Origin: Micavibrio sp.
GTDB lineage: Bacteria; Pseudomonadota; Alphaproteobacteria; UBA2400
Assembly (NCBI GenBank): GCA_040376705.1
Contig: JBEIQE010000001.1
Coordinates: 246,809-310,808, forward strand
Length of the DNA: 64,000 bases
Reading direction: 5' to 3'
Shown: one piece after another, positions 1-64,000 of the stretch
Layout of the letters: each line of letters opens with the position of its first letter
How positions within the stretch are numbered: position 1 is the stretch's first letter
The notes under the pieces: model-generated
Databases searched by the model: none
What the model saw: only the letters and a program-made list of their open reading frames with translations
Told to the model about the DNA's origin: nothing
Program-made: the position numbers and the translations under genes

Positions 1-534
1 TGAAAAGCCCATCGGCTCAACATGGCTCTGGATGGCGTGGCCGATATCGCCAAGGCGTGCCCCCGGCTTGACCAGTGCAATCGACTTCATCAGCGCATCG
101 TAAGTCGCATCAATCAGCTTCTTGGCGCGTACGCCAGCTTCACCCGCTACATACATACGCGAGGTATCGCCATGCCAGCCATCAACAATGGTGGTGACAT
201 CGATGTTCAGCGCATCGCCCTCTTCAAGAATTTTGCTGTCATCCGGAATGCCATGGCAAACCACATGGTTCACCGAGGTGCAGATGGACTTGGGGTATCC
301 CTTGTAGCCGAGCGGGGCCGGAATCGCGCCATGGTCGCGGATAAAATCGTGGCACAGCTGGTCGAGCTTGCCGGTGCTTACACCGGGCACCACATAAGGC
401 GTAATCATATCAAGTGTTTCGGCCGCCAGCTTGCCGGCTTTGCGCATGCCCTCAAAGTCGGCAGGACCGTGCAACGGAATATTGCCGGGGGCGTTTTCGA
501 AGTCGTCTTCGTCGTCTACTTGGGGCCTAGTCAT
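1..534 (-). CDS. map: Methionine aminopeptidase, type I (runs off the window edge; alternative start at 540)
   Basis: Manual translation of the minus strand: MTRPQVDDEDDFENAPGNIPLHGPADFEGMRKAGKLAAETLD...PAPLGYKGYPKSICTSVNHVVCHGIP...LNIDVT...GWHGDTSR, typical MetAP motifs. Not in the ORF track because the stop lies outside the window. Confidence 0.95.
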   Translation of the reverse strand, partial: MTRPQVDDEDDFENAPGNIPLHGPADFEGMRKAGKLAAETLDMITPYVVPGVSTGKLDQLCHDFIRDHGAIPAPLGYKGYPKSICTSVNHVVCHGIPDDSKILEEGDALNIDVTTIVDGWHGDTSRMYVAGEAGVRAKKLIDATYDALMKSIALVKPGARLGDIGHAIQSHVEPMGFS

Positions 535-594
535 AGGCATTAAGTAGCGTTTATACTGGTGAAAGTCTACTGTATTGAAGAAACGGCCCCTAAA

Positions 595-1347
595 ATGACA
601 GCGAATCCAACAGCCTGTATTGTCGTTATTGGCAACGAAATCCTCTCCGGCCGCACGCAGGACGCCAATATCAACTACATCGCCAAGAAACTGGGTGCGT
701 CAGGCATTCCGGTGCAGGAAGTGCGCATCATCCCAGATGTGCCGGATGTGATTGTAAAAACAATCAACGAAGTACGCGCCAAGTTCACCTATATCTTCAC
801 CACCGGTGGTATCGGTCCCACGCATGACGATATTACAGCCGAGTGTATCGCTCAGGCTTTTGGCGTACCGCTTGAGCATAACGCAGAGGCACTGGCGATT
901 TTGACCGAATATTATAAGGCTATAGGTAAAGAATTGAACGAAGCGCGTATGCGGATGTCGCATGCTCCCAAGGGGGCGAGCGTGCTGACCAATCCGGTGG
1001 GTAAGTTCCCCGGCTTCAAAATCGAGAACGTACATATCCTGCCCGGTGTACCGCAAGTGATGCAGAACATCTTCGATAATCTGTTGCCATCGCTTTCAGG
1101 CGGCCCGCCGATTGTGATGCATATTGTAACCTGCGATGTACGCGAAGGTGACTTGGCAGAAGACCTGCGCGAGATTGCGCTGCGCTACCCGACGATTGAT
1201 ATCGGTAGCTATCCCGGTGTGCGTAACGATCAGTTTGTCACACAGCTCATCTGTAAGGGTAGTGATGCCGAGATGGTAGCTACTGCAGGCAGAGAAGTTG
1301 CTGAGATGGCTGCACGTTTAGGTAATCTGCTGGACGTTGCGGCCTAG
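595..1347 (+). CDS. Competence/damage-inducible protein A-like (molybdopterin-binding/MocF domain)
   Basis: IGNEILSGRTQDAN, TTGGIGPTHDDITA and LPGVP motifs; ATG at 595 preferred. Confidence 0.9.
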   Translation: MTANPTACIVVIGNEILSGRTQDANINYIAKKLGASGIPVQEVRIIPDVPDVIVKTINEVRAKFTYIFTTGGIGPTHDDITAECIAQAFGVPLEHNAEALAILTEYYKAIGKELNEARMRMSHAPKGASVLTNPVGKFPGFKIENVHILPGVPQVMQNIFDNLLPSLSGGPPIVMHIVTCDVREGDLAEDLREIALRYPTIDIGSYPGVRNDQFVTQLICKGSDAEMVATAGREVAEMAARLGNLLDVAA

Positions 1348-1348
1348 G

Positions 1349-1834
1349 CTACATTCCCGTTTTGGGTGAGCTTAAAGTAGCAGTGTGCTGGCGGTATCGG
1401 TCGGCTGGGCCGCAGTTTTCGTCAAACAGCCTGGCGGTATCGGCAAGCCGTGTTGCTTCAATCTGCACACGGCCGATTTCTGCAGGCGTATTGGCGTTAT
1501 TCACATCTTTGCGCGCAGCATCCAGCTTTTCATCAATAATCGGCAGGGCGCGCGCGCACATGGCATCGCGGTTAATCTCGAAATGTTCAACCAGCTTGGC
1601 CTTATCAACATCAAGACCTTCAGGTATCTGCGGCGACTGCGCCGACTTGTTCATGCCGGCAGCCAGACCAACCAGTACTTCTTCCGGGCGCTGCTGCAGT
1701 GGGGCTGCGCCAAACGTCTGCATGGTCCGTCCGATGAGTGATTTGTTGAACGCATCCGTAGGCCCCGCGTTGGGGTTTTGCGCGATATATTCGGCCAGCG
1801 CTTCGGCGTCCTGTTTAATCCGATCTGTGCTCAT
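1349..1834 (-). CDS. Hypothetical protein (orphan-like, 161 aa)
   Basis: ATG-started ORF with protein-like composition, abutting the cinA-like stop; no recognisable motif. Confidence 0.65.
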   Translation of the reverse strand: MSTDRIKQDAEALAEYIAQNPNAGPTDAFNKSLIGRTMQTFGAAPLQQRPEEVLVGLAAGMNKSAQSPQIPEGLDVDKAKLVEHFEINRDAMCARALPIIDEKLDAARKDVNNANTPAEIGRVQIEATRLADTARLFDENCGPADRYRQHTATLSSPKTGM

Positions 1835-1879
1835 TCTTACAGGCTAACAGTATAGGCTTAAGGTATGCTGAAGCGGCAG

Positions 1880-1895
1880 GTTAATGAATATTTAC
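1880..1895 (-). promoter_or_regulatory. CtrA-box-like site upstream of the 1349..1834 ORF
   Basis: Minus strand reads GTAA-N7-TTAAC, one mismatch to TTAA-N7-TTAAC. Confidence 0.35.
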
Positions 1896-1909
1896 CATGC
1901 TGGTTTGCT

Positions 1910-1983
1910 TGGGCTATCGGCGGGACTTGAACCCGATTCACAGGGCCACAACCTGTTGTCTTGACCAGTTAGACGACCGATAG
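1910..1983 (-). tRNA. Non-canonical tRNA-His (anticodon GUG), 7-bp acceptor / 4-bp T-stem
   Basis: Minus strand folds as CTATCGG TC GTCT AACTGGTCA AGAC A ACAGG TTGTGGC CCTGT GAAT CGGG TTCAAGT CCCG CCGATAG C CCA. All four stems are fully Watson-Crick paired; D-loop GG, U33, TTC T-loop, C73 and an encoded CCA are present. Confidence 0.9.
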
Positions 1984-1994
1984 GATAAGCAGAA

Positions 1995-2366
1995 TTAAAG
2001 GGTCGCAGTGGCCATATGTGCTCTGGGTGTGCGGATAACAGGCTTCTGCACAGGGCGCAGTCTATCTGCATCGCCGCGCATAATTGCCACGCAGGTGGCA
2101 AGATAAAGCGCCTGAGCAGGATCGGCGGGCTGTAGCCATGTTTCGTAATTCTCGGCAGATGAGCGGATGCTGCTGCGGATGCCAGCGGGAAGCTGCAGGA
2201 GTGGCGTTCGGTCAATCGGGGCGCGGCTGAAATAACTACGCAGGTCGGTATTCACCCGAAAGGCAGCTTCGGCAATCTCGAGCCCGCTGGCAGGCCTGTT
2301 CAATAGAGCATTGATGCTGGCTAAATAGCTGAAATACTGAGTAGGAGCAGGTGTTTGTAGGGTCAT
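1995..2366 (-). CDS. Hypothetical protein (123 aa, MTLQTPAP...), between the HHHH leader and tRNA-His
   Basis: ATG at 2366 preceded by GCGAGTTTATC. The TTG extension to 2510 in the ORF track overlaps the leader/attenuator. The stop is 11 nt upstream of the tRNA. Only one His residue. Confidence 0.7.
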   Translation of the reverse strand: MTLQTPAPTQYFSYLASINALLNRPASGLEIAEAAFRVNTDLRSYFSRAPIDRTPLLQLPAGIRSSIRSSAENYETWLQPADPAQALYLATCVAIMRGDADRLRPVQKPVIRTPRAHMATATL

Positions 2367-2503
2367 GATAAACTCGCGAGCTGAGAATGGAAATTCAGGT
2401 CGGAGTATCGGGGGGAGAAGTTCAGATCCGCCGACACGCCAAGGCGCGCCGGCTAAAAGCCAACGCGCTAAGCGTGATGATGGTGGCGTGTGAATAACTT
2501 CAT
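2367..2503 (-). promoter_or_regulatory. His-responsive attenuator-like leader RNA
   Basis: Mutually exclusive hairpins 2468-2444 (GCGCGTTGGCT-TTT-AGCCGGCGCGC) and 2453-2430 (GCCGGCGCGCC-TT-GGCGTGTCGGC). Leader segment ACACGCCA (2491-2484) is complementary to TGGCGTGT (2441-2434). A C/U-rich tract follows at about 2420-2376. Confidence 0.75.
2468..2503 (-). CDS. His-run leader peptide MKLFTRHHHHA
   Basis: ATG AAG TTA TTC ACA CGC CAC CAT CAT CAC GCT TAG; the ATG falls at the predicted +1 of the upstream promoter (leaderless). Confidence 0.8.
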   Translation of the reverse strand: MKLFTRHHHHA

Positions 2504-2509
2504 GTTTCA

Positions 2510-2539
2510 AGCCTAAGCTAAATACAATCTGCAGGTCAA
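2510..2539 (-). promoter_or_regulatory. sigma70-like promoter for the HHHH leader unit
   Basis: TTGACC (2539-2534)-N18-TAGGCT (2515-2510); predicted +1 at about 2503. Confidence 0.6.
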
Positions 2540-2559
2540 AAGGTTTTTAGTTAATGTGG

Positions 2560-3465
2560 TTACAGGCTTTGCATCATTTCGCGCGCTGCACTCTTCATCG
2601 GTTCTTCAAACGCACTGTGATTGCCGGCAATCATGCGAATTTCAAGCGATGGCAGGGCCTCCTTCAGGCGGTAGGCTTCCTCTGGCGGGCAGTCCATATC
2701 AAAGCGGCCATGCACCAATGTACAGGGGATGCTGGCGATCTGTTCCAGCCCAGTAAACAGGTCGTTGGGTTGGCGCAGGAAGAATTGTTTGGTTGAGTAG
2801 TAGAACAGCAGTTTCCACTTGTTCACATCCTTATGGGTAATATCCGCCTTGTTCACGGGTTTTGGCACCATGCGGCAGGATGTGCTGCTGAGTACTGACA
2901 GCCTATAGGCGGCTTCAAGCCGCAGGGCCTCATCAGCACCATTAAGTGTCTCAAACATGAACTGCGTGAGGCTGCGGCTATCGCCAGCAGGCTTGAGGTG
3001 CTCGAGTGCGGCCTGCTGCTCGGGGAAGAACAGGCGAATGCCCTCAAAGCTCCATTCCTGATCTGCTACCGAGGCGCCAAAGAAACTGATAATCGACATG
3101 CGTGTGCAGTGCTGAAGATAGTTTTTAACGTAATAAACCGCCAGCGTTGCGCCCCATGAGTGGCCGGTTACTGCCCATTTATCGATACCCAGCATCATGC
3201 GTAGGCGCTCGATATCGCCCAGCGCTTTTTGTGTGGTGTTATCGCGCAATTCGCCGAAGGGCAGGGAGTTACCGGTGCCGCGCTGGTCAAAAGTAATCAG
3301 GCGTATCCGCTCGAGCGGAAAAATCTCAAGGTAGTTGGTATTGAAGCCTGAACCTGGCCCCCCATGCAGAAACAGAACAGGCGTACCATCCGGGTTGCCA
3401 TAGGCATACCACGCTACTTTGTGGCCATCCTGTTCGGGCAGTTGGCCTTGTGCATAAGGTTGCAT
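2560..3465 (-). CDS. Proline iminopeptidase-like alpha/beta hydrolase (peptidase S33)
   Basis: GNPDGTPVLFLHGGPGSG, FDQRGTGNS, GHSWG nucleophile elbow, HGRFDMDC and GNHS; ATG at 3465 lies 2 nt after the upstream stop. Confidence 0.88.
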   Translation of the reverse strand: MQPYAQGQLPEQDGHKVAWYAYGNPDGTPVLFLHGGPGSGFNTNYLEIFPLERIRLITFDQRGTGNSLPFGELRDNTTQKALGDIERLRMMLGIDKWAVTGHSWGATLAVYYVKNYLQHCTRMSIISFFGASVADQEWSFEGIRLFFPEQQAALEHLKPAGDSRSLTQFMFETLNGADEALRLEAAYRLSVLSSTSCRMVPKPVNKADITHKDVNKWKLLFYYSTKQFFLRQPNDLFTGLEQIASIPCTLVHGRFDMDCPPEEAYRLKEALPSLEIRMIAGNHSAFEEPMKSAAREMMQSL

Positions 3466-3467
3466 GT

Positions 3468-4682
3468 TTAGACACACTCCAGAGTGTTCTTGCGCTTGTG
3501 CATTTGTACACCCGGGGTGAGGTCGATGTCACCCCTCAGTACTAAGCCCATTTTGGCCATGGCATAGGGGTAGCCGGCATCAGTGAAGCTGTTGTCGTAG
3601 CCGGTACCGGGGCGTTCGCTGTCTTTAGCCAGCCTGTGCCAGTTGGCATCGTAGACATGGATTTCGGCTTTGGGCAGAGCTTCTTTCACCATATTCAGTG
3701 TTTCGGGCTCACAGAGCGGGTCGTTGCTGTGCGCCATTACGATAACGGGAATATCAGTTTTGCCGATAGCCTGTAGCTGCGCCCGTACACCCATTTTACC
3801 GAGGTAGTAATTATCAGCCCCATACTGCGCCATGATGCGTGCTCTCGCGATGAGCTGGCGATCCATCGGGTCATCCAGATTCACGCTGTCAGCCGTGCGT
3901 GTATAGACCTCGCCATTACGGGCCTGCTCCCATCGCGATGCCGCGATGAAGGCAGCAACAACACGCTTCTGGTCATTACTACCTAACTCATCTGCCAGTT
4001 GCTGCAGTCCTTCCTGCGCGTTCATCTTGCCGGTGGCGGAAACATAGCGGTCATACTCAGCTGGGTAGCGCTGCGCGAGCAGGCCTTCTGCTCCATAATT
4101 GTGGCCAATATCTGCACGGCGGGCCAGGAACGGCAGGCCAAGGACAAGCCCTGCCACCTTATTGGGATAGGCAGCCGCATAAGCGGTGGCCATGGTCATG
4201 CCCCATGAGCTCCCCCTGATAACCACACGCTCATCGTGGCCCATGCCTGCTGCTATACGCAGAGCTTCCATATCCTCAACCAGCTTTTCGGTGCGGTTAT
4301 TATCGAGGCAACCTGTGGGAGTTGAACTACCGGCACCACGCCAGTTGGCGGTTGCTACCCTGAATAGCTCCGGGCTGCTGTTGGTTTGCCACTGGTTGGT
4401 CATGGCTGTGCCGGGGCCACCTACAAGATCAATCGCCAGACGTGTCGGCTGACGGTTTTTGCGGCCTTCAAAGGTGCCGCGTACTTTATAGGGTATCTCG
4501 AAATTATCGTGCTTGAGCACGCCATCGGCCAGCTTCAGGTTGGTCCAGTTGTTGTAGTAGGCGTAGCGCTCGCGATCATACTCTACAAACGGGCTGATAT
4601 CCGGCCTGCGGCTGGCTAGTGCCTCAAAAGCATTGATGAGGACAGATTGAGTCCCACTGGTGGTGGCGGCTTGGTTAGACAT
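3468..4682 (-). CDS. Divergent proline iminopeptidase-like alpha/beta hydrolase with N-terminal extension
   Basis: VGGPG, WRGAGSSTP...NRTEKLVEDMEALR, GSSWG, GLVL, NDPLC and WHR match the S33 fold motifs. Confidence 0.8.
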   Translation of the reverse strand: MSNQAATTSGTQSVLINAFEALASRRPDISPFVEYDRERYAYYNNWTNLKLADGVLKHDNFEIPYKVRGTFEGRKNRQPTRLAIDLVGGPGTAMTNQWQTNSSPELFRVATANWRGAGSSTPTGCLDNNRTEKLVEDMEALRIAAGMGHDERVVIRGSSWGMTMATAYAAAYPNKVAGLVLGLPFLARRADIGHNYGAEGLLAQRYPAEYDRYVSATGKMNAQEGLQQLADELGSNDQKRVVAAFIAASRWEQARNGEVYTRTADSVNLDDPMDRQLIARARIMAQYGADNYYLGKMGVRAQLQAIGKTDIPVIVMAHSNDPLCEPETLNMVKEALPKAEIHVYDANWHRLAKDSERPGTGYDNSFTDAGYPYAMAKMGLVLRGDIDLTPGVQMHKRKNTLECV

Positions 4683-4750
4683 AATATACTCGCAGATAAG
4701 AGTTAGCTTGGCTTTTGGGAGGTTTTGGAGCGGTTATGCAGTTTTAAAGA

Positions 4751-4834
4751 TTAAAACTGTGCATGCTTCCGGTGCGCGTGGGCATGATGGCCGACGCGCG
4801 AAGTAAAGTGGAAGAAGATGCCGCTTAAAATCAT
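4751..4834 (-). CDS. His/Phe-rich leader peptide MILSGIFFHFTSRVGHHAHAHRKHAQF
   Basis: 27-codon ORF with 6 His and 4 Phe. Hairpin GCGCGTCGGC-CATCAT-GCCCACGCGC spans the His codons, hairpin CAGTTTTAA-TCT-TTAAAACTG overlaps the stop, and a C-rich/G-poor tract precedes the hydrolase start. Confidence 0.65.
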   Translation of the reverse strand: MILSGIFFHFTSRVGHHAHAHRKHAQF

Positions 4835-4843
4835 TATGCATTG

Positions 4844-4873
4844 TGCATAGCAGCACAGTTGGCGCGCCGTCAA
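4844..4873 (-). promoter_or_regulatory. sigma70-like promoter for the His leader/hydrolase unit
   Basis: TTGACG (4873-4868)-N18-TATGCA (4849-4844); predicted +1 a few nt before ATG 4834. Confidence 0.5.
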
Positions 4874-4905
4874 AACGTTTTTGATAAAATGTCTGCTATT
4901 AAGAT

Positions 4906-5361
4906 TTACGGCCTGTAGAGCTGATAGCCCGTGCTGGTACTCTTGGTTGTAAAGCCTAGCTGTTTATAAAGCTTGTTGGCTTCTTTGTTATTTGGCGTTG
5001 CTGCTGTATCAACCCGTGCGCAGCCCTTTACAAAAGCATCTTTCATGATGTGCTGAATGAGTTTGGTGGCAATACCCTGCGCCCGGAACTTGTCACTCAC
5101 GAATAGATGGTAGATGTGCCTGACTTTAAAAGGTCCGCCAAAGCTCACCCATTCACCAGTCAGGGCAAAGCCAACGGCTTTACCATCAAGCAGCGCAAGC
5201 CATGCATCTGCCATACGCTTGCTGCCAAGGCAGTATTCTGCAAGATGGGCCTCGGTCACGCGGTTTTTATCGCCGCTCCACTTTGCGTACTGCTTTAATA
5301 AAAGCACGAGCTGATGCAAGTCAGCCTTACGAATACGGCGAATACGCAAGGTGCTGCTCAT
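4906..5361 (-). CDS. GNAT family N-acetyltransferase
   Basis: LFVSDKFRAQGIATKLI acetyl-CoA motif A; N..ANKLYKQLGF motif B. Confidence 0.9.
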   Translation of the reverse strand: MSSTLRIRRIRKADLHQLVLLLKQYAKWSGDKNRVTEAHLAEYCLGSKRMADAWLALLDGKAVGFALTGEWVSFGGPFKVRHIYHLFVSDKFRAQGIATKLIQHIMKDAFVKGCARVDTAATPNNKEANKLYKQLGFTTKSTSTGYQLYRP

Positions 5362-5810
5362 ACCTTCTGCTCCCAGCCTTTTTCGGTTTGCTGCCAGTAG
5401 GTGAGCAGCGTGCCGCCTTTATCTTTAAAAACCTTCCACTGGGCGCGGGCCTGATCGAGTGCATCGTTATCGTTGCCATCGAACACATTACATACCAGCT
5501 CATACTTTGAGGTATCGGTACATTCGGCACCTTCAACCAGCATAAGCACCTGTGCGCCATTCGGGTTTTCATCTTTGGCTGTCAGCCATATCGGCTGCAT
5601 CTCGGGATCACCATCCTTGGCACTGCCATGCGGGATGAATGAGTTTTCATCGCTCTTCCATAGCGATTCATTCAGCGCTTCAACCCGCGCATCTGAGCCA
5701 ACCTTCACTACCGCACGCCAGCCCTTGGCCAGCGTGCGCGTGAGTAGCAGCGGCAACGCGCCTTCAAGACGCGTGCGCTGCAGGTGGTAGAAGCGGATCT
5801 CGGTTGGCAT
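5358..5810 (-). CDS. holC: DNA polymerase III subunit chi
   Basis: EIRFYHLQR, LW...SFIPHG, QPIWLT, ARAQWK and YWQQ; downstream of pepA. Confidence 0.95.
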   Translation of the reverse strand: MPTEIRFYHLQRTRLEGALPLLLTRTLAKGWRAVVKVGSDARVEALNESLWKSDENSFIPHGSAKDGDPEMQPIWLTAKDENPNGAQVLMLVEGAECTDTSKYELVCNVFDGNDNDALDQARAQWKVFKDKGGTLLTYWQQTEKGWEQKV

Positions 5811-7282
5811 TACTCGAAGTGATCAGCCACAAGGCGGTCGAGCAGGCGCACGCCGTAAGCCGAAGCGCCCTTCGGGCACATGGCTGTGTCCTTATACGCC
5901 CATGCCATACCGGCGATATCGAGATGAGCCCACGGCGTATTGTTCTCAACAAAGCGCTCGAGGAAAACAGCGCCAATAACAGTGCCGGCTTCGCGCGCAT
6001 TACCAATATTCTTCATATCGGCAATCGGGCTGTCGATATCGCGGTGATAGCTCTCGCCCAGCGGCAGGCGCCATAGCTTTTCACCAGTCTTGTCGCCAGC
6101 ATCAATCAGCTGCTTGGTGAGCTTGTCGTTGTTCGAGAGAACAGCCGCCTGCTCTGTACCCAGAGCCACGATAACCGCACCGGTAAGGGTGGCGAGATCA
6201 ACCATGGCCCTGGGCTTATAGGTGCGCTGCGCATAGGTAAGCACATCGCAGAGTACCAAACGGCCTTCAGCATCGGTGTTGAGGATTTCAATTGTCTGGC
6301 CGCTCATCGAGGTTACAACATCGCCGGGGCGGGTGGCTGCGCCATCTGGCATATTCTCAACCAGACCAACAATACCAACTACGTTTGCCTTGGCCTTGCG
6401 CTTGGCCAGCGCGATCATTGCGCCTACTACAGCGCCTGAGCCTGCCATGTCCCACTTCATTTCATCCATATTGGCGGCAGGCTTGATCGAGATACCGCCG
6501 GTATCGAACGTAACGCCCTTGCCGAGGAAGGCGAGCGGGGCATCGCCTTTCTTGCCACCATTCCATTCCATCGCCACAACGCGCGGCTCAATCGCGCTAC
6601 CCAGCGCTACGCTGATGAGTGAGCCCATGCCGAGCTTCTTGAGCGCAGCAAGGTCGAGCACAGTGACCTTAAGGCCCAGCTTGGTGAGTTCCTTCAGCTG
6701 GTTGGCATAGCTCACGGGGTGCAGCACGTTTGGCGGCTCGCTCACGAGGTTGCGGGTGAACTCTACGCCCTCGCTAACAGCCTCAAGCGGGCCATAAGCC
6801 TTCTTGACAGCGGCGAGGTCTTTAGCGTGAACGGTTACCTTGCTCAGCTTTGGCTTATCCTCGGCCTTCAGTTTGGTGCGGTACTTGTCGAAACGGTATG
6901 AACGCAGCACAGCACCATGTGCCACCAGCGCGGCAGCGTTCTTGTTCTTCGAGTCAACCGCAACAGCTACGCTGGCAGATTCGCCGTGGGCGAAGGCTAC
7001 ATACAGTAAGCCGCCCGCAGCGGTGAGGGTAAGGTCGTCCGCCTTCTCAGCCTTGCCCGAGCTGATAATGGTTACACGGTCGTAACCACCAATAGCGTAA
7101 AGCGAGAAACTCGCGCCAGCCTTATCCTTAAAGCCTTGTGCTGCCATACCGCGCGAAAGCGCGCCGCCAAGGGTTTTATCGAGCGCCACACCGGTCGGCC
7201 CCAGCTTATCGCCTGCAATAACCAGCGCCACGGTGCCCTTGCTGGGCAGGGGGGCAGAAGAAAAGTCGATTTTAACGGTCAT
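5810..7282 (-). CDS. pepA: Leucyl aminopeptidase (M17)
   Basis: GKGVTFDTGGISIK, MKWDMAG, NTDAEGRL, DLATLTGA and WAHLDIAG. Confidence 0.97.
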   Translation of the reverse strand: MTVKIDFSSAPLPSKGTVALVIAGDKLGPTGVALDKTLGGALSRGMAAQGFKDKAGASFSLYAIGGYDRVTIISSGKAEKADDLTLTAAGGLLYVAFAHGESASVAVAVDSKNKNAAALVAHGAVLRSYRFDKYRTKLKAEDKPKLSKVTVHAKDLAAVKKAYGPLEAVSEGVEFTRNLVSEPPNVLHPVSYANQLKELTKLGLKVTVLDLAALKKLGMGSLISVALGSAIEPRVVAMEWNGGKKGDAPLAFLGKGVTFDTGGISIKPAANMDEMKWDMAGSGAVVGAMIALAKRKAKANVVGIVGLVENMPDGAATRPGDVVTSMSGQTIEILNTDAEGRLVLCDVLTYAQRTYKPRAMVDLATLTGAVIVALGTEQAAVLSNNDKLTKQLIDAGDKTGEKLWRLPLGESYHRDIDSPIADMKNIGNAREAGTVIGAVFLERFVENNTPWAHLDIAGMAWAYKDTAMCPKGASAYGVRLLDRLVADHFE

Positions 7283-7353
7283 AACAAGCGCTCCGGCTGT
7301 GGGTGGACTTAATAGAGCCAACAAAGTAAAAGCTTCCCGAGAGTTGTCAATTG

Positions 7354-8448
7354 ATGAACCGTCTAGATGCCTATCTTATGCGTGCTTTGGTGCTCGCCCT
7401 GGTGTTCGTAACCTTCGCGGTTACGGCGGCTGTCTGGCTGACTCAATCACTGCGCTACGTCGATGTTGTGGTAGAAAACGGTGCCCCGCTGCACCTGTTC
7501 GTATGGCTGGCGCTGCTCACATTGCCCACTTTCCTCTCGATTATTCTGCCAGTTGCGCTGTTTGTCGCGGTGCTGTTCACCTACCATAAATTCATTCAGG
7601 ACTCGGAGATGGTCGCTATGCGCGCCTGCGGTATGGGGCCTCACGCTTTAGCTAAGCCTGCGCTGATGCTTGCCTTGGTCTGTACTGTACTTGGCTTCTT
7701 CATGAGCCTGTGGCTACAGCCCCTGGCCAGCCGTGAGCTGCTGAAGATGCAGTATTTCGTGCAATCGCAATTCTCTGCTGCGCTGCTTAAGGAAGGCACG
7801 TTTAACGACCTTGGCAACCGTATGACTGTCTATGTCGCGCGCCGTGAGCAGAACGCCGAGCTAACGGGCCTGCTCATTCACGATGGCCGCAATCCGGCCA
7901 AACCGGTCACCATTCGTGCCGTGCGTGGTCAGCTCGCCCAAGGGCCCAGCGGCCCGCAGGTGATTGTGTATGACGGTATCCAGCAGGAATATAACCGTGC
8001 CACCGGACGCTTATCAGAGCTGACGTTTGATAGCTATGCCGTCAGCCTTGATACGCTGGTGCCCACGTTGGCTGGCCGCACACCGCTGCCACGCGAGCTT
8101 GGCATATTTGACCTTATCCAGCAGTCGCGTACCGAAGCCGATGCAAACCGCCAGCGTCGCCTGACCTCGGAGCTGCATCAGCGCTTTACAGGCCCGTTGA
8201 TGTCGCTCGGTTTTGCCATGATCGCCACTTGCTGCCTGCTGTTTGGTGAGTTTAACCGCCGTGGCAATGCGCGCCGCGTGATTTCGGCAGTAGCTTTGGC
8301 CGCTTTGCTGCAGGCTGTTGTGCTGGGCATGGGGCAGATGGCAACGCGTAACAGCTGGGCTATTACGCCGCTTTATTTTGCAGCCTTACTGCCAATTATA
8401 TTAGGCGTTGAGCTGCTGTGGCGTTCCGAGCGCAGGAGGTGGGTATGA
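7354..8448 (+). CDS. lptF: LPS export ABC transporter permease LptF
   Basis: YjgP/YjgQ permease pattern (DSEMVAMRACGMG, ELHQRF); divergent from pepA; first of a tandem pair. Confidence 0.9.
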   Translation: MNRLDAYLMRALVLALVFVTFAVTAAVWLTQSLRYVDVVVENGAPLHLFVWLALLTLPTFLSIILPVALFVAVLFTYHKFIQDSEMVAMRACGMGPHALAKPALMLALVCTVLGFFMSLWLQPLASRELLKMQYFVQSQFSAALLKEGTFNDLGNRMTVYVARREQNAELTGLLIHDGRNPAKPVTIRAVRGQLAQGPSGPQVIVYDGIQQEYNRATGRLSELTFDSYAVSLDTLVPTLAGRTPLPRELGIFDLIQQSRTEADANRQRRLTSELHQRFTGPLMSLGFAMIATCCLLFGEFNRRGNARRVISAVALAALLQAVVLGMGQMATRNSWAITPLYFAALLPIILGVELLWRSERRRWV

Positions 8449-9539
8449 AAATTCCCATGACGCTATCGCTCTATCTGTTCCGGCAGTTTTTGATTTTCTT
8501 TGTCGTTATCATGGCTGGTTTGCTGTCGATTGTCTTTATCGGTGAAGCACTTGAGCTGCTGCGCCGTTCGTCTGCGCACCCCGATATCAGCTTTGGCCTG
8601 ATCATGAGCATGGCCGCGTTCAAGCTGCCGGGCACAGGGCAGGTAATGCTGCCTTCGGTTATGCTGTTTGCGTCGCTTTATTTCTTCTGGCGGTTTACCA
8701 AATCGCGTGAGCTTGAGGTGGCGCGTGCCTCCGGCATGTCGGTGTGGAATTTTTTGGCGCCAGTCGCCTTCGCGGCGATGCTGCTGGGCGTGATCGAGGT
8801 CACTATCATCAACCCCATGAGCGCGGCGATGGTCGGTCGTTTTGAACGCATGGAAGACAAGCACTTTCGTGGCCGCCTGACCACGCTCGATATTTCGTCT
8901 GCCGGTATCTGGATCAGTCAGGCCGATGCGCAGGGGCAGGCGTTCATTCATGCCGAGGCGCTTAAGCCCGGCACGTTTGACCTGCTTAATGTGATTGTGT
9001 TTGAAAATCCGTCCGACCTGCCGCGCAGCATCCGTATTGATGCCGAATCGGCCCGCCTTGTGCCCGGGGCATGGGAGCTGACCAACGCTATCGTCCGCAA
9101 ACCCGGCGATGCCGCGCAGGAGAAGCCCCTGTTCAGGCTGCCAACCGAGCTTACCCAGTCGCGTATTGAAGATAGTTTCGCTTCCCCCAACTCGCTCTCC
9201 TTCTGGCAGCTCTCCGAGTTTATTCGCACGCTGCAGGCAGCTGGCCTCTCGAGTGTGCGGCATGAGCTGTATTTCCAGTCACTGCTGGCCAAGCCATTAC
9301 TCTTGGCAGCTATGGTGTTGTTGGCGGCTGTGTTTGGCTTGCGCTCATCGCGCCAGGGCGGGATTTTTGCCACCGTCGCCAGCGGGTTGATTTTGGGATT
9401 GCTGCTGTATGTTCTTAACGATGTTATTCATACTTTTGCACAATCTGGCGGCATGCCGGTGATTCTCGCAGCCTGGGGGCCTGCCTTGGTCGGGCTAACT
9501 GCCGGCGCTGCGGCGCTGTTCCACTTTGAAGATGGCTAA
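8445..9539 (+). CDS. lptG: LPS export ABC transporter permease LptG
   Basis: SRELEVARASGMSVW, LSFWQL, LAAWGP and C-terminal EDG. Confidence 0.9.
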   Translation: MKIPMTLSLYLFRQFLIFFVVIMAGLLSIVFIGEALELLRRSSAHPDISFGLIMSMAAFKLPGTGQVMLPSVMLFASLYFFWRFTKSRELEVARASGMSVWNFLAPVAFAAMLLGVIEVTIINPMSAAMVGRFERMEDKHFRGRLTTLDISSAGIWISQADAQGQAFIHAEALKPGTFDLLNVIVFENPSDLPRSIRIDAESARLVPGAWELTNAIVRKPGDAAQEKPLFRLPTELTQSRIEDSFASPNSLSFWQLSEFIRTLQAAGLSSVRHELYFQSLLAKPLLLAAMVLLAAVFGLRSSRQGGIFATVASGLILGLLLYVLNDVIHTFAQSGGMPVILAAWGPALVGLTAGAAALFHFEDG

Positions 9540-9563
9540 AATCGCGCTAGAGAGGTCATTACC

Positions 9564-10835
9564 ATGAAGAAACTGCTCCTGCTCCTTTGTCTCTTTGCCG
9601 TACCGGTTCATGCCGAGCCTAATGCTGGCCCCAGCCTTGGCATTGTCGCGACCGTGAATGATGACGCCATTACCAGCTCTGATCTTGAAGGCCGCATGCG
9701 CCTCATGATGCTTGGCTCGGGCATTCAGCCCACCCCCGAGATCTTGGCTAAGCTGCGTCAGCAGGTATTGCGTACTCTGGTAGATGAGCGCCTGCAAGCA
9801 CAGGAAGCCAAAGACCTCGGCATCACGGTTGAAGAGGCTGAGATCGATGAGCAGATCGCCAAGCTCGCGCAGCAGAATAATGTATCACCTGCAAATCTGC
9901 CGCAGTTCTTTGCCCGTGGCGGTGTTTCGATTGCCACCCTGCGTGAGCAGATGCGTGCCAATATTTCATGGACCAAGGTTATTCAGCGCAAACTGCGCCC
10001 GCGTGTTGATATTGGTGACGACGAGGTCGATGCCGAAATCGCCCGTATTCAGGCCAATGCCGGTAAACCTGAGTATCTGGTGGCGGATATCTTCCTGCCG
10101 GTAGATACCCCGCAGCAGGAAAGCTCGGTTGAGCAGTCGGCTAACAAGCTGATTGAGACGATGGCTAAGGGCGCACGCTTCTCAGGCATTGCCCGTCAGT
10201 TCTCGCAGTCTGCCAGTGCGGCTACCGGCGGTGACCTAGGCTGGCTGCAGCTTGGCCAGCTCGAGCCGCAGCTTGATGAAGCCATTCGCAAGATGAGCCC
10301 CGGCACGCTTTCGCCGCCCATTCGTACCGCGACCGGTTATCACATTCTTATGCTGCGTGATGTACGCGTTACGCAGGGCGGTAATACGCCAGACCCGACC
10401 AAAACTACCTTTAACCTGCGTCAGGTGCTTATTCCGCTTCCCCCGAGTGCCGATGAAGCCACTGTGTCAGCCGCCAGCCGCAGGCTTGAGCGTCTGCAGC
10501 CACAAGCCAAGAGCTGCAACGACATGGAGCGTATGGCTGCCGATATAGGCGATCCCAATCGCGGCCGTATTGGCGACATGAAATACGACCAGCTGCCGCC
10601 GGCTTTGCAGAGCATGATTTCGGCGTTGCCGGATAATACCGCCAGCCCAGCTCTGCGTAACGAGCGCGGTGCGTTATTCCTCATGGTGTGTTCACGTACT
10701 GCGCCGGAGGGAGCTGTCCTGAATATCGACCGCACGCTGGTGATGAACCGTATCGGTGCTCAGAAGCTTGAGTTGCTGGCACGCCGCTATCTGCGTGATT
10801 TACGCCAGAACGCGTTTATCGATATTCGCAGCTAA
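9564..10835 (+). CDS. surA: SurA-like periplasmic chaperone/PPIase
   Basis: Signal peptide, IVATVNDDAITSSDL, parvulin motifs FSGIARQFSQSASAATGGDLGW and GYHIL, YLRDLRQNAFIDIR. Confidence 0.92.
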   Translation: MKKLLLLLCLFAVPVHAEPNAGPSLGIVATVNDDAITSSDLEGRMRLMMLGSGIQPTPEILAKLRQQVLRTLVDERLQAQEAKDLGITVEEAEIDEQIAKLAQQNNVSPANLPQFFARGGVSIATLREQMRANISWTKVIQRKLRPRVDIGDDEVDAEIARIQANAGKPEYLVADIFLPVDTPQQESSVEQSANKLIETMAKGARFSGIARQFSQSASAATGGDLGWLQLGQLEPQLDEAIRKMSPGTLSPPIRTATGYHILMLRDVRVTQGGNTPDPTKTTFNLRQVLIPLPPSADEATVSAASRRLERLQPQAKSCNDMERMAADIGDPNRGRIGDMKYDQLPPALQSMISALPDNTASPALRNERGALFLMVCSRTAPEGAVLNIDRTLVMNRIGAQKLELLARRYLRDLRQNAFIDIRS

Positions 10836-10841
10836 TCTTAA

Positions 10842-11687
10842 GTGACCGACCACGCCACCGATCCTGTTGCTGACCTGCCGCCTCTGCGCGAGGTGATTTC
10901 TGCCTCGGGGCTTGATGCGCGTAAATCGCTCGGTCAGCACTTTTTGCTCGATCTCAATCTCACGTGCCGTATTGCCCGCCATGTTGATGGGCGAGAGCAG
11001 GGGACCATCATTGAAGTTGGCCCCGGCCCGGGTGGTCTTACCCGTGCTTTGTTGCTCGAGGGCGCAGGCAAGGTTGTAGCAGTTGAGCGGGATGACCGTG
11101 CAGTCGCCGCGCTCGAGCCATTGGTCAAGGCAGCTGCGGGCCGCTTGCAGGTCATTGGCGATGACGCCATGGTATTTGACTACGCAGCCCAGCCAGCCCC
11201 GCGCCGTATTGTCTCGAACCTGCCATATAACATCGGCACGCCGCTGCTGATCGGCTGGCTTGAGCACATGCATTTGTTTGAATCACTCACGCTTATGTTC
11301 CAGAAGGAAGTAGCACACCGTATTGTAGCCACACCCGGCAGCAAGGAATATGGCCGTCTCTCGGTCATGGCGCAGTGGTGCTGTAAAACCCGCAAGCTGT
11401 TTGATCTGCCAGCGCGCGCGTTTACGCCGCCGCCCAAGGTCGATTCATCTGTGGTGCAGCTGGTGCCGCATAAAGAAAAGCCGATTGGCGAATGGGCTGA
11501 TATGGAGAAGGTGGTTGCCGCCGCCTTTAACCAGCGCCGCAAGATGCTGCGTAGCGCACTTAAAAGCCTTGGCGATGCCGAGGGTATTCTGGCTCGTGCC
11601 GGTATTGACGGCACCCGCCGTGGCGAAGAACTGTCAGTTGCCGAGTTTGTGAAACTGACTCAGGCTTTTGTCAGAAAAGACGGATAA
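10842..11687 (+). CDS. rsmA: 16S rRNA m6,2A1518/1519 dimethyltransferase
   Basis: KSLGQHFLLD, EVGPGPGGLT, SNLPYNI, MFQKEVA, AFTPPPKVDS and FNQRRKMLR. Confidence 0.97.
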   Translation: MTDHATDPVADLPPLREVISASGLDARKSLGQHFLLDLNLTCRIARHVDGREQGTIIEVGPGPGGLTRALLLEGAGKVVAVERDDRAVAALEPLVKAAAGRLQVIGDDAMVFDYAAQPAPRRIVSNLPYNIGTPLLIGWLEHMHLFESLTLMFQKEVAHRIVATPGSKEYGRLSVMAQWCCKTRKLFDLPARAFTPPPKVDSSVVQLVPHKEKPIGEWADMEKVVAAAFNQRRKMLRSALKSLGDAEGILARAGIDGTRRGEELSVAEFVKLTQAFVRKDG

Positions 11688-12535
11688 GCCTTGAAGCTGA
11701 AGCTATGCTCCAGCTCCCATACCTTAATCGCATCGAGCGTCAGTTCTTTTTCAATTACCGAACGGGCGGTTTTACCGGCGGTGAAGGTCTCGTCATCCTG
11801 TGCCATCAGCTTGACCGCAATCAGGTGCTGATCGGCTTTAATCGCCTCAATTACCTTGTTATGGCCCTTAACTACAGCCCACAGGCGGCGTGCACAGCAA
11901 ATGCGCACTTCAGGCGAAGCCATATCCTCAGCCGAGGCAGGCAGCGGGAAGAGGTTGCGCGGTGCAGCCAGCATCTGGTGACCTGTGCCATTTCGCTTGA
12001 AACCATCGGCAATCGCATCGCCAACTTCGGCCGCACTAGCCCAGCTGGTATCAATCGCGAGGTCGTAATTGCGGTAATGGCCCTGTGAGGCATCGTAGGT
12101 TTTTAAAAAGCGCAGGCGTTCGCTGGTATGGCGGGCCTGCATCTGCTCAATCGCATCTTCCTGTGAGGCGAAATTTTCGCTCACGCGTTCTTGCTTGAAG
12201 GCACGCTGCGCTGCCACAGCAGGGGGGCATACGAGGAATACCTTGAAGGACGATGGCAAAAAGCGCCAGGCCAGACGGGAGTCGATAACAAAGCTCAGGC
12301 CCGATGTCTCAAGCGCTTTGGTGCGGCCATCAATCTCTTCGTCAATACTCGGGTCGGTATCGGCGCGGTGGTTCAGCTCAAGCGTGGTGATCCCCAGCTT
12401 GGCCGCCATCTCGCGCTGGAATGCGCCGGTCGAGAGATAGGGGATCCCGAGTTTTTCGACCAGATACTTGGCTGTGGTCGACTTGCCTGACCCCAGCTCG
12501 CCAGTCATGCTGATCTGTACTAGATTACTCGACAT
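11660..12535 (-). CDS. Cytidylate kinase-like P-loop kinase (archaeal/type-2 Cmk-like) with C-terminal extension
   Basis: GELGSGKST, STGAFQREMA...LELN...IDEEID, VIDSRLAW, KVFL...AAQR and YDLAIDTS. Confidence 0.75.
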   Translation of the reverse strand: MSSNLVQISMTGELGSGKSTTAKYLVEKLGIPYLSTGAFQREMAAKLGITTLELNHRADTDPSIDEEIDGRTKALETSGLSFVIDSRLAWRFLPSSFKVFLVCPPAVAAQRAFKQERVSENFASQEDAIEQMQARHTSERLRFLKTYDASQGHYRNYDLAIDTSWASAAEVGDAIADGFKRNGTGHQMLAAPRNLFPLPASAEDMASPEVRICCARRLWAVVKGHNKVIEAIKADQHLIAVKLMAQDDETFTAGKTARSVIEKELTLDAIKVWELEHSFSFKAYPSFLTKA

Positions 12536-13400
12536 TCTGCACCTGTTCCCTGAACTGTTCGATAATCACCTTCAGCTCGACACCGATATTGGTGAGCGCA
12601 AGGGTGGTAGATTTTGAGCACAGCGTATTGGCTTCGCGGTTCAGCTCCTGACACATGAAGTCGAGTTTGCGGCCAATAGCGCCCCCTTCGTTCAGTAGCG
12701 CGCGCACAGCGCTTACATGACCGAGCAGGCGGTTAATTTCTTCAGTAATATCAGCTTTGCTGGCGAGTAAGGCGGCTTCCTGCGCCATACGGTCTTCAGA
12801 GAGGCTCTGTTTTGTCAGTTCCTTGAGTTGCTCAAGCAGCTTATCGCGCAGCGCATGCGGGGCTTTGGCGGCTTCGGCCTTGGCATCGCCAGTCAGCTTT
12901 TCAATTTGCGCAAGATGCTCGACCAGCACCGCTTTCAGATGGCTACCTTCAATCAGGCGGGTGCTGAGCAGCTTTTCGAGTGCCGTGATCATGGCTTTAT
13001 CAACAGCAGCCAGCAGCTCGGGCGAGGCCTCAAGTGTGCTTTCATCGGTCTCGATTACGCCGCGCACTGCCAGCAGGTGTTCCAGCTTGATGCTCTCGCT
13101 GCTCAGCTCTTTGGCGACCTTCAACACATCATCAAGGAGGGCGCGGTTAAGGCGCGCGCCTTTGGCACCGCCAGCTGCCTGCAGGTGCAGGCCTAGGGTG
13201 AGTGAGCCGCGTTTGATCTTTTGGGCGATCAAGCTGCGAGCGGCAGCCTCTGTCGCATCAAAACCAGAGGGCAGGCGGCAGCGCAGGTCAAAGCCCTTGC
13301 TGTTTACGCTCTTGATCTCAAGTCGCCAGTTCAGGTTACCGGTCTGGCCCTCGGTCTGGGCATAGCCCGTCATGCTCATTACGGCGTGGTGCGTTGTCAT
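12525..13400 (-). CDS. yicC: YicC/YloC family endoribonuclease
   Basis: SMTGYA, EIKSVNSKGFD, DITEEINRL, GRKLDFMCQELNREANTLCSK and EQFREQVQNVE. Confidence 0.93.
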   Translation of the reverse strand: MTTHHAVMSMTGYAQTEGQTGNLNWRLEIKSVNSKGFDLRCRLPSGFDATEAAARSLIAQKIKRGSLTLGLHLQAAGGAKGARLNRALLDDVLKVAKELSSESIKLEHLLAVRGVIETDESTLEASPELLAAVDKAMITALEKLLSTRLIEGSHLKAVLVEHLAQIEKLTGDAKAEAAKAPHALRDKLLEQLKELTKQSLSEDRMAQEAALLASKADITEEINRLLGHVSAVRALLNEGGAIGRKLDFMCQELNREANTLCSKSTTLALTNIGVELKVIIEQFREQVQNVE

Positions 13401-13421
13401 CCTTATGGTATAGCGGGGGGT

Positions 13422-14168
13422 ATGAGACTTGTCATCACCGGAGCCTCAAGTGGTCTTGGGGCGGCTTTGGCTGTGGCCTATGCGGCCCATGGCAATACGC
13501 TAGCCCTTACGGGGCGGGATGCTGCGCGGCTTGAAGCCGTAGCCAGCCGGTGCCGTGCTTTGGGGGCTGAGGTTATAACAGCCGTGCTCGATGTTACTCA
13601 AAAAGAGGCACTGGCCAGCTGGCTACAGGGGCTGGGGCCAGTCGATATGATCATCGCAAACGCAGGCATTTCGGCCGGCACCGGCGGAGATGGCGAGAGC
13701 GAGGCGCAGGCCCGCCGGATTTTTGCCACAAACCTCGATGGCGTGCTCAACACCATCTACCCGATTTTGGACGGCATGAAGACCAGGCGCAGCGGCCATA
13801 TCGTGCTTATGTCATCCCTCGCGGGCTTTAGGGGCATGCCCGGCGCGCCAGCCTATAGCGCCAGCAAGGGCGCGGTGCGGATGCTGGGCGAGGCCTTGCG
13901 GCCCGAGCTGGCCCTAGTGGGTGTGGCGGTAACTGTGGTTTGCCCCGGCTTTGTACGCACGCCGATGACCGCGGTTAATAACTTCCCGATGCCGTTTTTA
14001 ATGTCGCCCGAGGCTGCCGCCCAGCTGATTAAGCGTAAATTGGCAAGTAAACCTGCGCAAATTGCCTTCCCGCTGCCGCTTTATCTCATGACCCAGCTGA
14101 TTGCCTATCTGCCAGTCGGGCTGGGTAGCTGGATTCTGGCCAGAGCCCCTAAAAAACCGAGCCAATAG
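13422..14168 (+). CDS. SDR family NAD(P)-dependent oxidoreductase
   Basis: TGASSGLG, ANAG, YSASK and PGFVRTPMT; ATG at 13422. Confidence 0.93.
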   Translation: MRLVITGASSGLGAALAVAYAAHGNTLALTGRDAARLEAVASRCRALGAEVITAVLDVTQKEALASWLQGLGPVDMIIANAGISAGTGGDGESEAQARRIFATNLDGVLNTIYPILDGMKTRRSGHIVLMSSLAGFRGMPGAPAYSASKGAVRMLGEALRPELALVGVAVTVVCPGFVRTPMTAVNNFPMPFLMSPEAAAQLIKRKLASKPAQIAFPLPLYLMTQLIAYLPVGLGSWILARAPKKPSQ

Positions 14169-14206
14169 CCTTGTGGTAGCAGCAAGGCCTTTGCTAGCTT
14201 GGCTGC

Positions 14207-14869
14207 ATGCAGCAGCCCCAAGGCCTTATTCTCGATTTTGACGGCGTATTTTACAAGTTCAATCCGAACTCCAATCACGTCCTCAGCCATACTGCTGCAA
14301 CGGCTGCGCGTAACTGCGGTGTGCCTGATACGTACGAAGATTTACTCGCAGCTTTTCTTAGAGCGGGTGATCCGCATGCCTTCAGGCGGCAGTGGCAAAA
14401 GCAGCACAATGTTGACTGGCTAAAATACCATCACGCCTATCACGACGGTATCGACGTTGCTTCAATTAATTCGCAACAAGACGCGACTGCTGCATTTGCT
14501 GAGCTGGCAGCGCGCAAGCTGCCTATGCTCATTCTTACCCATGCCTCGCAGCCTTGGGTTAAGCGTGTTTTATCACATATCGGTTTGCATGCCTTTTTAC
14601 CCGATAGCCATATCATCGGCCTTGAGCATACAAATGGCCTGAAGAAAAGTGAATCCCATGAGCCGATCATGATGGCGGCAGCAATATTGGGTATAAACCC
14701 TGACAGGCTTGCTATGCTCGAAGATAGCCAGGGCAACCTTGTTCATGCACATGCGGTTGGCGTACAAACAGCTTTTCTCAACTATGGCAAGCCGTTAGAC
14801 CCTCAGCCAACGCATGTTCGCGTTCAGGCAGCCTCAGTTTCTAGTCTTGTCAAGGGCTTAGGCCTTTAG
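14207..14869 (+). CDS. HAD-superfamily hydrolase (pyrimidine 5'-nucleotidase-like)
   Basis: LDFDGVFY motif I, LTHAS motif II, KK, and LEDSQGNL motif IV. Confidence 0.8.
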   Translation: MQQPQGLILDFDGVFYKFNPNSNHVLSHTAATAARNCGVPDTYEDLLAAFLRAGDPHAFRRQWQKQHNVDWLKYHHAYHDGIDVASINSQQDATAAFAELAARKLPMLILTHASQPWVKRVLSHIGLHAFLPDSHIIGLEHTNGLKKSESHEPIMMAAAILGINPDRLAMLEDSQGNLVHAHAVGVQTAFLNYGKPLDPQPTHVRVQAASVSSLVKGLGL

Positions 14870-14933
14870 CACTTGCAATATTCCCGTCTTTCCGCTAAAA
14901 GCCCGCGTAAATCAACCGGAAGGACTTTAAATA

Positions 14934-15356
14934 ATGGCTCTCGAACGCACTTTCTCCATTCTCAAGCCCGATGCGACCAAGCGCAACCTGACTGGCGCCA
15001 TCAATGCCAAGATCGAGCAGGCTGGCCTGCGTATCGTTGGTCAGAAGCGTATCCAGATGAGCCTTGCTCAGGCACAGGCTTTCTACGGCGTACACAAAGA
15101 GCGTCCTTTCTTTAACGACCTCTGCTCGTTCATGGTTTCGGGCCCGGTTGTTGTTCAGGTTCTGGAAGGCGAAAACGCCGTTGCCAAGTACCGCGAAGTG
15201 ATGGGCGCTACCAATCCTGCGAATGCTGCCGAAGGCACCATCCGTAAGGAATTCGCTGAATCGATCGATGCCAACACCGTGCATGGTTCGGACAGCCTCG
15301 ACAACGCCAAGATCGAGATCGAGCAGTTCTTCAAGGCTGACGAAATCGTAGGTTAA
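14934..15356 (+). CDS. ndk: Nucleoside diphosphate kinase
   Basis: [16 protein letters not shown] and NTVHGSDS. Confidence 0.98.
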
Positions 15357-15383
15357 TCTGCGGCTAATCAAGCTGATCAAGTC

Positions 15384-15417
15384 AAAACGCCCTCGGCCAA
15401 AACCGGGGGCGTTTTTT
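15384..15417 (+). terminator. Intrinsic terminator after ndk (possibly bidirectional)
   Basis: AAAACGCCCTCGG-CCAAAA-CCGGGGGCGTTTTTT. Confidence 0.85.
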
Positions 15418-15437
15418 ATGTCTGAATTTCGTGAAGT

Positions 15438-16025
15438 TTAGTTGGCGTTTGCAGCAACGGCGGGGAGGGGCACACTCTTGGCGCCGCGCAGCATGGCTTC
15501 AAGCGCCAGTGCCTTGCCGATATTGGGGTCGAGTACACGGCGGGTTTGGGCCACCAAAAGCGCGCTGGCCTGTGCGCACAGGTAGGCGCGCTCAAGAATA
15601 TCAATCTGGTGCAAGGCAAACAGCTGCTCTACCTGCGGGCGGATGCGTGAGACAACTTCAAGCGGGTCAAGCACAACCTGATGTTCATCAGGGATATTTT
15701 CCGGCCAGCTTTCCTTGCTCACATCAATACCCTGGCTGAATAATGCATTGATGAAAACATCCGATACTGTGAGCTGGCCATCAGCCTCGAACAGTAACTG
15801 GTTTACAACATCGCTGATGATGATGGTGCCGGGCTCGAGCCCAGAGTAATCATAGCCCGAGCTGCGCAGTACAAACTCACCAGTCATAACCGCTGCCGAA
15901 GAAATGGCTGTTTCGGCATGCACGCCACGGTCATTCTGTAACGAGGCAATAACGAACGAGACAATCTGCTCCGGCAGGCTGTTGCCTTCGGGCTGTTCGT
16001 TCTGTGGGCCGGTCAGGTTTGTCAC
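15438..16025 (-). CDS. Hypothetical protein (acidic, about 195 aa)
   Basis: GTG start 1 nt after the upstream small-gene stop; motifs RGVHAETAIS and GAKSVP; the longer ORF-track start overlaps the CoxIV-like gene. Confidence 0.7.
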   Translation of the reverse strand: MTNLTGPQNEQPEGNSLPEQIVSFVIASLQNDRGVHAETAISSAAVMTGEFVLRSSGYDYSGLEPGTIIISDVVNQLLFEADGQLTVSDVFINALFSQGIDVSKESWPENIPDEHQVVLDPLEVVSRIRPQVEQLFALHQIDILERAYLCAQASALLVAQTRRVLDPNIGKALALEAMLRGAKSVPLPAVAANAN

Positions 16026-16026
16026 G

Positions 16027-16173
16027 TCAGACCAGCGTCGCAGCCATAACTGCAAGCAGAACGACGATGGCAACAATGCCCCATGCAGAAAGCTTGGTAA
16101 AAGCAGCCCAGCCAGCATAGTGGGTGGTTGCGGTTTCGATGGCATCTTCAGGGTAGGAGGGGGGTGTGCTCAT
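16027..16173 (-). CDS. aa3-type cytochrome c oxidase subunit IV-like small membrane protein (48 aa)
   Basis: MSTPPSYPEDAIETATTHYAGWAAFTKLSAWGIVAIVVLLAVMAATLV; single C-terminal TM helix; upstream AGGTGAG RBS. Below the ORF-track cutoff. Confidence 0.7.
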   Translation of the reverse strand: MSTPPSYPEDAIETATTHYAGWAAFTKLSAWGIVAIVVLLAVMAATLV

Positions 16174-16272
16174 GATCTCACCTGTGGATAACTTTGCGTT
16201 GTCTAAGGATATGCCCTAGATACGAGACGAATTCAAGTTTACCTTAAGGGCCTAATCGAGGAGTACAAGAAT

Positions 16273-17382
16273 ATGAGTGCAGCCAAGCCGCTATTGAGCC
16301 GAACAGCCATATTCTGGCTGGGGGTAGGTGTGCTGTTTGTGGCACTAATATCGCTGCTGAGCGATGCCTTGCTGCCCTTCCTGATAGGTATTGCCATTGC
16401 CTATCTGCTGAACCCCATTTGCGAAATGCTGCATCGCCGCGGATTTAACCGTACGGCAGCTACTACCATCATCCTGCTTATCTTTGTCTTGATGGCCTGT
16501 TTGCTCATCCTCTTCATTACGCCAATTATCGCCGATCAAGTACGGCAGCTGGCGCAGGCAACGCCGGGATATGTTGAATCCATTCGCGCATATATCGAGC
16601 CCCGCCTGCAGGAATTCATGTCCACACTTACCGAAGAGCAAAGCCAGAAAATCCGCGAAGCTGCACAACGCTATGCCGGGAATATGGCGGGTGCCTTAGG
16701 CACGGCAGCCGAGGGCTTCTGGCGTGGCTCGCAGGCCATCATCAGTTTCTTCTCTCTGCTCATTATTACGCCTATCGTTGCGTTCTATCTGCTGCGCGAC
16801 TGGCATGAGCTGGTCAACCGTATCGATAGCTGGTTGCCGCGTGCCCATGTGGCAACCATCCGTGAGCAGGTGCGTGAAGTTGACCGTACCCTCTCAGGCT
16901 TTGTGCGTGGGCAGGCTATGGTCTGCTTCCTCTTGGGCTCTTATTACTCCATCGCCCTCAGCATTGTGGGCGTGAACTACGGGTTTATTGTAGGGGTTAT
17001 TGCGGGCCTGCTCAGCTTCATCCCGTTCGTCGGTTCTACGTTTGGCCTTGTCGTGGCGACGGCTTTAGCGCTTGTGCAGTTCGATAGTTATACGCCAGCC
17101 GCTATTGTTATCGGCATTTTCATGGTTGCGCAGTTCCTTGAAGGTAATGTGATTGCCCCCAAGTTTATTGGCGAGAGCGTGGGCCTGCATCCGGTGTGGA
17201 TTATCTTTGCGCTCGTGGCTGGTGGCAGTCTGCTTGGCTTTACCGGTATGTTGCTGGCGGTGCCGGTGGCGGCGGTTATTGGCGTGCTCACCCGTTTTGT
17301 GCTGGGCCGGTATATGGAAAGCTCGTACTACCGCAGCGCACCGCGCAAGGCGAATGTCGCTCGCAGGGTTCGTCCGCTGTGA
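16273..17382 (+). CDS. AI-2E family transporter (PerM-like)
   Basis: LLPF...AYLLNP, FYLLRDW, FIPFVG, QFLEGNVIAPK, GLHPVWIIFAL and LLAVPVAA. Confidence 0.93.
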   Translation: MSAAKPLLSRTAIFWLGVGVLFVALISLLSDALLPFLIGIAIAYLLNPICEMLHRRGFNRTAATTIILLIFVLMACLLILFITPIIADQVRQLAQATPGYVESIRAYIEPRLQEFMSTLTEEQSQKIREAAQRYAGNMAGALGTAAEGFWRGSQAIISFFSLLIITPIVAFYLLRDWHELVNRIDSWLPRAHVATIREQVREVDRTLSGFVRGQAMVCFLLGSYYSIALSIVGVNYGFIVGVIAGLLSFIPFVGSTFGLVVATALALVQFDSYTPAAIVIGIFMVAQFLEGNVIAPKFIGESVGLHPVWIIFALVAGGSLLGFTGMLLAVPVAAVIGVLTRFVLGRYMESSYYRSAPRKANVARRVRPL

Positions 17383-18047
17383 CCAAACGTATTCAGCTAC
17401 CACTCGGCTTCACGCCTCTTAGCGACATGAGCGAGGCCGATTTTGTAATTACTGAGGGCAATCAGGAGGCGCTGGCATGGTTGCAACGCTGGCCTGAATG
17501 GCCTGCACATGGCCTCGTGCTTTATGGCCCCAAGGGCAGTGGTAAAACTCACTTGGCGCATATCTGGGCGCAGCGGGCAGGGGCTGGCTTTATTGAGCAG
17601 CCCACGCTTGATAAAGGCAATCTGTTAGTGCTTGAAGATGCCGAGCGACTGGTGGGTGATGCGGCAGCCGAAGAAATGCTGTTCCATCTGCTTAACCAGC
17701 TTAAGGGCGAGCAGGGGCATATTCTCATTACAGCGCAGCAGGCACCTGTGCGCTGGGATGTTAAGCTGCCCGACCTGCGCTCGCGCCTGCTGGCTTTGCC
17801 TACAGCGCATATCGACCCGCCGGACGATGCAGCACTAACCGCCGTTATGGGTAAACTGTTTGCTGACCGGCAAATCAGGGTGCCCGCCGAGGTGATTGAT
17901 TATCTGGTGCGTCGGATTGAGCGTTCGTTTGCTGCAGCGCATGCCGCTGTTGTGGCCTGCGATGCTGCTGCGCTGGCTACCGGCAAGGCCATTACCCTGC
18001 CACTGGTGCGCGAGGTGCTTGCACGGGGCAGCGAAATAGTGACGTGA
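17379..18047 (+). CDS. hdaA: DnaA regulatory inactivator HdaA
   Basis: N-terminal clamp-binding QLPL, GPKGSGKTHL, LFHLLN, LPDLRSRL and RIERSF; GTG start overlaps the upstream stop. Confidence 0.88.
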   Translation: MTKRIQLPLGFTPLSDMSEADFVITEGNQEALAWLQRWPEWPAHGLVLYGPKGSGKTHLAHIWAQRAGAGFIEQPTLDKGNLLVLEDAERLVGDAAAEEMLFHLLNQLKGEQGHILITAQQAPVRWDVKLPDLRSRLLALPTAHIDPPDDAALTAVMGKLFADRQIRVPAEVIDYLVRRIERSFAAAHAAVVACDAAALATGKAITLPLVREVLARGSEIVT

Positions 18048-18078
18048 CGGCTACTCAGAATCAGGCCTAGAAAATCAC

Positions 18079-18492
18079 ATGGCTACGATTGATTTTGATA
18101 TCTTTATCGAAGGCACTGACAAAGATGGCGCACTTCAGCTGGGCAATACCGCCTCGCTGGTCGTGGAGGGCAAACTGCCCGCCAAAATCAAACCCGAAAA
18201 ATGTGATCTCATTGTAACCATCGGTACCTCGCAGCGTGGGCGGGGCGGCGGCGATAGCGAAGCTGGTTTTAGTTTAAGCGTGGCCGACTTCCTGAGCGGG
18301 AGCGGGCCATTTCTCTGCCAGATCGATTTTGAGGCCGAGGCCGTTGGCGGCATGAGCTTTAAGGTAGAGCTGGCGCATGGCCGCACGATTTTAGCCGAAG
18401 CTGCAACCAGCCTGCGCGTAACCAACCCACTGCGCGATAAAAGCGGCAAGATCCGCAAGACCGGCGCTGGCGCGCTCAAGGTAAAGAAGTAG
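18079..18492 (+). CDS. Hypothetical protein (beta-rich, basic C-terminal tail)
   Basis: ATG ORF of 137 aa filling the gap between hdaA and rnd; no motif recognised. Confidence 0.65.
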   Translation: MATIDFDIFIEGTDKDGALQLGNTASLVVEGKLPAKIKPEKCDLIVTIGTSQRGRGGGDSEAGFSLSVADFLSGSGPFLCQIDFEAEAVGGMSFKVELAHGRTILAEAATSLRVTNPLRDKSGKIRKTGAGALKVKK

Positions 18493-18506
18493 CTAGCTTC
18501 GTAAAG

Positions 18507-19703
18507 CTAAGCCTTCTTCTCTTTCTCGGCTTTTTCTTTTTCTTTCTCGCTGGGCTCAATCGGGATCAGCTGAACCTTACCCTTTTTAACCGAGAGCGAG
18601 AGCTTGCCGTTTTTGAGGGCCAGGGCCTGCTCGCCAAACAACTCACGGCGCCAGCCAACCAATGCCTGTGTTTCGGCTTTGTCACTCGCGGCAATCGCCT
18701 CAAGGTCGCTGGTATTGGCAATCAGGCGCGGGGCGACATTACCTTCATCGGCAATATGGCGCAGCAGTACCTTGAGCAGCTCAACTGTGGCATGCGAGTA
18801 GTGGCCAAGGTTGGGGCGTGGCGGCATTTTGGGCGCTTCTTCAATCGGCAGCTCAACACCTTTGTGTACGGCCTTAAGCAGCGATGCGCCCATTTTACCT
18901 TCGGCCCAGTTCTTTGAGACGCCGCGAATACGCGCGAGGTCCTCAACTGTAGCAGGCGGGTGCGAGGCAATTTCCTCTAAAGCTTCATCACGCAGAATAC
19001 GGCCACGCGGCAGGTCACGCGCTTGAGCTTCGCGCTCGCGGAAGGCGGCAACCTCCTTAAGAATGGCAAGGAAGCGCGGCTTGGTAATACGTGGCTTCAA
19101 GCGCTGCCAGGCTTCGTCCGGGTTGGTGCGATAGGTTTTCACATCGCTCAGCACGCCCATTTCCTCGGCCAGCCAGCTACCACGGCCGCTCTCGGCAATC
19201 ATCTCGCGCAGCTTTACATATGCAACGCGCAGATGGGTAACGTCGGCCAGCGCGTAGGTCACCTGCTTTTCGGTGAGCGGGCGGCGAGCCCAGTCAGTAA
19301 AACGGCTCGACTTGTCGAGCTGGATACCGGTGATCTTGGCAATCAGGTTATCGTAGCCAACAGAATCACCAAAGCCGCATACCATAGCGGCAACCTGTGT
19401 ATCAAACAGCGGCTCGGGCAGTTTGCCCATGGCATGATCAAAAATCTCGAGGTCCTGACGTGCCGCATGGAAAACCTTCACTACGGCAGGGTTCATCAGC
19501 AGATCGTAGAACGGGGCGAGGTCGATGCCTTCGGCCAAGGGGTCGATACAGGCAGCCTCGTCCGGGCCCGCCACCTGAATGAGGCAGAGTTGCGGCCAGA
19601 AGGTCGATTCACGGATGAACTCGGTGTCCACCGTCACAAACTCGACTTTGCCAAGGCGCTGGCAGAGGGCTTTAACCTCTTTACTGGTGGTCAGAATTGT
19701 CAT
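18507..19703 (-). CDS. rnd: Ribonuclease D
   Basis: VDTEFIRE, KVFHAARQDLE, FDTQVAA, TDWARRPL, YALADV and an HRDC domain. Confidence 0.96.
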   Translation of the reverse strand: MTILTTSKEVKALCQRLGKVEFVTVDTEFIRESTFWPQLCLIQVAGPDEAACIDPLAEGIDLAPFYDLLMNPAVVKVFHAARQDLEIFDHAMGKLPEPLFDTQVAAMVCGFGDSVGYDNLIAKITGIQLDKSSRFTDWARRPLTEKQVTYALADVTHLRVAYVKLREMIAESGRGSWLAEEMGVLSDVKTYRTNPDEAWQRLKPRITKPRFLAILKEVAAFREREAQARDLPRGRILRDEALEEIASHPPATVEDLARIRGVSKNWAEGKMGASLLKAVHKGVELPIEEAPKMPPRPNLGHYSHATVELLKVLLRHIADEGNVAPRLIANTSDLEAIAASDKAETQALVGWRRELFGEQALALKNGKLSLSVKKGKVQLIPIEPSEKEKEKAEKEKKA

Positions 19704-19763
19704 GGGGCGGTGATAGCGCCTCACAAGCCGTCTTACCAGCCGAATCAATGGCTTCCAGCACAA

Positions 19764-19778
19764 TTAAGCGAGATTTAA
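19764..19778. promoter_or_regulatory. CtrA-binding box
   Basis: TTAA-GCGAGAT-TTAA (N7) in the divergent rnd/orphan intergenic region. Confidence 0.5.
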
Positions 19779-19802
19779 GGCGCAGGGGTAACACTGGGTA
19801 AC

Positions 19803-20597
19803 ATGGCCGACTTTGCAAGCAATCTCAAATCAGTAGCGGGTAAAACCCAGCATATCTGGCTGGCTGACGGGCAGTTTGGTAATGGTCAGACCTATCAGGC
19901 TTTGGCCCAGCCGGGGGTTTTGGCAGGGGTAAAGCAGGCCGGAATTGGTCATGTTTTTGTCGACCTGCCCAAATTCGTCGGATTCGTTAACGATGCGCTG
20001 GTCGATGGCCGCGCTAAGCCCGAGCAGCTGGCAAACGATATTGCCGAAAACCCGTCTTACCGCATTTATGCAAACAAAGCGCCCGTACCAGCCCAGCCAG
20101 CCGAGATTGCCGCTGTTATGCAGCGTGCGCACGCTGCTGGTGTGCATCTGCATTTTACCGGCGAGAGCATGCTCGAAAACTTTGATGGAACGCATATGCA
20201 GAATACCATCGAGGCGCAGTTTGTGCTCCATACGGTTAATAACCGCCAGATGCGCCTGTCCGATATATTCTCCGGGATGGGGGGTGATGCACAGCGCCGC
20301 CAGCAGTTTGCCGAACAGCAGATGAAGATTAAAGACAGCCCCATCGCACGCATTGCGGCTGATATTCTCGATGGACATAAAAAGCAGCTAGAAGGCACGG
20401 TGGCCGAAGTGAAGGCCCTGCCGGAGGGTGAGCGCGCGCTGATCATCCAGCACGCCAACCCGCAAATCGGCATGAGTGTGGAGAGCCTTCTAGGTGCCGA
20501 TAAGGTCGGGCGCATAGAGGCCAGCGATTTGCACAAAGTCGCGCCATCTGGCAATACGCCGAGGCTGCGCGATAACGGCGTACAGGCTACGCCATAA
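19803..20597 (+). CDS. Hypothetical protein (orphan-like, 264 aa)
   Basis: Long ATG ORF inserted between rnd and aspS; no recognised motif. Confidence 0.7.
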   Translation: MADFASNLKSVAGKTQHIWLADGQFGNGQTYQALAQPGVLAGVKQAGIGHVFVDLPKFVGFVNDALVDGRAKPEQLANDIAENPSYRIYANKAPVPAQPAEIAAVMQRAHAAGVHLHFTGESMLENFDGTHMQNTIEAQFVLHTVNNRQMRLSDIFSGMGGDAQRRQQFAEQQMKIKDSPIARIAADILDGHKKQLEGTVAEVKALPEGERALIIQHANPQIGMSVESLLGADKVGRIEASDLHKVAPSGNTPRLRDNGVQATP

Positions 20598-20671
20598 CCC
20601 CTCATTCTCCTTGACAAAAACCCGATTTTCGGGCCTTTTTCCCTGACTTTTTATCAGGTAGGGATTTTGTC

Positions 20672-22483
20672 ATGCACGCATATCGCACTCACACTTGTGG
20701 CCAGCTCCGTCAGGAGCAGGTGGGCGAGACCGTCCGCCTTTCAGGCTGGATCAATCGCAAGCGTGACCATGGCAATCTCCTCTTCATCGATTTGCGTGAC
20801 CACTATGGCGTTACTCAGTGCGTGGTCGATACCTCGCACCCGCAGTTCAAAGAGGCCGAAGCTGCCCGTCTTGAAACCGTTATTACCATCACCGGTAAGG
20901 TGCTGGCCCGCTCGGCTGACACCATTAACGAGAAGTTGCCCACCGGCCATGTTGAAGTGAGCGTATCTGAGCTCGCCATTCAGGGTACGGCGCAAGTGCT
21001 GCCATTCCAGGTGAATGTGGATGATGATGGCTCGGAAGAATTCCGCCTGCGCCACCGCTACCTCGATTTGCGCCGCGACCGTATGCAGAAGAACATTATT
21101 CTGCGCTCGGATGTTATTTCGTTCTTGCGTGCCCGCATGATCAAGTCTGGCTTCCATGAATTCCAGACCCCCATTCTCACCGCCTCAAGCCCTGAAGGTG
21201 CCCGCGACTTCCTCGTGCCGTCGCGCGTTCATCCCGGCAAGTTCTATGCATTGCCGCAGGCGCCGCAGCAGTTCAAGCAGCTGCTGATGGTTGCTGGCTT
21301 CGATAGGTATTTCCAGGTGGCCCCGTGCTTCCGTGATGAAGACAGCCGTGCCGATCGCTCCCCGGGTGAGTTCTACCAGCTCGACTTTGAAATGAGCTTT
21401 GTCACCCAGCAGGATATTTTCGATACCATCGGCCCCGTGCTGTATGACCTGTTCGAAAACTTCTCGAGCTTCACCGGCACCAAGCGCAAGGTCAGCCCGT
21501 ATCCGTTCGAGCAGATCACTTATGCCGATTCAATGCTCAAGTACGGCAACGACAAGCCCGACCTGCGTAACCCGCTGGTGATTGTCGATGTGACCAGCGT
21601 ATTCAAGCGTGATGATATTGAGTTCCGCGCCTTCCGCGAAATCATCAACAAGGGCGGTGTGGTTCGCTGCATCAAGGCACCCAAGGTGTCGGATAAGCCG
21701 CGTAGCTTCTTCGATAAGCTCAACGACTGGGCGCGCGGCGAGGGTGCTCCCGGCCTTGGTTACATTACGTTTGAGGCTGACGGTGGCAAGGGCCCCATCG
21801 CCAAGTTCGTACCACCTGCAGCGCAGGAAGAGCTCAAGAAGCTCATGGGTGCCGAAGCTGGCGATGCCGTGTTCTTCGTGTGCGATCAGGTAGCCGCAGC
21901 TGCCAAGCTGGCTGGCCATGCGCGTACGCGTATCGGTAACGAGCTCGAGCTGATCAACAAGAACGAATACAAGCTGTGCTGGATCGTCGACTTCCCGATG
22001 TACGAGTACAACGAAGACACCAAGAAGATTGACTTCAGCCATAACCCGTTCTCCATGCCGCAGGGCGAAATGAAGGCGCTGGTCGAGAAGGACCCGCTGG
22101 ATATCTTGGCCTATCAGTACGACATTGTGTGCAACGGCATTGAGCTGTCGTCTGGCGCTATCCGCAATCACAATCCCGACATCATGATCAAGGCGTTTGA
22201 GATTGCCGGTTACAGCAAAGAAGAAGTTGAAAACCGCTTCAGCGGCATGATCAACGCCTTCCGCTTTGGCGCACCGCCGCACGGTGGCTCGGCTCCTGGT
22301 ATCGACCGTATGGTGATGCTGATTGCCGATGAGCCGAACATCCGCGAAGTGATTACCTTCCCGCTCAACCAGCAGGCGATGGACCTGATGATGAATGCGC
22401 CGAACAGCGTTCGCCCCGAGCAGCTGAAGGAACTTCACATCGCCCTCAACTTGCCGAAACCGAAGGTTGCTAGTGCGGGGTAA
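20672..22483 (+). CDS. aspS: Aspartate--tRNA ligase
   Basis: [50 protein letters not shown] and GAPPHGG. Confidence 0.98.
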
Positions 22484-22484
22484 T

Positions 22485-23096
22485 GTGAGATTCGTCCCGA
22501 CATTAAAATTATGGCATCTTTTTGCAGTTGTTATTGCTGGGGCGCTATATATTCACCATGACAACGAGACCTCTCGCCAATCCTTAGCAGCGCATCAGGC
22601 GGCAGAGAAGTTTGTGCCTTTTCTCAATAGCTCAATTAACATAATGCTCGCACAGAAGGATATATTTGTTGGTGTAATCCCACAAAGGCGGTCTGCAGTT
22701 ATTACTGAGGCAATAAGCAAGATACAATTGGCGGATGAACAGAAAATAGGCCTATACAATTTAATCGATAGCCCTAACTATTCAATGCATTTTGATACTT
22801 GGGACAATTTTTTAGGTCTCACGGTTTATTATAATAATTCAGCTTTTTGTAAGGTTATATCTCGTGCAATTATTGACATGAAGAGTTCGCATGTAGAGTT
22901 AGATGGCGTGTCTTGGTTTGCAAGCTCTTCCCAGCGGGTCACATGGGATGCAACTGGGCGCAAGCCTATTGAAGTTTTTCCTTTATATGGAGTTGCGGCC
23001 GACCAAGATCCTATGGGAATACCAACAGAAGCACAGGTGGATTGGGCTTGTTCTAATTCAGATAATATAAGCCTAGTATTTAACCTTAATGATTGA
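22485..23096 (+). CDS. Hypothetical membrane-anchored protein, AT-rich
   Basis: N-terminal hydrophobic segment LWHLFAVVIAGALYI; visibly more AT-rich than flanking genes; start uncertain. Confidence 0.6.
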   Translation: MRFVPTLKLWHLFAVVIAGALYIHHDNETSRQSLAAHQAAEKFVPFLNSSINIMLAQKDIFVGVIPQRRSAVITEAISKIQLADEQKIGLYNLIDSPNYSMHFDTWDNFLGLTVYYNNSAFCKVISRAIIDMKSSHVELDGVSWFASSSQRVTWDATGRKPIEVFPLYGVAADQDPMGIPTEAQVDWACSNSDNISLVFNLND

Positions 23097-23156
23097 GCGA
23101 TGAAGAATTAATCAGAAAACCTGATCAGCTACATAAGAATAAAATAACCTCACCAT

Positions 23157-23240
23157 ATTGTCATCCCAGCGAAAGCTGGGATCCATCTTAACGTATGCGG
23201 TTATGTTGCCATGGATGCCAGCCTGCGCTGGCATGACAAT
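23157..23240. repeat. REP/MITE-like palindromic intergenic element
   Basis: ATTGTCATCCCAGCGAAAGCTGGGATCCAT...ATGGATGCCAGCCTGCGCTGGCATGACAAT: two hairpin units in inverted orientation with terminal inverted repeats, matching the GTCATCCC..GGGATCCA palindromic repeats common in alphaproteobacteria. Confidence 0.8.
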
Positions 23241-23296
23241 TATCTTTAACTCGCATTAGCATCTGCCTATAGTTCTTGCAACAATCAGGGACCAAC

Positions 23297-23680
23297 GTGG
23301 CGCATATAGACATAACAGGGCTACCGCCTGCGGCTGTATTCGCTGCACTGTTTAACTATGCGCGTATCGATCAGCGCGGAGAGAAGAGCACGCTTGAAGA
23401 AATATCCCTGCTCTCGGCGTTTCATATGCTCAAGGGCGTAGGCTTCAAGCTGCCGTATCAGAAGGAAGATGGCACGATAAGGTATGGCTACGATGGCCGA
23501 TTGGTACCGGTCGATTTGCGCTCAACCAGCTTTAACCCTGTGCTCTATAATCTTTATAACGGCGATGGCGCGGCCGAGCTGATTATTGAGTGCATGCTTA
23601 AGCGCGAAGCGCTGCCGTATCGCCGTCTTAACCGGCCTATTACTATTGATATGACAGTAGTACAGCCTAGGTTGGGGTAA
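23297..23680 (+). CDS. Hypothetical protein (IDITGL...AALFN...GR..VDL...LYN..NG.GAA family)
   Basis: GTG start with AGGGA RBS; resembles a recurrent uncharacterised small-protein family (from memory, not searched). Confidence 0.7.
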   Translation: MAHIDITGLPPAAVFAALFNYARIDQRGEKSTLEEISLLSAFHMLKGVGFKLPYQKEDGTIRYGYDGRLVPVDLRSTSFNPVLYNLYNGDGAAELIIECMLKREALPYRRLNRPITIDMTVVQPRLG

Positions 23681-24665
23681 AGGCCGCTCTGATGGTCTTG
23701 CGCATTTGTGCTGACAACTGCGGATGGCTGATCGCCCATTCAGTTATATCATCATGCAGCCGGTTATCCAGCCACGCCAGATCCATGTTCTTTGATTGCA
23801 TGAAGCGGGCGCTGCGCAGAATATTGCAGGCAAACAGGCTGTTCGCCTGAAGCGCAAGGCCGGTATGGTCGTTATAGCCTTTAAGCAGATGCGGTACTTC
23901 TTGTGGCCAATTGGGCATGCATTGTGAAAGCTCGGTAAACAGGTTGCTGCGGGTGGCGAGTTCAAAATCTATCGCGCCAGAGATTTTGCCATCAGGGGCG
24001 GTGATGATGTTGCGCTCGGCCCAGTCGCTGTGCACAAACAGTTTTCTGTCCATGTTTTGCGCCAGCTCATCTTCACGGTCGAGGCCTATCTGGGCCAATA
24101 TGGCGCAATAAGCCCAACCCTGTTTCTTGCTCCAGCCGAGCTTGCGTATAGCGCTGCCTGCATGGCGATAGGCAGATGCGGGTGTAACCGGAATGTTCCA
24201 GCCATGGTGCGTATTGGGGGCCGCCTCATAAGGCACTTCTGTATGCAGTAGCCCGAGGAGCTTGCCCATTTCACGATAAACATGAACACGCTTTTGTGGT
24301 GTGAGAAACGGCAGGCGGGCTTGCATGCTCATGCCCGGCATAAACTCACGGATGATGATGCGCTGCTTGCGGTGGTGGCTGCCCGCGTTGAAGTCGGCCA
24401 CAATGCGCGGCACCCGGTATCCATGCGGGGCAAGGGCATCTGCCACCACATCAAGCATCTGCTTGCTCTCGTGGTTCTTCCACTCCCAGGTTGCACGGGT
24501 TGGCGCACTTTGTATGAAATAGGTGCGGCCGAGAGGGCCTACCCAGTGGCGGCTGCCAATACTTACAATCCTGTTGTTTTTAAAACCCGACAGATCGAGC
24601 CCGGCCTCAAAGCGGGCAGATTTGCGGATTTCGCTCCAGCTGGGCAGGTCGGGCAGTTTGGCCAT
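23667..24665 (-). CDS. Aminoglycoside phosphotransferase/choline kinase-like protein
   Basis: VPRIV, EFMPG, LGLLH, Brenner motif HSDWAERNI and IDFE. Confidence 0.8.
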   Translation of the reverse strand: MAKLPDLPSWSEIRKSARFEAGLDLSGFKNNRIVSIGSRHWVGPLGRTYFIQSAPTRATWEWKNHESKQMLDVVADALAPHGYRVPRIVADFNAGSHHRKQRIIIREFMPGMSMQARLPFLTPQKRVHVYREMGKLLGLLHTEVPYEAAPNTHHGWNIPVTPASAYRHAGSAIRKLGWSKKQGWAYCAILAQIGLDREDELAQNMDRKLFVHSDWAERNIITAPDGKISGAIDFELATRSNLFTELSQCMPNWPQEVPHLLKGYNDHTGLALQANSLFACNILRSARFMQSKNMDLAWLDNRLHDDITEWAISHPQLSAQMRKTIRAAFTPT

Positions 24666-24727
24666 GGCATTTGCATTAACAGCATGTCTGGTATGTCCAA
24701 TTCAATTGCATTTTAGGCGTTAAGGGG

Positions 24728-24757
24728 TTGCGTTCGGGCCTTGGGCAACGCTACAAA
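24728..24757 (+). promoter_or_regulatory. sigma70-like promoter for the Ile leader unit
   Basis: TTGCGT-N18-TACAAA; predicted +1 approximately at ATG 24763. Confidence 0.5.
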
Positions 24758-24762
24758 TAGCC

Positions 24763-24858
24763 ATGGTCACTTTGCCAAGCAACTTTGCTTCTGCAGCCCG
24801 CGCGTTAGACGCCCGGATGATGGCCATTATTATTATCGCCGCGCGAATTAGCCGCTAA
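24763..24858 (+). CDS. Ile-run leader peptide MVTLPSNFASAARALDARMMAIIIIAARISR
   Basis: ATT ATT ATT ATC run near the C-terminus; hairpin GCGCGAATTAGCC-GCTAA-GGCTAATTTTTCGCGC (24841-24874) overlaps the stop; C/U-rich tract follows. Confidence 0.7.
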   Translation: MVTLPSNFASAARALDARMMAIIIIAARISR

Positions 24859-24924
24859 GGCTAATTTTTCGCGCACCTCATCCCCACAATACGTGTTTTT
24901 TTGCCCATTTTCCGGAGTTAATCC

Positions 24925-25590
24925 GTGTCTGTATCTAACGCCCCAAGTGCCCGTAGCCTGTTTAAGCTTCTCGCTGGCACATCAAATGATCTCACCCCCC
25001 AGCGCAGCTGCGATGTGGTGGGTATTCTCAAGAGCGCGCATCCAGCTGTTTATGCTGGCACGCTTAAAAATTTCCAGCGCTGCACCACCCGCTTTGCCGC
25101 CGCCTGCCAGCGCTATGAGGAAGGGCCGAAGTCGCTAAAGTCAGGCCTCAGTCCGCGTTTCATGCAGCCGGAGTATCTGACGCATATGGGGCAAGCCATG
25201 CCATATGGTGTGTTGATGCCGGTTTACTTCCATAACGCCCGCTGGCCGTTCCAGTTCGCCAAGCAGGATGAGGCGCGTAGTAACCCCTATGGCAATACGG
25301 TGCTTAGTGCCATGGCGCAGCTACGCGCGCAGCAGGCCATGCTGCTCCGGCAGATGCGTCACGCCAAGCGCAAGCCAAACCTCAGTAGCAGGGTCGATGG
25401 TTGCCTTGCTGCCTGGCTCGGCAAGCAGGTAGCGGATAATTATGCACTGCTGCGGCCGCTCGAGCCGGTACGCCATACCTTCCGGCAGGAGGCAGTGGAG
25501 CGCGCGAAGAAGCGTGTACTGCGTGAGGGGAATGTCATTCAGCTGCGTAAACAGAAGGATTTCAGCGGGCTTCGAGTCGCTAGTATGTAA
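24925..25590 (+). CDS. Hypothetical basic protein (221 aa, only 2 Ile)
   Basis: GTG start with GGAG RBS; directly downstream of the Ile leader. Confidence 0.7.
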   Translation: MSVSNAPSARSLFKLLAGTSNDLTPQRSCDVVGILKSAHPAVYAGTLKNFQRCTTRFAAACQRYEEGPKSLKSGLSPRFMQPEYLTHMGQAMPYGVLMPVYFHNARWPFQFAKQDEARSNPYGNTVLSAMAQLRAQQAMLLRQMRHAKRKPNLSSRVDGCLAAWLGKQVADNYALLRPLEPVRHTFRQEAVERAKKRVLREGNVIQLRKQKDFSGLRVASM

Positions 25591-25597
25591 GTTGGTC

Positions 25598-25613
25598 TGG
25601 CTTTATTCTTGCA
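25598..25613 (+). promoter_or_regulatory. Possible sigma54 promoter
   Basis: TGGC-TTTATTC-TTGCA with GG-N10-GC spacing, about 40 nt before ATG 25654. Confidence 0.4.
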
Positions 25614-25653
25614 TGTTTCCGGCACTATTTTCCTTTTGCCGGGAGGCTTGTAT

Positions 25654-26349
25654 ATGCAAATCTTTTCCAATCAACGGCTTATCCCGACCGATTTTAGCCT
25701 CACACAGGCACCACGGGAAAATTTTACCCGCGTTCAGGATATGCTGGGCATGGAAGGTCCACCGGCTGGCATTCTGGCGGATAATGACCCCAGCCAGGTG
25801 TTTGCCGAAATTGTCGTGAACGGGCAGTCGGTCGCCAAAATTTATAACAGCGGTGCGGTTGAAAGCTCCAACGCTTTGGGCGGGCGCATCAACGCGCTGG
25901 TGAAGGATGATCTGGGCAGTGGCCCCACGCTGGCAGCCAGCCGGGCCGAGCGCTTGGCCAGCATGCTGGGCGGCAAAGTCGAGAAGGCCGATACGGCCAT
26001 GGAGCAGGGCGCATGGCAGGACTGGAAGCTGGACCGCGACCAGTCGCTCGCCAGCTATTACAACACAACGCCCACGCACATCGCAGCGCAGGATATTGCC
26101 AGCTCTGAAGAAGATGTTTTGCTTGATAGCCCTGCCGATGAGTTCCGCGAGTTCATGAAGAAGAGTGCAGGCGAGCGTATGGTCGATCAAATCCTCAAGT
26201 CCATGGGCCTGAGTGCTGAGGATGTTGCCGCCATGAGCCCGGAAGAACGCGCCGGTGTTATGGCCAAGGTGCAGGAAATCATCGAAGAGAAGCTGCGTCA
26301 GGCCAGTGGTGTAGCGGGTAGCGGTAACTCAGCCATCGACGCAGCTTGA
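25654..26349 (+). CDS. Hypothetical protein (conserved-looking proteobacterial domains)
   Basis: GGAGG RBS; FAEIVVNGQSVAKIYNSG segment and C-terminal EF..FMKKS..ER...ILKSMGLS.ED.AAMSPEER helical module. Confidence 0.75.
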   Translation: MQIFSNQRLIPTDFSLTQAPRENFTRVQDMLGMEGPPAGILADNDPSQVFAEIVVNGQSVAKIYNSGAVESSNALGGRINALVKDDLGSGPTLAASRAERLASMLGGKVEKADTAMEQGAWQDWKLDRDQSLASYYNTTPTHIAAQDIASSEEDVLLDSPADEFREFMKKSAGERMVDQILKSMGLSAEDVAAMSPEERAGVMAKVQEIIEEKLRQASGVAGSGNSAIDAA

Positions 26350-26382
26350 TTAACGTTTCCCGTTTAAGGGCAACGCCCGGCT

Positions 26383-27042
26383 TTACGCCGAGCGTTTGCC
26401 TTTACGGGCGGCTTTGTTGGCATAAAGGCGGGCATCTGCACGCTTGAGCACATCGTTAGCCGTATCGCCGCCCACATAGCTGGCAGCACCAAAGCTGGCG
26501 CGCAGGGGCAGGGCAAACTCTTTCCAGTTCAGCGCCGCGGCATTGAGTTGGGCTTGTAGCTGGGCAGCGCGGCGTTGGCCGGTTACGGTTTTGCTGCGTG
26601 GCAGGATGATGGCAAATTCATCCCCGCCCAAACGGGCCACCGTATCGCCATCGCGCAGCGCGCCCATCAGGGTTTTACCTACCAGCTGCAGGTAAGCATC
26701 GCCGGCGGCATGGCCAAAGCGGTCGTTCACCAGCTTGAAGCCATCGAGATCGACCATAATGATGGTGCCGCAGCTGTTGGGGTCGCGCTGGGCAGCGCCA
26801 ATTTCACGGGTGAGGGCCATTTCAAAACCACGACGATTGAGGGTGCCGGTCAGTTCATCGGTAAAGCTCAGGTTCTCGAGAATCTTGATGCGGGTGCGCT
26901 GCTGGCTGATCAGGCGCTCGGCCTCGGCGACCATGGCATAGGCGCGGGCGAGCAGGCGCTCGTTCAGTTCCTGTGTTTCCTTCGAAACATCAAATTCCAT
27001 CGGGGCGGTAGGCAGATTGTTGAGGTCTAAATGAAACGACAT
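26383..27042 (-). CDS. Diguanylate cyclase (coiled coil + GGDEF)
   Basis: TDELTGTLNRR, DLDGFKLVNDRFGHAAGD, RDGD..ARLGGDEF (RxxD I-site) and RADARLYANK. Confidence 0.93.
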   Translation of the reverse strand: MSFHLDLNNLPTAPMEFDVSKETQELNERLLARAYAMVAEAERLISQQRTRIKILENLSFTDELTGTLNRRGFEMALTREIGAAQRDPNSCGTIIMVDLDGFKLVNDRFGHAAGDAYLQLVGKTLMGALRDGDTVARLGGDEFAIILPRSKTVTGQRRAAQLQAQLNAAALNWKEFALPLRASFGAASYVGGDTANDVLKRADARLYANKAARKGKRSA

Positions 27043-27081
27043 GGCCGGTATACTCCTGTTTGATAATCTGGAATGATAAGA

Positions 27082-27096
27082 GCAAGCCTTGTGCCA
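27082..27096 (-). promoter_or_regulatory. sigma54 (-24/-12) promoter of the GGDEF gene
   Basis: Minus strand TGGCAC-AAGGC-TTGC, a perfect consensus match. Confidence 0.75.
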
Positions 27097-27232
27097 ACAA
27101 TAATTTGTGCAAAATCAAAGACCTATTGCTAATGAATCGTGAATGCCGTTAGGGCCCCGTGTCAAAAATGCCGATAGGCGGGGGCGGCAACTCATGTCAC
27201 TGTAATGATGCAAATTCTAGCGAGGTAAGAGC

Positions 27233-28111
27233 ATGACGTTGAGCAAACTCCGGGTGGCGGGAGCTGGTCTGGTCCTTTCATTGGCAGCAGTCACGGTCCT
27301 ATTCCTGCAGCCCACACCGTCAGCGCAAGCAGCCTCGGCACCGGCAACAACCACTGCCAGCGCGGCTAACCTCAAGCCCAGCATTCTCCCGCATCGTGCC
27401 CTGTACCGCATGTCGCTCGATTCAGTGCGTAACGGTAGTCAGATTCAGGCATCTGAAGGCATGATGTATTTTGAGTGGCAGGACGCCTGCGATGGCTGGA
27501 ACGTCGAGCAGCGCCTTAATCTGACCATGACCCGTGATGAGGGTGTCGAGCTTGAGATCAAGAGCAATTTCACCACCTGGGAGTCGAAGGACGGGCTGCG
27601 TTACCGCTTCAACTACCGCAATCTGCTCAACGGCCAGCTGCAGGAAGAATTCCGCGGTAATGCCAAGCTTAGCGCCCCGGGCGAAACTGGTCTTGCCACC
27701 TATAGCATACCTGAAGTGCGCGAAGTGAAACTGCCACTTGGCTCCTATTTCCCCACCTCGCACACCATGGCGCTGATTGGCGCTGCAATTGCGCGTAAAC
27801 CGCTGTTCGCGGCCAGTGTGTTCGATGGCACCGATGAGCATGGCTTGAGCGAAGTCAGTGCGGTTATCGGCGCACAAAAGGATGTAAGCGTAGAAGCCGC
27901 TCGTACCGGCCTTGGTGATACGCCTGCTGTAGCCTGGCCTGTACGCATGGCTTTCTTCCCCTATGATCAGGAAGAAGCAGCGCCCGAGTACGAGATGGAT
28001 ACCACTATTCTGCCTAATGGCGTTTCCGAATTCATGCTGCTCGATTACGGTGAATTCCGCTTGCGCGGTGTACTGGAAAAAGTAGAAATTCTTGCCAAGC
28101 CGGATTGCTGA
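27233..28111 (+). CDS. eipB: Cell envelope integrity protein EipB (DUF1849)
   Basis: Signal peptide, PHRALYRMSL, DACDGW, TWESKDG..YRF, FPTSH, FDG, NGVS..MLLDYGEF and a terminal Cys. Confidence 0.85.
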   Translation: MTLSKLRVAGAGLVLSLAAVTVLFLQPTPSAQAASAPATTTASAANLKPSILPHRALYRMSLDSVRNGSQIQASEGMMYFEWQDACDGWNVEQRLNLTMTRDEGVELEIKSNFTTWESKDGLRYRFNYRNLLNGQLQEEFRGNAKLSAPGETGLATYSIPEVREVKLPLGSYFPTSHTMALIGAAIARKPLFAASVFDGTDEHGLSEVSAVIGAQKDVSVEAARTGLGDTPAVAWPVRMAFFPYDQEEAAPEYEMDTTILPNGVSEFMLLDYGEFRLRGVLEKVEILAKPDC

Positions 28112-28114
28112 GGA

Positions 28115-29002
28115 ATGATCATGCGCCATACTGCTTTTTCAATCGTTCTCGCTGTACTTATTGCCATGCCGGTTGCTGCAGAGGAGAGTGCGCCTGCTCA
28201 GCAGAGCAGTGGCCGCCTACGGGTGGATACATCGCTGCATCCATCCAAGGTTACCTACCGCGTCAGCCTGCTTTCGGGTACGGCGCAGCAGCAGTTTGCT
28301 TCAGCTGAAGGCAGTTTTACTGATAAATCAGTATTAAGTTGCGAGGGCTGGAATGTTGAGCAGCGTTTGTTCGTCAAGTTCTTGCCGCCATCAAAGCCGG
28401 GGGTGGCAACTATCCCGGTTTACTTGCGCACGGGCGCCAATAACTTTGAATCGCGCGATGGCCTGACCTACCGCTTTGAGGATAAAACCAGCATGGCGGG
28501 GCAGGTGATCAATTCACACAAGGGCTCTGCCACGCTTACAGGCGTAGGACAGGCGGGTACAGCTGTTTATACCGAGCCTGCGGGCGTGACCATTGAGCTG
28601 CCGGCAGGTACCATCTTCCCGGTTACGTATGCCCAGCAGTTAATAAATGCTGCTGGCGAAGGTCAGCCCCGTTACAGTGCCCGTGTATTTGATGGTTCGA
28701 TGAGCGCCGAGCTGGGCCTCATTCGCATGGTCACCGATATCAGTGCGCCACGTGCCGCTGTTTTCAAGGATCCTGAAGCAAACAAGCCTACCCCCGGCCT
28801 TGAAAATGAATTCACGACTGAGCTGGCGTGGGGCATGCGCACCAGTATGTTCAAAGGCAATGATGCCAACCCGCTGTTCAAGCAGGGCTTCAGTATGCTG
28901 CCCAACGGCCGCTCCGAGACCATGATGATGAACTTCGGTCAGTTCTCCTTGCGGTTTGACCTCGTCAAATATGAGGAAATTCCGCTACCTACCTGTCCGT
29001 AA
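28115..29002 (+). CDS. EipB-like paralog (DUF1849)
   Basis: Same motif order: SCEGWNVEQR, FESRDG.TYRF, LPAGTIFP, VFDG, LPNGRS..MNFGQF and terminal Cys. Confidence 0.8.
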   Translation: MIMRHTAFSIVLAVLIAMPVAAEESAPAQQSSGRLRVDTSLHPSKVTYRVSLLSGTAQQQFASAEGSFTDKSVLSCEGWNVEQRLFVKFLPPSKPGVATIPVYLRTGANNFESRDGLTYRFEDKTSMAGQVINSHKGSATLTGVGQAGTAVYTEPAGVTIELPAGTIFPVTYAQQLINAAGEGQPRYSARVFDGSMSAELGLIRMVTDISAPRAAVFKDPEANKPTPGLENEFTTELAWGMRTSMFKGNDANPLFKQGFSMLPNGRSETMMMNFGQFSLRFDLVKYEEIPLPTCP

Positions 29003-29061
29003 CTCCGAGTCGCCGCCATTTTAGCGCTTAGCCCTCTCGATTCAGGGGGTTGTAGGCATGG

Positions 29062-29076
29062 TTAATTGTGTGTTAA
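29062..29076 (+). promoter_or_regulatory. CtrA-binding box upstream of divK
   Basis: TTAA-TTGTGTG-TTAA (N7); divK is a known CtrA target in Caulobacter. Confidence 0.75.
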
Positions 29077-29139
29077 ATTCAAGGTAATAAAATTACAACG
29101 TAGCCTAGGGAGGCTACAAACTAGTGCAAGGATGTGGCC

Positions 29140-29571
29140 ATGAGCCAGTTGCCTGAAGCACCCGATAAAATCGCCGGCGGGCTCCGGAGAATCTTAGTCG
29201 TCGAAGATAACGACCTGAACCTCAAACTATTCCGAGACCTCCTTATCGCTCAGGGCTACAGCGTGCTTCATACGCGTGATGGCGTAGAGGCGTTCAGGCT
29301 TGCGCGTGTGCATAAGCCGGATCTGGTCCTGATGGACATTCAGCTACCTGAGGTCTCTGGCTTTGAGGTGACGCGCTGGATGAAGGATGACCCGGCGCTG
29401 CGCGATATTCCGGTGGTGGCTGTTACAGCCTTTGCCATGGCAGGCGATGAAGAGAAGGCCAAAGCAGCTGGCTGCGCGGCTTACGTTACCAAACCCATCG
29501 CCGTTAAGTCTTTCCTTGAGACTGTCGCCAAGTGCCTTGGCCAGCCCCAGCGCCAGCTGGAAGATGCCTAA
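29140..29571 (+). CDS. divK: Single-domain response regulator DivK
   Basis: [49 protein letters not shown] and KPI; located near rpmG. Confidence 0.85.
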
Positions 29572-29985
29572 TTAATCCCGCTTGAGAGTCTCTAGGCGCT
29601 TGAGACTGGGCGCTGCGAACTCTCGCATACTTCTTTCAGTCGCTGCTGCGCCATGCGTTGCTTCCATTTTGAGGTAGTGGTTTACCATAAGCAGGCGGCG
29701 AGTATTTCGCTTAACGCCAAGTGCACCTACAGCTGCAAACACGGCAAAACCGGCAGCAGGGCCGTATTCAGCAGGCTCTTTATCTACATTATCGTATGCT
29801 TTGTATCCGCCATAAGCCGTAATGCCAGCAAAGATAAGCGCGCTTATTGTCGTCTTGTTACGACCTGCCTGAAGCATGCTGCGCAGTGTTGCTCTAGGGC
29901 TTATCTTCTGGATAACCTCGTAAGCGCCGAGGATGGCAGCTGCAAATGCTGTGCGTGTTGACTCTTCTGGCTTTGTGTCTGACAT
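29572..29985 (-). CDS. Hypothetical membrane protein (2 TM segments)
   Basis: AAGGAA RBS, ATG at 29985; two hydrophobic stretches. Confidence 0.6.
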   Translation of the reverse strand: MSDTKPEESTRTAFAAAILGAYEVIQKISPRATLRSMLQAGRNKTTISALIFAGITAYGGYKAYDNVDKEPAEYGPAAGFAVFAAVGALGVKRNTRRLLMVNHYLKMEATHGAAATERSMREFAAPSLKRLETLKRD

Positions 29986-30046
29986 GATGCATTCCTTTTT
30001 CAATAGGCAGTGCAAAGTTAGGCTTTTGCATGAATCGAGCGCAAGC

Positions 30047-30073
30047 AAAAAGGCCGCCTTGGCAGGCGGCCTT
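30047..30073 (-). terminator. Intrinsic terminator of rpmG
   Basis: AAGGCCGCCT-GCCA-AGGCGGCCTTTTT on the minus strand. Confidence 0.85.
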
Positions 30074-30102
30074 CTGTATCTCGTGAAAGAGACGGAGAGA
30101 GC

Positions 30103-30285
30103 TTAGCGCTTCTTGCCCGAATCCATCTTCTCTTCCTTGTACTCAACGTGCTTGCGTACAACGGGGTCGTACTTCTTGGTCTTCAGCTTCTCGGTCGCTG
30201 TGCGCGGGTTCTTGCTGTGCACATAGAAGTGGCCGGTGTCAGCGGTGCTGACAAGCTTGATACGGATGCGGGTTGGCTTGGCCAT
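30103..30285 (-). CDS. rpmG: 50S ribosomal protein L33 (Zn-free type)
   Basis: [13 protein letters not shown]...[15 protein letters not shown]; no CxxC motifs. Confidence 0.97.
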
Positions 30286-30478
30286 GGTAAACCTCTGTTC
30301 TTGATCTCAGGCGGCGGAAAATAGCGATTTCTACAGCTGAGTCAAGCATTTTAACCCTTTATTATGCTGATTCGGTTTAGACGCAGTTATACACGGGATT
30401 TATAACGGCACATTACCTGTTTGCTTGCGGTCGTTTTTAGGGGCCTGCTATAAGGCAAAAGAAAAGCAGGGGCCTTTT

Positions 30479-31735
30479 ATGCGCATAGCACTGGCATTTC
30501 CAGACCTGAGCCGCGATCGGCCAGAAGACTTCATGCGGCAGGCTGTAAAGCTGCCGCAAAAGCCGGATTTGCTGGTTTTGCCTGAAAATGCCTATGCCAT
30601 AACCGGTAATAACCTTCGGGAATTCCAGCAGCTTTCGCGTCAGCTGCAGGATTTTGCCTCAAATAGTGGCATTGCTATTATTACAGGCCTTGGCCTAGGC
30701 GGCACCGCCGGTACCAAGCTGACATGGCTGCAAACCGATAATTGGGCCCTCATGGCCAAACCCGGCGGTCAGGCAGCGGCCTACCACAAGCATACCTCAT
30801 CCCTTAATACCGCGTTTGACGGGGCAGTGTGGAGCAGTGCCGAACACCTGCCTATACTTGAGCTAAAAGGCGGCAAGGTGGGGCTTACCATCTGTCACGA
30901 CCTGTTTGTCTCGCCCTTACAGCGCCTGCAGGCCCAGCAAGGGGCGGAGGTGCTGATCAACATCAGCTACGCGAATGTGCGCTCTTACCAGTGGCGTACA
31001 CTGCTGCAGGCGCAGGCTATTACTAACCGTGTACCGATGCTCTATACGCTGCACCGTAACCCCGATACAGCGTTGCCCCAACAAGCCATCTACGGCTTCG
31101 GCCCGCAGGGGGAGTTTAACCTGCAGTCAGCCTCAGGCCTATCGCTGCGCGATATCGACCCTGATGCGCGCACCGGCCAGCTCTATCTGTTCGATACCCA
31201 CCAGCCGCAGCAGCTGGCAGCGCTACAACTGCAGCCCTCGCGGCGCGACTGGAACGGCAGCGGCCATATCGGGCGCGATGGTACGGTAGCGGGCAAGCAT
31301 CGCCACTACTGTATGATTGATCTGGGTATGGATGACTTCCTGTACCATCCTGAGGCCATGTGGCGCCGTGCGCTGGCGCTGCGGCTTGAGGTAACTCCTG
31401 CTTTCCGGATCTGCACAACACCGGCCGAGTATGCTGCTCACCGCGCTGAGGTGCACGCCATAGCGCCTGCGCGTATGATCGAGTTTGGTGCCGTGGCCGT
31501 GGTGCAAACCAATAAGCCGGTAGCGGTGTGCTACCGCTCATCCAATTACAAAGATACCTTTTTCTCCGAGGCAACTGCGGGCAGACATTTGCGCATTGAT
31601 GAGCGTTATCTGTTTGGCCCCACCAAAACGCTTGAGCTGCTTTCGGGCACGCAGGCCGAAGATGCAGCGCAGGCCGAACGCAACTTCCGCCGCATGGTGG
31701 GCGCGCCTATTGCCGTGCCAGCTCCAGTGCTTTAG
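30479..31735 (+). CDS. Carbon-nitrogen hydrolase (nitrilase superfamily) with unknown C-terminal domain
   Basis: E-K-C triad motifs DLLVLPE, YHKH and GLTICHD; about 170-aa unexplained C-terminal part. Confidence 0.75.
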   Translation: MRIALAFPDLSRDRPEDFMRQAVKLPQKPDLLVLPENAYAITGNNLREFQQLSRQLQDFASNSGIAIITGLGLGGTAGTKLTWLQTDNWALMAKPGGQAAAYHKHTSSLNTAFDGAVWSSAEHLPILELKGGKVGLTICHDLFVSPLQRLQAQQGAEVLINISYANVRSYQWRTLLQAQAITNRVPMLYTLHRNPDTALPQQAIYGFGPQGEFNLQSASGLSLRDIDPDARTGQLYLFDTHQPQQLAALQLQPSRRDWNGSGHIGRDGTVAGKHRHYCMIDLGMDDFLYHPEAMWRRALALRLEVTPAFRICTTPAEYAAHRAEVHAIAPARMIEFGAVAVVQTNKPVAVCYRSSNYKDTFFSEATAGRHLRIDERYLFGPTKTLELLSGTQAEDAAQAERNFRRMVGAPIAVPAPVL

Positions 31736-33023
31736 TGAACGCTAGAGCTTCAAGATTTTCCGACTTGGGGCAGGGGCTCTGTCGCAGCACACACACGTTT
31801 GGCGTAACGCCTTCATGAACCCAGCTGCGGCCAGAGGGCGAGAGCAGATGCGCCCATGTAACCGCAATTTCGCCGCCATGCGGCAGCGGCCCCACGCTTT
31901 GCACACTGCCTTTGCCGTAACTGGTGCTGCCCACCAGTGTGGCGCGGCCACGGTCTTTAAGCGCCGCCGCTAATAACTCGGCAGCACTGGCGCTGCGGCT
32001 ATCGATCAGCACATAAAGCGGCAGACCGTTCAGGATATCGGCACCGCTGGTGTTATAAACATGCGCAGCATCAGCATGGCGGCCGGTGGTGCTGGCAACG
32101 ACGCCTTTTGGCACCAGCAGGCCGGCAATCTCGGTCGCGCTTTCAAGAATACCGCCGGGGTTATGCTGCATATCGAGCACTACAGCGATGGCACGGTTCC
32201 ACACTGCTTGGCGCGCAGCATGCCTGAACTCACGCACGGTGCCTGGCATGAAGCGGCTGATGCGGATAACCGCTACCGAACGCTCCATGGTGAGGGCGAC
32301 TGTGGTTGGAATAACGCGGGCGCGCACCACCACAACATCCCTGCGGGCTTCGCCTGCACGGCCTACTGTGAGTGTAACCGGGGCATCAACCGGCCCACGT
32401 ACTTTGCTGGTAAAATCAGCAATGCTCAGGCTGCTCGCGGGTATGCCGTTAATGGCATAGATAATCTGCCCGGCTTTAAGGCCAGCACGCTGTGCCGGAC
32501 TATCGATAAACGTATCCATAATCGCAAAGTCATTCCCTTTGCGCTCAAAGGTTACGCCAATGCCGCCATAGCCATCGCGCATTTCATCCTCGGCCTTGGC
32601 ATCGAGCGGCGGTACGTAGCGCGAGAAGCCATCGAGCTTGGCCATAAGGGCAGGGTAGAAGGCGTTATAGATATCATCTGGCGTGGCGGCTGCCAGCTTG
32701 GGTGAGGTTGCCTGAGCCTGCCTTATGCTGGCGAGTGTCACATCGCCCCAATCGGCCCAGTCATCTGCTGCGGGGCTGGTGGTAAGCGCGGGCGTGTAGG
32801 CAGGGTCAATCTGCTTCAGGCCTTCAAGCCCTGCAGGCACCAGCTGCGCCAGATTCACAGGCTCGATGTAATAGGCGGTAAGGCGGCGGTAGCTCTCGGC
32901 AAATACCTCGTGGTGCAATTCTTTATTGTCCAGCTGGGTTGGATAAAAGCCAAGGCTAGGCAGGCTCAGGCTGGAGCAGGCGGTAAGTTGCAGCAGGAAA
33001 ACGAACAACAAAAAGCGGTGCAT
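31707..33023 (-). CDS. S41 family C-terminal processing peptidase (lipoprotein, PDZ)
   Basis: LTAC lipobox, YGGIGV PDZ, LDMQHNPGG, SASAAE and SYGKGSVQ. Confidence 0.9.
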   Translation of the reverse strand: MHRFLLFVFLLQLTACSSLSLPSLGFYPTQLDNKELHHEVFAESYRRLTAYYIEPVNLAQLVPAGLEGLKQIDPAYTPALTTSPAADDWADWGDVTLASIRQAQATSPKLAAATPDDIYNAFYPALMAKLDGFSRYVPPLDAKAEDEMRDGYGGIGVTFERKGNDFAIMDTFIDSPAQRAGLKAGQIIYAINGIPASSLSIADFTSKVRGPVDAPVTLTVGRAGEARRDVVVVRARVIPTTVALTMERSVAVIRISRFMPGTVREFRHAARQAVWNRAIAVVLDMQHNPGGILESATEIAGLLVPKGVVASTTGRHADAAHVYNTSGADILNGLPLYVLIDSRSASAAELLAAALKDRGRATLVGSTSYGKGSVQSVGPLPHGGEIAVTWAHLLSPSGRSWVHEGVTPNVCVLRQSPCPKSENLEALAFTKALELARQ

Positions 33024-33073
33024 GCTTGAACCATAGCAGGCGCCGCTTAAATGTCTAACGTACAGAAGGGGCC

Positions 33074-35179
33074 TTAACGCCGCGCCTTCATGTGCTTTTT
33101 GGTGCGCTGGTTGGTGGGTGGCCAGTTTTCTTGCGGCTCCTCTGCTTCCAGCAGTTTGAAGGTGGTTGAGCCTGAGAGTACATCCGCCTCCAGCAGCTCG
33201 ACCTTCACACGGGCACCAAGGCGGAAAACCTTGCCATGACGCGCACCGATAAGGCAGTGATGCTTCTCGTCGTGCTCGTAGCGGTCGTCCGGCGTGAGGC
33301 TTCGCATGGGCACCAACCCATCGGCACCAGTCTCGGTGAGCTCAATAAACAGGCCGAATCGCGTAACACCACTAATACGGCCAGCGAAGGTGGCACCCTT
33401 GCGCTCGGAGAGATACAGCGCTGTATAACGATCGACCGCATCACGCTCGGCAATAGCTGAGCGGCGCTCGGTGGCCGAAATATGCTCGGCGATTTCCTGC
33501 ATCTCGGCAATTTCGCGGCTGGTAATACCGCCATCGCCAAACCCATAAGCGCTGATGAGGCCGCGATGCACCACAAGGTCGGCATAACGGCGGATTGGCG
33601 AGGTGAAGTGCGCATAGCGGGTGAGGGCCAAACCAAAGTGGCCTTCATTATCCGGGCTGTAGTGCGCCTGCTGCTGGCTGCGCAGCACAACTGTGCTGAT
33701 GAGCTCGGACAGCGGGCTGTCTTTGCTGTCTTCCAGCACCTTGCTGAACAGCTTGGGCTCAACCAGCTTGACCTGCGGCACGCTGTAGCCCAGCGGCTTG
33801 AGGAAGTCGCGCAGCGCTTCGAGCTTGGCGGGTGAGGGTACTTCATGCACGCGGTACATGCAGGCCATGCTCTTGGCCTCGAGGGCCTCAGCAGCGGCCA
33901 CATTGGCGGTGATCATGAATTCTTCGATCAGGCGGTGGCTGTCCATACGCTCGCGCGTCGAGATTTCGGCCACCTGACCGTCTTCGGCGATCATTACCTT
34001 GCGCTCGGGCAGGTCGAGCTCGAGCGTGCCGCGCTTCTGGCGGCCAGCCAGCAATGTCTTGAACGCGCCATAAAGCGGCTTGATTACTTCATCGAGAATG
34101 GGTGCCGTGGTTTCATCCGTCCGGCCCTCATAAGCGGCCTGTACCTGCTCGTAGATCAGGCGGGCGCGGGACTTCATCAGGCCGCGCACAAACTCATGCT
34201 TAACAAGGCGACCTTCGGCATTAATCCACAGCCAGCAGGCCAAACACGCGCGCTCCACATTCGGCTTGAGCGAGCATAGCTCGTTCGACAGCGCCTCGGG
34301 CAGCATGGGGACCACGCGGTCCGGGAAGTAGGTTGAGTTGCCGCGCTCATAAGCCGAGCGGTCGAGCGCCGAGCCTGTGTGTACATAGTGGGCAACGTCG
34401 GCAATGGCCACCAGCAGCTTCCAGCCATCACCATCCGGCTCGGCATAGACTGCATCGTCAAAGTCGCGGGCGTCTTTGCCGTCGATTGTTACCAGCGGAA
34501 TATCGCGTAGGTCGGTACGGCTGCCGAGGGTTGGCTTTTTCGCTTCGTTGGCTTCTTTTTCAACTTCAGGCGCAAAGGCTAGGGGTAGCTCATGCGTGTA
34601 AATCGCGATGAGGCTGATAGCTTTGGGCTGGTTGGTATCGCCAAGACGCTCGAGAATACGGCCCTTGGGCAGGCCAGCGTTGGAGCCCGGCAGAATTTCG
34701 GCCAGCACCAGTTCGCCATCAATCGCGTTCATGTTGTCAGCACGGCTGATCAGCACTTCTTCCTTCTGGCGGCGGTCGGACGGCACCACGCGGCCACCTG
34801 ACTCGTCATGCAGATAAAGGCCAACCATGCGCGCGACTTTGCCATGTTGAATTCGCTTGAGCACGGTTCCTGAGTAAGCGCGTGAGCCCATGCGCTTGAG
34901 GCGTAGCAGGGCACGCTCACCCACAGCCAGTGCAGCATGGCCGGTTGAGGGGGCAAGGAAAATACGGGGCGGTTTGCCGTCTTCGGCTTTCCAGTCGACC
35001 GGCGCTGCTACGGCTTCGCCATCAGGGTCGATCGCTACAACCTCGCACAGGGCGACTTCGGCCAGCGCGGGTGAGCGCTCGAATGAACTCTTGTAGGGTT
35101 TCTTACCAAACTGGCGCTTGGGTGGGCCAGAGCGCTTACCGGACTGACTATGACTAGATTTTTTAGGTGGTTTAGGCAT
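33074..35179 (-). CDS. rnr: Ribonuclease R
   Basis: TIDGKDARDFDDA, VAIADV, LIEEFMITAN, HFGLAL..YAHFTSPIRRYADL and a C-terminal S1 domain. Confidence 0.96.
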   Translation of the reverse strand: MPKPPKKSSHSQSGKRSGPPKRQFGKKPYKSSFERSPALAEVALCEVVAIDPDGEAVAAPVDWKAEDGKPPRIFLAPSTGHAALAVGERALLRLKRMGSRAYSGTVLKRIQHGKVARMVGLYLHDESGGRVVPSDRRQKEEVLISRADNMNAIDGELVLAEILPGSNAGLPKGRILERLGDTNQPKAISLIAIYTHELPLAFAPEVEKEANEAKKPTLGSRTDLRDIPLVTIDGKDARDFDDAVYAEPDGDGWKLLVAIADVAHYVHTGSALDRSAYERGNSTYFPDRVVPMLPEALSNELCSLKPNVERACLACWLWINAEGRLVKHEFVRGLMKSRARLIYEQVQAAYEGRTDETTAPILDEVIKPLYGAFKTLLAGRQKRGTLELDLPERKVMIAEDGQVAEISTRERMDSHRLIEEFMITANVAAAEALEAKSMACMYRVHEVPSPAKLEALRDFLKPLGYSVPQVKLVEPKLFSKVLEDSKDSPLSELISTVVLRSQQQAHYSPDNEGHFGLALTRYAHFTSPIRRYADLVVHRGLISAYGFGDGGITSREIAEMQEIAEHISATERRSAIAERDAVDRYTALYLSERKGATFAGRISGVTRFGLFIELTETGADGLVPMRSLTPDDRYEHDEKHHCLIGARHGKVFRLGARVKVELLEADVLSGSTTFKLLEAEEPQENWPPTNQRTKKHMKARR

Positions 35180-35213
35180 TTCTACTTTTCTATCTCCCCC
35201 TTGGGAGAACTAT

Positions 35214-37964
35214 TTAAGCGACCTCAGTATCGGGGTCAGATTTAGCCTTCTTGGCTTTTGGTTTTGCTGCAGCCTTCTTCTTCGGGGCTGCTGCTTTTCT
35301 GGCAGGTTTTTCTGCCGTCTCTTTTGGTGCGGCCTTGGCTTTAGCTGCCTTGGCCTTCGCGCCTTTACCGCCCTTACCACCTTTAGCGGCTTTGGCGTTT
35401 ATCAGCTCGATCGCGCGTTCGAGCGTCAGGTCTTCTGGCTTGCTGCCCTTGGGCAAGGTCACCATGGTTTTTCCGTGCTTGGCATAAAGGCCAAAGCGGC
35501 CCATGTGGATGGTGATAGGCTTATCATCATCCGGGTGCATACCGACATTGCGCAGCTCTGCAGCCTTAGCTTTGGCTTCGGCGAGCAGTGTAACCGCGCG
35601 GTTCATGCCGATGGTCAGCACATCGTCATCCTTGGGGATGCTCTTGAACGTGCTGCCGAGCTTAAGATAGGGCCCGAAGCGGCCAATTCCAGCGTAGATG
35701 ATTTCGCCCGTTTCAGGGTGGCCGCCAATTTCGCGCGGCAGGGTAAGCAGCTTGAGCGCAATCTCGAGCGAGACTTCGTTGGGGTTGAGGCCTTTAGGCA
35801 GCGAGGTACGCTTGGGTTTATCGGCATCAGCCACTTTGGGCTTTTTCTTTTTCTTTGGTTTGCCGTTTTTATCCAGCTCAACTGGCGCTTCTTCAGTGGC
35901 TGCAGGCTTGGGTTCAATCGGGCCAACCTTGGGGCCGAGCTGCACATACAAACCATAAGGGCCGCGCTTGAGGCTCACGGGCAGGCCAGTCTCGGGGTCG
36001 AAGCCCAAATCCTTATCGCCTTCAACCAGCGCATCTCCGCCTTCAGTGGTGGCGATCGAGAGGCGGCGGGTGTATTTGCACTCAGGATAGTTGGAGCAAC
36101 CAATGAAGGCACCGAACTTACCGAGTTTGAGGCCGATACGGCCACTCTTGCAGCTCGGACAGTCGCGGTTGCCATCCGGGAAGAAGTGGGATGAGAGAAC
36201 GGCATCGAGGTCGTCAATTACCTGGGTAATTGTCAGGTTCTTAGCACCGTCGATGGAGGATGAGAAGTCAGTCCAGAACTGGCGCAATACAGCTTTCCAC
36301 TGCTTTTCGCCACCTGAGATATCATCGAGCTGACCTTCGAGATCGGCGGTGAAATCGTACTGCACATACTTGCCAAAGAAGCTCTCGAGGAAGGTGGTAA
36401 CGATGCGGCCGCGGTCTTCCGGTACAAAGGCTTTGCCTTCAAGGCGTACGTAATTGCGGTTCTGCAATACTTCAATAATCGAGGCGTAGGTCGACGGGCG
36501 CCCGATGCCCAGCTCTTCCAGTTTCTTCACCAGACTGGCTTCGCTGTAGCGTGGCGGCGGCTGGGTGAAGTGCTGTGACGGCTCAACCACATCGGTCTTG
36601 AGTTTATCGCCTTCCTTCACCGGGGGCAGGCGCTGGTCGTCTTCCTTATCTGCGGTGAGGTCATCAGTATCTTCGAAATACAGTTTTAGGAAGCCATCAA
36701 ACACCACGATAGAGCCGGTGGCGCGTAGCTGGGTCTTACCGTCGGTTGGTGTGACATCGATAGTGGCCTGATCGAACTCGGCAGATTCCATCTGCGAGGC
36801 GACCGTACGCTTCCAGATCATTTCATAAAGGCGCGCTTCATCGCGGTCAAGGAAGGGGGCTACATCTTCCGGCAGGCGGCGCATGTCAGTCGGGCGCACG
36901 GCTTCGTGTGCTTCCTGCGCGTTCTTGGCCTTGGTCTTATACATGCGCGGGGCATCCGGCAGGTACTTGGTGCCATAGTTATCGCGGATCAGGCCGCGTA
37001 CGGCATCAATCGCATCAAGCGAGAGCGACACGCCATCAGTACGCATATAGGTGATGAGACCCACAGTCTCGCCGCCCAGGCTTACGCCTTCGTACAGCTT
37101 TTGCGCAGTGCGCATGGTACGCGATGCGCCAAGGCCGAGTTTGCGGCTGGCTTCCTGCTGCAAGGTTGAGGTAGTAAACGGCGCAGTCGGGTGACGCTTT
37201 ACCTTTTTGTGTTCGATGCTGTTAATGCTGAACTGGCCAGCTTTAATAGCGGCTACTGCAGCATCGGCAGCGCCAGCATTGCCCAGCTCAAGCTTCTCGA
37301 GCTTCTTGCCGTTGAAATGCGTGAGGCGGGTTTTAAGCGTCTGTCCGGCAGGGGTGAGGAAGTCGACCGCAACTGACCAATATTCCTGCGGGACAAATAC
37401 CTCGATTTCGCTTTCGCGCTCACAAATAAGGCGTAGGGCAACAGACTGCACACGGCCAGCCGAGCGTGCGCCCGGCAGCTTGCGCCATAAAATGGGCGAG
37501 AGGTTGAAGCCAACCAGATAGTCGAGCGCGCGGCGCGCCATATAGGCGTCAATCAGCGGCTGGTCGAGTTCACGCGGGGCCTTGATGGCCTCAAGTACGG
37601 CGTTCTTGGTGACTTCGTTAAAGGTAATACGGCCAACCTTGGCGTGGCCAAGGGCTTTGCGGTCCTTGAGTGCTTCAAGCACATGCCAGGCGATGGCTTC
37701 ACCCTCGCGGTCAGGGTCGCTTGCGAGCAGGATGTTATCGGCGCCCTTGGCAGCCTTGATGATGTCATCGATACGGGCTTTGCCGCGTTCGGCAAATTCC
37801 CAGTCCATGGCGAAGTCTTCGTCGGGGCGTACCGAGCCATCCTTGGGCGGCAGGTCGCGCACATGGCCAAAGCTGGCAATAACGGTAAAATCCCGTCCCA
37901 GATATTTGTTGATCGTCTTGGCCTTTGCAGGGCTCTCGACAATGACAACGGTTTGGCCTGACAC
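35214..37964 (-). CDS. topA: DNA topoisomerase I
   Basis: VESPAKAKTI, DPDREGEAI, SAGRVQS, LITYMRTD, AQEAHEA, a Zn ribbon, Topo C repeats and a Lys/Ala-rich tail. Confidence 0.98.
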   Translation of the reverse strand: MSGQTVVIVESPAKAKTINKYLGRDFTVIASFGHVRDLPPKDGSVRPDEDFAMDWEFAERGKARIDDIIKAAKGADNILLASDPDREGEAIAWHVLEALKDRKALGHAKVGRITFNEVTKNAVLEAIKAPRELDQPLIDAYMARRALDYLVGFNLSPILWRKLPGARSAGRVQSVALRLICERESEIEVFVPQEYWSVAVDFLTPAGQTLKTRLTHFNGKKLEKLELGNAGAADAAVAAIKAGQFSINSIEHKKVKRHPTAPFTTSTLQQEASRKLGLGASRTMRTAQKLYEGVSLGGETVGLITYMRTDGVSLSLDAIDAVRGLIRDNYGTKYLPDAPRMYKTKAKNAQEAHEAVRPTDMRRLPEDVAPFLDRDEARLYEMIWKRTVASQMESAEFDQATIDVTPTDGKTQLRATGSIVVFDGFLKLYFEDTDDLTADKEDDQRLPPVKEGDKLKTDVVEPSQHFTQPPPRYSEASLVKKLEELGIGRPSTYASIIEVLQNRNYVRLEGKAFVPEDRGRIVTTFLESFFGKYVQYDFTADLEGQLDDISGGEKQWKAVLRQFWTDFSSSIDGAKNLTITQVIDDLDAVLSSHFFPDGNRDCPSCKSGRIGLKLGKFGAFIGCSNYPECKYTRRLSIATTEGGDALVEGDKDLGFDPETGLPVSLKRGPYGLYVQLGPKVGPIEPKPAATEEAPVELDKNGKPKKKKKPKVADADKPKRTSLPKGLNPNEVSLEIALKLLTLPREIGGHPETGEIIYAGIGRFGPYLKLGSTFKSIPKDDDVLTIGMNRAVTLLAEAKAKAAELRNVGMHPDDDKPITIHMGRFGLYAKHGKTMVTLPKGSKPEDLTLERAIELINAKAAKGGKGGKGAKAKAAKAKAAPKETAEKPARKAAAPKKKAAAKPKAKKAKSDPDTEVA

Positions 37965-37977
37965 TATATATGTACCC

Positions 37978-39093
37978 CTAAATCGCTGCTGACTGCTGGT
38001 CAGCTATTAACGCCACCTGATTGCCCGGTAGCCGCACAATTCGGCCAGCCAGTTCTAGTTCCAGTAGCACCGCCAGCACCATGGGTGCAGGCATTTGACA
38101 TAGCCTTATAAGCGCGTCAACAGGGGCAGGGGTAGGGGAAAGTGCCTCAAGCACCTGAGGGCGTAGGGTGTTAAGCTCATTTTCTTTAATATTATCAATG
38201 GCTTGATTTTTATATGGCACAGGTTCAGATTCTTGTGCCGAGGCCGGCCTTAAAATGGCCAAAACGTCTTCTGGCCCCTCAATCAGGGCGGCGCCGTCCT
38301 TAATTAACTTATTGGTACCAGTCGAGCGCGGGTCGAGTGGGGAGCCGGGAACGGCCATCACTTCGCGCCCCTGTTCGGCTGCCATACGGGCGGTGATGAG
38401 CGAACCAGACTGCATGGCCGCCTCAATGACGATAACGCCCTTCGAGAGGCCGGAGACGATACGGTTACGCCGCGGGAACAGGCGAGCGTTAATCGGCGTG
38501 CCAAAGGGCATCTCTGCTACCACGCAGCCTTGCTCGGTCATGGCTTTATGCAGGGCTTCGTTCTCGGGTGGATATACAACATCAATGCCCCCAGCAATAA
38601 CGCCTATGGTGCCTTTGGCGAGTGCGCCTTGATGGGCTGATGCATCAATTCCGGCTGCGAGGCCCGAGACGACCATCCAGCCTGCTTCAGACAGGCTGCG
38701 GCCCAATCGCTCGGCAAAGCGGCGGCCGTTGAGCGAGGCGTTACGTGCCCCCACAATTGCTACGCAGGGTTTGCCCAGCAGCGCTGCATGGCCGTGCACC
38801 GCGATGACGGGTGGGGCGTCACTGATATGCGCGAGCAGGCGGGGGTAGTCAGCATCACCGCTCAGCAGCAGCCTGGCACCCATGTGCTGAATGCGGCCAG
38901 CTTCATCCTCAACACTGGCTTTACTCGGGATGCTCAGTTTGCGTTTGAGCCCACCTTTGCTGGCAAGTTCAGGAATGGCTTCGAGCGCGGCGCTGGCCGA
39001 CCCATAGCGGCTGAGCAGCTGATGGAACGTCACTGGCCCTACATTTTCGGTGCGGGCAAGGCGTAGCCAGTCAAGACGCTCGGCAGCTGTCAT
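37978..39093 (-). CDS. dprA: DNA-processing protein DprA
   Basis: AIVGARNAS, VSGLAAGID, FPRRNRIVSGLS, SGSLITA and AVPGSPLD. Confidence 0.96.
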   Translation of the reverse strand: MTAAERLDWLRLARTENVGPVTFHQLLSRYGSASAALEAIPELASKGGLKRKLSIPSKASVEDEAGRIQHMGARLLLSGDADYPRLLAHISDAPPVIAVHGHAALLGKPCVAIVGARNASLNGRRFAERLGRSLSEAGWMVVSGLAAGIDASAHQGALAKGTIGVIAGGIDVVYPPENEALHKAMTEQGCVVAEMPFGTPINARLFPRRNRIVSGLSKGVIVIEAAMQSGSLITARMAAEQGREVMAVPGSPLDPRSTGTNKLIKDGAALIEGPEDVLAILRPASAQESEPVPYKNQAIDNIKENELNTLRPQVLEALSPTPAPVDALIRLCQMPAPMVLAVLLELELAGRIVRLPGNQVALIADQQSAAI

Positions 39094-39749
39094 TTCTTTG
39101 CGCCAATCTTGGGCTCAGTACCATTGAGCAGGCGCTTGATGTTCTCGTGATGGCGCGCCCACACAATAGCGGCAACAACAGCGAGCGGAATGATAAGCGC
39201 ATTAAAGCCGAGCAGCGGGTCGCCCTTGTTGATGTAATAGGCATAACCGGGCAGAGCACCAATCGCCACCAGCGCGGCCAGCGATGAGCGGCGGAATGCC
39301 AGTGCCATAAGCAGCCATGTGGCACAGGCAGCAACACCCAGTATCCAGTTAAGCCCAAGCGCAACACCAAGTGCTGTTGCTACCCCTTTACCGCCCTTGA
39401 ACTTGAGCCAGATGGGGAAGCAATGGCCGATAAGAGCAGCAAGGCCTACCAGCGCAAGCGTTTCAGGGCGTGCAGTTTCGCAATAATAATCTACACAGTC
39501 AGTGAATATGCTTTCGGGATTGGTGAGGTACCAGCGTGCAGCTTCAATCGCGATGCAGCCCTTGGCGCCATCGAGAAACAGGGTGAGGGCAGCCAAGCCC
39601 TTGCGGCCCGTGCGCAGAACATTGGTTGCGCCAATATTACCGGAGCCGATGGCGCGGATATCGCCAAGGCCCGCCATGCGGGTAAGAAGGAGGCCGAAGG
39701 GGATGCTGCCGATCAAATATGCAGCGATGAGGATAAATACGAGTTCCAT
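39090..39749 (-). CDS. plsY: Glycerol-3-phosphate acyltransferase PlsY
   Basis: YLIGSIPFG, GSGNIGATNVLR, GHCFPIWLKFKGGKGVAT and RHHENIKRL. Confidence 0.96.
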   Translation of the reverse strand: MELVFILIAAYLIGSIPFGLLLTRMAGLGDIRAIGSGNIGATNVLRTGRKGLAALTLFLDGAKGCIAIEAARWYLTNPESIFTDCVDYYCETARPETLALVGLAALIGHCFPIWLKFKGGKGVATALGVALGLNWILGVAACATWLLMALAFRRSSLAALVAIGALPGYAYYINKGDPLLGFNALIIPLAVVAAIVWARHHENIKRLLNGTEPKIGAKK

Positions 39750-39792
39750 ACGCGCAGAATGGCCTGAGTGCGCCTATTATGCAAGATACGGC

Positions 39793-40482
39793 TTAATATC
39801 CGAGTGCCTTGCGCACAATTTCCTGCGCTTCGCCATCACAGGCACGTGAGATACGGTCATATTCCATGCGGGTATCCACCTGCGCTTGGCGGCGGCTGCG
39901 CTCGCCCAGCATGGTCTTGGAGCTTTCCTGCAGACTACTGCGTAACCGCGATTTCAGTTCTTCCATCGCCTGTTCCTGATTATAGCTCCAGATAGGGCCA
40001 AGATCGCGCACGGCATAGTCAGCTTCCTGCTGCAGGCGGAAATGCCATTCACGCAACAGCTGCGCATCAACCGCGACGTGGCGGCGCTCATGTTCTTCAA
40101 CCTTGCTGAACATACAGGTACCGACAGGTATTTCGCTGGCAATATAAATGGCGGTATCGGCAAACGCATATTCAATATCAGCCTCAACCAGACTGACACA
40201 GAAACTGCCATTCGGCAGCGAGGTGACGCGTGCCTGTATGCTGATCTGGTAGGTCACATCCGCCTTGGCGAGGCCGAGAGGTACATGCTCATGCCCGCCG
40301 GCTGCACCGGAGGTGCTATTACGGATGCCGCGCAGGCCGGCGATATCGACATTGGTAATCAGCCGCGGGGTATCCTGCCGCACCTTCACAAGAGCAGTGG
40401 GGTTGTTATTGCGTGGGCAGTCTTGCGCCAGCGCAAATTGCGGGCACAAGGCTACCAGAAGGGCGATGAGGAGTAGGCGCAC
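39793..40482 (-). CDS. Secreted protein with HExxH motif (DUF922-like putative Zn peptidase)
   Basis: Signal peptide (AFA-like cleavage FALA), HERRH motif and several Cys. Confidence 0.65.
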   Translation of the reverse strand: MRLLLIALLVALCPQFALAQDCPRNNNPTALVKVRQDTPRLITNVDIAGLRGIRNSTSGAAGGHEHVPLGLAKADVTYQISIQARVTSLPNGSFCVSLVEADIEYAFADTAIYIASEIPVGTCMFSKVEEHERRHVAVDAQLLREWHFRLQQEADYAVRDLGPIWSYNQEQAMEELKSRLRSSLQESSKTMLGERSRRQAQVDTRMEYDRISRACDGEAQEIVRKALGY

Positions 40483-40515
40483 CCTCTTAGACTAGCCCTC
40501 TAGGGTTAAGAAGGA

Positions 40516-41697
40516 TTAAACCTTCTGTTTACCTAGCCAATCGCGCAATATTTCGGCGCTGTGCTGGCCCAGAGTGGGCGGCGCGTAGCGATAGCTTACC
40601 GGCGTATCCGAGAGTTTGATGGGCGATCCGATCAGCTTTTGCGTATCCGGTGTAAGCGGATGCGGCATTTCGATCACCATATCGCGGGCGATAGTCTGCG
40701 GGTGCGCGAATACTTCATCAATCTGGTTGATGGGGCCGCAGGGCACACCCAAGGGCTCAAGCCCGTCCAGCCATTCGGCTTTGGTTTTGGTCAGCATGCA
40801 CTCGGCGAGCAGCGGCACCAGCTCGGCGCGGTTAATTACGCGCTGGCTGTTGGTGGCGTAGCGTGCATCTAAAGCCCATTCGGGTTTGCCCGCAAACTCA
40901 GCAAATTTGGCGAACTGGCTATCGTTACCTACGGCCAAAATCACATGGCCATCCGCCACCGCAAAAACCTGATAAGGTACAATAGTTGAATGCGCATTGC
41001 CCATGCGTGGCGGCAACTTGCCAGAGGTAAGGTAGTACTGGCCAAGGTTAGCCAGCCAAGCCACCTGCGTATCGAACAGGGCAATATCTATGAACTGACC
41101 TTTGCCAGTATGTGTGCGGGCATGTAGTGCAGCCAGAATAGCAGTGGTGGCATACATACCGGCCATAATATCGGCCACCGCAACGCCGGTTTTCATCGGC
41201 ATGCCATCCGGCTCACCGGTCATACTCATGATACCGCCCATACCCTGCACCATAAAGTCGTAGCCTGCGCGCGCAGCATCCGGCCCGCTCTGCCCAAAGC
41301 CAGTGAGGGAGCAGTAGATGAGGCGGGGGTTAATCTTTTCCAGGCTGGCGTAGTCGAGCCCGTATTTGGCGAGGGTGCCAACCTTGTAATTTTCTATCAG
41401 GACATCGGCCTTCTTAACCAGTTCGAGCAGCGTAGCCTTGTCGTCTGGCGTAGTAAAATCGAGCGCGAGTGAGCGTTTGTTGCGGTTACAGCAGAGGTAG
41501 TAGGCGCTTTCGGTGGTTTTATTCCCGTCCTTATCAGCGAGATAGGGCGGGCCCCACTTGCGCGTATCATCGCCTTCCTGCGGCTTTTCAATTTTAACAA
41601 CATCAGCCCCGAGGTCGCCCAGGGTCTGGGTTGCGCTCGGGCCGGCGAGGATTCTGGACAGATCCAGCACCTTCAAGTCAAGTAAAGCTGTAGCCAT
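40516..41697 (-). CDS. CaiB/BaiF family III CoA-transferase
   Basis: LDLSRILAGP, LGADVVKIE, GDDTR, NRNKRS, GYDF and PTLGQHS. Confidence 0.95.
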   Translation of the reverse strand: MATALLDLKVLDLSRILAGPSATQTLGDLGADVVKIEKPQEGDDTRKWGPPYLADKDGNKTTESAYYLCCNRNKRSLALDFTTPDDKATLLELVKKADVLIENYKVGTLAKYGLDYASLEKINPRLIYCSLTGFGQSGPDAARAGYDFMVQGMGGIMSMTGEPDGMPMKTGVAVADIMAGMYATTAILAALHARTHTGKGQFIDIALFDTQVAWLANLGQYYLTSGKLPPRMGNAHSTIVPYQVFAVADGHVILAVGNDSQFAKFAEFAGKPEWALDARYATNSQRVINRAELVPLLAECMLTKTKAEWLDGLEPLGVPCGPINQIDEVFAHPQTIARDMVIEMPHPLTPDTQKLIGSPIKLSDTPVSYRYAPPTLGQHSAEILRDWLGKQKV

Positions 41698-41771
41698 TTA
41701 ACCTCTTTCTTGGCTTTCATTGTGCCGTGAATCCTGCTTTATGGAAGCCATAAATAAAAACAGTTTTGGGG

Positions 41772-42947
41772 ATGGTACACATGGGCTCAACGCCTGATTT
41801 GAAATTTCAATCCTTAGCAGGAAATGCCTTGCCAAGGGTCGGTCTTGCCTTGCAGGGTGGCGGTACATCCGGTGCTTACACCGATGGTGTGTTAAGAGTG
41901 TTGCATGCGTATTTTGAGAAGTGGGGTATATCCGTTGTCGGCGAAACCGGCGATAGCGCGGGCGCCTTGAACGCGCTTTATGATATGTATGGCTACATCA
42001 CTGGTAAGCCTGGCCAGAAGGCTGAAAAGGCTAATTTTATGCGCGAGCGCCTGTGGTGGTCGGTTGACCGTATGGCGTTACTGGCCCGTCATAGCCAGTC
42101 ACTACATAACATGTTCAACCCGGCGACTGTGATGGGTGAGATGATCGAGCAGGCTGGCCATTTATTTGACATGCCGCGCGATGCCATGGCTGCGTTTAAT
42201 CTCTCTGGTCGTCATCCTGCTCTCAAGATTACTAATATGCAGGTGCCGCCGCTGCAGCAAATGGTAGCTCAGCATATTGATTTCAAACGCTTTATGGATA
42301 AAGGCGCACCGGTTGTTATCATCAATACAACCGACAAGCACAACGGCCAGCCCAAGCTGTATCTTAACTCAGCCCTTTCAGCACAGGCTGCGGCTGAGTC
42401 TGGTTACTTGCCGCGTATTATCCTGCGTATGTTCGATGGCAACCACCCCAGCCTTAAGACCCATGATCATGATGGCGGCTTTACGGCCAACCCGCCGGTC
42501 ATGCCGCTGTATACTTACTGCCCCGATATGACTGACCTGATTGTCGTGCGCATTACCCCCTTGGTGCAGAATAATGATGCCGTGCGGGGGCTGGATGAGG
42601 ACAAGCAGATGGCTGATAAACAGCTACGCTACCTCTACAATGCTGCCTGTGAGGCCGAGTTGCGCGCGGTTAGGCGCGAAGCCGAGCTCGAGGGGCGCAA
42701 GCTCAACATTCATGTGATTTCGGTTAAGCCGGATTGGCCTTATCCCATGGATACGCAGGCCAGCATCAAGCATACCAACTGGAATTTCTTTAGCGAATTG
42801 CGCCATGCAGGCGCTCAGCGTGCAACCGAATGGTTGCAGAACGAAGGCCAGTATCTGGGCAAGCAAAGCACATATGAGGTCGGCTATCAGGTTTTCGGCC
42901 AGGTGGCTGGCAGTGTGCCAGCGCGCAATAAGCTGGAGCCTGCCTGA
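41772..42947 (+). CDS. Divergent patatin-like phospholipase/esterase
   Basis: LALQGGGTSGAY, GDSAGALN and DGGFTANPP. Confidence 0.8.
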   Translation: MVHMGSTPDLKFQSLAGNALPRVGLALQGGGTSGAYTDGVLRVLHAYFEKWGISVVGETGDSAGALNALYDMYGYITGKPGQKAEKANFMRERLWWSVDRMALLARHSQSLHNMFNPATVMGEMIEQAGHLFDMPRDAMAAFNLSGRHPALKITNMQVPPLQQMVAQHIDFKRFMDKGAPVVIINTTDKHNGQPKLYLNSALSAQAAAESGYLPRIILRMFDGNHPSLKTHDHDGGFTANPPVMPLYTYCPDMTDLIVVRITPLVQNNDAVRGLDEDKQMADKQLRYLYNAACEAELRAVRREAELEGRKLNIHVISVKPDWPYPMDTQASIKHTNWNFFSELRHAGAQRATEWLQNEGQYLGKQSTYEVGYQVFGQVAGSVPARNKLEPA

Positions 42948-42948
42948 T

Positions 42949-44043
42949 TTACAGGTACTGCTCGCGTACGTTAAGTGATGAACGGTTGTTCAGGGCCGAC
43001 CAGTGCTTCTTCAGCCAGCTATCAGTTGCCTGATAACCAGTATCGCGCAGTTCGGTTAAAAAGTCCCATTCGGCGTTCATCTTGCTTGAGGCATCATACT
43101 TGTTCAGCTGCCGTTCGCTATGAATGCGGTGGATCAGCATTTGCTTGTATTTTTTCTTGTCCAGTGCGCCTTCATTAATCAGCTTGGTTACAAAGTTGAT
43201 CGCGCGCATTTCGCTGATGAGCGATGAGTTGAACGTGATTTCGTCAATCCGGTTACGGATTTCTGCTGCCGTATCCGGTGTATCGCTGCGCTCAATCGGG
43301 TTGATCTGCACGATAACGATATCGCGTGTATCGCAATGGTAGATGAGTGGCCAGAGTACGGGGTTACCCATATAGCCGCCGTCCCAATAGGCTTCGCCGC
43401 CAATTTCAATCGCCTGGTAAAGCGTAGGCAGGCAGGCGGAGGCAGTAACAACATCGGCTGTCAGCTCGTTGCGCTTGAACACGCGCGCGCGACCGGTTTT
43501 AACCGCGGTAGCCGAGATGAAAAGTTTTATCGATTTACAGGCCCGCACAGCCTTGAAGTCGATCATGTTCTGCAGCAAAACGCGCAGCGGGTTAAAGCCC
43601 AGCGGGTTGAGCTGGTAGGGCGAGGCCACGCGGCTGAGCAGGTCGAGCGCGGTGTAGACTGGTGAGTTATTTAGGCTCCAGTTACCCATCATGGTGTCCA
43701 TGGGCGTGCGCTGTACGGGCGAGAACACATGCATGTCGCTCACATTCTTCCACAGCTCGGCCAGTGAGGCTTTGGCGCCTTTGCGCCCGCCTGCGGTATA
43801 GCCCTGCGCCAGTGCAATCGCGTTCATCGCGCCTGCTGAGGCACCGCTGATGCCTTCAATGGTCAGGCGCTCTTCTTCCAGCAGTCGATTGAGCACGCCC
43901 CATGTATAAGCGCCATGCGAACCACCACCCTGCAGCGCAAGGTTGATAGTACGCGTGTCGAGCACGGCTGCGGCTTTACGCGTCTTTTTAGGGGCGGGTT
44001 TCTTTGTGGGCTTGGCTGCTTTGCCCTTAACCGGTTTTACCAC
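42949..44043 (-). CDS. Patatin-like phospholipase family protein
   Basis: LALQGGGSHGAYTWGVL, GASAGAMN, ASACLP and YWDGGYMGNP. Confidence 0.92.
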   Translation of the reverse strand: MVKPVKGKAAKPTKKPAPKKTRKAAAVLDTRTINLALQGGGSHGAYTWGVLNRLLEEERLTIEGISGASAGAMNAIALAQGYTAGGRKGAKASLAELWKNVSDMHVFSPVQRTPMDTMMGNWSLNNSPVYTALDLLSRVASPYQLNPLGFNPLRVLLQNMIDFKAVRACKSIKLFISATAVKTGRARVFKRNELTADVVTASACLPTLYQAIEIGGEAYWDGGYMGNPVLWPLIYHCDTRDIVIVQINPIERSDTPDTAAEIRNRIDEITFNSSLISEMRAINFVTKLINEGALDKKKYKQMLIHRIHSERQLNKYDASSKMNAEWDFLTELRDTGYQATDSWLKKHWSALNNRSSLNVREQYL

Positions 44044-44444
44044 GATAGCGCAAACTTCAGCAGGAGCAGGAGCGAGCAGCCCATAAGGGTGAACAAGGTA
44101 AGCACAGTACCGATAAATCGGCCGGGCGAGTGGTTAGGCGATTGTGAGAGGCCATAGGCGTGCAGTACCCGAGCCATAACCAGTACAATCCCAAGGAAAT
44201 GGATAAACCATGCGCTGTAGCCCGCCAATTCGACAAAAGCCATGAGAACAAGAATGAACGGCACAAATTCGGCAAAATTGGCATGAACACGAACCGCTTG
44301 GCGCAGCACGGGCACATCGCCATCGCCAAGGCCGACGCGGTAGCGCATGCGCAGGCGGGGAATCCGCAGCGAAAGGCCAAAGAAAATCAGGCCTAAAAGC
44401 CCGGCATAGAGGGGGGTAATGGCAAGGGTAGCGGCGAGGGTCAT
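44037..44444 (-). CDS. MAPEG family membrane protein
   Basis: R.RYRVGLGDG, RVHANFAEFVP and ARVLHAYG. Confidence 0.9.
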   Translation of the reverse strand: MTLAATLAITPLYAGLLGLIFFGLSLRIPRLRMRYRVGLGDGDVPVLRQAVRVHANFAEFVPFILVLMAFVELAGYSAWFIHFLGIVLVMARVLHAYGLSQSPNHSPGRFIGTVLTLFTLMGCSLLLLLKFALSW

Positions 44445-44519
44445 AACAGCAGAGTAGCGCACCAAAACCATTGGTCAACCGTCTGGACGGGCTGGGGGAA
44501 CGGTGGCATAGTGCGGCCC

Positions 44520-44921
44520 ATGAAACGCTCATTTTTAACGCTGCTTAACAGCATGTATCTGCGCCTGCTCACTCTGCGTCAGGGTAAGCTTGTCGGTACC
44601 GACTCCTTCGGCAATGCCTACTACCGCTCAGCCGGTGCCAAGCGGCACGGGCGCGAGCGCCGCTGGGTCGTGTATGGCGGCAGCTATGGTGTTGATCCTG
44701 AAGCCTCGATGGTTCCGCCCGAGTGGCATGGCTGGCTGCACCACAGCTACGATGCACCGCTGCCAGTTGATTCTGCCAAGCCCTGGGTTAAGCCGCACCA
44801 GTTCAATCTTACAGGCACAGCCTCCAGCTACCGTCCTGCTGGCCATCAGCTTTCAGGCGGCAAGCGTGCTGCTGCGACCGGCGATTATCAGGCTTGGAGC
44901 CCAGAGGGGAGTGCGCAATAG
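44520..44921 (+). CDS. NADH:ubiquinone oxidoreductase subunit NDUFA12-like
   Basis: GKLVGTDSFGNAYY, RRWVVY, EASMVPPEWHGWLHH, NLTGT and GDYQAWSP. Confidence 0.93.
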   Translation: MKRSFLTLLNSMYLRLLTLRQGKLVGTDSFGNAYYRSAGAKRHGRERRWVVYGGSYGVDPEASMVPPEWHGWLHHSYDAPLPVDSAKPWVKPHQFNLTGTASSYRPAGHQLSGGKRAAATGDYQAWSPEGSAQ

Positions 44922-44923
44922 CC

Positions 44924-45400
44924 ATGAAGCATAACGTCATCGAAACAGCCATGGGCGCCGTTGTTCTGGCAGCTGCAGGCATCTTCATCGTCTTTGCCAT
45001 GAAAACAGCTAATGTCGATACCGCTAGCGGTTATCAGATCAAAGGTGCATTTACCAATGCCAACGGCGTGATCGTGGGTAGCGATATCCGGATTGGCGGC
45101 GTGAAGGTGGGTAGCGTGTCGAAGCTTGAGCTTGATCCTGTCAGCTATCAGGCTGTTGTTACCATGAACATAGGTGACGATGTTAAGCTGCCAGACGACA
45201 GCAGTGCCACCATCCGCTCCGAGAGCCTGATGGGCGGCAAGTTCCTGGCACTCGACCCCGGTGGGTCAGAAGCCATGCTCACCGCTGGCGGCATGATCAG
45301 GCATACGCAGTCGACCCCTGATCTCGAGCAGTTACTCGGGCAGGCTATCTTCAGTATGAGCCAGAGCAAGTCGGCCGAGCCTGCAGCCACTAACCCGTGA
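44924..45400 (+). CDS. mlaD: Outer-membrane lipid asymmetry protein MlaD (MCE domain)
   Basis: ETAMGAVV, GSDIRIGGVKVGSV and SESLMGGKFLALDPGG. Confidence 0.9.
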   Translation: MKHNVIETAMGAVVLAAAGIFIVFAMKTANVDTASGYQIKGAFTNANGVIVGSDIRIGGVKVGSVSKLELDPVSYQAVVTMNIGDDVKLPDDSSATIRSESLMGGKFLALDPGGSEAMLTAGGMIRHTQSTPDLEQLLGQAIFSMSQSKSAEPAATNP

Positions 45401-45951
45401 AATTACTGGCATTCATTCTGGCGCTTCTGGCGCTTCCTGCCTTGGCGCAACAGCCCACGGGTGAGGTTGTTTCTGCCCGCAGTATGCTGACGCGTGATGT
45501 CGCAGTGCTGCAGGTGCTGGATAAAATCTCAGCCCGCACTACCAAATTGCGTATTCCGGTTGGTAGTTCAGCTGCGTTTGGTCTTATTGTAATTAACGTG
45601 CGTAGCTGCCAGATCGCCCCGCCCAGCGACGTGCCAGAGTCGGCTGCGTTTCTTGAGATTTCAGAAATCGATATCAACAAGCTGCCGCGTTCAGGCGAAA
45701 TTCCGGCCGGTCTTGCCCCATCGCGCCTGCTTTATAGCGGCTGGATGTTTGCCTCGAGCCCCGCACTGGCAGCGCTTGAGCATCCCACTTACGACGTGAC
45801 CGTCATGAGCTGCGAGATGCGCACCCCCACAGTGGCCGAACGCGCTGCTGGTGGTGAAGAAGGTGCCGCGCCGCTTACCGCACCAGCAGTTGCAGCGCCT
45901 GCAGCCGAGGCTGCACCAGTTGCTGCTGATGAAGTGGTTCCGCTGGATTAA
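45397..45951 (+). CDS. DUF2155 domain protein
   Basis: LQVLDKISART, AFLEI and SGWMFASSPALAALEHPTYDV. Confidence 0.9.
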   Translation: MKLLAFILALLALPALAQQPTGEVVSARSMLTRDVAVLQVLDKISARTTKLRIPVGSSAAFGLIVINVRSCQIAPPSDVPESAAFLEISEIDINKLPRSGEIPAGLAPSRLLYSGWMFASSPALAALEHPTYDVTVMSCEMRTPTVAERAAGGEEGAAPLTAPAVAAPAAEAAPVAADEVVPLD

Positions 45952-46526
45952 AAACGGGCAGGCTTCGCAATCGCGGCCTTAAGCTGCTGGCGGTATTCGT
46001 CGCGGGAAATCTCGACCACACCAAACTGCGCAATATGCTCGTTATGGAACTGTACATCGCAAAGCTGGAAGGCTGAGGCGCGCAGGCGTTCGGCCAAGGC
46101 CACAAGGCAGGCCTTGCTGGCGTTGCTCACGTGACTATACATGCTCTCGGCAAAGAAGGCCGAGCCGATGCTGATGCCGTAGAGCCCGCCCACGAGATGA
46201 CCACCTTGCCAAGCTTCAACGCAGTGGCCGTGACCCTGCCGGAAAAGGTCGATGAACACTTCGCGGATAGCAGGGTTGATCCAGGTCTCTTTACGGTCGG
46301 CGCACCCCCGTATCACGCTCTCAAAGTTAGTATCAAACCTGATATCAAACGGCTTGGCGCGCAGGAATTTGGCCAGCGAGCGCGGTATATGAAAGCGCTC
46401 ATCCAGCGGTAAAATGGCGCGCAACGGCGGCTCAAACCAGTAGATTTCCTCGGCATCCTGATGCTCCGCCATCGGAAAAATACCGGCGGTATAGGCTTTA
46501 ACGATTAGATCGGGCGTTAGCTGCAT
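45948..46526 (-). CDS. aat: Leucyl/phenylalanyl-tRNA--protein transferase
   Basis: AYTAGIFPMA, TWIN, HCVEAW, LVGGLYG, FFAESM and ASKACL. Confidence 0.95.
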   Translation of the reverse strand: MQLTPDLIVKAYTAGIFPMAEHQDAEEIYWFEPPLRAILPLDERFHIPRSLAKFLRAKPFDIRFDTNFESVIRGCADRKETWINPAIREVFIDLFRQGHGHCVEAWQGGHLVGGLYGISIGSAFFAESMYSHVSNASKACLVALAERLRASAFQLCDVQFHNEHIAQFGVVEISRDEYRQQLKAAIAKPARF

Positions 46527-46618
46527 GGCACTTTTATAACGCTTTTTGCGTTGCTCTGGCAGGGGTCAGCTGCCAGACTGAGGGCAATAAAACAAAAAAT
46601 CAAACAGGCGGGCGTTTC

Positions 46619-47119
46619 ATGTCGGTAAGCGATAACTTTAATCTCAGGTCACGCGTGGCAGGTGTAGCTGTTGGTCTGCTTAGTCTTACGGCTGCGTTTC
46701 TTAACGTGAGCCAAGGTAATGGCATGCAAGGTCTTGGGCAATATCTGATGCATTCTTATGCTTTATTCTGTGCAGTTGGTGGCGGTGGCTTACTCGCCAT
46801 CTCCCTTAGTGGCCTGCGTGATACGCGTCAGTCGGCAGCAGTACCTGCTCAAACTTACAGTACCTTCGCACCGCCAAGCTATAAAGCAGCAGTGCAGGCC
46901 AGCCGCGAGGAGCAACTGCGCAGCCAGCGCCATGGCCGCCTGACGGATGGCGGTGCTGCACTCGTCTTTTCAGTTATGGCCAGCCAGATGCCTGCCGGGA
47001 GTGGTGGCGAGCTGCTGGCGCTGGCTTTAGCGGGTTATGGTGCAGGCAGCATGATGGGCGCTACATGGAACACAGCGCAGCTCAAGTGGCTTAAGCGTAA
47101 GCCTAGCGCTGAACTCTGA
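46619..47119 (+). CDS. Hypothetical membrane protein
   Basis: Several hydrophobic segments; inserted on the opposite strand in the acc-aat cluster. Confidence 0.55.
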   Translation: MSVSDNFNLRSRVAGVAVGLLSLTAAFLNVSQGNGMQGLGQYLMHSYALFCAVGGGGLLAISLSGLRDTRQSAAVPAQTYSTFAPPSYKAAVQASREEQLRSQRHGRLTDGGAALVFSVMASQMPAGSGGELLALALAGYGAGSMMGATWNTAQLKWLKRKPSAEL

Positions 47120-47608
47120 GCAGCAGGCTTGGCTGGCCGTTGGGGCTGTATTCTTTGACGCTTTCAAAGCCTGTTGCCCGTGCAGCACTGATGGCCAGTT
47201 GGTCGTCCAATGCATAGGTGATGTAGCAATAAGGCTCACGCGCAAATACAAGGAAAGCGATATCGCCGATATAGGCCGAGAGCATACGCGAGCCGATGCC
47301 TTGCCCCATCAGGCTTGGGTCGGCCAAAAACAGGTCAATCCCCACACCCTCGATAGCGCCAATATCCCTTGCAAAATCAGGATAGGCACGGGCGCTATAG
47401 CATTGCAAAAAGCCCATCGGATGCTCGTTCAGCGTTGCGAAATGGCAGTGGGTTGGTTCTTCGCCTTTAATACGCGGCAGGAATTTTTCGGATATCTGCT
47501 CGGGCGAAATCGGACCGTCAGAAATGCGCTCGCGGTTGTGCAGGCGGTTAAGCCATGTGTGCAGTAAGGGCAGGTCAGCTTCGGCTAAAGGGCGGAAGCG
47601 GAAGTCCA

Positions 47609-47609
<1 letters not shown>
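47103..47609 (-). CDS. GNAT acetyltransferase (AAC(6')/siderophore-acyltransferase-like)
   Basis: FRPLAEADLPLLHTWLN, GFLQCY, GIDLFLADPSLMGQGIG. Confidence 0.8.
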
Positions 47610-48952
<1,343 letters not shown>

Positions 48953-48953
48953 G

Positions 48954-49397
48954 TTAGCTGATAACAACGAGAACTTCGCCGAACTCAACCGGCTGGGCAT
49001 CACTTACCAGAATGCGGCTGATGGTGCCGCCCTTCGGCGCCTTGATCGGGTTCATTACCTTCATGGCTTCAACGATGAGGAGGGTATCGCCTTCCTTTAC
49101 GGTGTCGCCAACGCGGGCAAAGGGGGCCGAGCCGGGCGAGGCCGAGAGATAGGTGGTGCCAACCATGGGCGAGGTTACCTGTGTGCCAGCCGGCAGGTCA
49201 TTCCCCTTGGCTGCAGGTGCACCAGCAGGCGTTGCAGCAACAGGGGCGGCCTGAACCGCAGCAGGAGCAGCCGCAGCTACGGTGACAGTGCGCGCAACGC
49301 GAATGGCGTTTTCACCTTCTTCAACCACGATCTCGGTCAGGCCGGTGTCGTTCAGAATGGCGGCGAGCTTGCGGATTGCTTCTTCATCGATCTTCAT
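48954..49397 (-). CDS. accB: Biotin carboxyl carrier protein
   Basis: SPMVGT and the EAMKVMN biotinylation motif. Confidence 0.97.
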
Positions 49398-49400
49398 TTT

Positions 49401-49853
49401 TTATTCTTTCCCTAGCAAACGGGCCATTGCATCCAGCCCTAACAGATAAGAGTTGATACCAAAACCACAGATAACGCCCTGCGCAGCGGTAGAAACATGC
49501 GAGTGATGGCGGAACGCCTCACGCTTGAAGATATTGGAGAGGTGCACTTCAACCACCGGCACATCCACACTCAGCAGCGCATCGAGGAGCGCAATAGAGG
49601 TGTGGCTATAGGCACCAGCATTGATGATCACGCCCTCGGCCTCGGTGCGGGCTTCCTGCACCCAGGTGACCAGTTCGCCTTCGTGATTGGTCTGACGGAA
49701 CACGATGTCGAAACCATAGCCCTTGGCATGGTCGCGGCAGGCCGCTTCCACATCTGCCAGTGTATCAACCCCATAGATCTCTGGCTGGCGTAACCCGAGC
49801 ATATTCAGGTTGGGGCCATTCAGGACAAAGAGGGTGGATGGGCTGTCAGACAT
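49401..49853 (-). CDS. aroQ: Type II 3-dehydroquinate dehydratase
   Basis: LNGPNLNMLGLRQPEIYG, QTNHEG and EVHLSNIFKREAFRH. Confidence 0.97.
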   Translation of the reverse strand: MSDSPSTLFVLNGPNLNMLGLRQPEIYGVDTLADVEAACRDHAKGYGFDIVFRQTNHEGELVTWVQEARTEAEGVIINAGAYSHTSIALLDALLSVDVPVVEVHLSNIFKREAFRHHSHVSTAAQGVICGFGINSYLLGLDAMARLLGKE

Positions 49854-49931
49854 AAGGGGGCAGTATTAGCCAATCTTGCGCCCCTGCACAATAGGGCAAT
49901 GAGGGCGCAAGAGTTTGATTCGGCTACGTAA

Positions 49932-50705
49932 TTACGGCTGGGCAGGTGCCGCAGGTACGGCAGCAGCCAAACGGGCCTGCGAAACAGCGTTTTTCAGGCC
50001 GTCAATCGCCAGGGCGCCGGGGAACATCTGGCCACCAATAACGAAGGCTGGTGTACCCCTGATGCCCATGCTTTCGGCAAGCTGGAAGTTGCTGGCCAGC
50101 TCATCCTTCACGGCCTGGCTTTCCATATCCGCCTTCAGGCGGGTGAGGTCGAGGCCAACGCTGGCAGCAACGGCGTAGACATCTTCATCCGTGCTCAGCT
50201 GGCGGGTACCGCTCATCAGCGCATTGTGGAAGGCAGGGTACTTGCCCTGAGCAGCCGAGGCCAGAGCGGCCTTGGAAGCTGTAACCGAGACAGGACCAAG
50301 GATGGGGAATTCGCGGAAGACAAGGCGTACCTTGCTGTCGGTGGCGAGGAACTCGTCAACCGTCTTGGCCATCGAGCGGCAGTAGCCACAGCGATAGTCG
50401 AAGAACTCAACCACCGTGACATCGCCAGCAGGATTGCCGCCAGCAGGGACAACATTGGTGGCCTGAAGTTTCTCAAGGTTACTGGTGATGGCAGTGGCCT
50501 GACGGTTGCGCTCATCGTTCTGCAGCTTGAGCTGCAGGGCGGCGAGGGCTTCTTCGAGTACGGCCGGGTTTGAAACCAGATACTCTTTCATGATGGACTG
50601 AATTTCAGTTTTCTGGGCTGGGCTAAAGGCCGTTTCGGCGCGAGCCGGTGCAGCAAATGAGATAACAACAGTCAGCATCAGGGCTGCAAGGGTACGCACA
50701 GACAT
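49932..50705 (-). CDS. DsbA family thiol-disulfide oxidoreductase
   Basis: Signal peptide, VEFFDYRCGYC, EFPILG and GTPAFVIG. Confidence 0.93.
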   Translation of the reverse strand: MSVRTLAALMLTVVISFAAPARAETAFSPAQKTEIQSIMKEYLVSNPAVLEEALAALQLKLQNDERNRQATAITSNLEKLQATNVVPAGGNPAGDVTVVEFFDYRCGYCRSMAKTVDEFLATDSKVRLVFREFPILGPVSVTASKAALASAAQGKYPAFHNALMSGTRQLSTDEDVYAVAASVGLDLTRLKADMESQAVKDELASNFQLAESMGIRGTPAFVIGGQMFPGALAIDGLKNAVSQARLAAAVPAAPAQP

Positions 50706-50795
50706 CAAGTTCCTCCAGTTAAATGGCGATATATCCTAACATGTTCGCCCCGCGTTGTAAGGGGCTGCTTTCATTCAATTCGTTATGGTTTTTAT

Positions 50796-52133
50796 CTAAT
50801 CATCATCCTTGGTTTCGGCATTAGCCAGTACATCGCCAGCTTTAATCCAGCCGGGTGAGCCGTTACGCAGCAGCTCCTGTGCGCGCTTGGCTTGCTGGGC
50901 TGCAAGCGGTTTGTCGCCGCGGGCCAAGGCTTCTTCACTCAGGGCATAAGCGGCCATGCCAAGGTCGTTCTCGCGGCCATAAGCGGTGGCGAGCAGGCGC
51001 CACAACAGTGGGGAGCCTCGTTCGCTGTGGATGGCGGCTTCAAGCTCGGTGACGGCGGCTTTCAGGTCGCTCTGGCTGCGGCCATCAAGCAGGGCTTGCG
51101 CCAGGCCAACGCGTAGAAGTGCATTTCCATCTGAAAGCGCAACTGCTTTACGATAGGGCGTAATCGCCTCTGTTGCCTTGCCACTTTCATAAAGGATCTG
51201 GCCTTTGAGCTCATATAGATAAGGGTTGCTCGGCTCCATCACGATCAGCTTTTCGGTCAGCTCCAGCGCACCGCGGGTATCGCCAGTCAGGTGAAAAGCG
51301 ATGGCGCGGGCATAACGCGTGGCAAAGTCGGTCGCGCGGGCATCGGTCCGCTGCAGCGTGCCACGCGGGTCGAGGAAGCCATCGAGCTTGCGCAAAATGC
51401 GGTTGAAGCTTTCGGCGTAGCTGGCGGGCAGGGGGCGGGCGTTGGCGGCATCACCGGCTATGGTGGCTGATACGGTTTCAACACGCTCACGGGTGAGCGG
51501 ATGGGTGCGTACAAATTCACTTTGCTGTTCGGTTGGTAACAACTCCTGATCCTGTAGACGCTGCAGGAAGTCGCGCATGCCAGCGGCCGAAATATGATTA
51601 GCACGCAGATATGAAAGGCCAGCCTGATCAGCGGCTGATTCTTGTGTGCGGCTGTATTGCAGGAATGTGCGTTCAGCCACTGAATTACCAAGGCTGATGG
51701 CCGCAGCACCTGCGCCGCCATTCTGGCTGGCAGCAGCGGCAGCAATACCCGCGATGGTGGCGAGAATGGCGGTGGCCGAGGCCTTACGCATTTCTTCGCG
51801 CATACGCACCAGATGGCCACCGGCGATATGGCCGGTTTCGTGTGCGATTACGCCAATCAGCTCTTCTGGTGTACGCGCGGCACGCAGCAAACCGGTGTAA
51901 ATGAACATATTGCTGCCACCGGCAACAAAGGCGTTGATCTGGTTATTCTGTACCAGCACGAAGTTGACCGATTCAGGCGAGAGACCTGCCGCTTCAAATA
52001 TCGGGCGAGCGAAGGTTTTAAGCATTTCCTCGGTTTCTGCATCGCGCACGATGTTCATGTTTGAACTGGCGTGTGCAGGCCCCACTATGAGAATGAGGGC
52101 TAGGGCGAAGGAGGCGAATTGGCGAAAGCGCAT
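50796..52133 (-). CDS. M48 metalloprotease with TPR (BepA-like)
   Basis: INAFVAGG, HETGH, YSRTQESAAD, THP and TPR-like helices. Confidence 0.92.
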   Translation of the reverse strand: MRFRQFASFALALILIVGPAHASSNMNIVRDAETEEMLKTFARPIFEAAGLSPESVNFVLVQNNQINAFVAGGSNMFIYTGLLRAARTPEELIGVIAHETGHIAGGHLVRMREEMRKASATAILATIAGIAAAAASQNGGAGAAAISLGNSVAERTFLQYSRTQESAADQAGLSYLRANHISAAGMRDFLQRLQDQELLPTEQQSEFVRTHPLTRERVETVSATIAGDAANARPLPASYAESFNRILRKLDGFLDPRGTLQRTDARATDFATRYARAIAFHLTGDTRGALELTEKLIVMEPSNPYLYELKGQILYESGKATEAITPYRKAVALSDGNALLRVGLAQALLDGRSQSDLKAAVTELEAAIHSERGSPLLWRLLATAYGRENDLGMAAYALSEEALARGDKPLAAQQAKRAQELLRNGSPGWIKAGDVLANAETKDDD

Positions 52134-52200
52134 GTCTCTGATACTCTAGTGCTGATAAGTTAAATTACCACCCCTCGCGGTGCTTCAGGATGTGACAAAT

Positions 52201-53352
52201 ATGGCGCTTAAAATCTCCCGCCGCGGACTCGCAGTTCCCGGTTTCCTGGCCCTTAAAATTCTCGCAGACGCTCGCGAAATGCAGGCAAAAGGTGCTGATG
52301 TTGTGGGAATGTCGGCTGGCCAGCCAAGCCGCGGTGCGCCTGAGCGGGTGCTGCGCTATGCGGCTGAAGCTTTGGTTAAAGAACCTATGGGTTACACCGA
52401 AGCCCTTGGTTTACCAGCCTTGCGTGAAGCAATTGCTAGTTACTACGAGCGCAAATATGGTGAGCGGGTGGACACGCGCCGTATCGTGGTAACCACTGGT
52501 TCATCCGGCGCCTTCATCATGAGCTTTTTAGGTGCATTTGATGCAGGCGATAAAATTGCCATGTCGGCACCCTGCTATCCGGCCTATCGCAACATCCTTT
52601 ATGCGCTTGATCTGGTTCCGGTTGAGTTACCGAGTACCTATGAAGAAAAATTCCAGCCCACGGTTGAGCGGCTCGAGGCCCTGCCCGAAAAGCCAGCTGG
52701 CCTCATCATCGCCAGCCCCAGCAACCCTGCAGGTACCATGCTCGATAAAGCCGAGCTCAAGCGCCTTGCTAATTACTGCAAGAAGCACGGCATCCGTATT
52801 ATCTCGGATGAAATTTATCATGGCGTGACCTTTGGCAAAGAGGGTACGTCGCTGCTGTCAGTGACCGACCAAGCTGTTGTGGTCAACAGCTTCTCCAAAT
52901 ACTTCTCGTGCACCGGCTGGCGTTTAGGCTGGATGGTAGTGCCGGAAGACATGATTGATGTCAGCATCGCGCTGGCCCAGAATCTGTTTATCTCGCCACC
53001 CACGCTCTCGCAGCACGTTGGTATTGCTTCATTGGCCGATACCAGCGAGGTCGATGAGTATGTGAAGGAATATAAGCGCAGCCGCGATTTACTCTTCACC
53101 GAATTGCCCAAATGCGGTTTTGGCCAGCTCAGTCAGGTTGAAGGCGGTTTTTATATCTATGCTGATGTAGTCAACTTGACCAACGACAGCATTAGCTTCT
53201 GCCAGCAGATGTTGAATGAAATTCATGTGGCCATCACGCCGGGGGTCGACTTCGACCCCGCACGCGGTAGCCGCACAGTACGCCTGTCCTTCGCAGGTTC
53301 ATATGAAACAGTTGAGAAAGCGGTTGAGCGTATGCGCGGTTGGCGGCGCTAG
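52201..53352 (+). CDS. PLP-dependent class I/II aminotransferase
   Basis: YTEALGLPALREAI, SPSNPAG, SDEIYHG and NSFSKYFSCTGWRLGW. Confidence 0.94.
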   Translation: MALKISRRGLAVPGFLALKILADAREMQAKGADVVGMSAGQPSRGAPERVLRYAAEALVKEPMGYTEALGLPALREAIASYYERKYGERVDTRRIVVTTGSSGAFIMSFLGAFDAGDKIAMSAPCYPAYRNILYALDLVPVELPSTYEEKFQPTVERLEALPEKPAGLIIASPSNPAGTMLDKAELKRLANYCKKHGIRIISDEIYHGVTFGKEGTSLLSVTDQAVVVNSFSKYFSCTGWRLGWMVVPEDMIDVSIALAQNLFISPPTLSQHVGIASLADTSEVDEYVKEYKRSRDLLFTELPKCGFGQLSQVEGGFYIYADVVNLTNDSISFCQQMLNEIHVAITPGVDFDPARGSRTVRLSFAGSYETVEKAVERMRGWRR

Positions 53353-53370
53353 TTAAAAAAGACAGGCAAT

Positions 53371-53403
53371 AAAAAACGGGAGCCGAAGCTCCCGCCTTTA
53401 TTT
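53371..53403 (-). terminator. Intrinsic terminator of rne (likely bidirectional)
   Basis: CGGGAGC-CGAA-GCTCCCG flanked by A6 on one side and TTTATTT on the other. Confidence 0.8.
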
Positions 53404-53411
53404 GTTATGGA

Positions 53412-56400
53412 TTAGCCCATCAGCCTTTTCCACCAGCCGCTCTTGGGCTTATCACCATTGGGCGGGCTGCTGTTGCCGCTATCATTGCTGCTGCTCATCA
53501 CTGCTGGAGCAGGTGTTGAAACCGGCGCTGCAAGCGGTGATGGTGCATCGTTACGACCACGGAATTCACTGATGATCTTGATGCCGCCGCCGCTGCCACC
53601 ACTTGGCGGTGTGCTCTGCAGACGGTTTTCACGAGGTTCTCTGGGGCCGCGATCTTCACGGGGGCCACGATCCTGACGCGGGCCACGGTCTTCGCGCGGC
53701 GGGCGATCACCATTCTGTTCCTGACCTTCACGGCGCGGACCACGGCCGCCATTATTGTTTCTGCCGCCTCGGCCACCACGGCTACGGCCTTCACCACCTT
53801 CACGCGGGGGACGCGGTGCGCGGGCTTCGCCATTCTGCATCTGCCCACCTTCAGCGGTGGCCATTTCGCGTGGCTGACCATCAACACCGTCTGCCACGTT
53901 ACCATCAACCATGGGCTGGCCTTCGGCAGTTAAAGCATTCGGGTCACGATTAGCATCTCTCGGGCCACGATCATCACGGAAGCGACCACGGCCACCACGG
54001 CGACCACGGCGACGCGGACGACCATCCGGACCTTCGGCGCGCGGCGCCCTTTGACCTTGCTGCTGGCCATTCTGGCCCTCGCCAGCATGACCAGTCATCT
54101 GCACATAAGCGTTCTGCTCATCAGGTGAGGGCAGGTTAGCGGGCTGAATCTCGTTACCATCAGCATCGAGCATGGGCATCATGACATCGGGCTGCGGTGC
54201 ACCGGGTTCGGAAACATCGCGCGGGCCACGGCCACCACGACCACGGCCACCATCGCGGCCTTCGCCGCCACGGCTGCGGTCACGGCCACCACGGCTGCGG
54301 CCATTACGGCCACGACCGCCACGATCACCGCGGCTGCGGCCTTCGCCATCTTCGCTGGTCTGGCTCTCGCCTTCGCCATCAATACCATCGTCGCTTGATG
54401 AACCTTCATCAATGAATTTGTCTTCATCGCTTTCATCGATCAGCAGATCTTCCGGATCGATGACAGGAGGCGGTGCCTCAGGGAACTGGAACTCGCCAGC
54501 AACACGGGCCTTCAGGCGCTCGATCTTGTGATCGGCATTCTTTTCGATCTCGGTATCCGAGTGAACGAAGACCTTGATGCCATAACGGCGTTCGATATCG
54601 CCCAGCGCAGCGCGCTTGTGGTTGAGCAGGTAAAGCGCAACCGGCTCGGCCACTGTCACGGCCAGTTCACTGGCCTTCTGCAGCAAGCCTTCTTCTTCAA
54701 CAGCGCGTAGTACGTGCAGAGCAGCACTCTCGACACTGCGCACATGGCCAAGGCCACCGCAGGCCGAGCAGACACTGAAATTGCTTTCGATAAGCGATGG
54801 GCGCAGGCGCTGACGCGAGAGCTCGAGCAGACCGAACATCGAGATGCGGCCAATCTGGATACGCGCGCGATCATTCTTCATCGCCTCGCGCATACGGCGC
54901 TCAACCTGTGCGTTATGGCGGTTGTCTTCCATATCGATGAAATCGATAACGATAAGACCGGCCAGATCGCGCAGGCGCAGCTGGCGGGCTACTTCGTCGG
55001 CAGCTTCAAGGTTGGTACGGACAGCTGTTTCTTCGATGTTACGCTCACGGGTCGAACGGCCCGAGTTCACGTCGATGGCAACCAGAGCTTCAGTCTGGTT
55101 GATAACGATATAACCGCCCGAGCGCAGACTAACCGTGGTGCTGTAGAGCGATTCAATCTGGCTCTCAACGCGGTAGCGCACGAACAATGGTACGGCCGGG
55201 TCGCGGTAATGCTGCACGCGGCGCGCGGCCGAGGGCACCATCATGCGCATGAAGTCCTTGGCGGTGCGGTAGCCCGCATCACCTTCAACCTGAACTTCGG
55301 TTACTTCGCGGCTGTAAAGATCGCGGATGGCACGGCGGATCAGGTTGGCTTCTTCATGGACCAGAGATGGCGCAACGCTGGAGAAGGTCTTATCGCGGAT
55401 GCTGTCCCACAAACGGGTGAGATATTCGAGATCGCGCTTGATATCTGCCTTGCTGCGCTCGAGGCCTGCTGTGCGCAGGATGATGCTCATACCCTGCGGC
55501 AGGTCGAGCTCGGCCAGCAGCTGCTTCATGCGGCGGCGTTCTTCGAGGCTGCTGATCTTGCGCGATACGCCACCACCACGGTTGGTGTTGGGCATGAGGA
55601 CGCAATAACGGCCGGCGAGTGACAGGTAGGTGGTGAGGGCCGCGCCTTTATTGCCGCGCTCTTCCTTAACCACCTGGATCAGCATGATCTGGTTTTTCTT
55701 AATTACTTCCTGAATCTTGTACTGGCGCAGGATATTGGCACGACGGCGGGCGCGCTTGCGGCGGTCCATGTCGTCTTCGCCTTCTTCGCCGGTTGGCGGC
55801 GTAGCGCCTTCTTCACCAGCAACGGCAGCAACTTCACCTTCAGCCAAGGCTTCAACACCCTCAGCAATTTCGGGGGCTTCACCATCGGCCAGAGCCTCTG
55901 GGGTAACTTCGGTGCTGACTTCGGCCGAGATAACCGAGCTTTGGGCAATTTCGCTAACCGGCGTTACGGGCAGGGGCTCAGCAGAGCTGCTGCCCGCTTC
56001 AACGGCCTGTACCGGAGCCGAGAGGGCTTCGAGAACCGGGGTTGAGCCTTCGTCCGGCCGAGCATCCAGCGCAGGCAGGTCACGGTCATCAAGATCCTCG
56101 TCGTTGTCGCGGTTGGCTTCGGCCAGGGCTTCGGCAGCCAGTTCGGCCTCTTCCTCGGCGGCTTCGCGTTCAGCTTCTTCACGCTCCAGCTCCAGCAGCT
56201 TTTCGCGGTCGGCAACCGGGATCTTGTAATAATCAGGGTGGATTTCGGCGAAGGCGAGGAAGCCGTGGCGGTTGCCGCCATACTCCACAAACGCTGCCTG
56301 AAGGGAAGGTTCGACGCGCGTTACCTTGGCAAGGTAGATATTACCTTTAAGCTGCTTGCGCGAGGCAATTTCAAAATCGAGTTCGTCGAGACGGTTGCCA

Positions 56401-56462
56401 CTAATAACTGTTACGCGGGTTTCTTCACCTTGCGTAGCATCAATCAACATCTTTTTGGCCAC
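53412..56462 (-). CDS. rne: Ribonuclease E
   Basis: KGNIYLAKVTRVEPSLQAAFV, KEERGNKGAALT, IDVNSG, IDFIDM, CxxC, an Arg/Gly-rich disordered C-terminus and terminal GWW. Confidence 0.96.
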   Translation of the reverse strand: MAKKMLIDATQGEETRVTVISGNRLDELDFEIASRKQLKGNIYLAKVTRVEPSLQAAFVEYGGNRHGFLAFAEIHPDYYKIPVADREKLLELEREEAEREAAEEEAELAAEALAEANRDNDEDLDDRDLPALDARPDEGSTPVLEALSAPVQAVEAGSSSAEPLPVTPVSEIAQSSVISAEVSTEVTPEALADGEAPEIAEGVEALAEGEVAAVAGEEGATPPTGEEGEDDMDRRKRARRRANILRQYKIQEVIKKNQIMLIQVVKEERGNKGAALTTYLSLAGRYCVLMPNTNRGGGVSRKISSLEERRRMKQLLAELDLPQGMSIILRTAGLERSKADIKRDLEYLTRLWDSIRDKTFSSVAPSLVHEEANLIRRAIRDLYSREVTEVQVEGDAGYRTAKDFMRMMVPSAARRVQHYRDPAVPLFVRYRVESQIESLYSTTVSLRSGGYIVINQTEALVAIDVNSGRSTRERNIEETAVRTNLEAADEVARQLRLRDLAGLIVIDFIDMEDNRHNAQVERRMREAMKNDRARIQIGRISMFGLLELSRQRLRPSLIESNFSVCSACGGLGHVRSVESAALHVLRAVEEEGLLQKASELAVTVAEPVALYLLNHKRAALGDIERRYGIKVFVHSDTEIEKNADHKIERLKARVAGEFQFPEAPPPVIDPEDLLIDESDEDKFIDEGSSSDDGIDGEGESQTSEDGEGRSRGDRGGRGRNGRSRGGRDRSRGGEGRDGGRGRGGRGPRDVSEPGAPQPDVMMPMLDADGNEIQPANLPSPDEQNAYVQMTGHAGEGQNGQQQGQRAPRAEGPDGRPRRRGRRGGRGRFRDDRGPRDANRDPNALTAEGQPMVDGNVADGVDGQPREMATAEGGQMQNGEARAPRPPREGGEGRSRGGRGGRNNNGGRGPRREGQEQNGDRPPREDRGPRQDRGPREDRGPREPRENRLQSTPPSGGSGGGIKIISEFRGRNDAPSPLAAPVSTPAPAVMSSSNDSGNSSPPNGDKPKSGWWKRLMG

Positions 56463-56779
56463 AATAAGCCTGTCCTTTTCACCGCGCCAGCGTCATGCCA
56501 TCCGTGCGACCGGCGGAGGGCGCGTCTGTCGCGCCGCTAATGAAGGAGTGGAACCAGGCAGTGAACTCGTCAATCTAACAGCGCCACGGGGGTAGGCAGC
56601 CAGAACGAATTTTTTCCGTAATCCCCGGTTGAGCTTCCTTGGCATCAACCGACCTTCGAGTTTCGTGTCACACCCCTATGGGTGGGTCGCGGAACAGAAC
56701 ATAGACTTATATATGTAGCGGCACAATACCTACTTTTAGCCATCTATGCCGATTCCCCGTCTCATGTTATGCTCGCAAC

Positions 56780-58066
56780 ATGTTGGCGAGACTGGCCTTT
56801 TTCTTTGCGCTGCTGTTGGCCTTCCCGGCCAGCGCCGACCTGACCGTGCGTGATGTACGCCTTGGCCAGCAGGAAGGCGGCGCAACCCGCTTTGTGCTTG
56901 AGCTTGAAGCAGGGGCCGATTACCGTCTGTTTGTGCTCGATAATCCGCAGCGTGCGGTAATCGACCTGCCAACGCTCAGCTGGCCGTCCAGCCTCGCACC
57001 TTCGGGCCGAGGGGTGGTGAAGGGTTGGCGCTATGGCCAGTTCGGCTCCGGCACCCGCGTTGTGCTCGATCTTAATACCGCAGTTAAAGTGGTTGGTACC
57101 CAGCTCATTCCGCCGCGCGATGGTAATGGCGCGCGACTGGTTGTCGATTTGGCGCAAACCAGTCAGCAGGAATTTGCAGGCCTGATCGGCCGTAACTGGG
57201 GCGGCAGAGCTGCGCAGGATTTACAAACTACTGCCGTTGCGACACCTGAACCAACGGTTACTGATATGATAGCGCGGGCAGACAGGCTCAATCTGGATTG
57301 GTGCCCCAAACCACCACCGCTGCCTGCCGCCCGCCGTAATATGGACGTGCGCCCGGTTGTGGTGATCGACCCCGGTCATGGCGGGGTAGACCCCGGTGCG
57401 ATTGCCGTAACCCGTAAACGTGAGAAAGACATTACCCTGGCGGTAGCGCGCCAGCTGGCCACAAAACTCGAGAGCTCAGGCTATCGCGTGGTGCTTACCC
57501 GTAGCCGCGATATCTTTGTGCCGCTGCAGGGCCGCGTACGTATCGCGCGCGATGCGAATGCCGACCTCTTCATCTCTCTGCATGCCGATAGTGTGCGCAA
57601 CCGCGATGTTCGTGGGGCGACTGTGTATACGCTATCTGACCGCGCGAGCGATGCCGAAGCCGCCGAACTGGCTGAAAGCGAAAACCGAGCCGATACTTTG
57701 GCAGGTCTGCCCGCTGCCGGGCGCGATAACACTTTGGCCGATATCCTGACCGCAATGAGCTATCGTGCCAGTGTGAATGGCGCACGTGACCTGGCGGGGC
57801 TGGTGGTTAGCAGCTTGCGCGAAAGCAACATACGCCTTAACGACCGCCCGCACCGCTCGGCGGGCTTTGCCGTACTCAAGGCGCCGGATATTCCCTCGGT
57901 CCTTATCGAGATGGGGTATCTCACTAGCCGGTCTGATGCCGACCTGCTAGTCACCTCTGCCCATCAGCGCAAAATAGCCGCCGCTATCGCCAGTGCCGTT
58001 GATACCTATTTTATGCGCCACAGTGCAGCGGGTGAGGCCATGGCTGTGCTCACCCGTGGCGAATAA
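56780..58066 (+). CDS. amiC: N-acetylmuramoyl-L-alanine amidase (AMIN + Amidase_3)
   Basis: Signal peptide, AMIN domain, IDPGHGGVDPGA, EK, SLHAD and SVLIEMGYL. Confidence 0.92.
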   Translation: MLARLAFFFALLLAFPASADLTVRDVRLGQQEGGATRFVLELEAGADYRLFVLDNPQRAVIDLPTLSWPSSLAPSGRGVVKGWRYGQFGSGTRVVLDLNTAVKVVGTQLIPPRDGNGARLVVDLAQTSQQEFAGLIGRNWGGRAAQDLQTTAVATPEPTVTDMIARADRLNLDWCPKPPPLPAARRNMDVRPVVVIDPGHGGVDPGAIAVTRKREKDITLAVARQLATKLESSGYRVVLTRSRDIFVPLQGRVRIARDANADLFISLHADSVRNRDVRGATVYTLSDRASDAEAAELAESENRADTLAGLPAAGRDNTLADILTAMSYRASVNGARDLAGLVVSSLRESNIRLNDRPHRSAGFAVLKAPDIPSVLIEMGYLTSRSDADLLVTSAHQRKIAAAIASAVDTYFMRHSAAGEAMAVLTRGE

Positions 58067-58146
58067 GCACTTAAAAATGCGCCTGTAGGGGCTGGTGGTT
58101 TTAATCGAAGCGCCCTAGTATCGCCTCACTTTTTCTGGGGGCGGTT

Positions 58147-60648
58147 GTGCGAATACTGGCGTGGATGTTGTCATTGGCAATGCTCGGTGGCGTAATTGGC
58201 CTCGGGCTGTTCATGATGATTTATAAAGGTCTCACGCTCGATCTGCCAGCAGTTACCCAGTTACAGAACTATAATCCACCGGTTGTAAGCCGTGTTCATG
58301 CTGGCGATGGCCGCTTGATGGCCGAGTTTGCTGCCGAGCGCCGTGTGTTTGTGCCCATCGAGCGTATGCCCCAGCGTGTTATTGATGCTTTCCTCTCGGC
58401 TGAAGACAAGAACTTCTACACTCACCCGGGTGTCGACTTTGTGGGTATTGCCCGCGCAGTTATCAATAACTTCAGAACCGGCAGCATGCAGGGGGCATCT
58501 ACCATTACCCAGCAGGTGGCAAAAAACTTCCTGATCGGTAATGAGCGCTCTTACATTCGCAAGGTACGCGAGGCTGAACTTTCATTCCGTATTGAAGCGG
58601 CTTACAGCAAGGATGAAATCCTTGAGCTGTATCTGAACGAAATTTTCCTCGGTATGCGTGCTTATGGCGTTGCCTCGGCGTCATTGGCGTATTTCAACAA
58701 AACACTGGATGAGCTGACGATTGCCGAAGCTGCTTATCTGGCGGCACTACCCAAGGCGCCAAACGACTATCACCCCGTGCGTGATAAAGAACGCGCGCTT
58801 ACACGCCGTAACTGGGTGATCGATCGTATGTTTGATAATGCAAAAATTTCTACAACCGAGCGTGAAGCTGCCAAAGCCGAGCCGATTGAGATGCGCCCAC
58901 GTTCGCAGGATGAATTCTACCGTGGTGGCGATTACTTTACCGAGGAAGTGCGCCGTGAGCTGGTTGCCCGTTATACCGAAAAGGGTGTGCTTGAGGGTGG
59001 ACTGCTGGTACGTGCCACACTCGATCCGCGCCTGCAGGATCTTGCAACCAAAGCTTTGCGCAACGGTATTACCTCGTACGATCGCCGGCATGGTTGGCGT
59101 GGGCCGATAGCACGCGTCACCCGCGGGCAGGACCTGCGCGCAACGCTGGCGGCTACGTTGGTTCCGCCCGGTGGTGAAATGTGGCAGCTCGCTGGTGTAA
59201 CGGATGTTGGCGCAACGACTGCCTCCATTATTCTGCTCGATAATACGCGCGCCAGTATTCCGCTAGAAGAACTGAAGTGGGCGAGGGCATGGAAACCCGG
59301 CCAGAGCCTCGGCCCTGCTGTAACCAAGCCATCAGATGTATTAGCGGTTGGCGATATCATTCTGGTTGAAAAGCTTGAGGCGGAGAACACCTATGGCCTG
59401 CGCCAGATACCGGCGGTGCAGGGCGGCTTGGTAGCGATGGATGCCAATACCGGCCGCGTGCTGGCTATGGTGGGCGGTTTCAGCCCACGCATGAGTGATT
59501 TTAACCGCACCACCCAGGCACAACGCCAGCCGGGGTCGAGCTTCAAGCCGTTTGTCTATATCGCTGCGCTGGAGAGCGGGTTCACTCCGTCATCCCTCGT
59601 GCTTGATGCGCCCATCAGCCTGCCGCAAGGACCGGGCATGCCCATGTGGACGCCCGGCAATTACAGCCACGACTATCTTGGTCCTACCACACTGCGTGTA
59701 GGTATGGAGAAGTCGCGCAATGTCATGACCGTGCGTCTGGCGCAGGCTGTAGGCATCGAGAAGGTGGCTAATGTCGCTGAGGCCTTTGGCGTGATGGACC
59801 GTATGCAACGCAATCTCTCGATGTCATTAGGTGCGGGCGAGACCACCGTTATGCGTATGGTCACTGCTTATGCCGAGATGGTGAATGGCGCGCGCAAAGT
59901 AACGCCCACGATGATCGACAGCATACAGGATAAAGATGGCCGTATCATCTATAAGCACGACACACGCCCCTGTACTAACTGCAATAATGTAATGTGGCGC
60001 GAAAACCTGACGGTGCCCACAGTGCCGGATACCCGCCCGCAGGTTATCGACCCGCGCTCGGCCTATCAGATGGTGCATATCCTTGAAGGCGTGATTGAGC
60101 GTGGTACCGGTACACGCGTGCGCGGCCTGCCGTGGCCGCTGGCAGGTAAAACCGGTACAACCAACGATGGCCGTGATGCGTGGTTTGTTGGCATGTCATC
60201 CGACATGGCCGTTGGCCTATACATCGGGTTTGATCAGCCTACACCACTTGGGGATCGTGAGACGGGTGGTGCTGTTTCAGCCCCTGTGTTCCGCGAGTTC
60301 ATGAGTGGCGCGCTTGAGGGCACACCGCCAGTCCCCTTCCGTGTACCGCCGGGGCTGCGCCTTGTGCGGGTAGATGCTGCAACCGGCCGTCTCGCCCAGC
60401 CGGGTGATACAAAAGCCATTTGGGAGGCCTTCAAGCCGGGTACCGAGCCACGCCCCGGCCAGTCGCTGCAGGCGGTTGACCCTGACCTGCAGTGGGGGGC
60501 TGATGCCTTGCCCAGTGTTATCCGTATGCCGAATGATAATATTGGCGGCACAGAGCAACCACCACCAGCGGCTGTTGGCGGCGATCACAGCGTGCCTAGC
60601 TACCTGCCGCCGCCTAGCACCAGCGATGGTCTGGATGGCGTGTATTAA
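58147..60648 (+). CDS. mrcA: Penicillin-binding protein 1A
   Basis: Transglycosylase EDKNFYTHPG, GASTITQQVAKN, RKVRE; transpeptidase SSFK, SRN and KTG. Confidence 0.94.
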   Translation: MRILAWMLSLAMLGGVIGLGLFMMIYKGLTLDLPAVTQLQNYNPPVVSRVHAGDGRLMAEFAAERRVFVPIERMPQRVIDAFLSAEDKNFYTHPGVDFVGIARAVINNFRTGSMQGASTITQQVAKNFLIGNERSYIRKVREAELSFRIEAAYSKDEILELYLNEIFLGMRAYGVASASLAYFNKTLDELTIAEAAYLAALPKAPNDYHPVRDKERALTRRNWVIDRMFDNAKISTTEREAAKAEPIEMRPRSQDEFYRGGDYFTEEVRRELVARYTEKGVLEGGLLVRATLDPRLQDLATKALRNGITSYDRRHGWRGPIARVTRGQDLRATLAATLVPPGGEMWQLAGVTDVGATTASIILLDNTRASIPLEELKWARAWKPGQSLGPAVTKPSDVLAVGDIILVEKLEAENTYGLRQIPAVQGGLVAMDANTGRVLAMVGGFSPRMSDFNRTTQAQRQPGSSFKPFVYIAALESGFTPSSLVLDAPISLPQGPGMPMWTPGNYSHDYLGPTTLRVGMEKSRNVMTVRLAQAVGIEKVANVAEAFGVMDRMQRNLSMSLGAGETTVMRMVTAYAEMVNGARKVTPTMIDSIQDKDGRIIYKHDTRPCTNCNNVMWRENLTVPTVPDTRPQVIDPRSAYQMVHILEGVIERGTGTRVRGLPWPLAGKTGTTNDGRDAWFVGMSSDMAVGLYIGFDQPTPLGDRETGGAVSAPVFREFMSGALEGTPPVPFRVPPGLRLVRVDAATGRLAQPGDTKAIWEAFKPGTEPRPGQSLQAVDPDLQWGADALPSVIRMPNDNIGGTEQPPPAAVGGDHSVPSYLPPPSTSDGLDGVY

Positions 60649-60771
60649 TTTTCTGGAATATTGATGGGATTTTTTCTTTCCCCAAGTGTTCACATCATAA
60701 CTGCTTTATTCGCTAGCTTGATCTTGCAGTGATAAACAGCTGCAGAGTGCTAACAACTAAGGAGAGTTATT

Positions 60772-61023
60772 ATGAGTATTGAATCATTAGGCTTTATTTT
60801 GCTCATCGGTTTGGTCGCCGGTTTTCTGGCTGGTAAACTGGTCAAGGGCGGTGGATTTGGGCTGATCGGCGATATTGTCGTCGGTATTATCGGCGCGTTC
60901 GTGGGCAGCTTTGTGTTCGGTGTGCTCGGCTTAAGCGCTTATGGTATTCTCGGTCAGATCATCGTTGCCACAATCGGCGCGATCATCTTCCTGGTTATCC
61001 TGCGCGTCCTTAAGAGAGCTTGA
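60772..61023 (+). CDS. GlsB/YeaQ/YmgE (transglycosylase-associated) membrane protein
   Basis: IGLVAGFLAG...GLIGDIVVGIIGAFVG...ATIGAII; AAGGAG RBS. Confidence 0.92.
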   Translation: MSIESLGFILLIGLVAGFLAGKLVKGGGFGLIGDIVVGIIGAFVGSFVFGVLGLSAYGILGQIIVATIGAIIFLVILRVLKRA

Positions 61024-61177
61024 ACGGAATATCGCGGCGGGGGAGGCGAACGATCTTCGCTTCTTCCGGTGCGATGCTCATGTCGCGGCTGACACTGAAG
61101 GTGACTGGGGCGATATCGCGGTTGGTGAGAACCAACATTGCATCACTTGGTGTAGTGGCTGTGCGGTATGTCGTCAT
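61010..61177 (-). CDS. Small hypothetical protein (55 aa)
   Basis: GGGGGAG RBS 8 nt before ATG; MTTYRTATTPSDAMLVLTNRDIAPVTFSVSRDMSIAPEEAKIVRLPRRDIPFKLS. Confidence 0.5.
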   Translation of the reverse strand: MTTYRTATTPSDAMLVLTNRDIAPVTFSVSRDMSIAPEEAKIVRLPRRDIPFKLS

Positions 61178-61306
61178 GATTACAACTCCCCCTGTTTGAT
61201 AGGTTTATCACCTATACCGATTGGGTAGCACACCGTTGGTTAAGCGTGTGTGAAGCTTTCATGACAAAGCCTGCGGAATTATCTAAAATTGCTGTGTTAA
61301 TGCGGG

Positions 61307-61579
61307 TTAATGCCCGCTGTCCTGCTTCTGGACCATACCAATATTCTTGGCGCCACCGAGGTCAAGGAACTCAAACCCGTTTTCCTCAAGCTTTTTCAGC
61401 AGGGTTGCCATATCCATGTAAACGCCGAGGGCATTGACGGTTTGATCTCCGTCAATATAGACGTTGCAGGTACCGGGCATAACCGCAGGGCGAATCATGT
61501 GGATAGACCCGGGGGCTACCGCAGCGGCACCCATTGTCTGGCCGTCGAAAACAGGGAGCAGGAGCATTTTGTGAGACAT
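61307..61579 (-). CDS. Hypothetical protein (90 aa)
   Basis: ATG at 61579 (MSHKMLLLPVFDG...), divergent from prfB. Confidence 0.55.
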   Translation of the reverse strand: MSHKMLLLPVFDGQTMGAAAVAPGSIHMIRPAVMPGTCNVYIDGDQTVNALGVYMDMATLLKKLEENGFEFLDLGGAKNIGMVQKQDSGH

Positions 61580-61653
61580 GCCCTGTCTTACCAGCCTCTT
61601 GCCCTTCGCGCAAGAAAGCCTTACTGAAATCAGCGATATCAAGGGGAAGTACC

Positions 61654-62779
61654 ATGAAAGCCGAAGTCGAAGCCGTAATCGCCGAAATCCGCAAGTCGCT
61701 CACGCTGCTGCGGAGGCATCTTTGACTGGGATAATGCCCTTCGCCGTTTTGATGAGCTGAACGCGCTCTCGGAAGACCCCAACTTGTGGAATGACAGCCG
61801 CAAGGCGCAAAAGCTCATGCGCGAACGCAATCAGCTCGAGCGCTCGATTGGCGGCTACCGCTCGCTCGAAGCGCAGCTTAATGATGGAATTGGCCTGATC
61901 GAAATGGCTGAAGCCGAAAAAGACGAGGCGATGCTTAAGGAAGCAGAAGACTCGCTCTTCCTTTTGAAGGCTGAAGCAGGCCAGAGAGAATTGGAGAGCC
62001 TGCTGAGCGGCGAGGTGGATGGTAACGACTGTTTCCTCGAAGTGAACGCTGGTGCCGGTGGCACCGAGGCGCAGGACTGGGCGCAAATTCTGTTGCGCAT
62101 GTACTTGCGCTGGGCGGAAAAACATAAATTCAAGGTTGAGTGGCTGGATGAAACCGAGGGTGAGGGGGCGGGCATCAAGTCAGCGACGATCCAGATCTCA
62201 GGCCCTAATGCCTATGGCTGGCTCAAGACCGAAGCTGGCGTGCACCGCCTTGTGCGTATCAGCCCGTTTGATTCAAACGCGCGTCGCCATACCAGCTTCT
62301 CGGCGATTAGCGTCTCGCCGGTGATTGATGACGAGATTGAAATCGAGGTATTGGATAAAGACCTCAAGATCGATACCTACCGTGCCTCGGGCGCGGGCGG
62401 TCAGCACGTGAACAAAACCGACTCTGCGGTACGTATCACGCATATTCCAACTGGTGTGATTGTGGCCTGCCAGCAGGAGCGATCACAGCACGCCAACCGC
62501 GACCGTGCGCACAAGATGCTGCGCGCCAAGCTGTATGAGCTTGAGGTGCGCAAACGCGAAGCCAAGGTAAGCGCGGTTGAAGCCGCCAAGACCGATATTG
62601 GCTGGGGTCACCAGATCCGCTCCTACGTCTTGCAGCCCTACCAGCTGGTGAAAGACCTTCGCACCGAGGTTGAAACCAGCAACACCAGTGGCGTGCTTGA
62701 TGGCGAGATAGACATGTTCCTCTCTGCTGCTCTGGCGCACCGGATCAAGGGCGAAGATGCCACGAGTGGCGCGGCTTAA
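61654..62779 (+). CDS. prfB: Peptide chain release factor 2 with programmed +1 frameshift
   Basis: Short first frame [23 protein letters not shown], then CTT TGA C at 61720-61726 with an internal SD GGAGG at 61712-61716; the second frame contains the SPF and GGQ motifs. Confidence 0.97.
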
Positions 62780-62907
62780 GTTCCTGTAACCAAAACCTTT
62801 TGGCCGTCATTTAGCGGTTTTTAAGGTGACATTTGGTAAAAAAGAACATTGATTCAAGTGCCTTGGCTTTGGTAGGTTCAGGGCCTGACAAATTTTGGAG
62901 ATTTTTA

Positions 62908-63711
62908 ATGGCTGGCAAGATCCGCACCGCGCTCACGACTACTTTTGCTGCGCTCTCTACATTTATGGCTGCCTGTGGCGATAAGGCTGCTGTAGCTGCT
63001 CCCCACGGTGTCGCTGCCAGCACTGAAGTAAAGTTGCCAGCCGCCGCCGTGCGTACGCCAGTTGATGCCAAGGCACTTGCAACCGCCACCGATGCAATGA
63101 GCCGTGGCTTTATCTCAAGCACCCGCCCGCTGGTGAATGGCGTTGACGATGGTAATACCGGTGTAGGCCGTTATGTTGCCCGTACCCTGGGGATTACGCA
63201 GGAAGAAGAGTTTATGGACCTGAGCCGCCGCATGTTCGATGAACAGCCCGGCAGCCGCCTTTCAAACGCTGTGCGCAATGCCATGGAAACCAACCGTGTG
63301 CAGGTTTATGGCGCTGGTATGCAATTCCCCGGCGATAAACTGAGCCGTGTTGAATACGCTGCATTGGTTTATCCGCAGGGTGGTGGTCAGGTGATCGTGC
63401 GCCAGTATATGGGTGATATGAACAACCCGCAGCCGCTGAGCGATAACGCAGTGCTCAATAACAATGGTGTTCTGGCCAAGCATGGTGTTGCACCACTTAC
63501 CAGCAAGCTGCCAGGCTTCCGCACTATCTTCGCGGCCGATATCGATGCCAAGGGCGACTTCAAGATTATTCCAAATCCCGAAAAGCTTGATGTGAAGGCG
63601 TATGGCATTGATGATGCCTTCTCACCCGCGCCGCGTGAGCCTGTGGATTCACCAGCTCAGCGTACCAGTGCTGTGCTCAAGGCCAAGCCAGCTACTCTCG
63701 CTGCGGGTTAA
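62908..63711 (+). CDS. Hypothetical putative lipoprotein
   Basis: GGAG RBS; MAGKIRTALTTTFAALSTFMAAC lipobox-like N-terminus. Confidence 0.65.
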   Translation: MAGKIRTALTTTFAALSTFMAACGDKAAVAAPHGVAASTEVKLPAAAVRTPVDAKALATATDAMSRGFISSTRPLVNGVDDGNTGVGRYVARTLGITQEEEFMDLSRRMFDEQPGSRLSNAVRNAMETNRVQVYGAGMQFPGDKLSRVEYAALVYPQGGGQVIVRQYMGDMNNPQPLSDNAVLNNNGVLAKHGVAPLTSKLPGFRTIFAADIDAKGDFKIIPNPEKLDVKAYGIDDAFSPAPREPVDSPAQRTSAVLKAKPATLAAG

Positions 63712-63713
63712 TG

Positions 63714-64000
63714 TTAGGCGGGTTGCTTAACCCTAATAACGTAGCCTTCTTTAAGCGTGAAAAAGAAGTCGACACCGCCCCAAGGCGGTGAGCGTAATGC
63801 TGTGCAGGTATAGCCAAGTGCGCTGATTTTCTCGTGCTTACCAGCCACATTATCGGTCACCAGAATAATCTCGATGCCTGAGCCTTTGGGCCCGTCAGGG
63901 AATTTCCAGTGGCCTTCTTCATGCGCGTGCTTAGCCTCATCAAACAGCATGATCTGATAGTTACTAGTATGAGATAGGGTGCGCCAGCCATCGTGGCTTT
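63714..64000 (-). CDS. VOC/glyoxalase family protein (5' part outside the window)
   Basis: GSGIEIILVTDNV...PPWGGVDFFFTLKEGYVIRV matches the VOC C-terminal pattern. Confidence 0.7.
   Translation of the reverse strand, partial: SHDGWRTLSHTSNYQIMLFDEAKHAHEEGHWKFPDGPKGSGIEIILVTDNVAGKHEKISALGYTCTALRSPPWGGVDFFFTLKEGYVIRVKQPA

Follow-up and report, generated by a model that had tools for sequence, protein, structure and literature searches.

Organization of the Locus

The window, i.e. the whole 64,000-nt stretch of DNA analyzed here, originates from a contig of a Micavibrio sp. (JBEIQE010000001.1). On its minus strand it carries, in 5' to 3' order, a His-rich leader ORF (leader 1), the genes of a 404-aa and a 301-aa hydrolase, a second His-rich leader ORF (leader 2), the gene of a 123-aa protein and a tRNA with the anticodon GUG, tRNA(GUG). 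This is the anatomy described in the first-pass annotation, each element of which was recovered at its position. The island lies next to holC; it is absent from this site in G003 and G001, the two family members in which 10 kb were compared. No integrase is present in the surrounding 8 kb, and phage and IMG/VR searches gave no matches. A proposed role of the island in defense against toxins or HisRS inhibitors found no support, with no PADLOC match for any of the five proteins tested.

The two leaders immediately precede genes, lie on the same strand as these and are at most 2.4 kb apart. When all ORFs of 6-45 aa outside long ORFs were surveyed on both strands of the whole genome, only 18 had at least four His in nine residues, leaders 1 and 2 being among them, and leader 2 is the only one with four consecutive His. 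A chance origin of both leaders is thus unlikely, as the first-pass annotation had argued. By contrast, its argument that the two leaders and the GUG anticodon are three independent His signals was overstated, since the leader modules are paralogous copies: the two regions align as duplicates and have the -35 context AAAAC[GC]TTTTGAC[GC], the sequence of the hairpin and the start context in common. The near-identical start context of the two regulated genes, GCGAGTWTATYATG, occurs at these two sites and nowhere else in the 2.65-Mb genome, compared with 0.05 occurrences expected from base composition, the pattern having been defined after both sites had been seen.

The promoters proposed for the modules are tentative: TTGAC-type hexamers can be read, but a consensus promoter scan flagged neither leader. 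In module 1 the putative promoter (4845..4873) would consist of TTGACG (4873-4868) and CTATGC (4850-4845), separated by 17 nt, and would place the leader ATG only a few nucleotides downstream. The possible second promoter (2511..2539) comprises TTGACC (2539-2534), 17 nt and a poor -10 element, TTAGGC; module 2 may equally well be transcribed by read-through from module 1.

Leader 1 and Its Conservation

Leader ORF 1 (4751..4834, minus strand; ATG at 4834, TAA at 4753-4751) encodes MILSGIFFHFTSRVGHHAHAHRKHAQF, with six His among 27 codons and the last His four codons ahead of the stop. The His codons are interspersed rather than tandem, which counts against a His-sensing function. In minimum free energy (MFE) folds, four of them are enclosed by a GC hairpin (H1, 4774..4799; GCGCGU...ACGCGC) that aligns with the first hairpin of leader 2 (A:B, see below), and an AU-rich hairpin (H2, 4739..4759; CAGUUUUAA-UCU-UUAAAACUG) straddles the stop codon, with neither a U tract behind it nor a terminator call. 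The following spacer (4683..4750) is C-rich, G-poor and rut-like (20 C and 7 G in 68 nt), and its 3' end is the start context GCGAGTATATTATG of the 404-aa gene. Ribosome-masked folds of leader 1 gave no clear switch, so that the response may run in either direction.

Leader 1 is conserved in both homologous loci that extend into upstream DNA (L010 and L011), so that the non-conservation named in the first-pass annotation as a possible refutation is not seen for this leader. In L010, a 94% strain, the His part of the ORF and H2 are identical, and the three base changes within the ORF all fall in N-terminal codons. In L011 the hydrolase is 54% identical at the protein level and the gene neighborhood differs, the upstream gene being an Nnr-like 495-aa ORF. 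The leader of L011, MAGFAADIVLFKGHKHHAVKHWRA, has 24 codons and four His, the last again four codons ahead of the stop, so that the pattern GH..HA..KH-xxx-stop is common to both leaders; TTTGACC is also present. A hairpin at the leader stop of L011 aligns with H1 and is followed by AUUUUCC, an arrangement that could reflect an opposite regulatory logic.

Leader 2 and the Switch Region

Leader ORF 2 (2468..2503, minus strand) encodes the 11-codon peptide MKLFTRHHHHA with four consecutive His codons (CAC CAU CAU CAC). It is free of indels in contigs of three other strains (~98, ~98, and ~89% identity), a comparison that covers near strains only and scores indels rather than substitutions. The ORF is followed by a region (2372..2468) whose segments A (2468-2458), B (2454-2444), C (2439-2428), D (2414-2400) and E (2379-2372) can form the mutually exclusive hairpins A:B, B:C, C:D and D:E, with segment E holding the SD-like GCGAGU of the 123-aa gene. 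The region folds with an MFE of -52.1 kcal/mol (z -3.45), a stability reached by none of 200 shuffles, and ribosome-masked folding yields either A:B together with C:D or B:C together with D:E, the latter pairing GCGAGU. The alternative hairpins noticed behind leader 2 in the first-pass annotation are therefore borne out by both types of fold.

At neither leader was a hairpin-plus-U-tract terminator found on the minus strand, and Rfam His_leader gave no match at E ≤ 10. The designation as HisL-type attenuators thus holds for the regulatory logic only, not for membership of the family. The spacers of leader 1, leader 2 and the L011 leader all contain at least 14 more C than G per 60 nt, which places them in the top 0.66% of genome windows and suggests Rho-dependent or translational control; a rho gene is present (701 bits).

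The Hydrolase Pair

The 404-aa alpha/beta hydrolase (3468..4682, minus strand) is a divergent S33 prolyl-aminopeptidase paralogue of a rare family, while the 301-aa alpha/beta hydrolase (2560..3465, minus strand) is a closer relative of the prolyl aminopeptidases. The 404-aa stop and the 301-aa start are 2 nt apart, and the second gene is translationally coupled to the first. Both proteins match Abhydrolase_1 and S33 Hydrolase_4, and their best NCBIfam match is prolyl aminopeptidase TIGR01249, with 110.6 bits for the 404-aa and 205 bits for the 301-aa protein, both below the cut-off of 259.75. The best structural relatives are the prolyl aminopeptidases of Serratia marcescens and Xanthomonas (PDB 1qtr and 1azw; MEROPS S33), which are hit by the 301-aa protein with E values of 2.3e-50 and 1.5e-48 and by the profile of the 404-aa family with 1.4e-34 and 3.4e-35, respectively. 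As in these enzymes, the GxSWG nucleophile motif and the Asp and His of the triad are retained in both hydrolases. However, true prolyl aminopeptidases hold the N-terminal proline through residues described as E204, E232, Y149, and F236 in S. marcescens numbering (PMC9147577). These are replaced by S, L, S, and S in the 301-aa protein, whereas the 404-aa protein, which additionally bears an N-terminal extension of ~80 aa, retains E204 and carries M, N, and G at the other three positions. Because residues for recognition of an N-terminal proline are missing, even the label “aminopeptidase” is uncertain for either protein, and the peptide scavenging suggested for the locus is a presumed function.

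A search of 5.8 billion cluster representatives gave eight homologues of the 404-aa hydrolase at E ≤ 1e-20, and the protein was not detected in a further 400 genomes from the class. The hydrolase pair is a conserved two-gene unit: the same genes are adjacent in L012, and the two families are linked in four further lineages through longest contigs of equal size (22503, 4433, 15804, and 12966 nt), the 22503-nt size also being common to a homologue of the 123-aa protein with 63% identity. In L012, a locus from a relative, the pair is followed by neither a 123-aa gene nor an odd tRNA, which counts against the His-sensing interpretation.

The 123-aa Protein and tRNA(GUG)

The 123-aa protein (1995..2366, minus strand) belongs to no known family, with no match in Pfam, NCBIfam, PHROG, PADLOC or PDB. 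It had been called an orphan, but five homologues exist in metagenomes (82, 63, 43, 39, and 41% identity), in only four representative clusters among 1.84 billion.

Eleven nucleotides past the stop codon of this gene begins tRNA(GUG) (1910..1983, minus strand), a non-canonical tRNA of 74 nt detected by ARAGORN and by the Rfam tRNA model with 47 bits, compared with 62.1 bits for a canonical tRNA-His. All four stems are fully Watson-Crick, U8, A14, G18-G19 and the T-loop TTCAAGT are intact, and the CCA end is encoded. The D loop comprises 9 nt, and the T stem only 4 bp. The tRNA has C instead of G at position -1, a Pro-type C1:G72 pair and a His-type C73; among the 47 tRNAs of the genome, C1:G72 recurs only in the three tRNA-Pro genes and C73 is confined to the two GUG tRNAs. 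In E. coli and yeast, loss of G-1 is reported to reduce HisRS efficiency by a factor of more than 100 (PMC3064791), and no Thg1-like gene able to add G-1 was found, so that tRNA(GUG) is, judging from its sequence, probably a poor HisRS substrate. Of the “non-canonical tRNA-His” of the first-pass annotation the anticodon remains, but the main HisRS identity element does not. No homologous tRNA was found in species-representative genomes with a D-arm plus GUG pattern. The tRNA is kept without indels in the ~89%-identical strain, where 577 extra nucleotides are inserted 4 nt past its 3' end.

Neither known type of tRNA-His accounts for this combination. With the G-1 type, to which the other tRNA-His of the host belongs (G-1:C73), tRNA(GUG) shares C73 and the anticodon, but it lacks G-1 and has C1:G72 in place of G1:C72. 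With the delta-G-1 type, described for Caulobacter and other alphaproteobacteria (PMC3064791), it shares the 9-nt D loop and the anticodon, but has neither A73 nor U72; the 4-bp T stem sets it apart from both. The mistranslating tRNAProX family of Streptomyces and Kitasatospora is likewise described as extra tRNAs that combine a Pro-type C1:G72 with the anticodon of another amino acid. However, tRNAProX carries A73 together with A34-type anticodons that belong to Ala, Thr or Asn, and in some cases has its own dedicated ProRS (PMC10404621), whereas tRNA(GUG) has C73, GUG and no synthetase paralogue nearby; the likeness described here is one of features.

Histidine Supply of the Host

In the 97.1%-complete genome, a draft assembly of 94 contigs, hisG, hisD, and IGPD (hisB) were not found, although the control for each search was positive in 14 of 14 named genomes. 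PF00977 has a single member, while hisS and the canonical tRNA-His are present. The host is therefore probably a His auxotroph, which agrees with the earlier guess and provides a direct rationale for sensing of His-tRNA. Since trpB is also missing, histidine is not the sole probable auxotrophy, and no Trp-type leader was recognized in the small-ORF survey, which counts against the His-sensing interpretation.

Comparison With Known Leader Systems

The enterobacterial HisL attenuator (Rfam His_leader, RF00514) resembles the present modules in that the regulated genes are immediately preceded by a short ORF with clustered His codons, that mutually exclusive hairpins follow (in the case of leader 2) and that the presumed signal is ribosome pausing at scarce His-tRNA-His. 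Here, however, the targets are not the his biosynthesis genes, which the genome lacks, the His codons are fewer and, in leader 1, interspersed, and the likely output would be translational or Rho-dependent instead of relying on an intrinsic terminator. tnaC-tnaA and mgtL-mgtA are Rho-dependent or translational leader systems. Together with ermC, which is mentioned as a leader system in PMC2965389, they share with the modules a leader ORF and, behind it, either a C-rich stretch lacking structure or a hairpin that sequesters the SD and is opened by a paused ribosome, and rho is present here as well; none of them is known to read His codons, and a Rho dependence of the modules is suggested by base composition alone. 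For bacilli, Naville and Gautheret (2010, PMC2965389) described His leader peptides in front of paralogues of hisS and hisZ. They show that such leaders can be recruited outside the his operon and arise repeatedly, but the targets in bacilli are still His-specific synthetase-family genes under terminator control, rather than hydrolases, a protein of no known family and a tRNA.

Proposed Mechanism and Alternative Explanations

We propose, with a probability of roughly 0.55, that two duplicated leader-peptide modules couple the expression of their genes to the charging level of tRNA-His in an apparent His auxotroph. Each module would combine a TTGAC-type promoter close to a short His-rich ORF with a GC hairpin, a spacer rich in C and poor in G, and GCGAGTWTATYATG. 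Module 1 would control the conserved pair of divergent S33 hydrolases, and module 2 the rare 123-aa protein together with the aberrant tRNA(GUG), which is probably part of the same transcript. When His-tRNA-His becomes scarce, the ribosome would pause at the His codons, allowing the downstream RNA to refold. In module 2, pausing at the first His codons would favor A:B and C:D and expose GCGAGU, whereas a ribosome at the last His codon or at the stop would favor B:C and D:E and hide it, which would amount to translational attenuation as in ermC or cat. In module 1, the likely output would be Rho-dependent termination within the C-rich spacer, tuned by the position of the leader ribosome. The hydrolases would most likely free histidine, or a His-containing product, from imported peptides or amides.

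Rather unlikely, but the strongest of the alternatives, is that the leaders are real regulatory uORFs while the 123-aa gene and tRNA(GUG) are functionally unrelated passengers, the tRNA being a translation-dead relic or cargo of a mobile element that targets tRNA-His genes. This would suit the setting in a relative, where the leader-hydrolase operon lies 1.7 kb downstream of a canonical tRNA-His and the 3' part of this tRNA is repeated 45 nt behind it in what resembles an att-type scar, as well as the corresponding tRNA-His/tRNA-Leu/tig locus of G000, which is without the operon. The 577-nt insertion, the short T stem with the reduced Rfam score, the L012 pair and the absence of the island beside holC in the two family members point in the same direction. 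Decay, however, does not predict perfect stems and intact tertiary positions, and neither the absence of an integrase and of phage matches nor the position of the tRNA closely behind a gene under a His leader, kept without indels in the ~89% strain, fits a passenger. Improbable, in our view, is the idea of a purpose-built hybrid tRNA that acts when His-tRNA is scarce, either charged with another amino acid, for which the Pro-type first pair would speak, and reading His codons to rescue stalled ribosomes, or uncharged and amplifying the starvation signal at His codons via RelA or leader feedback. The distribution of C1:G72 and C73 within the genome, the signature shared with tRNA-Pro and tRNAProX, the missing G-1 and Thg1-like gene, and the location under a His leader and adjoining prolyl-aminopeptidase paralogues would all be in line with such a tRNA. 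EF-Tu and the ribosome expect a 12-bp acceptor/T helix. With 7 + 4 bp tRNA(GUG) falls one pair short of this, and ProRS is reported to need A73, G35, and G36 in addition (PMC10404621), whereas tRNA(GUG) has C73 and U35; moreover, the island contains no dedicated synthetase paralogue, and homologous tRNAs were not found among the species representatives.

It is similarly unlikely that the His-rich ORFs respond to a different signal, such as free histidine or a metal that acts on the nascent chain, or translation becoming slower overall, or that they are functionless chance ORFs. His side chains are ligands of Ni, Zn, and Cu, and nascent-peptide sensors of small molecules exist, TnaC reportedly being one, with a copper-responsive nascent protein said to be known as well. 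The interspersed His codons of leader 1, with GH..HA..KH conserved at the amino-acid level, and the lack of a terminator and of an Rfam match would be compatible with sensing of this type. Against it, neither gene set has a link to metals, the hydrolases having a Ser-Asp-His triad and no recognized metal sites, and leader 2, with its 11 codons, would not fill the exit tunnel and is notable only for its four His codons in tandem. The lack of the his pathway favors His-tRNA as the signal, the rarity of such ORFs in the genome makes chance unlikely, and leader 1 is conserved in L011.

A His-tRNA-sensing leader system that has been retargeted to non-biosynthetic genes is therefore the probable explanation, and the locus looks like a switch that would link two hydrolases, a rare protein and an odd tRNA to the histidine supply of the cell.

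Organization of the Island and Histidine Metabolism of the Host

All of the elements that the first-pass annotation had placed on the minus strand within 1910-4873, namely two His-rich leaders, two hydrolase genes, an orphan ORF and a tRNA, read there in the order that it gave. In module 1, leader 1 (4834-4751), a 27-codon ORF with the sequence MILSGIFFHFTSRVGHHAHAHRKHAQF and six His, precedes the ORF of a 404-aa hydrolase (4682-3468) and that of a 301-aa hydrolase (3465-2560), the latter beginning 2 nt past the stop of the former. In module 2, leader 2 (2503-2468), an 11-codon ORF encoding MKLFTRHHHHA with four tandem His, is followed by a 123-aa ORF (2366-1995) and, 11 nt past it, by a 74-nt tRNA with the anticodon GUG (1983-1910). 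The upstream neighbors of the island are a GNAT acetyltransferase gene, holC and pepA, and the downstream neighbors are an ORF for an unknown 161-aa protein, a cinA-like gene and map. The acetyltransferase gene (4906-5361, minus strand) lies immediately upstream of module 1 and overlaps holC by 4 nt; it is kept in a strain of 94% identity (metagenomic locus L010) and is absent beside holC in G003, another member of the host's family. The 161-aa ORF (1349-1834, minus strand), located immediately 3' of the tRNA, gave no Pfam, NCBIfam, PHROG or PADLOC match. The host's order comprises just four genomes, one in each genus, and a DNA search of 41 genomes returned only short coding matches of 44-49 nt, in two other genomes. 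Synteny with the holC neighborhoods of two family members (G003 and G001) ends after pepA-holC, so that the island is not dated by these neighborhoods.

In the host genome, a 2.65-Mb draft in 94 contigs (55.9% G+C, 97.1% complete) whose contig C73 carries the window at 246809-310808, neither hisG (TIGR00070), hisD (TIGR00069) nor the IGPD domain of hisB (PF00475) was found; the control searches with these models were each positive in 14 of 14 named genomes. PF00977 (HisA/HisF), of which the pathway needs two members, is represented by a single one at C50:26821-27504, where the rest of the pathway is absent. hisS (394 bits) and a canonical tRNA-His are present. With the caveat of a draft assembly, the missing genes suggest that the host is probably a histidine auxotroph, as had been guessed earlier, and in such a host the idea of a histidine-starvation island makes sense. 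Among three other family members, hisD was found in one (G002; not in G001 or G003). In the host, leuB is present, hutH is absent and trpB falls below its cut-off; judging from gene content, the organism is probably a tryptophan auxotroph too and probably has several auxotrophies. The genome also encodes a permuted tmRNA, as is typical of Alphaproteobacteria.

Rarity and Conservation of the His-Rich Leader ORFs

Both leaders are short ORFs with clustered His codons, located directly upstream of their presumed target genes and on the same strand. Small ORFs (6-45 aa) outside long ORFs that have at least four His within nine residues occur 18 times in the genome, both strands considered; leaders 1 and 2 are two of these 18, and four consecutive His are found in leader 2 alone. 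The genome-wide scan for further His leaders gave no other convincing case, and of the 27 small ORFs returned by a scan for Trp-rich leaders none was judged convincing. A small ORF at C12:31887-31925 of the host genome (minus strand; MPSHIHHSHMAR), which precedes by ~100 nt an ORF of ~170 aa that looks membrane-like, is a possible third case of a His-rich upstream ORF; the C-rich spacer is absent there.

Three metagenomic loci bearing relatives of the 404-aa hydrolase were fetched (L010, L011 and L012), and in both of those that include upstream DNA (L010 and L011) leader 1 is kept, which for this leader bears out the expectation of conservation in homologous loci. In L010 the His-containing stretch of the leader is identical, as is the hairpin that follows it, and the three base changes in the ORF all fall into N-terminal codons. 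In L011 the hydrolase is 54% identical and the upstream gene differs (a 495-aa Nnr-like ORF), and the 167-nt intergenic region contains a 24-codon ORF, MAGFAADIVLFKGHKHHAVKHWRA. This ORF resembles leader 1 in three respects: its N-terminal half is hydrophobic, it carries the pattern GH..HA..KH, and its last His codon is exactly four codons away from the stop. Leader 2 shows no indels in strain-level contigs, which represent near strains only.

Leader Folds and Possible Modes of Control

The two leader regions are copies of one design. Common to both modules are the -35 context AAAAC[GC]TTTTGAC[GC], a GC hairpin (GCGCGT.GGC ... GCC..CGCGC) and the start context GCGAGTWTATYATG, a pattern that was defined after the sites had been seen and that occurs genome-wide only at these two genes. 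Both regions fold more stably than shuffled sequences, with -52.1 kcal/mol for leader 2 (z -3.45; 0 of 200 shuffles as stable) and -54.1 kcal/mol for leader 1 (z -3.05; 1 of 200). When single sequences were folded with a 28-nt ribosome footprint masked, the region 3' of leader 2 gave two alternative sets of hairpins. When the first or a middle His codon occupies the A site, the pairings A:B (2468-2458/2454-2444) and C:D (2437-2428/2414-2405) form, and the SD-like GCGAGU ahead of the 123-aa gene stays mostly unpaired. Once the ribosome has reached the last His codon or the stop codon, B:C (2453-2444/2439-2430) and D:E (2406-2400/2379-2372) form instead, and GCGAGU is paired. These alternatives would follow the logic of translational attenuation, with the 123-aa gene predicted to be induced upon His shortage. 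The spacer after leader 2 contains a minus-strand run of six C at ~2410, which has lost one base in the contigs of three other strains (runs X2, X3 and X5), and this length polymorphism adjoins segment D of the proposed switch.

For leader 1, as for the leader of L011, the hairpin spans the leader stop codon and the masked folds show no clear switch. A Rho-independent terminator with a GC stem and a U tract was found on the minus strand at neither leader, the hairpins running into CUUGGCG and CAUAACC. The favored proposal for module 1 is that the leader ribosome would modulate Rho-dependent termination in the spacer. The spacers are C-rich and G-poor, with 20 C and 7 G after leader 1, 22 and 8 after leader 2, and 25 and 9 in L011; in all three, C exceeds G by at least 14 per 60 nt, an excess reached by the highest-ranking 0.66% of genome windows. 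A rho gene is present (701 bits, above the cut-off). Unstructured, C-rich and G-poor RNA after the leader is likewise expected of Rho-dependent leader attenuation of the tnaC and mgtL type, which is proposed here from base composition. In L011, the hairpin with the following AUUUUCC could alternatively be a weak terminator, melted by a ribosome at the stop codon.

The first-pass annotation had likened both leaders to HisL-type attenuators. The presumed control logic is that of this class, whereas membership of the family fails, since the intrinsic terminator is missing, the targets are not his genes and the Rfam model His_leader (RF00514) gave no match, either at E<=10 in positions 1-9000 of the window or at E<=1 in L011 and L012. 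Other matches at E<=10 were the tRNA itself and noise far under the gathering scores (mir-7147, SOX2OT and a SAM_alpha fragment). A scan for sigma-70 promoters and terminators showed no enrichment (3 promoter-like sites versus 3.4 expected, 7 terminator-like sites versus 4.8 expected) and had no match at the leaders; a minus-strand promoter-like site at 2393-2365 overlaps the start codon of the 123-aa gene and was dismissed.

The Hydrolase Pair

The 404-aa and 301-aa proteins are alpha/beta hydrolases that are closest to prolyl aminopeptidases. Comparison with PDB relates the 301-aa protein to the structures 1qtr and 1azw with E-values of 2.3e-50 and 1.5e-48, and the profile of the 404-aa family to the same structures with 1.4e-34 and 3.4e-35. 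The Ser-Asp-His triad is kept, with GSSWG and GHSWG aligned to S113, an Asp to D268 and a His at or within one residue of H296. In the enzyme of S. marcescens, according to a review, the proline pocket is formed by F139, Y149 and F236, and electrostatic contacts are made by E204 and E232 (PMC9147577). At positions 139, 149, 204, 232 and 236 of that numbering, HMMER alignments place F, S, S, L and S in the 301-aa protein and F, N, E, M and G in the 404-aa protein; W251-E252 is invariant across the 404-aa family. Neither protein reaches the cut-off of TIGR01249 (259.75 bits), the 404-aa protein scoring 110.6 bits and the 301-aa protein 205 bits. The changed recognition residues and the scores under the cut-off indicate that neither is a standard prolyl aminopeptidase. 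Their N-termini, read by eye, do not look like signal peptides. A third, ordinary pip homologue is encoded on contig C83 of the host genome. The control region, together with the auxotrophy, leads us to infer that the two hydrolases release histidine from peptides or amides.

The 404-aa family is rare, with eight proteins that reach E<=1e-20 in a set of 5.8 billion cluster representatives, no member at E<=1e-40 in 400 further genomes of the class and no relative in the contigs of species-representative genomes. Within the order, G001 and G003 yield only ordinary pip homologues with 28-29% identity. In L012, which comes from the same metagenome as L011 and nearly overlaps it, hydrolases of the 404-aa type and of 304 aa are adjacent; tRNA-Leu(UAG) and tig come next, and the 123-aa gene is absent after the pair. 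In four more lineages the two hydrolase families share longest contigs of equal size (22503, 4433, 15804 and 12966 nt), and the contig size of 22503 nt recurs for a homologue with 63% identity to the 123-aa protein; these equal sizes suggest that the hydrolase families, and in the latter case the 123-aa homologue, are linked.

The 123-aa Protein and the tRNA with the Anticodon GUG

The 123-aa protein belongs to a real, very rare family, with homologues at 82, 63, 43, 39 and 41% identity, 22 invariant columns and four representative clusters among 1.84 billion proteins. Within the order it was found in one of four genomes, the host's own. A six-member profile of the family gave no match in PDB or Pfam, and a match to SecM was discarded (E 0.16, one of six members).

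Among the 47 tRNA genes of the host, the canonical tRNA-His (C73:410652-410727, on the same contig as the island) has the features of the bacterial G-1 type, namely an encoded G-1, a G1:C72 pair and a C at position 73, together with an 8-nt D loop. The island tRNA shares the anticodon GUG and the C at position 73, but lacks G-1, the base at -1 being C, and has C1:G72 in place of G1:C72. Its D loop has 9 nt, its variable region 4 nt and its T stem just four pairs; every stem is fully paired, the bases that usually make tertiary contacts are kept, and the Rfam tRNA score is 47 bits versus 62.1 bits for the canonical tRNA-His. Elsewhere in the genome, C1:G72 occurs in the three tRNA-Pro genes only and C at position 73 in the other tRNA-His only. 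It has no close paralogue, the closest other tRNA of the genome having a global identity of 0.76, and the D arm resembles that of tRNA-Gln.

The alphaproteobacterial tRNA-His without G-1 is characterized by A73, G1:U72 and a 9-nt D loop with U20a. The island tRNA agrees with it solely in the length of the D loop, and it fits neither of the two published identity sets (PMC3064791). A Thg1-like gene was not found in the genome. The mistranslating tRNAProX family joins a non-Pro anticodon to C1:G72 and A73 and is charged with proline (PMC10404621); the island tRNA shares C1:G72 and the non-Pro anticodon, but not A73. The combination of C1:G72, C at position 73 and GUG with no G-1 was not described in the literature searched, and no matching tRNA was found in species-representative genomes with a pattern of the D arm and GUG. 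Contigs of other strains, including one of ~89% identity, retain the gene with no insertion or deletion, which indicates by comparison of strains that it is a maintained tRNA-shaped RNA; its identity elements suggest that it is probably a poor substrate of HisRS. In the contig of ~89% identity (X5), the 19 nt at 1887-1905, just past the 3' end of the tRNA, are swapped for 577 other letters.

A Possible Starvation Response or Possible Island Traffic at tRNA-His Genes

In L011 the leader-hydrolase operon is located 1.7 kb downstream of a canonical tRNA-His (G-1:C73). At the tRNA-His/tRNA-Leu/tig locus of the host genome a 363-aa ORF stands in place of the operon, so that the operon has moved, and it lies close to a tRNA with the anticodon GUG in both places. 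This repeated proximity could reflect function, or it could reflect the traffic of islands at tRNA-His genes. At L011:2869-3016 the tRNA-His is followed, after 45 nt, by a ~27-nt repeat of its own T arm and the 3' strand of its acceptor, which looks like an att-type scar. No integrase was found nearby, and there were no phage or defense-system matches: PADLOC gave none for five proteins and PHROGs none for two, the 404-aa and 123-aa families had no match in viral contigs, and the tRNA had none in phage records.

A functional reading would be that, in a histidine auxotroph, the His-codon leaders form a starvation switch for the hydrolase pair and for a purpose-built hybrid tRNA with its 123-aa partner. 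The hybrid character of this tRNA lies in its GUG anticodon, His-type C at position 73, Pro-type C1:G72, absence of G-1 and short acceptor/T helix. Under His shortage, such a tRNA might read His codons with another amino acid and so rescue stalled ribosomes, or it might never be charged and act as a decoy by which the starvation response is sharpened. We give this reading as a whole roughly one chance in ten; if true, it would describe a regulated, tRNA-based response to the shortage of a single amino acid.

Possible Implications for Amino Acid Sensing in Auxotrophs

The sensing of tRNA charging by leader peptides is textbook knowledge for biosynthetic operons, and proteobacterial attenuators have reportedly been treated by Vitreschak and co-workers in 2004. 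Targets outside the his operon are known from bacilli, where His leaders precede hisS and hisZ paralogues (PMC2965389). The literature search yielded no precedent in which a His leader governs peptidase-like hydrolases, an uncharacterized protein or a tRNA, although supplementary attenuator lists (e.g. PMC2965389) may contain some. In the island, the candidate leader control is seen in an organism that appears to lack the pathway, and its presumed targets are hydrolases, a protein of no known family and a tRNA. It would also be an example of leader control without an intrinsic terminator, of a kind that is missed by covariance-model and terminator-based screens.

Auxotrophy is widespread in uncultured bacteria of groundwater and aquatic habitats. 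If confirmed, the arrangement would provide a natural tRNA gene under amino-acid-specific control and a functional lead for a rare pair of S33 hydrolase subfamilies and a protein family of few members, and it would show how auxotrophs monitor one required amino acid and couple this to its salvage.

Follow-up and report, generated by a model that had tools for sequence, protein, structure and literature searches.

The identity of tRNA-His is a textbook special case: its extra G at position −1 (G-1) comes either from the gene, in which case RNase P leaves it in place, or from addition by Thg1. The 12-bp acceptor/T branch is, to our knowledge, regarded as nearly universal except in tRNA-Sec and in organelles. 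In enterobacteria the hisL leader, which is a short open reading frame (ORF) with seven consecutive histidine codons in a structured leader RNA, controls histidine biosynthesis. The extra nucleotide of tRNA-His serves the histidyl-tRNA synthetase (HisRS) in placing the 5′ monophosphate, loss of G-1 costs the E. coli and yeast enzymes more than 100-fold, and G1-C72 is highly conserved in proteobacterial tRNA-His of the G-1 type (PMC3064791, accessible portions). The 12-bp stack has been discussed as a measuring device of RNase P, with cleavage at N-2/N-1 upon loss of the T-loop contact, and RNase P is described as no strict 12-bp ruler, leaving an 8-bp acceptor (13-bp stack) on canonical tRNA-His and on tRNA-Sec (PMC11143913, accessible portions). 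An (8/4) tRNA-His is known from alphaproteobacterial phages and one alphaproteobacterium (Mukai et al. 2017, PMC5389517, accessible portions). An earlier note on this DNA had stated that bacterial HisRS usually needs G-1:C73, that some alphaproteobacteria without G-1 use A73 and that 8/4 forms of tRNA-His exist, all of which agrees with the accessible text of PMC3064791 and PMC5389517.

The window, meaning the whole stretch of 64,000 nt of Micavibrio sp. DNA that was analyzed, contains a tRNA-His gene, here called tRNA-His-A, that corresponds to none of these forms. The gene and its surroundings, in the direction of the minus strand, are as follows.

2534..2539, minus strand: −35-like TTGACC, conserved in all three contigs and 17 nt before a conserved WTAGGY; a putative promoter
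2468..2503, minus strand: leader mini-ORF MKLFTRHHHHA, 11 codons plus stop, from the sequence and alignments
2367..2467, minus strand: structured RNA block, with the 3′ part of a long hairpin and then a second hairpin; conserved
1995..2366, minus strand: P0001, a 123-aa orphan protein, directly upstream of the tRNA and on the same strand wherever found
1984..1994, minus strand: 11-nt spacer from the P0001 stop to the tRNA, read from the sequence, with the leader A(−3) T(−2) C(−1)
1910..1983, minus strand: tRNA-His-A (GUG), identified by ARAGORN, Rfam RF00005 and its structure; its 11-nt 3′ strand is unique among the genome's 47 tRNAs
1349..1834, minus strand: P0002, a 161-aa orphan ORF downstream of tRNA-His-A, with one homologue only and not constant in the unit

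The only tRNA that ARAGORN reports in the window is the minus-strand tRNA-His(gtg) at 1910-1983, and the match to RF00005 lies above threshold (47 bits, gathering 29; E 6.7e-07), with a cloverleaf in which one T-stem base pair is deleted. As read directly, the acceptor stem is perfect in 7/7 pairs, beginning with C1:G72, and is accompanied by a D stem of 4 bp, an anticodon stem of 5 bp carrying the GUG anticodon, a variable region of 4 nt, a T stem of 4 bp (CGGG/CCCG) with the standard loop TTCAAGT, and C73 followed by an encoded CCA; position −1 is C and an encoded G-1 is absent. The tertiary set is complete (U8, A14, A15:U48, G18 G19, A21, U33, G53, T54 T55 C56, A58, C61). The anatomy given in the earlier note (7/4, C1:G72, C73, CCA, C-1), which had proposed scoring by tRNA detectors and left the minus strand unmentioned, is thus confirmed by both detectors and by direct reading.

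The two stems add up to 7 + 4 = 11 bp and not to the 12 bp of the 7/5, 8/4 and 9/3 arrangements. Between the T loop and position 73 there are 11 nt, versus 12 nt in the other 46 of the genome's 47 tRNAs, and from the T loop to A76 the 3′ strand measures 15 nt, versus 16 in every 7/5, 8/4 or 9/3 tRNA. An eighth acceptor pair would take a G at −1, or pairing by U8 with the loss of one T-stem pair. The earlier suggestion that addition of G-1 would produce an 8/4 branch holds insofar as a nucleotide kept at −1 would give 12 stacked layers, but it fails on the 3′ strand, which would still be 15 nt; because of this difference tRNA-His-A is not the published 8/4 form.

The tRNA is 99-100% identical in the metagenome contigs L057, L058 and L061, where the flanks are 66-83% identical, with 74/74 positions matching in L061, 72/72 in L058 and one D-loop indel in L057. 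Its conservation amid diverged flanks argues for selection and not decay, as had been concluded earlier from the perfect pairing, and the case is clearest for L061 and L058, which have the tRNA at 100% identity in flanks at 66-73%. Together with the detector scores, this conservation in three contigs also excludes a chance origin. The chromosomal slot (CinA, tRNA, P0001 ... GNAT-HolC) is conserved, and at the downstream end P0002 is absent from G001-G003, L061 and L058, while L057 has a SLOG cluster4 gene at that place. A prophage or island origin was rejected, as the neighbors are housekeeping genes, phage families are not represented beyond generic hydrolase and acetyltransferase matches, the composition does not shift, and att-like direct repeats are absent in 1-8000.

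BLAST with tRNA-His-A gave no match in 40 relatives or among 50,697 phage records, and the gene is absent from three family genomes and 400 searched genomes of the class. A strict loop pattern run on 185,579 species genomes, a scan that possibly did not cover the window's own record, yielded five matches, none of them a tRNA at the site, and a relaxed pattern, applied to 400 genomes of the class, yielded one other match (G245), which ARAGORN rejected as a tRNA. Two further contigs, X19 and X20, come from runs labelled RNA-Seq (X19 being marked as probably DNA) and cover only 1907-1991 with two differences before continuing into L061-like flanks; they derive from a relative and carry no sign of expression or RNA ends of tRNA-His-A.

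A canonical tRNA-His with encoded G-1, C73 and a 7/5 branch is also present in the genome (contig C73:410652-410727), 162 kb away, making tRNA-His-A an extra copy and not, as the earlier note had allowed, the genome's only and ordinary tRNA-His; in the relatives G001 and G002 the tRNA-His at the loci found is of the canonical type only. There is one HisRS gene (contig C91:120510-121877), whose product is closer to the 3net type (352 bits) and to eukaryotic HisRS (213) than to E. coli HisRS (107); relatives with a G-1 tRNA-His but no tRNA-His-A have a HisRS of this type as well. Five class-II 2b cores and four HGTP anticodon domains were counted in the genome, as loci not individually named, and these counts are consistent with a standard synthetase set lacking an extra paralogue. 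Elsewhere in the genome C1:G72 is found only in the three tRNA-Pro genes, all of which have A73 and an NGG anticodon, so that this pair is the one tRNA-Pro feature of tRNA-His-A; prolyl charging, proposed earlier, loses ground accordingly, there being no extra class-II synthetase paralogue to be seen either. The Thg1 family (PF04446) has no match in the genome, nor in any of five near-complete phage genomes carrying the 7/4 + C73 design described below, which speaks against the proposed Thg1 route to G-1. A search with PF01743 found one gene only, of the ordinary CCA-adding type (394 aa), and the RNase P RNA is of type A.

The same design was found in phages by exact-pattern scans with a fold filter, the class being defined by a 7-bp acceptor, a 4-bp T stem, C73-CCA and a GUG anticodon, and tRNA-His-A passes both pattern and filter. 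Among the matches listed, the 7/4 + C73 fold is present in 28/40 viral and 6/9 metagenome pattern matches, giving at least 31 unique sequences, and the outermost T-stem pair occurs in four types and the third pair in three. With A, G or U at position 73, the 7/4 fold appears in just 8 of 80 examined matches. At the same loci, again among the matches listed, the 11-nt 3′ strand is seen in 23 of 29 tRNA-His and in 0 of 231 other tRNAs, and 22 of 31 listed class members have G1:C72, a majority state that the tRNA-His-A lineage, with C:G, does not share. The phage members include L008, L016 and L028 among others, and the cultured Bacteroides phage DAC17 (MT074138) has a tRNA-His with an 11-bp branch. 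Within the matches listed, the short-branch design without an encoded G-1 is thus otherwise seen in phage tRNA clusters, and in tRNA-His only. The matches to a pattern written for the 8/4 A73 class of the literature were for the most part class II tRNAs or chance occurrences, of no use as a comparison.

Position −1 is C in the window and in L061 and T in L057, never the canonical G, and L057 and L061 also have a purine at −3 and a pyrimidine at −2. Among the matches listed, G stands at −1 in 4/31 members of the 7/4 class compared with 46/60 phage 7/5 tRNA-His with C73 (Fisher 5e-9), and the listed class leaders have a purine at −3 in 31/31, a pyrimidine at −2 in 80% and a non-G at −1 in 27/31, a pattern that the A, T, C leader of tRNA-His-A fits. 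The leaders of 516 other tRNAs show a purine(−2) pyrimidine(−1) signature; those of the 7/4 class show the same signature shifted by one, and resemble the leaders of tRNA-His with an encoded G-1, which likewise have a purine at −3 and a pyrimidine at −2. The log-likelihood ratio for a shifted cut is above zero in 18/27 class members without G-1, 2/14 7/5 tRNAs without G-1, 106/516 background tRNAs and 46/46 known shifted ones, a moderate statistic given that 9/27 class members are negative and the sequences are not independent. For tRNA-His-A the ratio favors RNase P cleavage between −2 and −1, at +3.1 in the phage model and +2.2 in the own-genome model. A pyrimidine occupies −1 in 85% of the genome's other tRNAs, and C or T there is a normal RNase P context. 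On these leader sequences, tRNAs of the 7/4 class may be cut one base early, with a non-G nucleotide staying at −1.

The leader ORF upstream has four consecutive His codons in the window, four in L057 and five in L061, and its alignments contain synonymous third-position changes (L057, L061) and an Arg-to-His change in L061. It therefore has the hallmarks of a hisL-type leader at the sequence level, being short, carrying consecutive codons for the sensed amino acid and conserved as coding, with translation predicted. CAY runs of at least four codons number only 50 on both strands of the 2.65-Mb genome (5.3 Mb), and about 0.001-0.002 would be expected by chance in the leader interval. A second ATG-started His mini-ORF, MHHHHLP (C79:49557), was dismissed as a chance occurrence inside a 501-aa ORF of the other strand, and neither the rest of the genome nor 20 relatives contain another copy of the leader block. 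The earlier idea that the tRNA helps ribosomes at His codons or acts as a regulator gains support from this conserved ORF, which had escaped that reader.

The leader RNA is predicted to fold with a minimum free energy of −51.3 kcal/mol (z −5.1), and 0/200 shuffles are equally stable. Its long hairpin, with the leader His codons in the base, has an 11-bp GC-rich center (2468..2444) starting at the last base of the leader stop codon, and the second hairpin (about 2406..2369) ends in UUUAU just upstream of the P0001 start. Identity of the block is 93% with L057 and 86% with L061, whereas the P0001 coding sequence reaches 77% and 69%. In the consensus fold of three contigs 0/43 predicted pairs have a compensatory change, as there are no more than three sequences, all very alike, and Rfam has no family for the structured leader RNA. 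In constrained folds the second hairpin persists with the leader either covered or uncovered, its U-tract (UUUAU) being weak, and a 2:3 antiterminator pairing drawn by eye (8/10 pairs) was abandoned, as it is missing from the constrained minimum-energy folds. Promoter and terminator consensus sites scanned for in 1300-2700 were no more numerous than in shuffled sequences, and the TTGACC listed above was not among them.

P0001 has homologues at 82% and 63% identity. It also precedes the tRNA in L057 and L061, with 10-14 nt between stop codon and tRNA in all three contigs. The family has four cluster representatives among 1.84 billion proteins, and searches with P0001 gave no Pfam match (E<=1), no PHROG match and no usable atlas match. 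Six members contain 2 His in 736 residues, against 2.1% genome-wide. The AlphaFold model is poor (pLDDT 46); the protein is small and helical and has no nucleotidyltransferase signature.

What is observed is the anatomy, conservation and leader ORF, together with the recurrence of the design and its restriction to tRNA-His, both among the matches listed. To this we add a reading to which we give a probability of about 0.45: that tRNA-His-A is an inducible spare tRNA-His of phage-like design. The steps that we infer run from co-transcription and a stalling switch through the cut site to charging and ribosomal use. The promoter-like site, the His leader ORF, the structured RNA, P0001 and tRNA-His-A would form one minus-strand transcription unit. 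When charged canonical tRNA-His runs short, ribosomes would stall at the leader His codons, the leader RNA would refold, and P0001 and tRNA-His-A would be made. The leader statistics suggest that RNase P probably cleaves one nucleotide before position 1, which would leave C-1 opposite C73; we propose that the cut is shifted because the acceptor/T stack has 11 pairs and not 12. The 5′ phosphate would then be placed as HisRS needs it, with neither a G-1:C73 pair nor Thg1, and the single HisRS could charge the tRNA with histidine, yielding an inducible spare decoder of CAC/CAU.

Several points count against this reading. The C-1/C73 mismatch ends the helix at +1, which is the normal cut site of RNase P, and C1:G72 departs from the conserved G1-C72 of proteobacterial tRNA-His of the G-1 type. 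With 15 nt from T loop to A76, the fit to EF-Tu and the ribosome is a prediction, and if histidine itself were limiting, an extra tRNA-His would not restore decoding. A fuller version strikes us as rather unlikely; here the leader would sense failing His decoding (for instance upon toxin cleavage or depletion of the canonical tRNA-His, or in a phage attack) and induce a domesticated phage-type tRNA-His, the 11-bp branch would leave a non-G at −1, and P0001 would be a dedicated helper.

Were RNase P to cut normally at C1, there would be no −1 nucleotide, and a stalling-induced tRNA that is a poor substrate or non-substrate of HisRS might act uncharged as a decoy, a signal or a non-ribosomal donor, for instance by feeding the stringent response or titrating HisRS. 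The missing G-1 and G1:C72, both acceptor features of the G-1 type, would suit such a role, as would a branch and 3′ strand that are unique in the genome and may escape EF-Tu, a His-leader control appropriate to a sensor circuit, and a −1 base normal for RNase P. We nonetheless think it unlikely. In phages, tRNAs of this design are found in clusters with ordinary decoders, a setting most simply read as translational; C73 and the GUG anticodon loop have been preserved exactly, and the leader statistics lean to the shifted cut. It is improbable that the tRNA is mainly a processing module, at which RNase P and 3′ nucleases set or stabilize the 3′ end of the P0001 mRNA, with P0001 as the real cargo of a His-sensing unit. 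The constant short distance from the P0001 stop to the tRNA and the conservation of a His-poor P0001 fit this, but exact conservation of the anticodon loop, C73 and CCA would be superfluous in a processing signal, the tRNA is 99-100% identical where P0001 reaches only 69-77%, and the design is specific to tRNA-His.

Class-II nucleotidyltransferases add at 3′ ends, which counts against post-transcriptional addition of G-1 opposite C73, to give an 8/4-like end, by an enzyme not recognizable as Thg1. Such an addition is hardly probable: P0001, a protein without an assigned family, is linked to the tRNA, but it is small and helical and has no nucleotidyltransferase signature, and PF04446 is matched neither in the genome nor in the 5/5 phage genomes with the design, even though C73 is described as the templating base of archaeal and bacterial Thg1-like enzymes (PMC3061083, PMC9508852, accessible portions). 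We regard as very improbable that another amino acid is charged, for example through the tRNA-Pro-like C1:G72, and inserted at His codons as missense rescue; the pair is otherwise confined to the three tRNA-Pro genes, yet these combine A73 with NGG where tRNA-His-A has C73 with GUG, and the counts of class-II cores and HGTP domains, with a single HisRS, include no extra paralogue. If the gene were a decaying relic, left by a phage or by duplication of a tRNA gene, its absence from three family genomes and 400 searched genomes of the class would be accounted for, but this is close to refuted by the perfect pairing of every stem, the 100% identity across lineages with flanks about 70% identical and the place of the gene in a conserved regulatory unit; the diverged P0001 and flanks likewise speak against a relic spread by recent transfer of the whole block.

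Among the matches listed, an 11-bp branch specific to tRNA-His thus recurs in phages, goes with the loss of G-1 and is fixed in a bacterial chromosome beside a canonical copy. If the short branch sets the 5′ end, stack measuring by RNase P would be linked directly to synthetase identity. There would then be a third way to tRNA-His identity, next to an encoded G-1 and Thg1, and the same short-branch rule would account for the dozens of phages whose tRNA-His genes do without an encoded G-1. A His-specific leader peptide before a tRNA-His gene would similarly be an unusual feedback loop, in which decoding failure induces a spare decoder. Literature searches, which returned mostly listings and abstracts, gave nothing on point for an 11-bp or 7/4 tRNA-His, a phage tRNA-His without G-1 or a His leader before a tRNA gene, and within that scope we take the 7/4 class, its link to the missing G-1 and the His leader before the tRNA to be new.

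The closest described form is the (8/4) tRNA-His, which, going by the accessible text, likewise has a 4-bp T stem and no G-1 and is found in tRNA clusters of phages and, rarely, on the chromosome of an alphaproteobacterium. It differs in having an 8-bp acceptor, a 12-bp branch and A73 or U73, whereas tRNA-His-A has 7 bp, 11 bp and C73, and a 3′ strand shorter by 1 nt. Some tRNA-His in Supplementary Figure S3 of PMC5389517 may resemble the 7/4 + C73 class, which is set apart here by the text description of that paper. The genome's canonical G-1 tRNA-His shares the GUG anticodon, C73, encoded CCA and a purine(−3) pyrimidine(−2) leader with tRNA-His-A, which in contrast has no encoded G-1, C1:G72 in place of G1:C72, and a T stem of 4 and not 5 bp. 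The unit resembles hisL in that the controlled genes are preceded by a strongly structured leader RNA containing a short ORF with a run of His codons; its leader, however, precedes P0001 and tRNA-His and not histidine biosynthesis, has four to five His codons in place of seven, has no Rfam match, and gave no clear alternation of terminator and antiterminator in the computed folds. The Caulobacter type of tRNA-His is also alphaproteobacterial, without G-1 and with a 9-nt D loop, but it combines A73 with G1-U72 and serves as the sole tRNA-His of its cell, read by a divergent HisRS with inserts (PMC3064791, accessible portions), whereas tRNA-His-A has C73 and C1:G72 and coexists with a canonical tRNA-His and a single HisRS. 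The phage 7/4 + C73 tRNA-His share with tRNA-His-A the 7-bp acceptor, the 4-bp T stem, C73, the usual absence of G-1 and the purine at −3, and that of L008 has an identical T arm; they are at most 74% identical to it overall and lie in tRNA clusters without a His leader, whereas tRNA-His-A is chromosomal and inherited in place.

The 64-kb window has a single tRNA gene predicted by ARAGORN, a tRNA-His(gtg) that we call His-A, and it lies in a row of small features on the same strand:

2503..2468, minus strand: leader mini-ORF, MKLFTRHHHHA
1995-2366, minus strand: P0001, an orphan gene of 123 aa upstream of His-A
1910-1983, minus strand: His-A, tRNA-His(gtg)
1349-1834, minus strand: P0002, a 161-aa orphan ORF 75 nt downstream of His-A

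His-A scores 47 bits (E 6.7e-07; gathering threshold 29) with the Rfam tRNA model, in an alignment where one T-stem base pair is deleted. Read directly, the gene folds into an acceptor of seven perfect pairs with C1:G72 as the first, D and anticodon stems of 4 and 5 bp, a variable region of 4 nt, and a 4-bp T stem (CGGG/CCCG) closing a standard TTCAAGT loop; the 3' end is C73 with encoded CCA, and nucleotide -1 is C. The universal tertiary positions are present as a complete set, and no alternative register extends the T stem to five pairs or the acceptor to eight. ARAGORN, Rfam and this reading bear out the anatomy given in an earlier note, which left only the strand unstated.

That note also allowed that this might be the genome's only tRNA-His, which is not the case. 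The genome (2.65 Mb in 94 contigs, 55.9% G+C, 97% complete) encodes 47 tRNAs and an alphaproteobacterial-type permuted tmRNA; among the tRNAs is a canonical tRNA-His, His-B (contig C73:410652-410727), with G at -1, G1:C72, C73, a 7/5 branch (acceptor/T-stem bp) and 61% identity to His-A. The distance from T loop to position 73 is 12 nt in 46 of the 47 tRNAs and 11 only in His-A, and C1:G72 occurs elsewhere only in three tRNA-Pro genes, all with A73. The neighbors of His-A are housekeeping genes (M24 peptidase, CinA-like, two alpha/beta hydrolases, GNAT, HolC, PepA, LptF/G), and we found no phage signal among them, no composition shift and no att-like repeats around the tRNA.

Three other family genomes retain M24-CinA with neither the tRNA nor P0002 found at the locus, and BLAST of His-A against 40 relatives gave no match. 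A loop-and-spacing search of metagenome contigs returned nine loci, three of them of the His-A lineage: L061 (74/74 identical), L058 (72/72 identical, the contig end cutting the gene) and L057 (identical apart from one nucleotide missing in the D loop). The DNA flanking the tRNA in these three is merely 66–83% identical to the window, and for L057 and L061, respectively, identity is 99% and 100% over the tRNA and 77% and 69% over the P0001 coding sequence, with the order CinA, tRNA, P0001 ... (GNAT-HolC) kept in related contigs. A near-identical tRNA amid diverged flanks in a conserved order rules out decay and, at the level of sequence comparison, indicates that His-A is under purifying selection and inherited in place. 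Compensatory changes are not seen among the four copies because these are so alike. The only homologue of P0002 is 76% identical and lies on a metagenome contig of 1 kb, and P0002 matches no family profile. The relatives have a conserved Shine-Dalgarno and start codon about 20 nt after the tRNA, which in L057 (72-614, minus strand) opens a 180-aa SLOG cluster4 gene (PF18306, E 8e-29); a short remnant is all that L058 (about 95-140) and L061 (immediately after the tRNA) have at this position, where the window carries P0002.

A pattern for this class (GUG anticodon loop, 13 nt, G53-TTCRA-N2-C61, 10 nt, C73-CCA) matched at least 40 viral contigs, and a fold filter (T stem 4/4, anticodon stem at least 4/5, acceptor at least 6/7) was passed by 28 of 40 viral and 6 of 9 metagenome matches, giving 31 unique sequences. 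Although the filter itself enforces pairing, the pairs vary in a compensatory manner: the outermost T-stem pair is C:G in 9, A:T in 7, G:C in 14 and T:A in 1, the third is G:C in 17, A:T in 13 and C:G in 1, and a would-be fifth is possible in just 11. At the class loci ARAGORN reports an 11-nt 3' strand in 23 of 29 tRNA-His genes versus none of 231 other tRNAs, and with A, G or U replacing C73 only 8 of 80 examined matches (83 reported) fold as 7/4, so by these counts the 7/4 branch belongs specifically to C73-bearing tRNA-His. Identity between His-A and the phage members reaches 74% at most. The design looks rare in cellular genomes; no further real case occurred among the 400 genomes of the taxonomic class searched, nor with a strict loop pattern among 185,579 species genomes.

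Several phage variants were noted. Five class loci (L021, L022, L034, L038, L039; four unique sequences) encode G at -1 and have a U1-C72 mismatch, so that the terminal pair is G-1:C73 above the mismatch; four have shortened D arms. Eight tRNA-His-like genes (L102, L113, L139, L140, L143, L155, L167, L175) combine a 4-bp T stem with A73 and G at -1, recalling eukaryotic tRNA-His, and some allow alternative 7/5 registers with mismatches. A tRNA-Phe(GAA), identical in L028 and L049, has an 8-bp acceptor and a 13-nt 3' strand (ARAGORN), a strand length found in 5 of the 231 non-His tRNAs.

The 7/4 branch is associated with loss of the encoded G-1, the extra 5' G of tRNA-His: 46 of 60 unique phage 7/5 genes with C73 have G in this place, versus 4 of 31 in the 7/4 class (Fisher 5e-9, the sequences not being independent). 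Two cultured phages carry tRNA-His genes that combine C73 with a T at -1, on an 11-bp branch in Bacteroides phage DAC17 and on a 7/5 branch in Streptomyces phage Faust (NC_070783 76816-76891). The 14 phage 7/5 genes without G-1 (L192, L203, L218, L223, L238, L246, L248, L249, L253, L255, L256, L258, L260, L267) have T at -1 in 13 and A in one, with leaders resembling ordinary +1 cuts.

Where a tRNA-His encodes G-1, the RNase P cut falls between -2 and -1, and the leader signature lies one position further out. The 516 other tRNAs at the same loci, like the window genome's own tRNAs, show a signature of purine at -2 followed by T at -1; in 7/4 leaders position -3 is a purine in 31/31 and position -2 a pyrimidine in 80%. 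When shifted and normal cuts are compared on the leader sequence, the log-likelihood ratio (shifted versus normal) is positive in 46/46 known shifted cases (mean +3.6), 106/516 background tRNAs (mean -1.0), 2/14 7/5 genes without G-1 (mean -1.6) and 18/27 7/4 genes without G-1 (mean +0.5); for His-A it is +3.1 under the phage model and +2.2 under the own-genome model. The genome's RNase P RNA is type-A. Passages of a review (PMC11143913) describe the 12-bp stack as a presumed measuring device for RNase P, with cleavage moving to N-2/N-1 when the T-loop contact is disturbed. We infer that the 11-bp branch shifts the cut: after cleavage by RNase P a single nucleotide, whatever its identity, would remain at -1, and this would supply the 5' phosphate needed by HisRS without a G-1:C73 pair. 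However, the ruler is not strict, as canonical tRNA-His and tRNA-Sec keep 13-bp stacks after RNase P cleavage (same passages), and one third of the 7/4 class scores negative; C1:G72 is also atypical, and T loop to A76 is still 15 nt, not 16.

The sole HisRS (G000:C91:120510-121877; L064 1459-2829; hisS equivalog) is much closer to the PDB 3net-type and eukaryotic cytoplasmic enzymes (352 and 213 bits) than to those of E. coli/Thermus (107 bits), and a distant type is present in most of 30 searched genomes of the taxonomic class. Three family relatives share this HisRS type (63–73% identical), among them relatives that have G-1 tRNA-His and no His-A, so HisRS type evidently fails to explain His-A. 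The genome has five class-II cores and four HGTP anticodon domains, counts that reveal no obvious extra class-II synthetase of the sort the earlier note had proposed looking for.

P0001, shared with L057 and L061, is encoded on the strand of the tRNA and ends 10–14 nt before it in all three. It has two close homologues; 1.84 billion proteins yielded four cluster representatives, 400 other genomes gave no firm match, Pfam matched nothing and the fold model is poor. Histidine accounts for 2 of the 736 residues in six family members together, versus 2.1% across long ORFs of the genome. Tandem paralogues of 136, 169 and 214 aa (G000:C79:227400-228650; L315 762-2547, minus strand) match its profile weakly (E 1e-5 and 7e-4) and have '...RV...' and '...A(I/V)LRGDA...' motifs in common with it, from which P0001 appears to belong to a small lineage-specific family.

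The block upstream of P0001 is 86–93% identical in DNA alignment, above the gene itself, and contains the mini-ORF, which reads MKLFARHHHHA in L057 and MKLFAHHHHHA in L061 through synonymous third-position changes and one Arg-to-His change. A conserved TTGACC precedes it, a long hairpin with the His codons in its base follows, and a second hairpin ends in UUUAU at the P0001 start (MFE -51.3 kcal/mol, z -5.1; 0/200 shuffles as stable). In constrained folds with the leader covered, the first hairpin re-pairs and the second stays intact; the three near-identical sequences offer no covariation. The two genome strands together contain 50 runs of at least four CAY codons, so that about 0.001–0.002 would be expected in the leader interval on this strand. 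The block has no second copy in the genome, none in 20 relatives and no Rfam match.

The best-supported reading is of a unit that would sense His decoding and deliver a putative spare phage-like tRNA-His with a presumed His-poor helper. Leader, P0001 and His-A would be co-transcribed, stalling at the leader His codons would provide control, and His-A would be charged by HisRS and used in translation. That His-A is instead an uncharged sensor or decoy is the most serious alternative, if a distinctly less probable one, and a role as processing module for P0001 seems unlikely. Addition of G-1 by some other activity is slightly less probable again; the earlier note raised a Thg1-like addition, and neither this genome nor any of five phage genomes carrying the 7/4 design (93–100% complete) has a Thg1 family match. 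Missense charging with another amino acid, for example through C1:G72, is quite improbable, as the three tRNA-Pro genes have A73 and His-A C73, and a relic is hardly credible given its 99–100% identity amid flanks of 66–83%.

According to passages of Mukai et al. 2017 (PMC5389517), 8/4 tRNA-His without G-1, with A73 or U73 and a 12-bp branch, is known in alphaproteobacterial phages and one alphaproteobacterium, 12 bp being treated as the rule. Passages of Yuan et al. (PMC3064791) describe C73 and G1-C72 as highly conserved in G-1-type proteobacterial tRNA-His, where the extra base serves to place the 5' monophosphate within HisRS and G-1 loss lowers catalytic efficiency >100-fold, whereas G-1-less alphaproteobacterial tRNA-His has A73, G1-U72 and a divergent HisRS partner. 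Literature listings and abstracts yielded no description of a 7/4 or 11-bp tRNA-His, and His-A (7/4, C73, C1:G72, no G-1) differs from every type in these passages. Its leader has the same anatomy as a his-type leader peptide, here placed before a tRNA-His gene.
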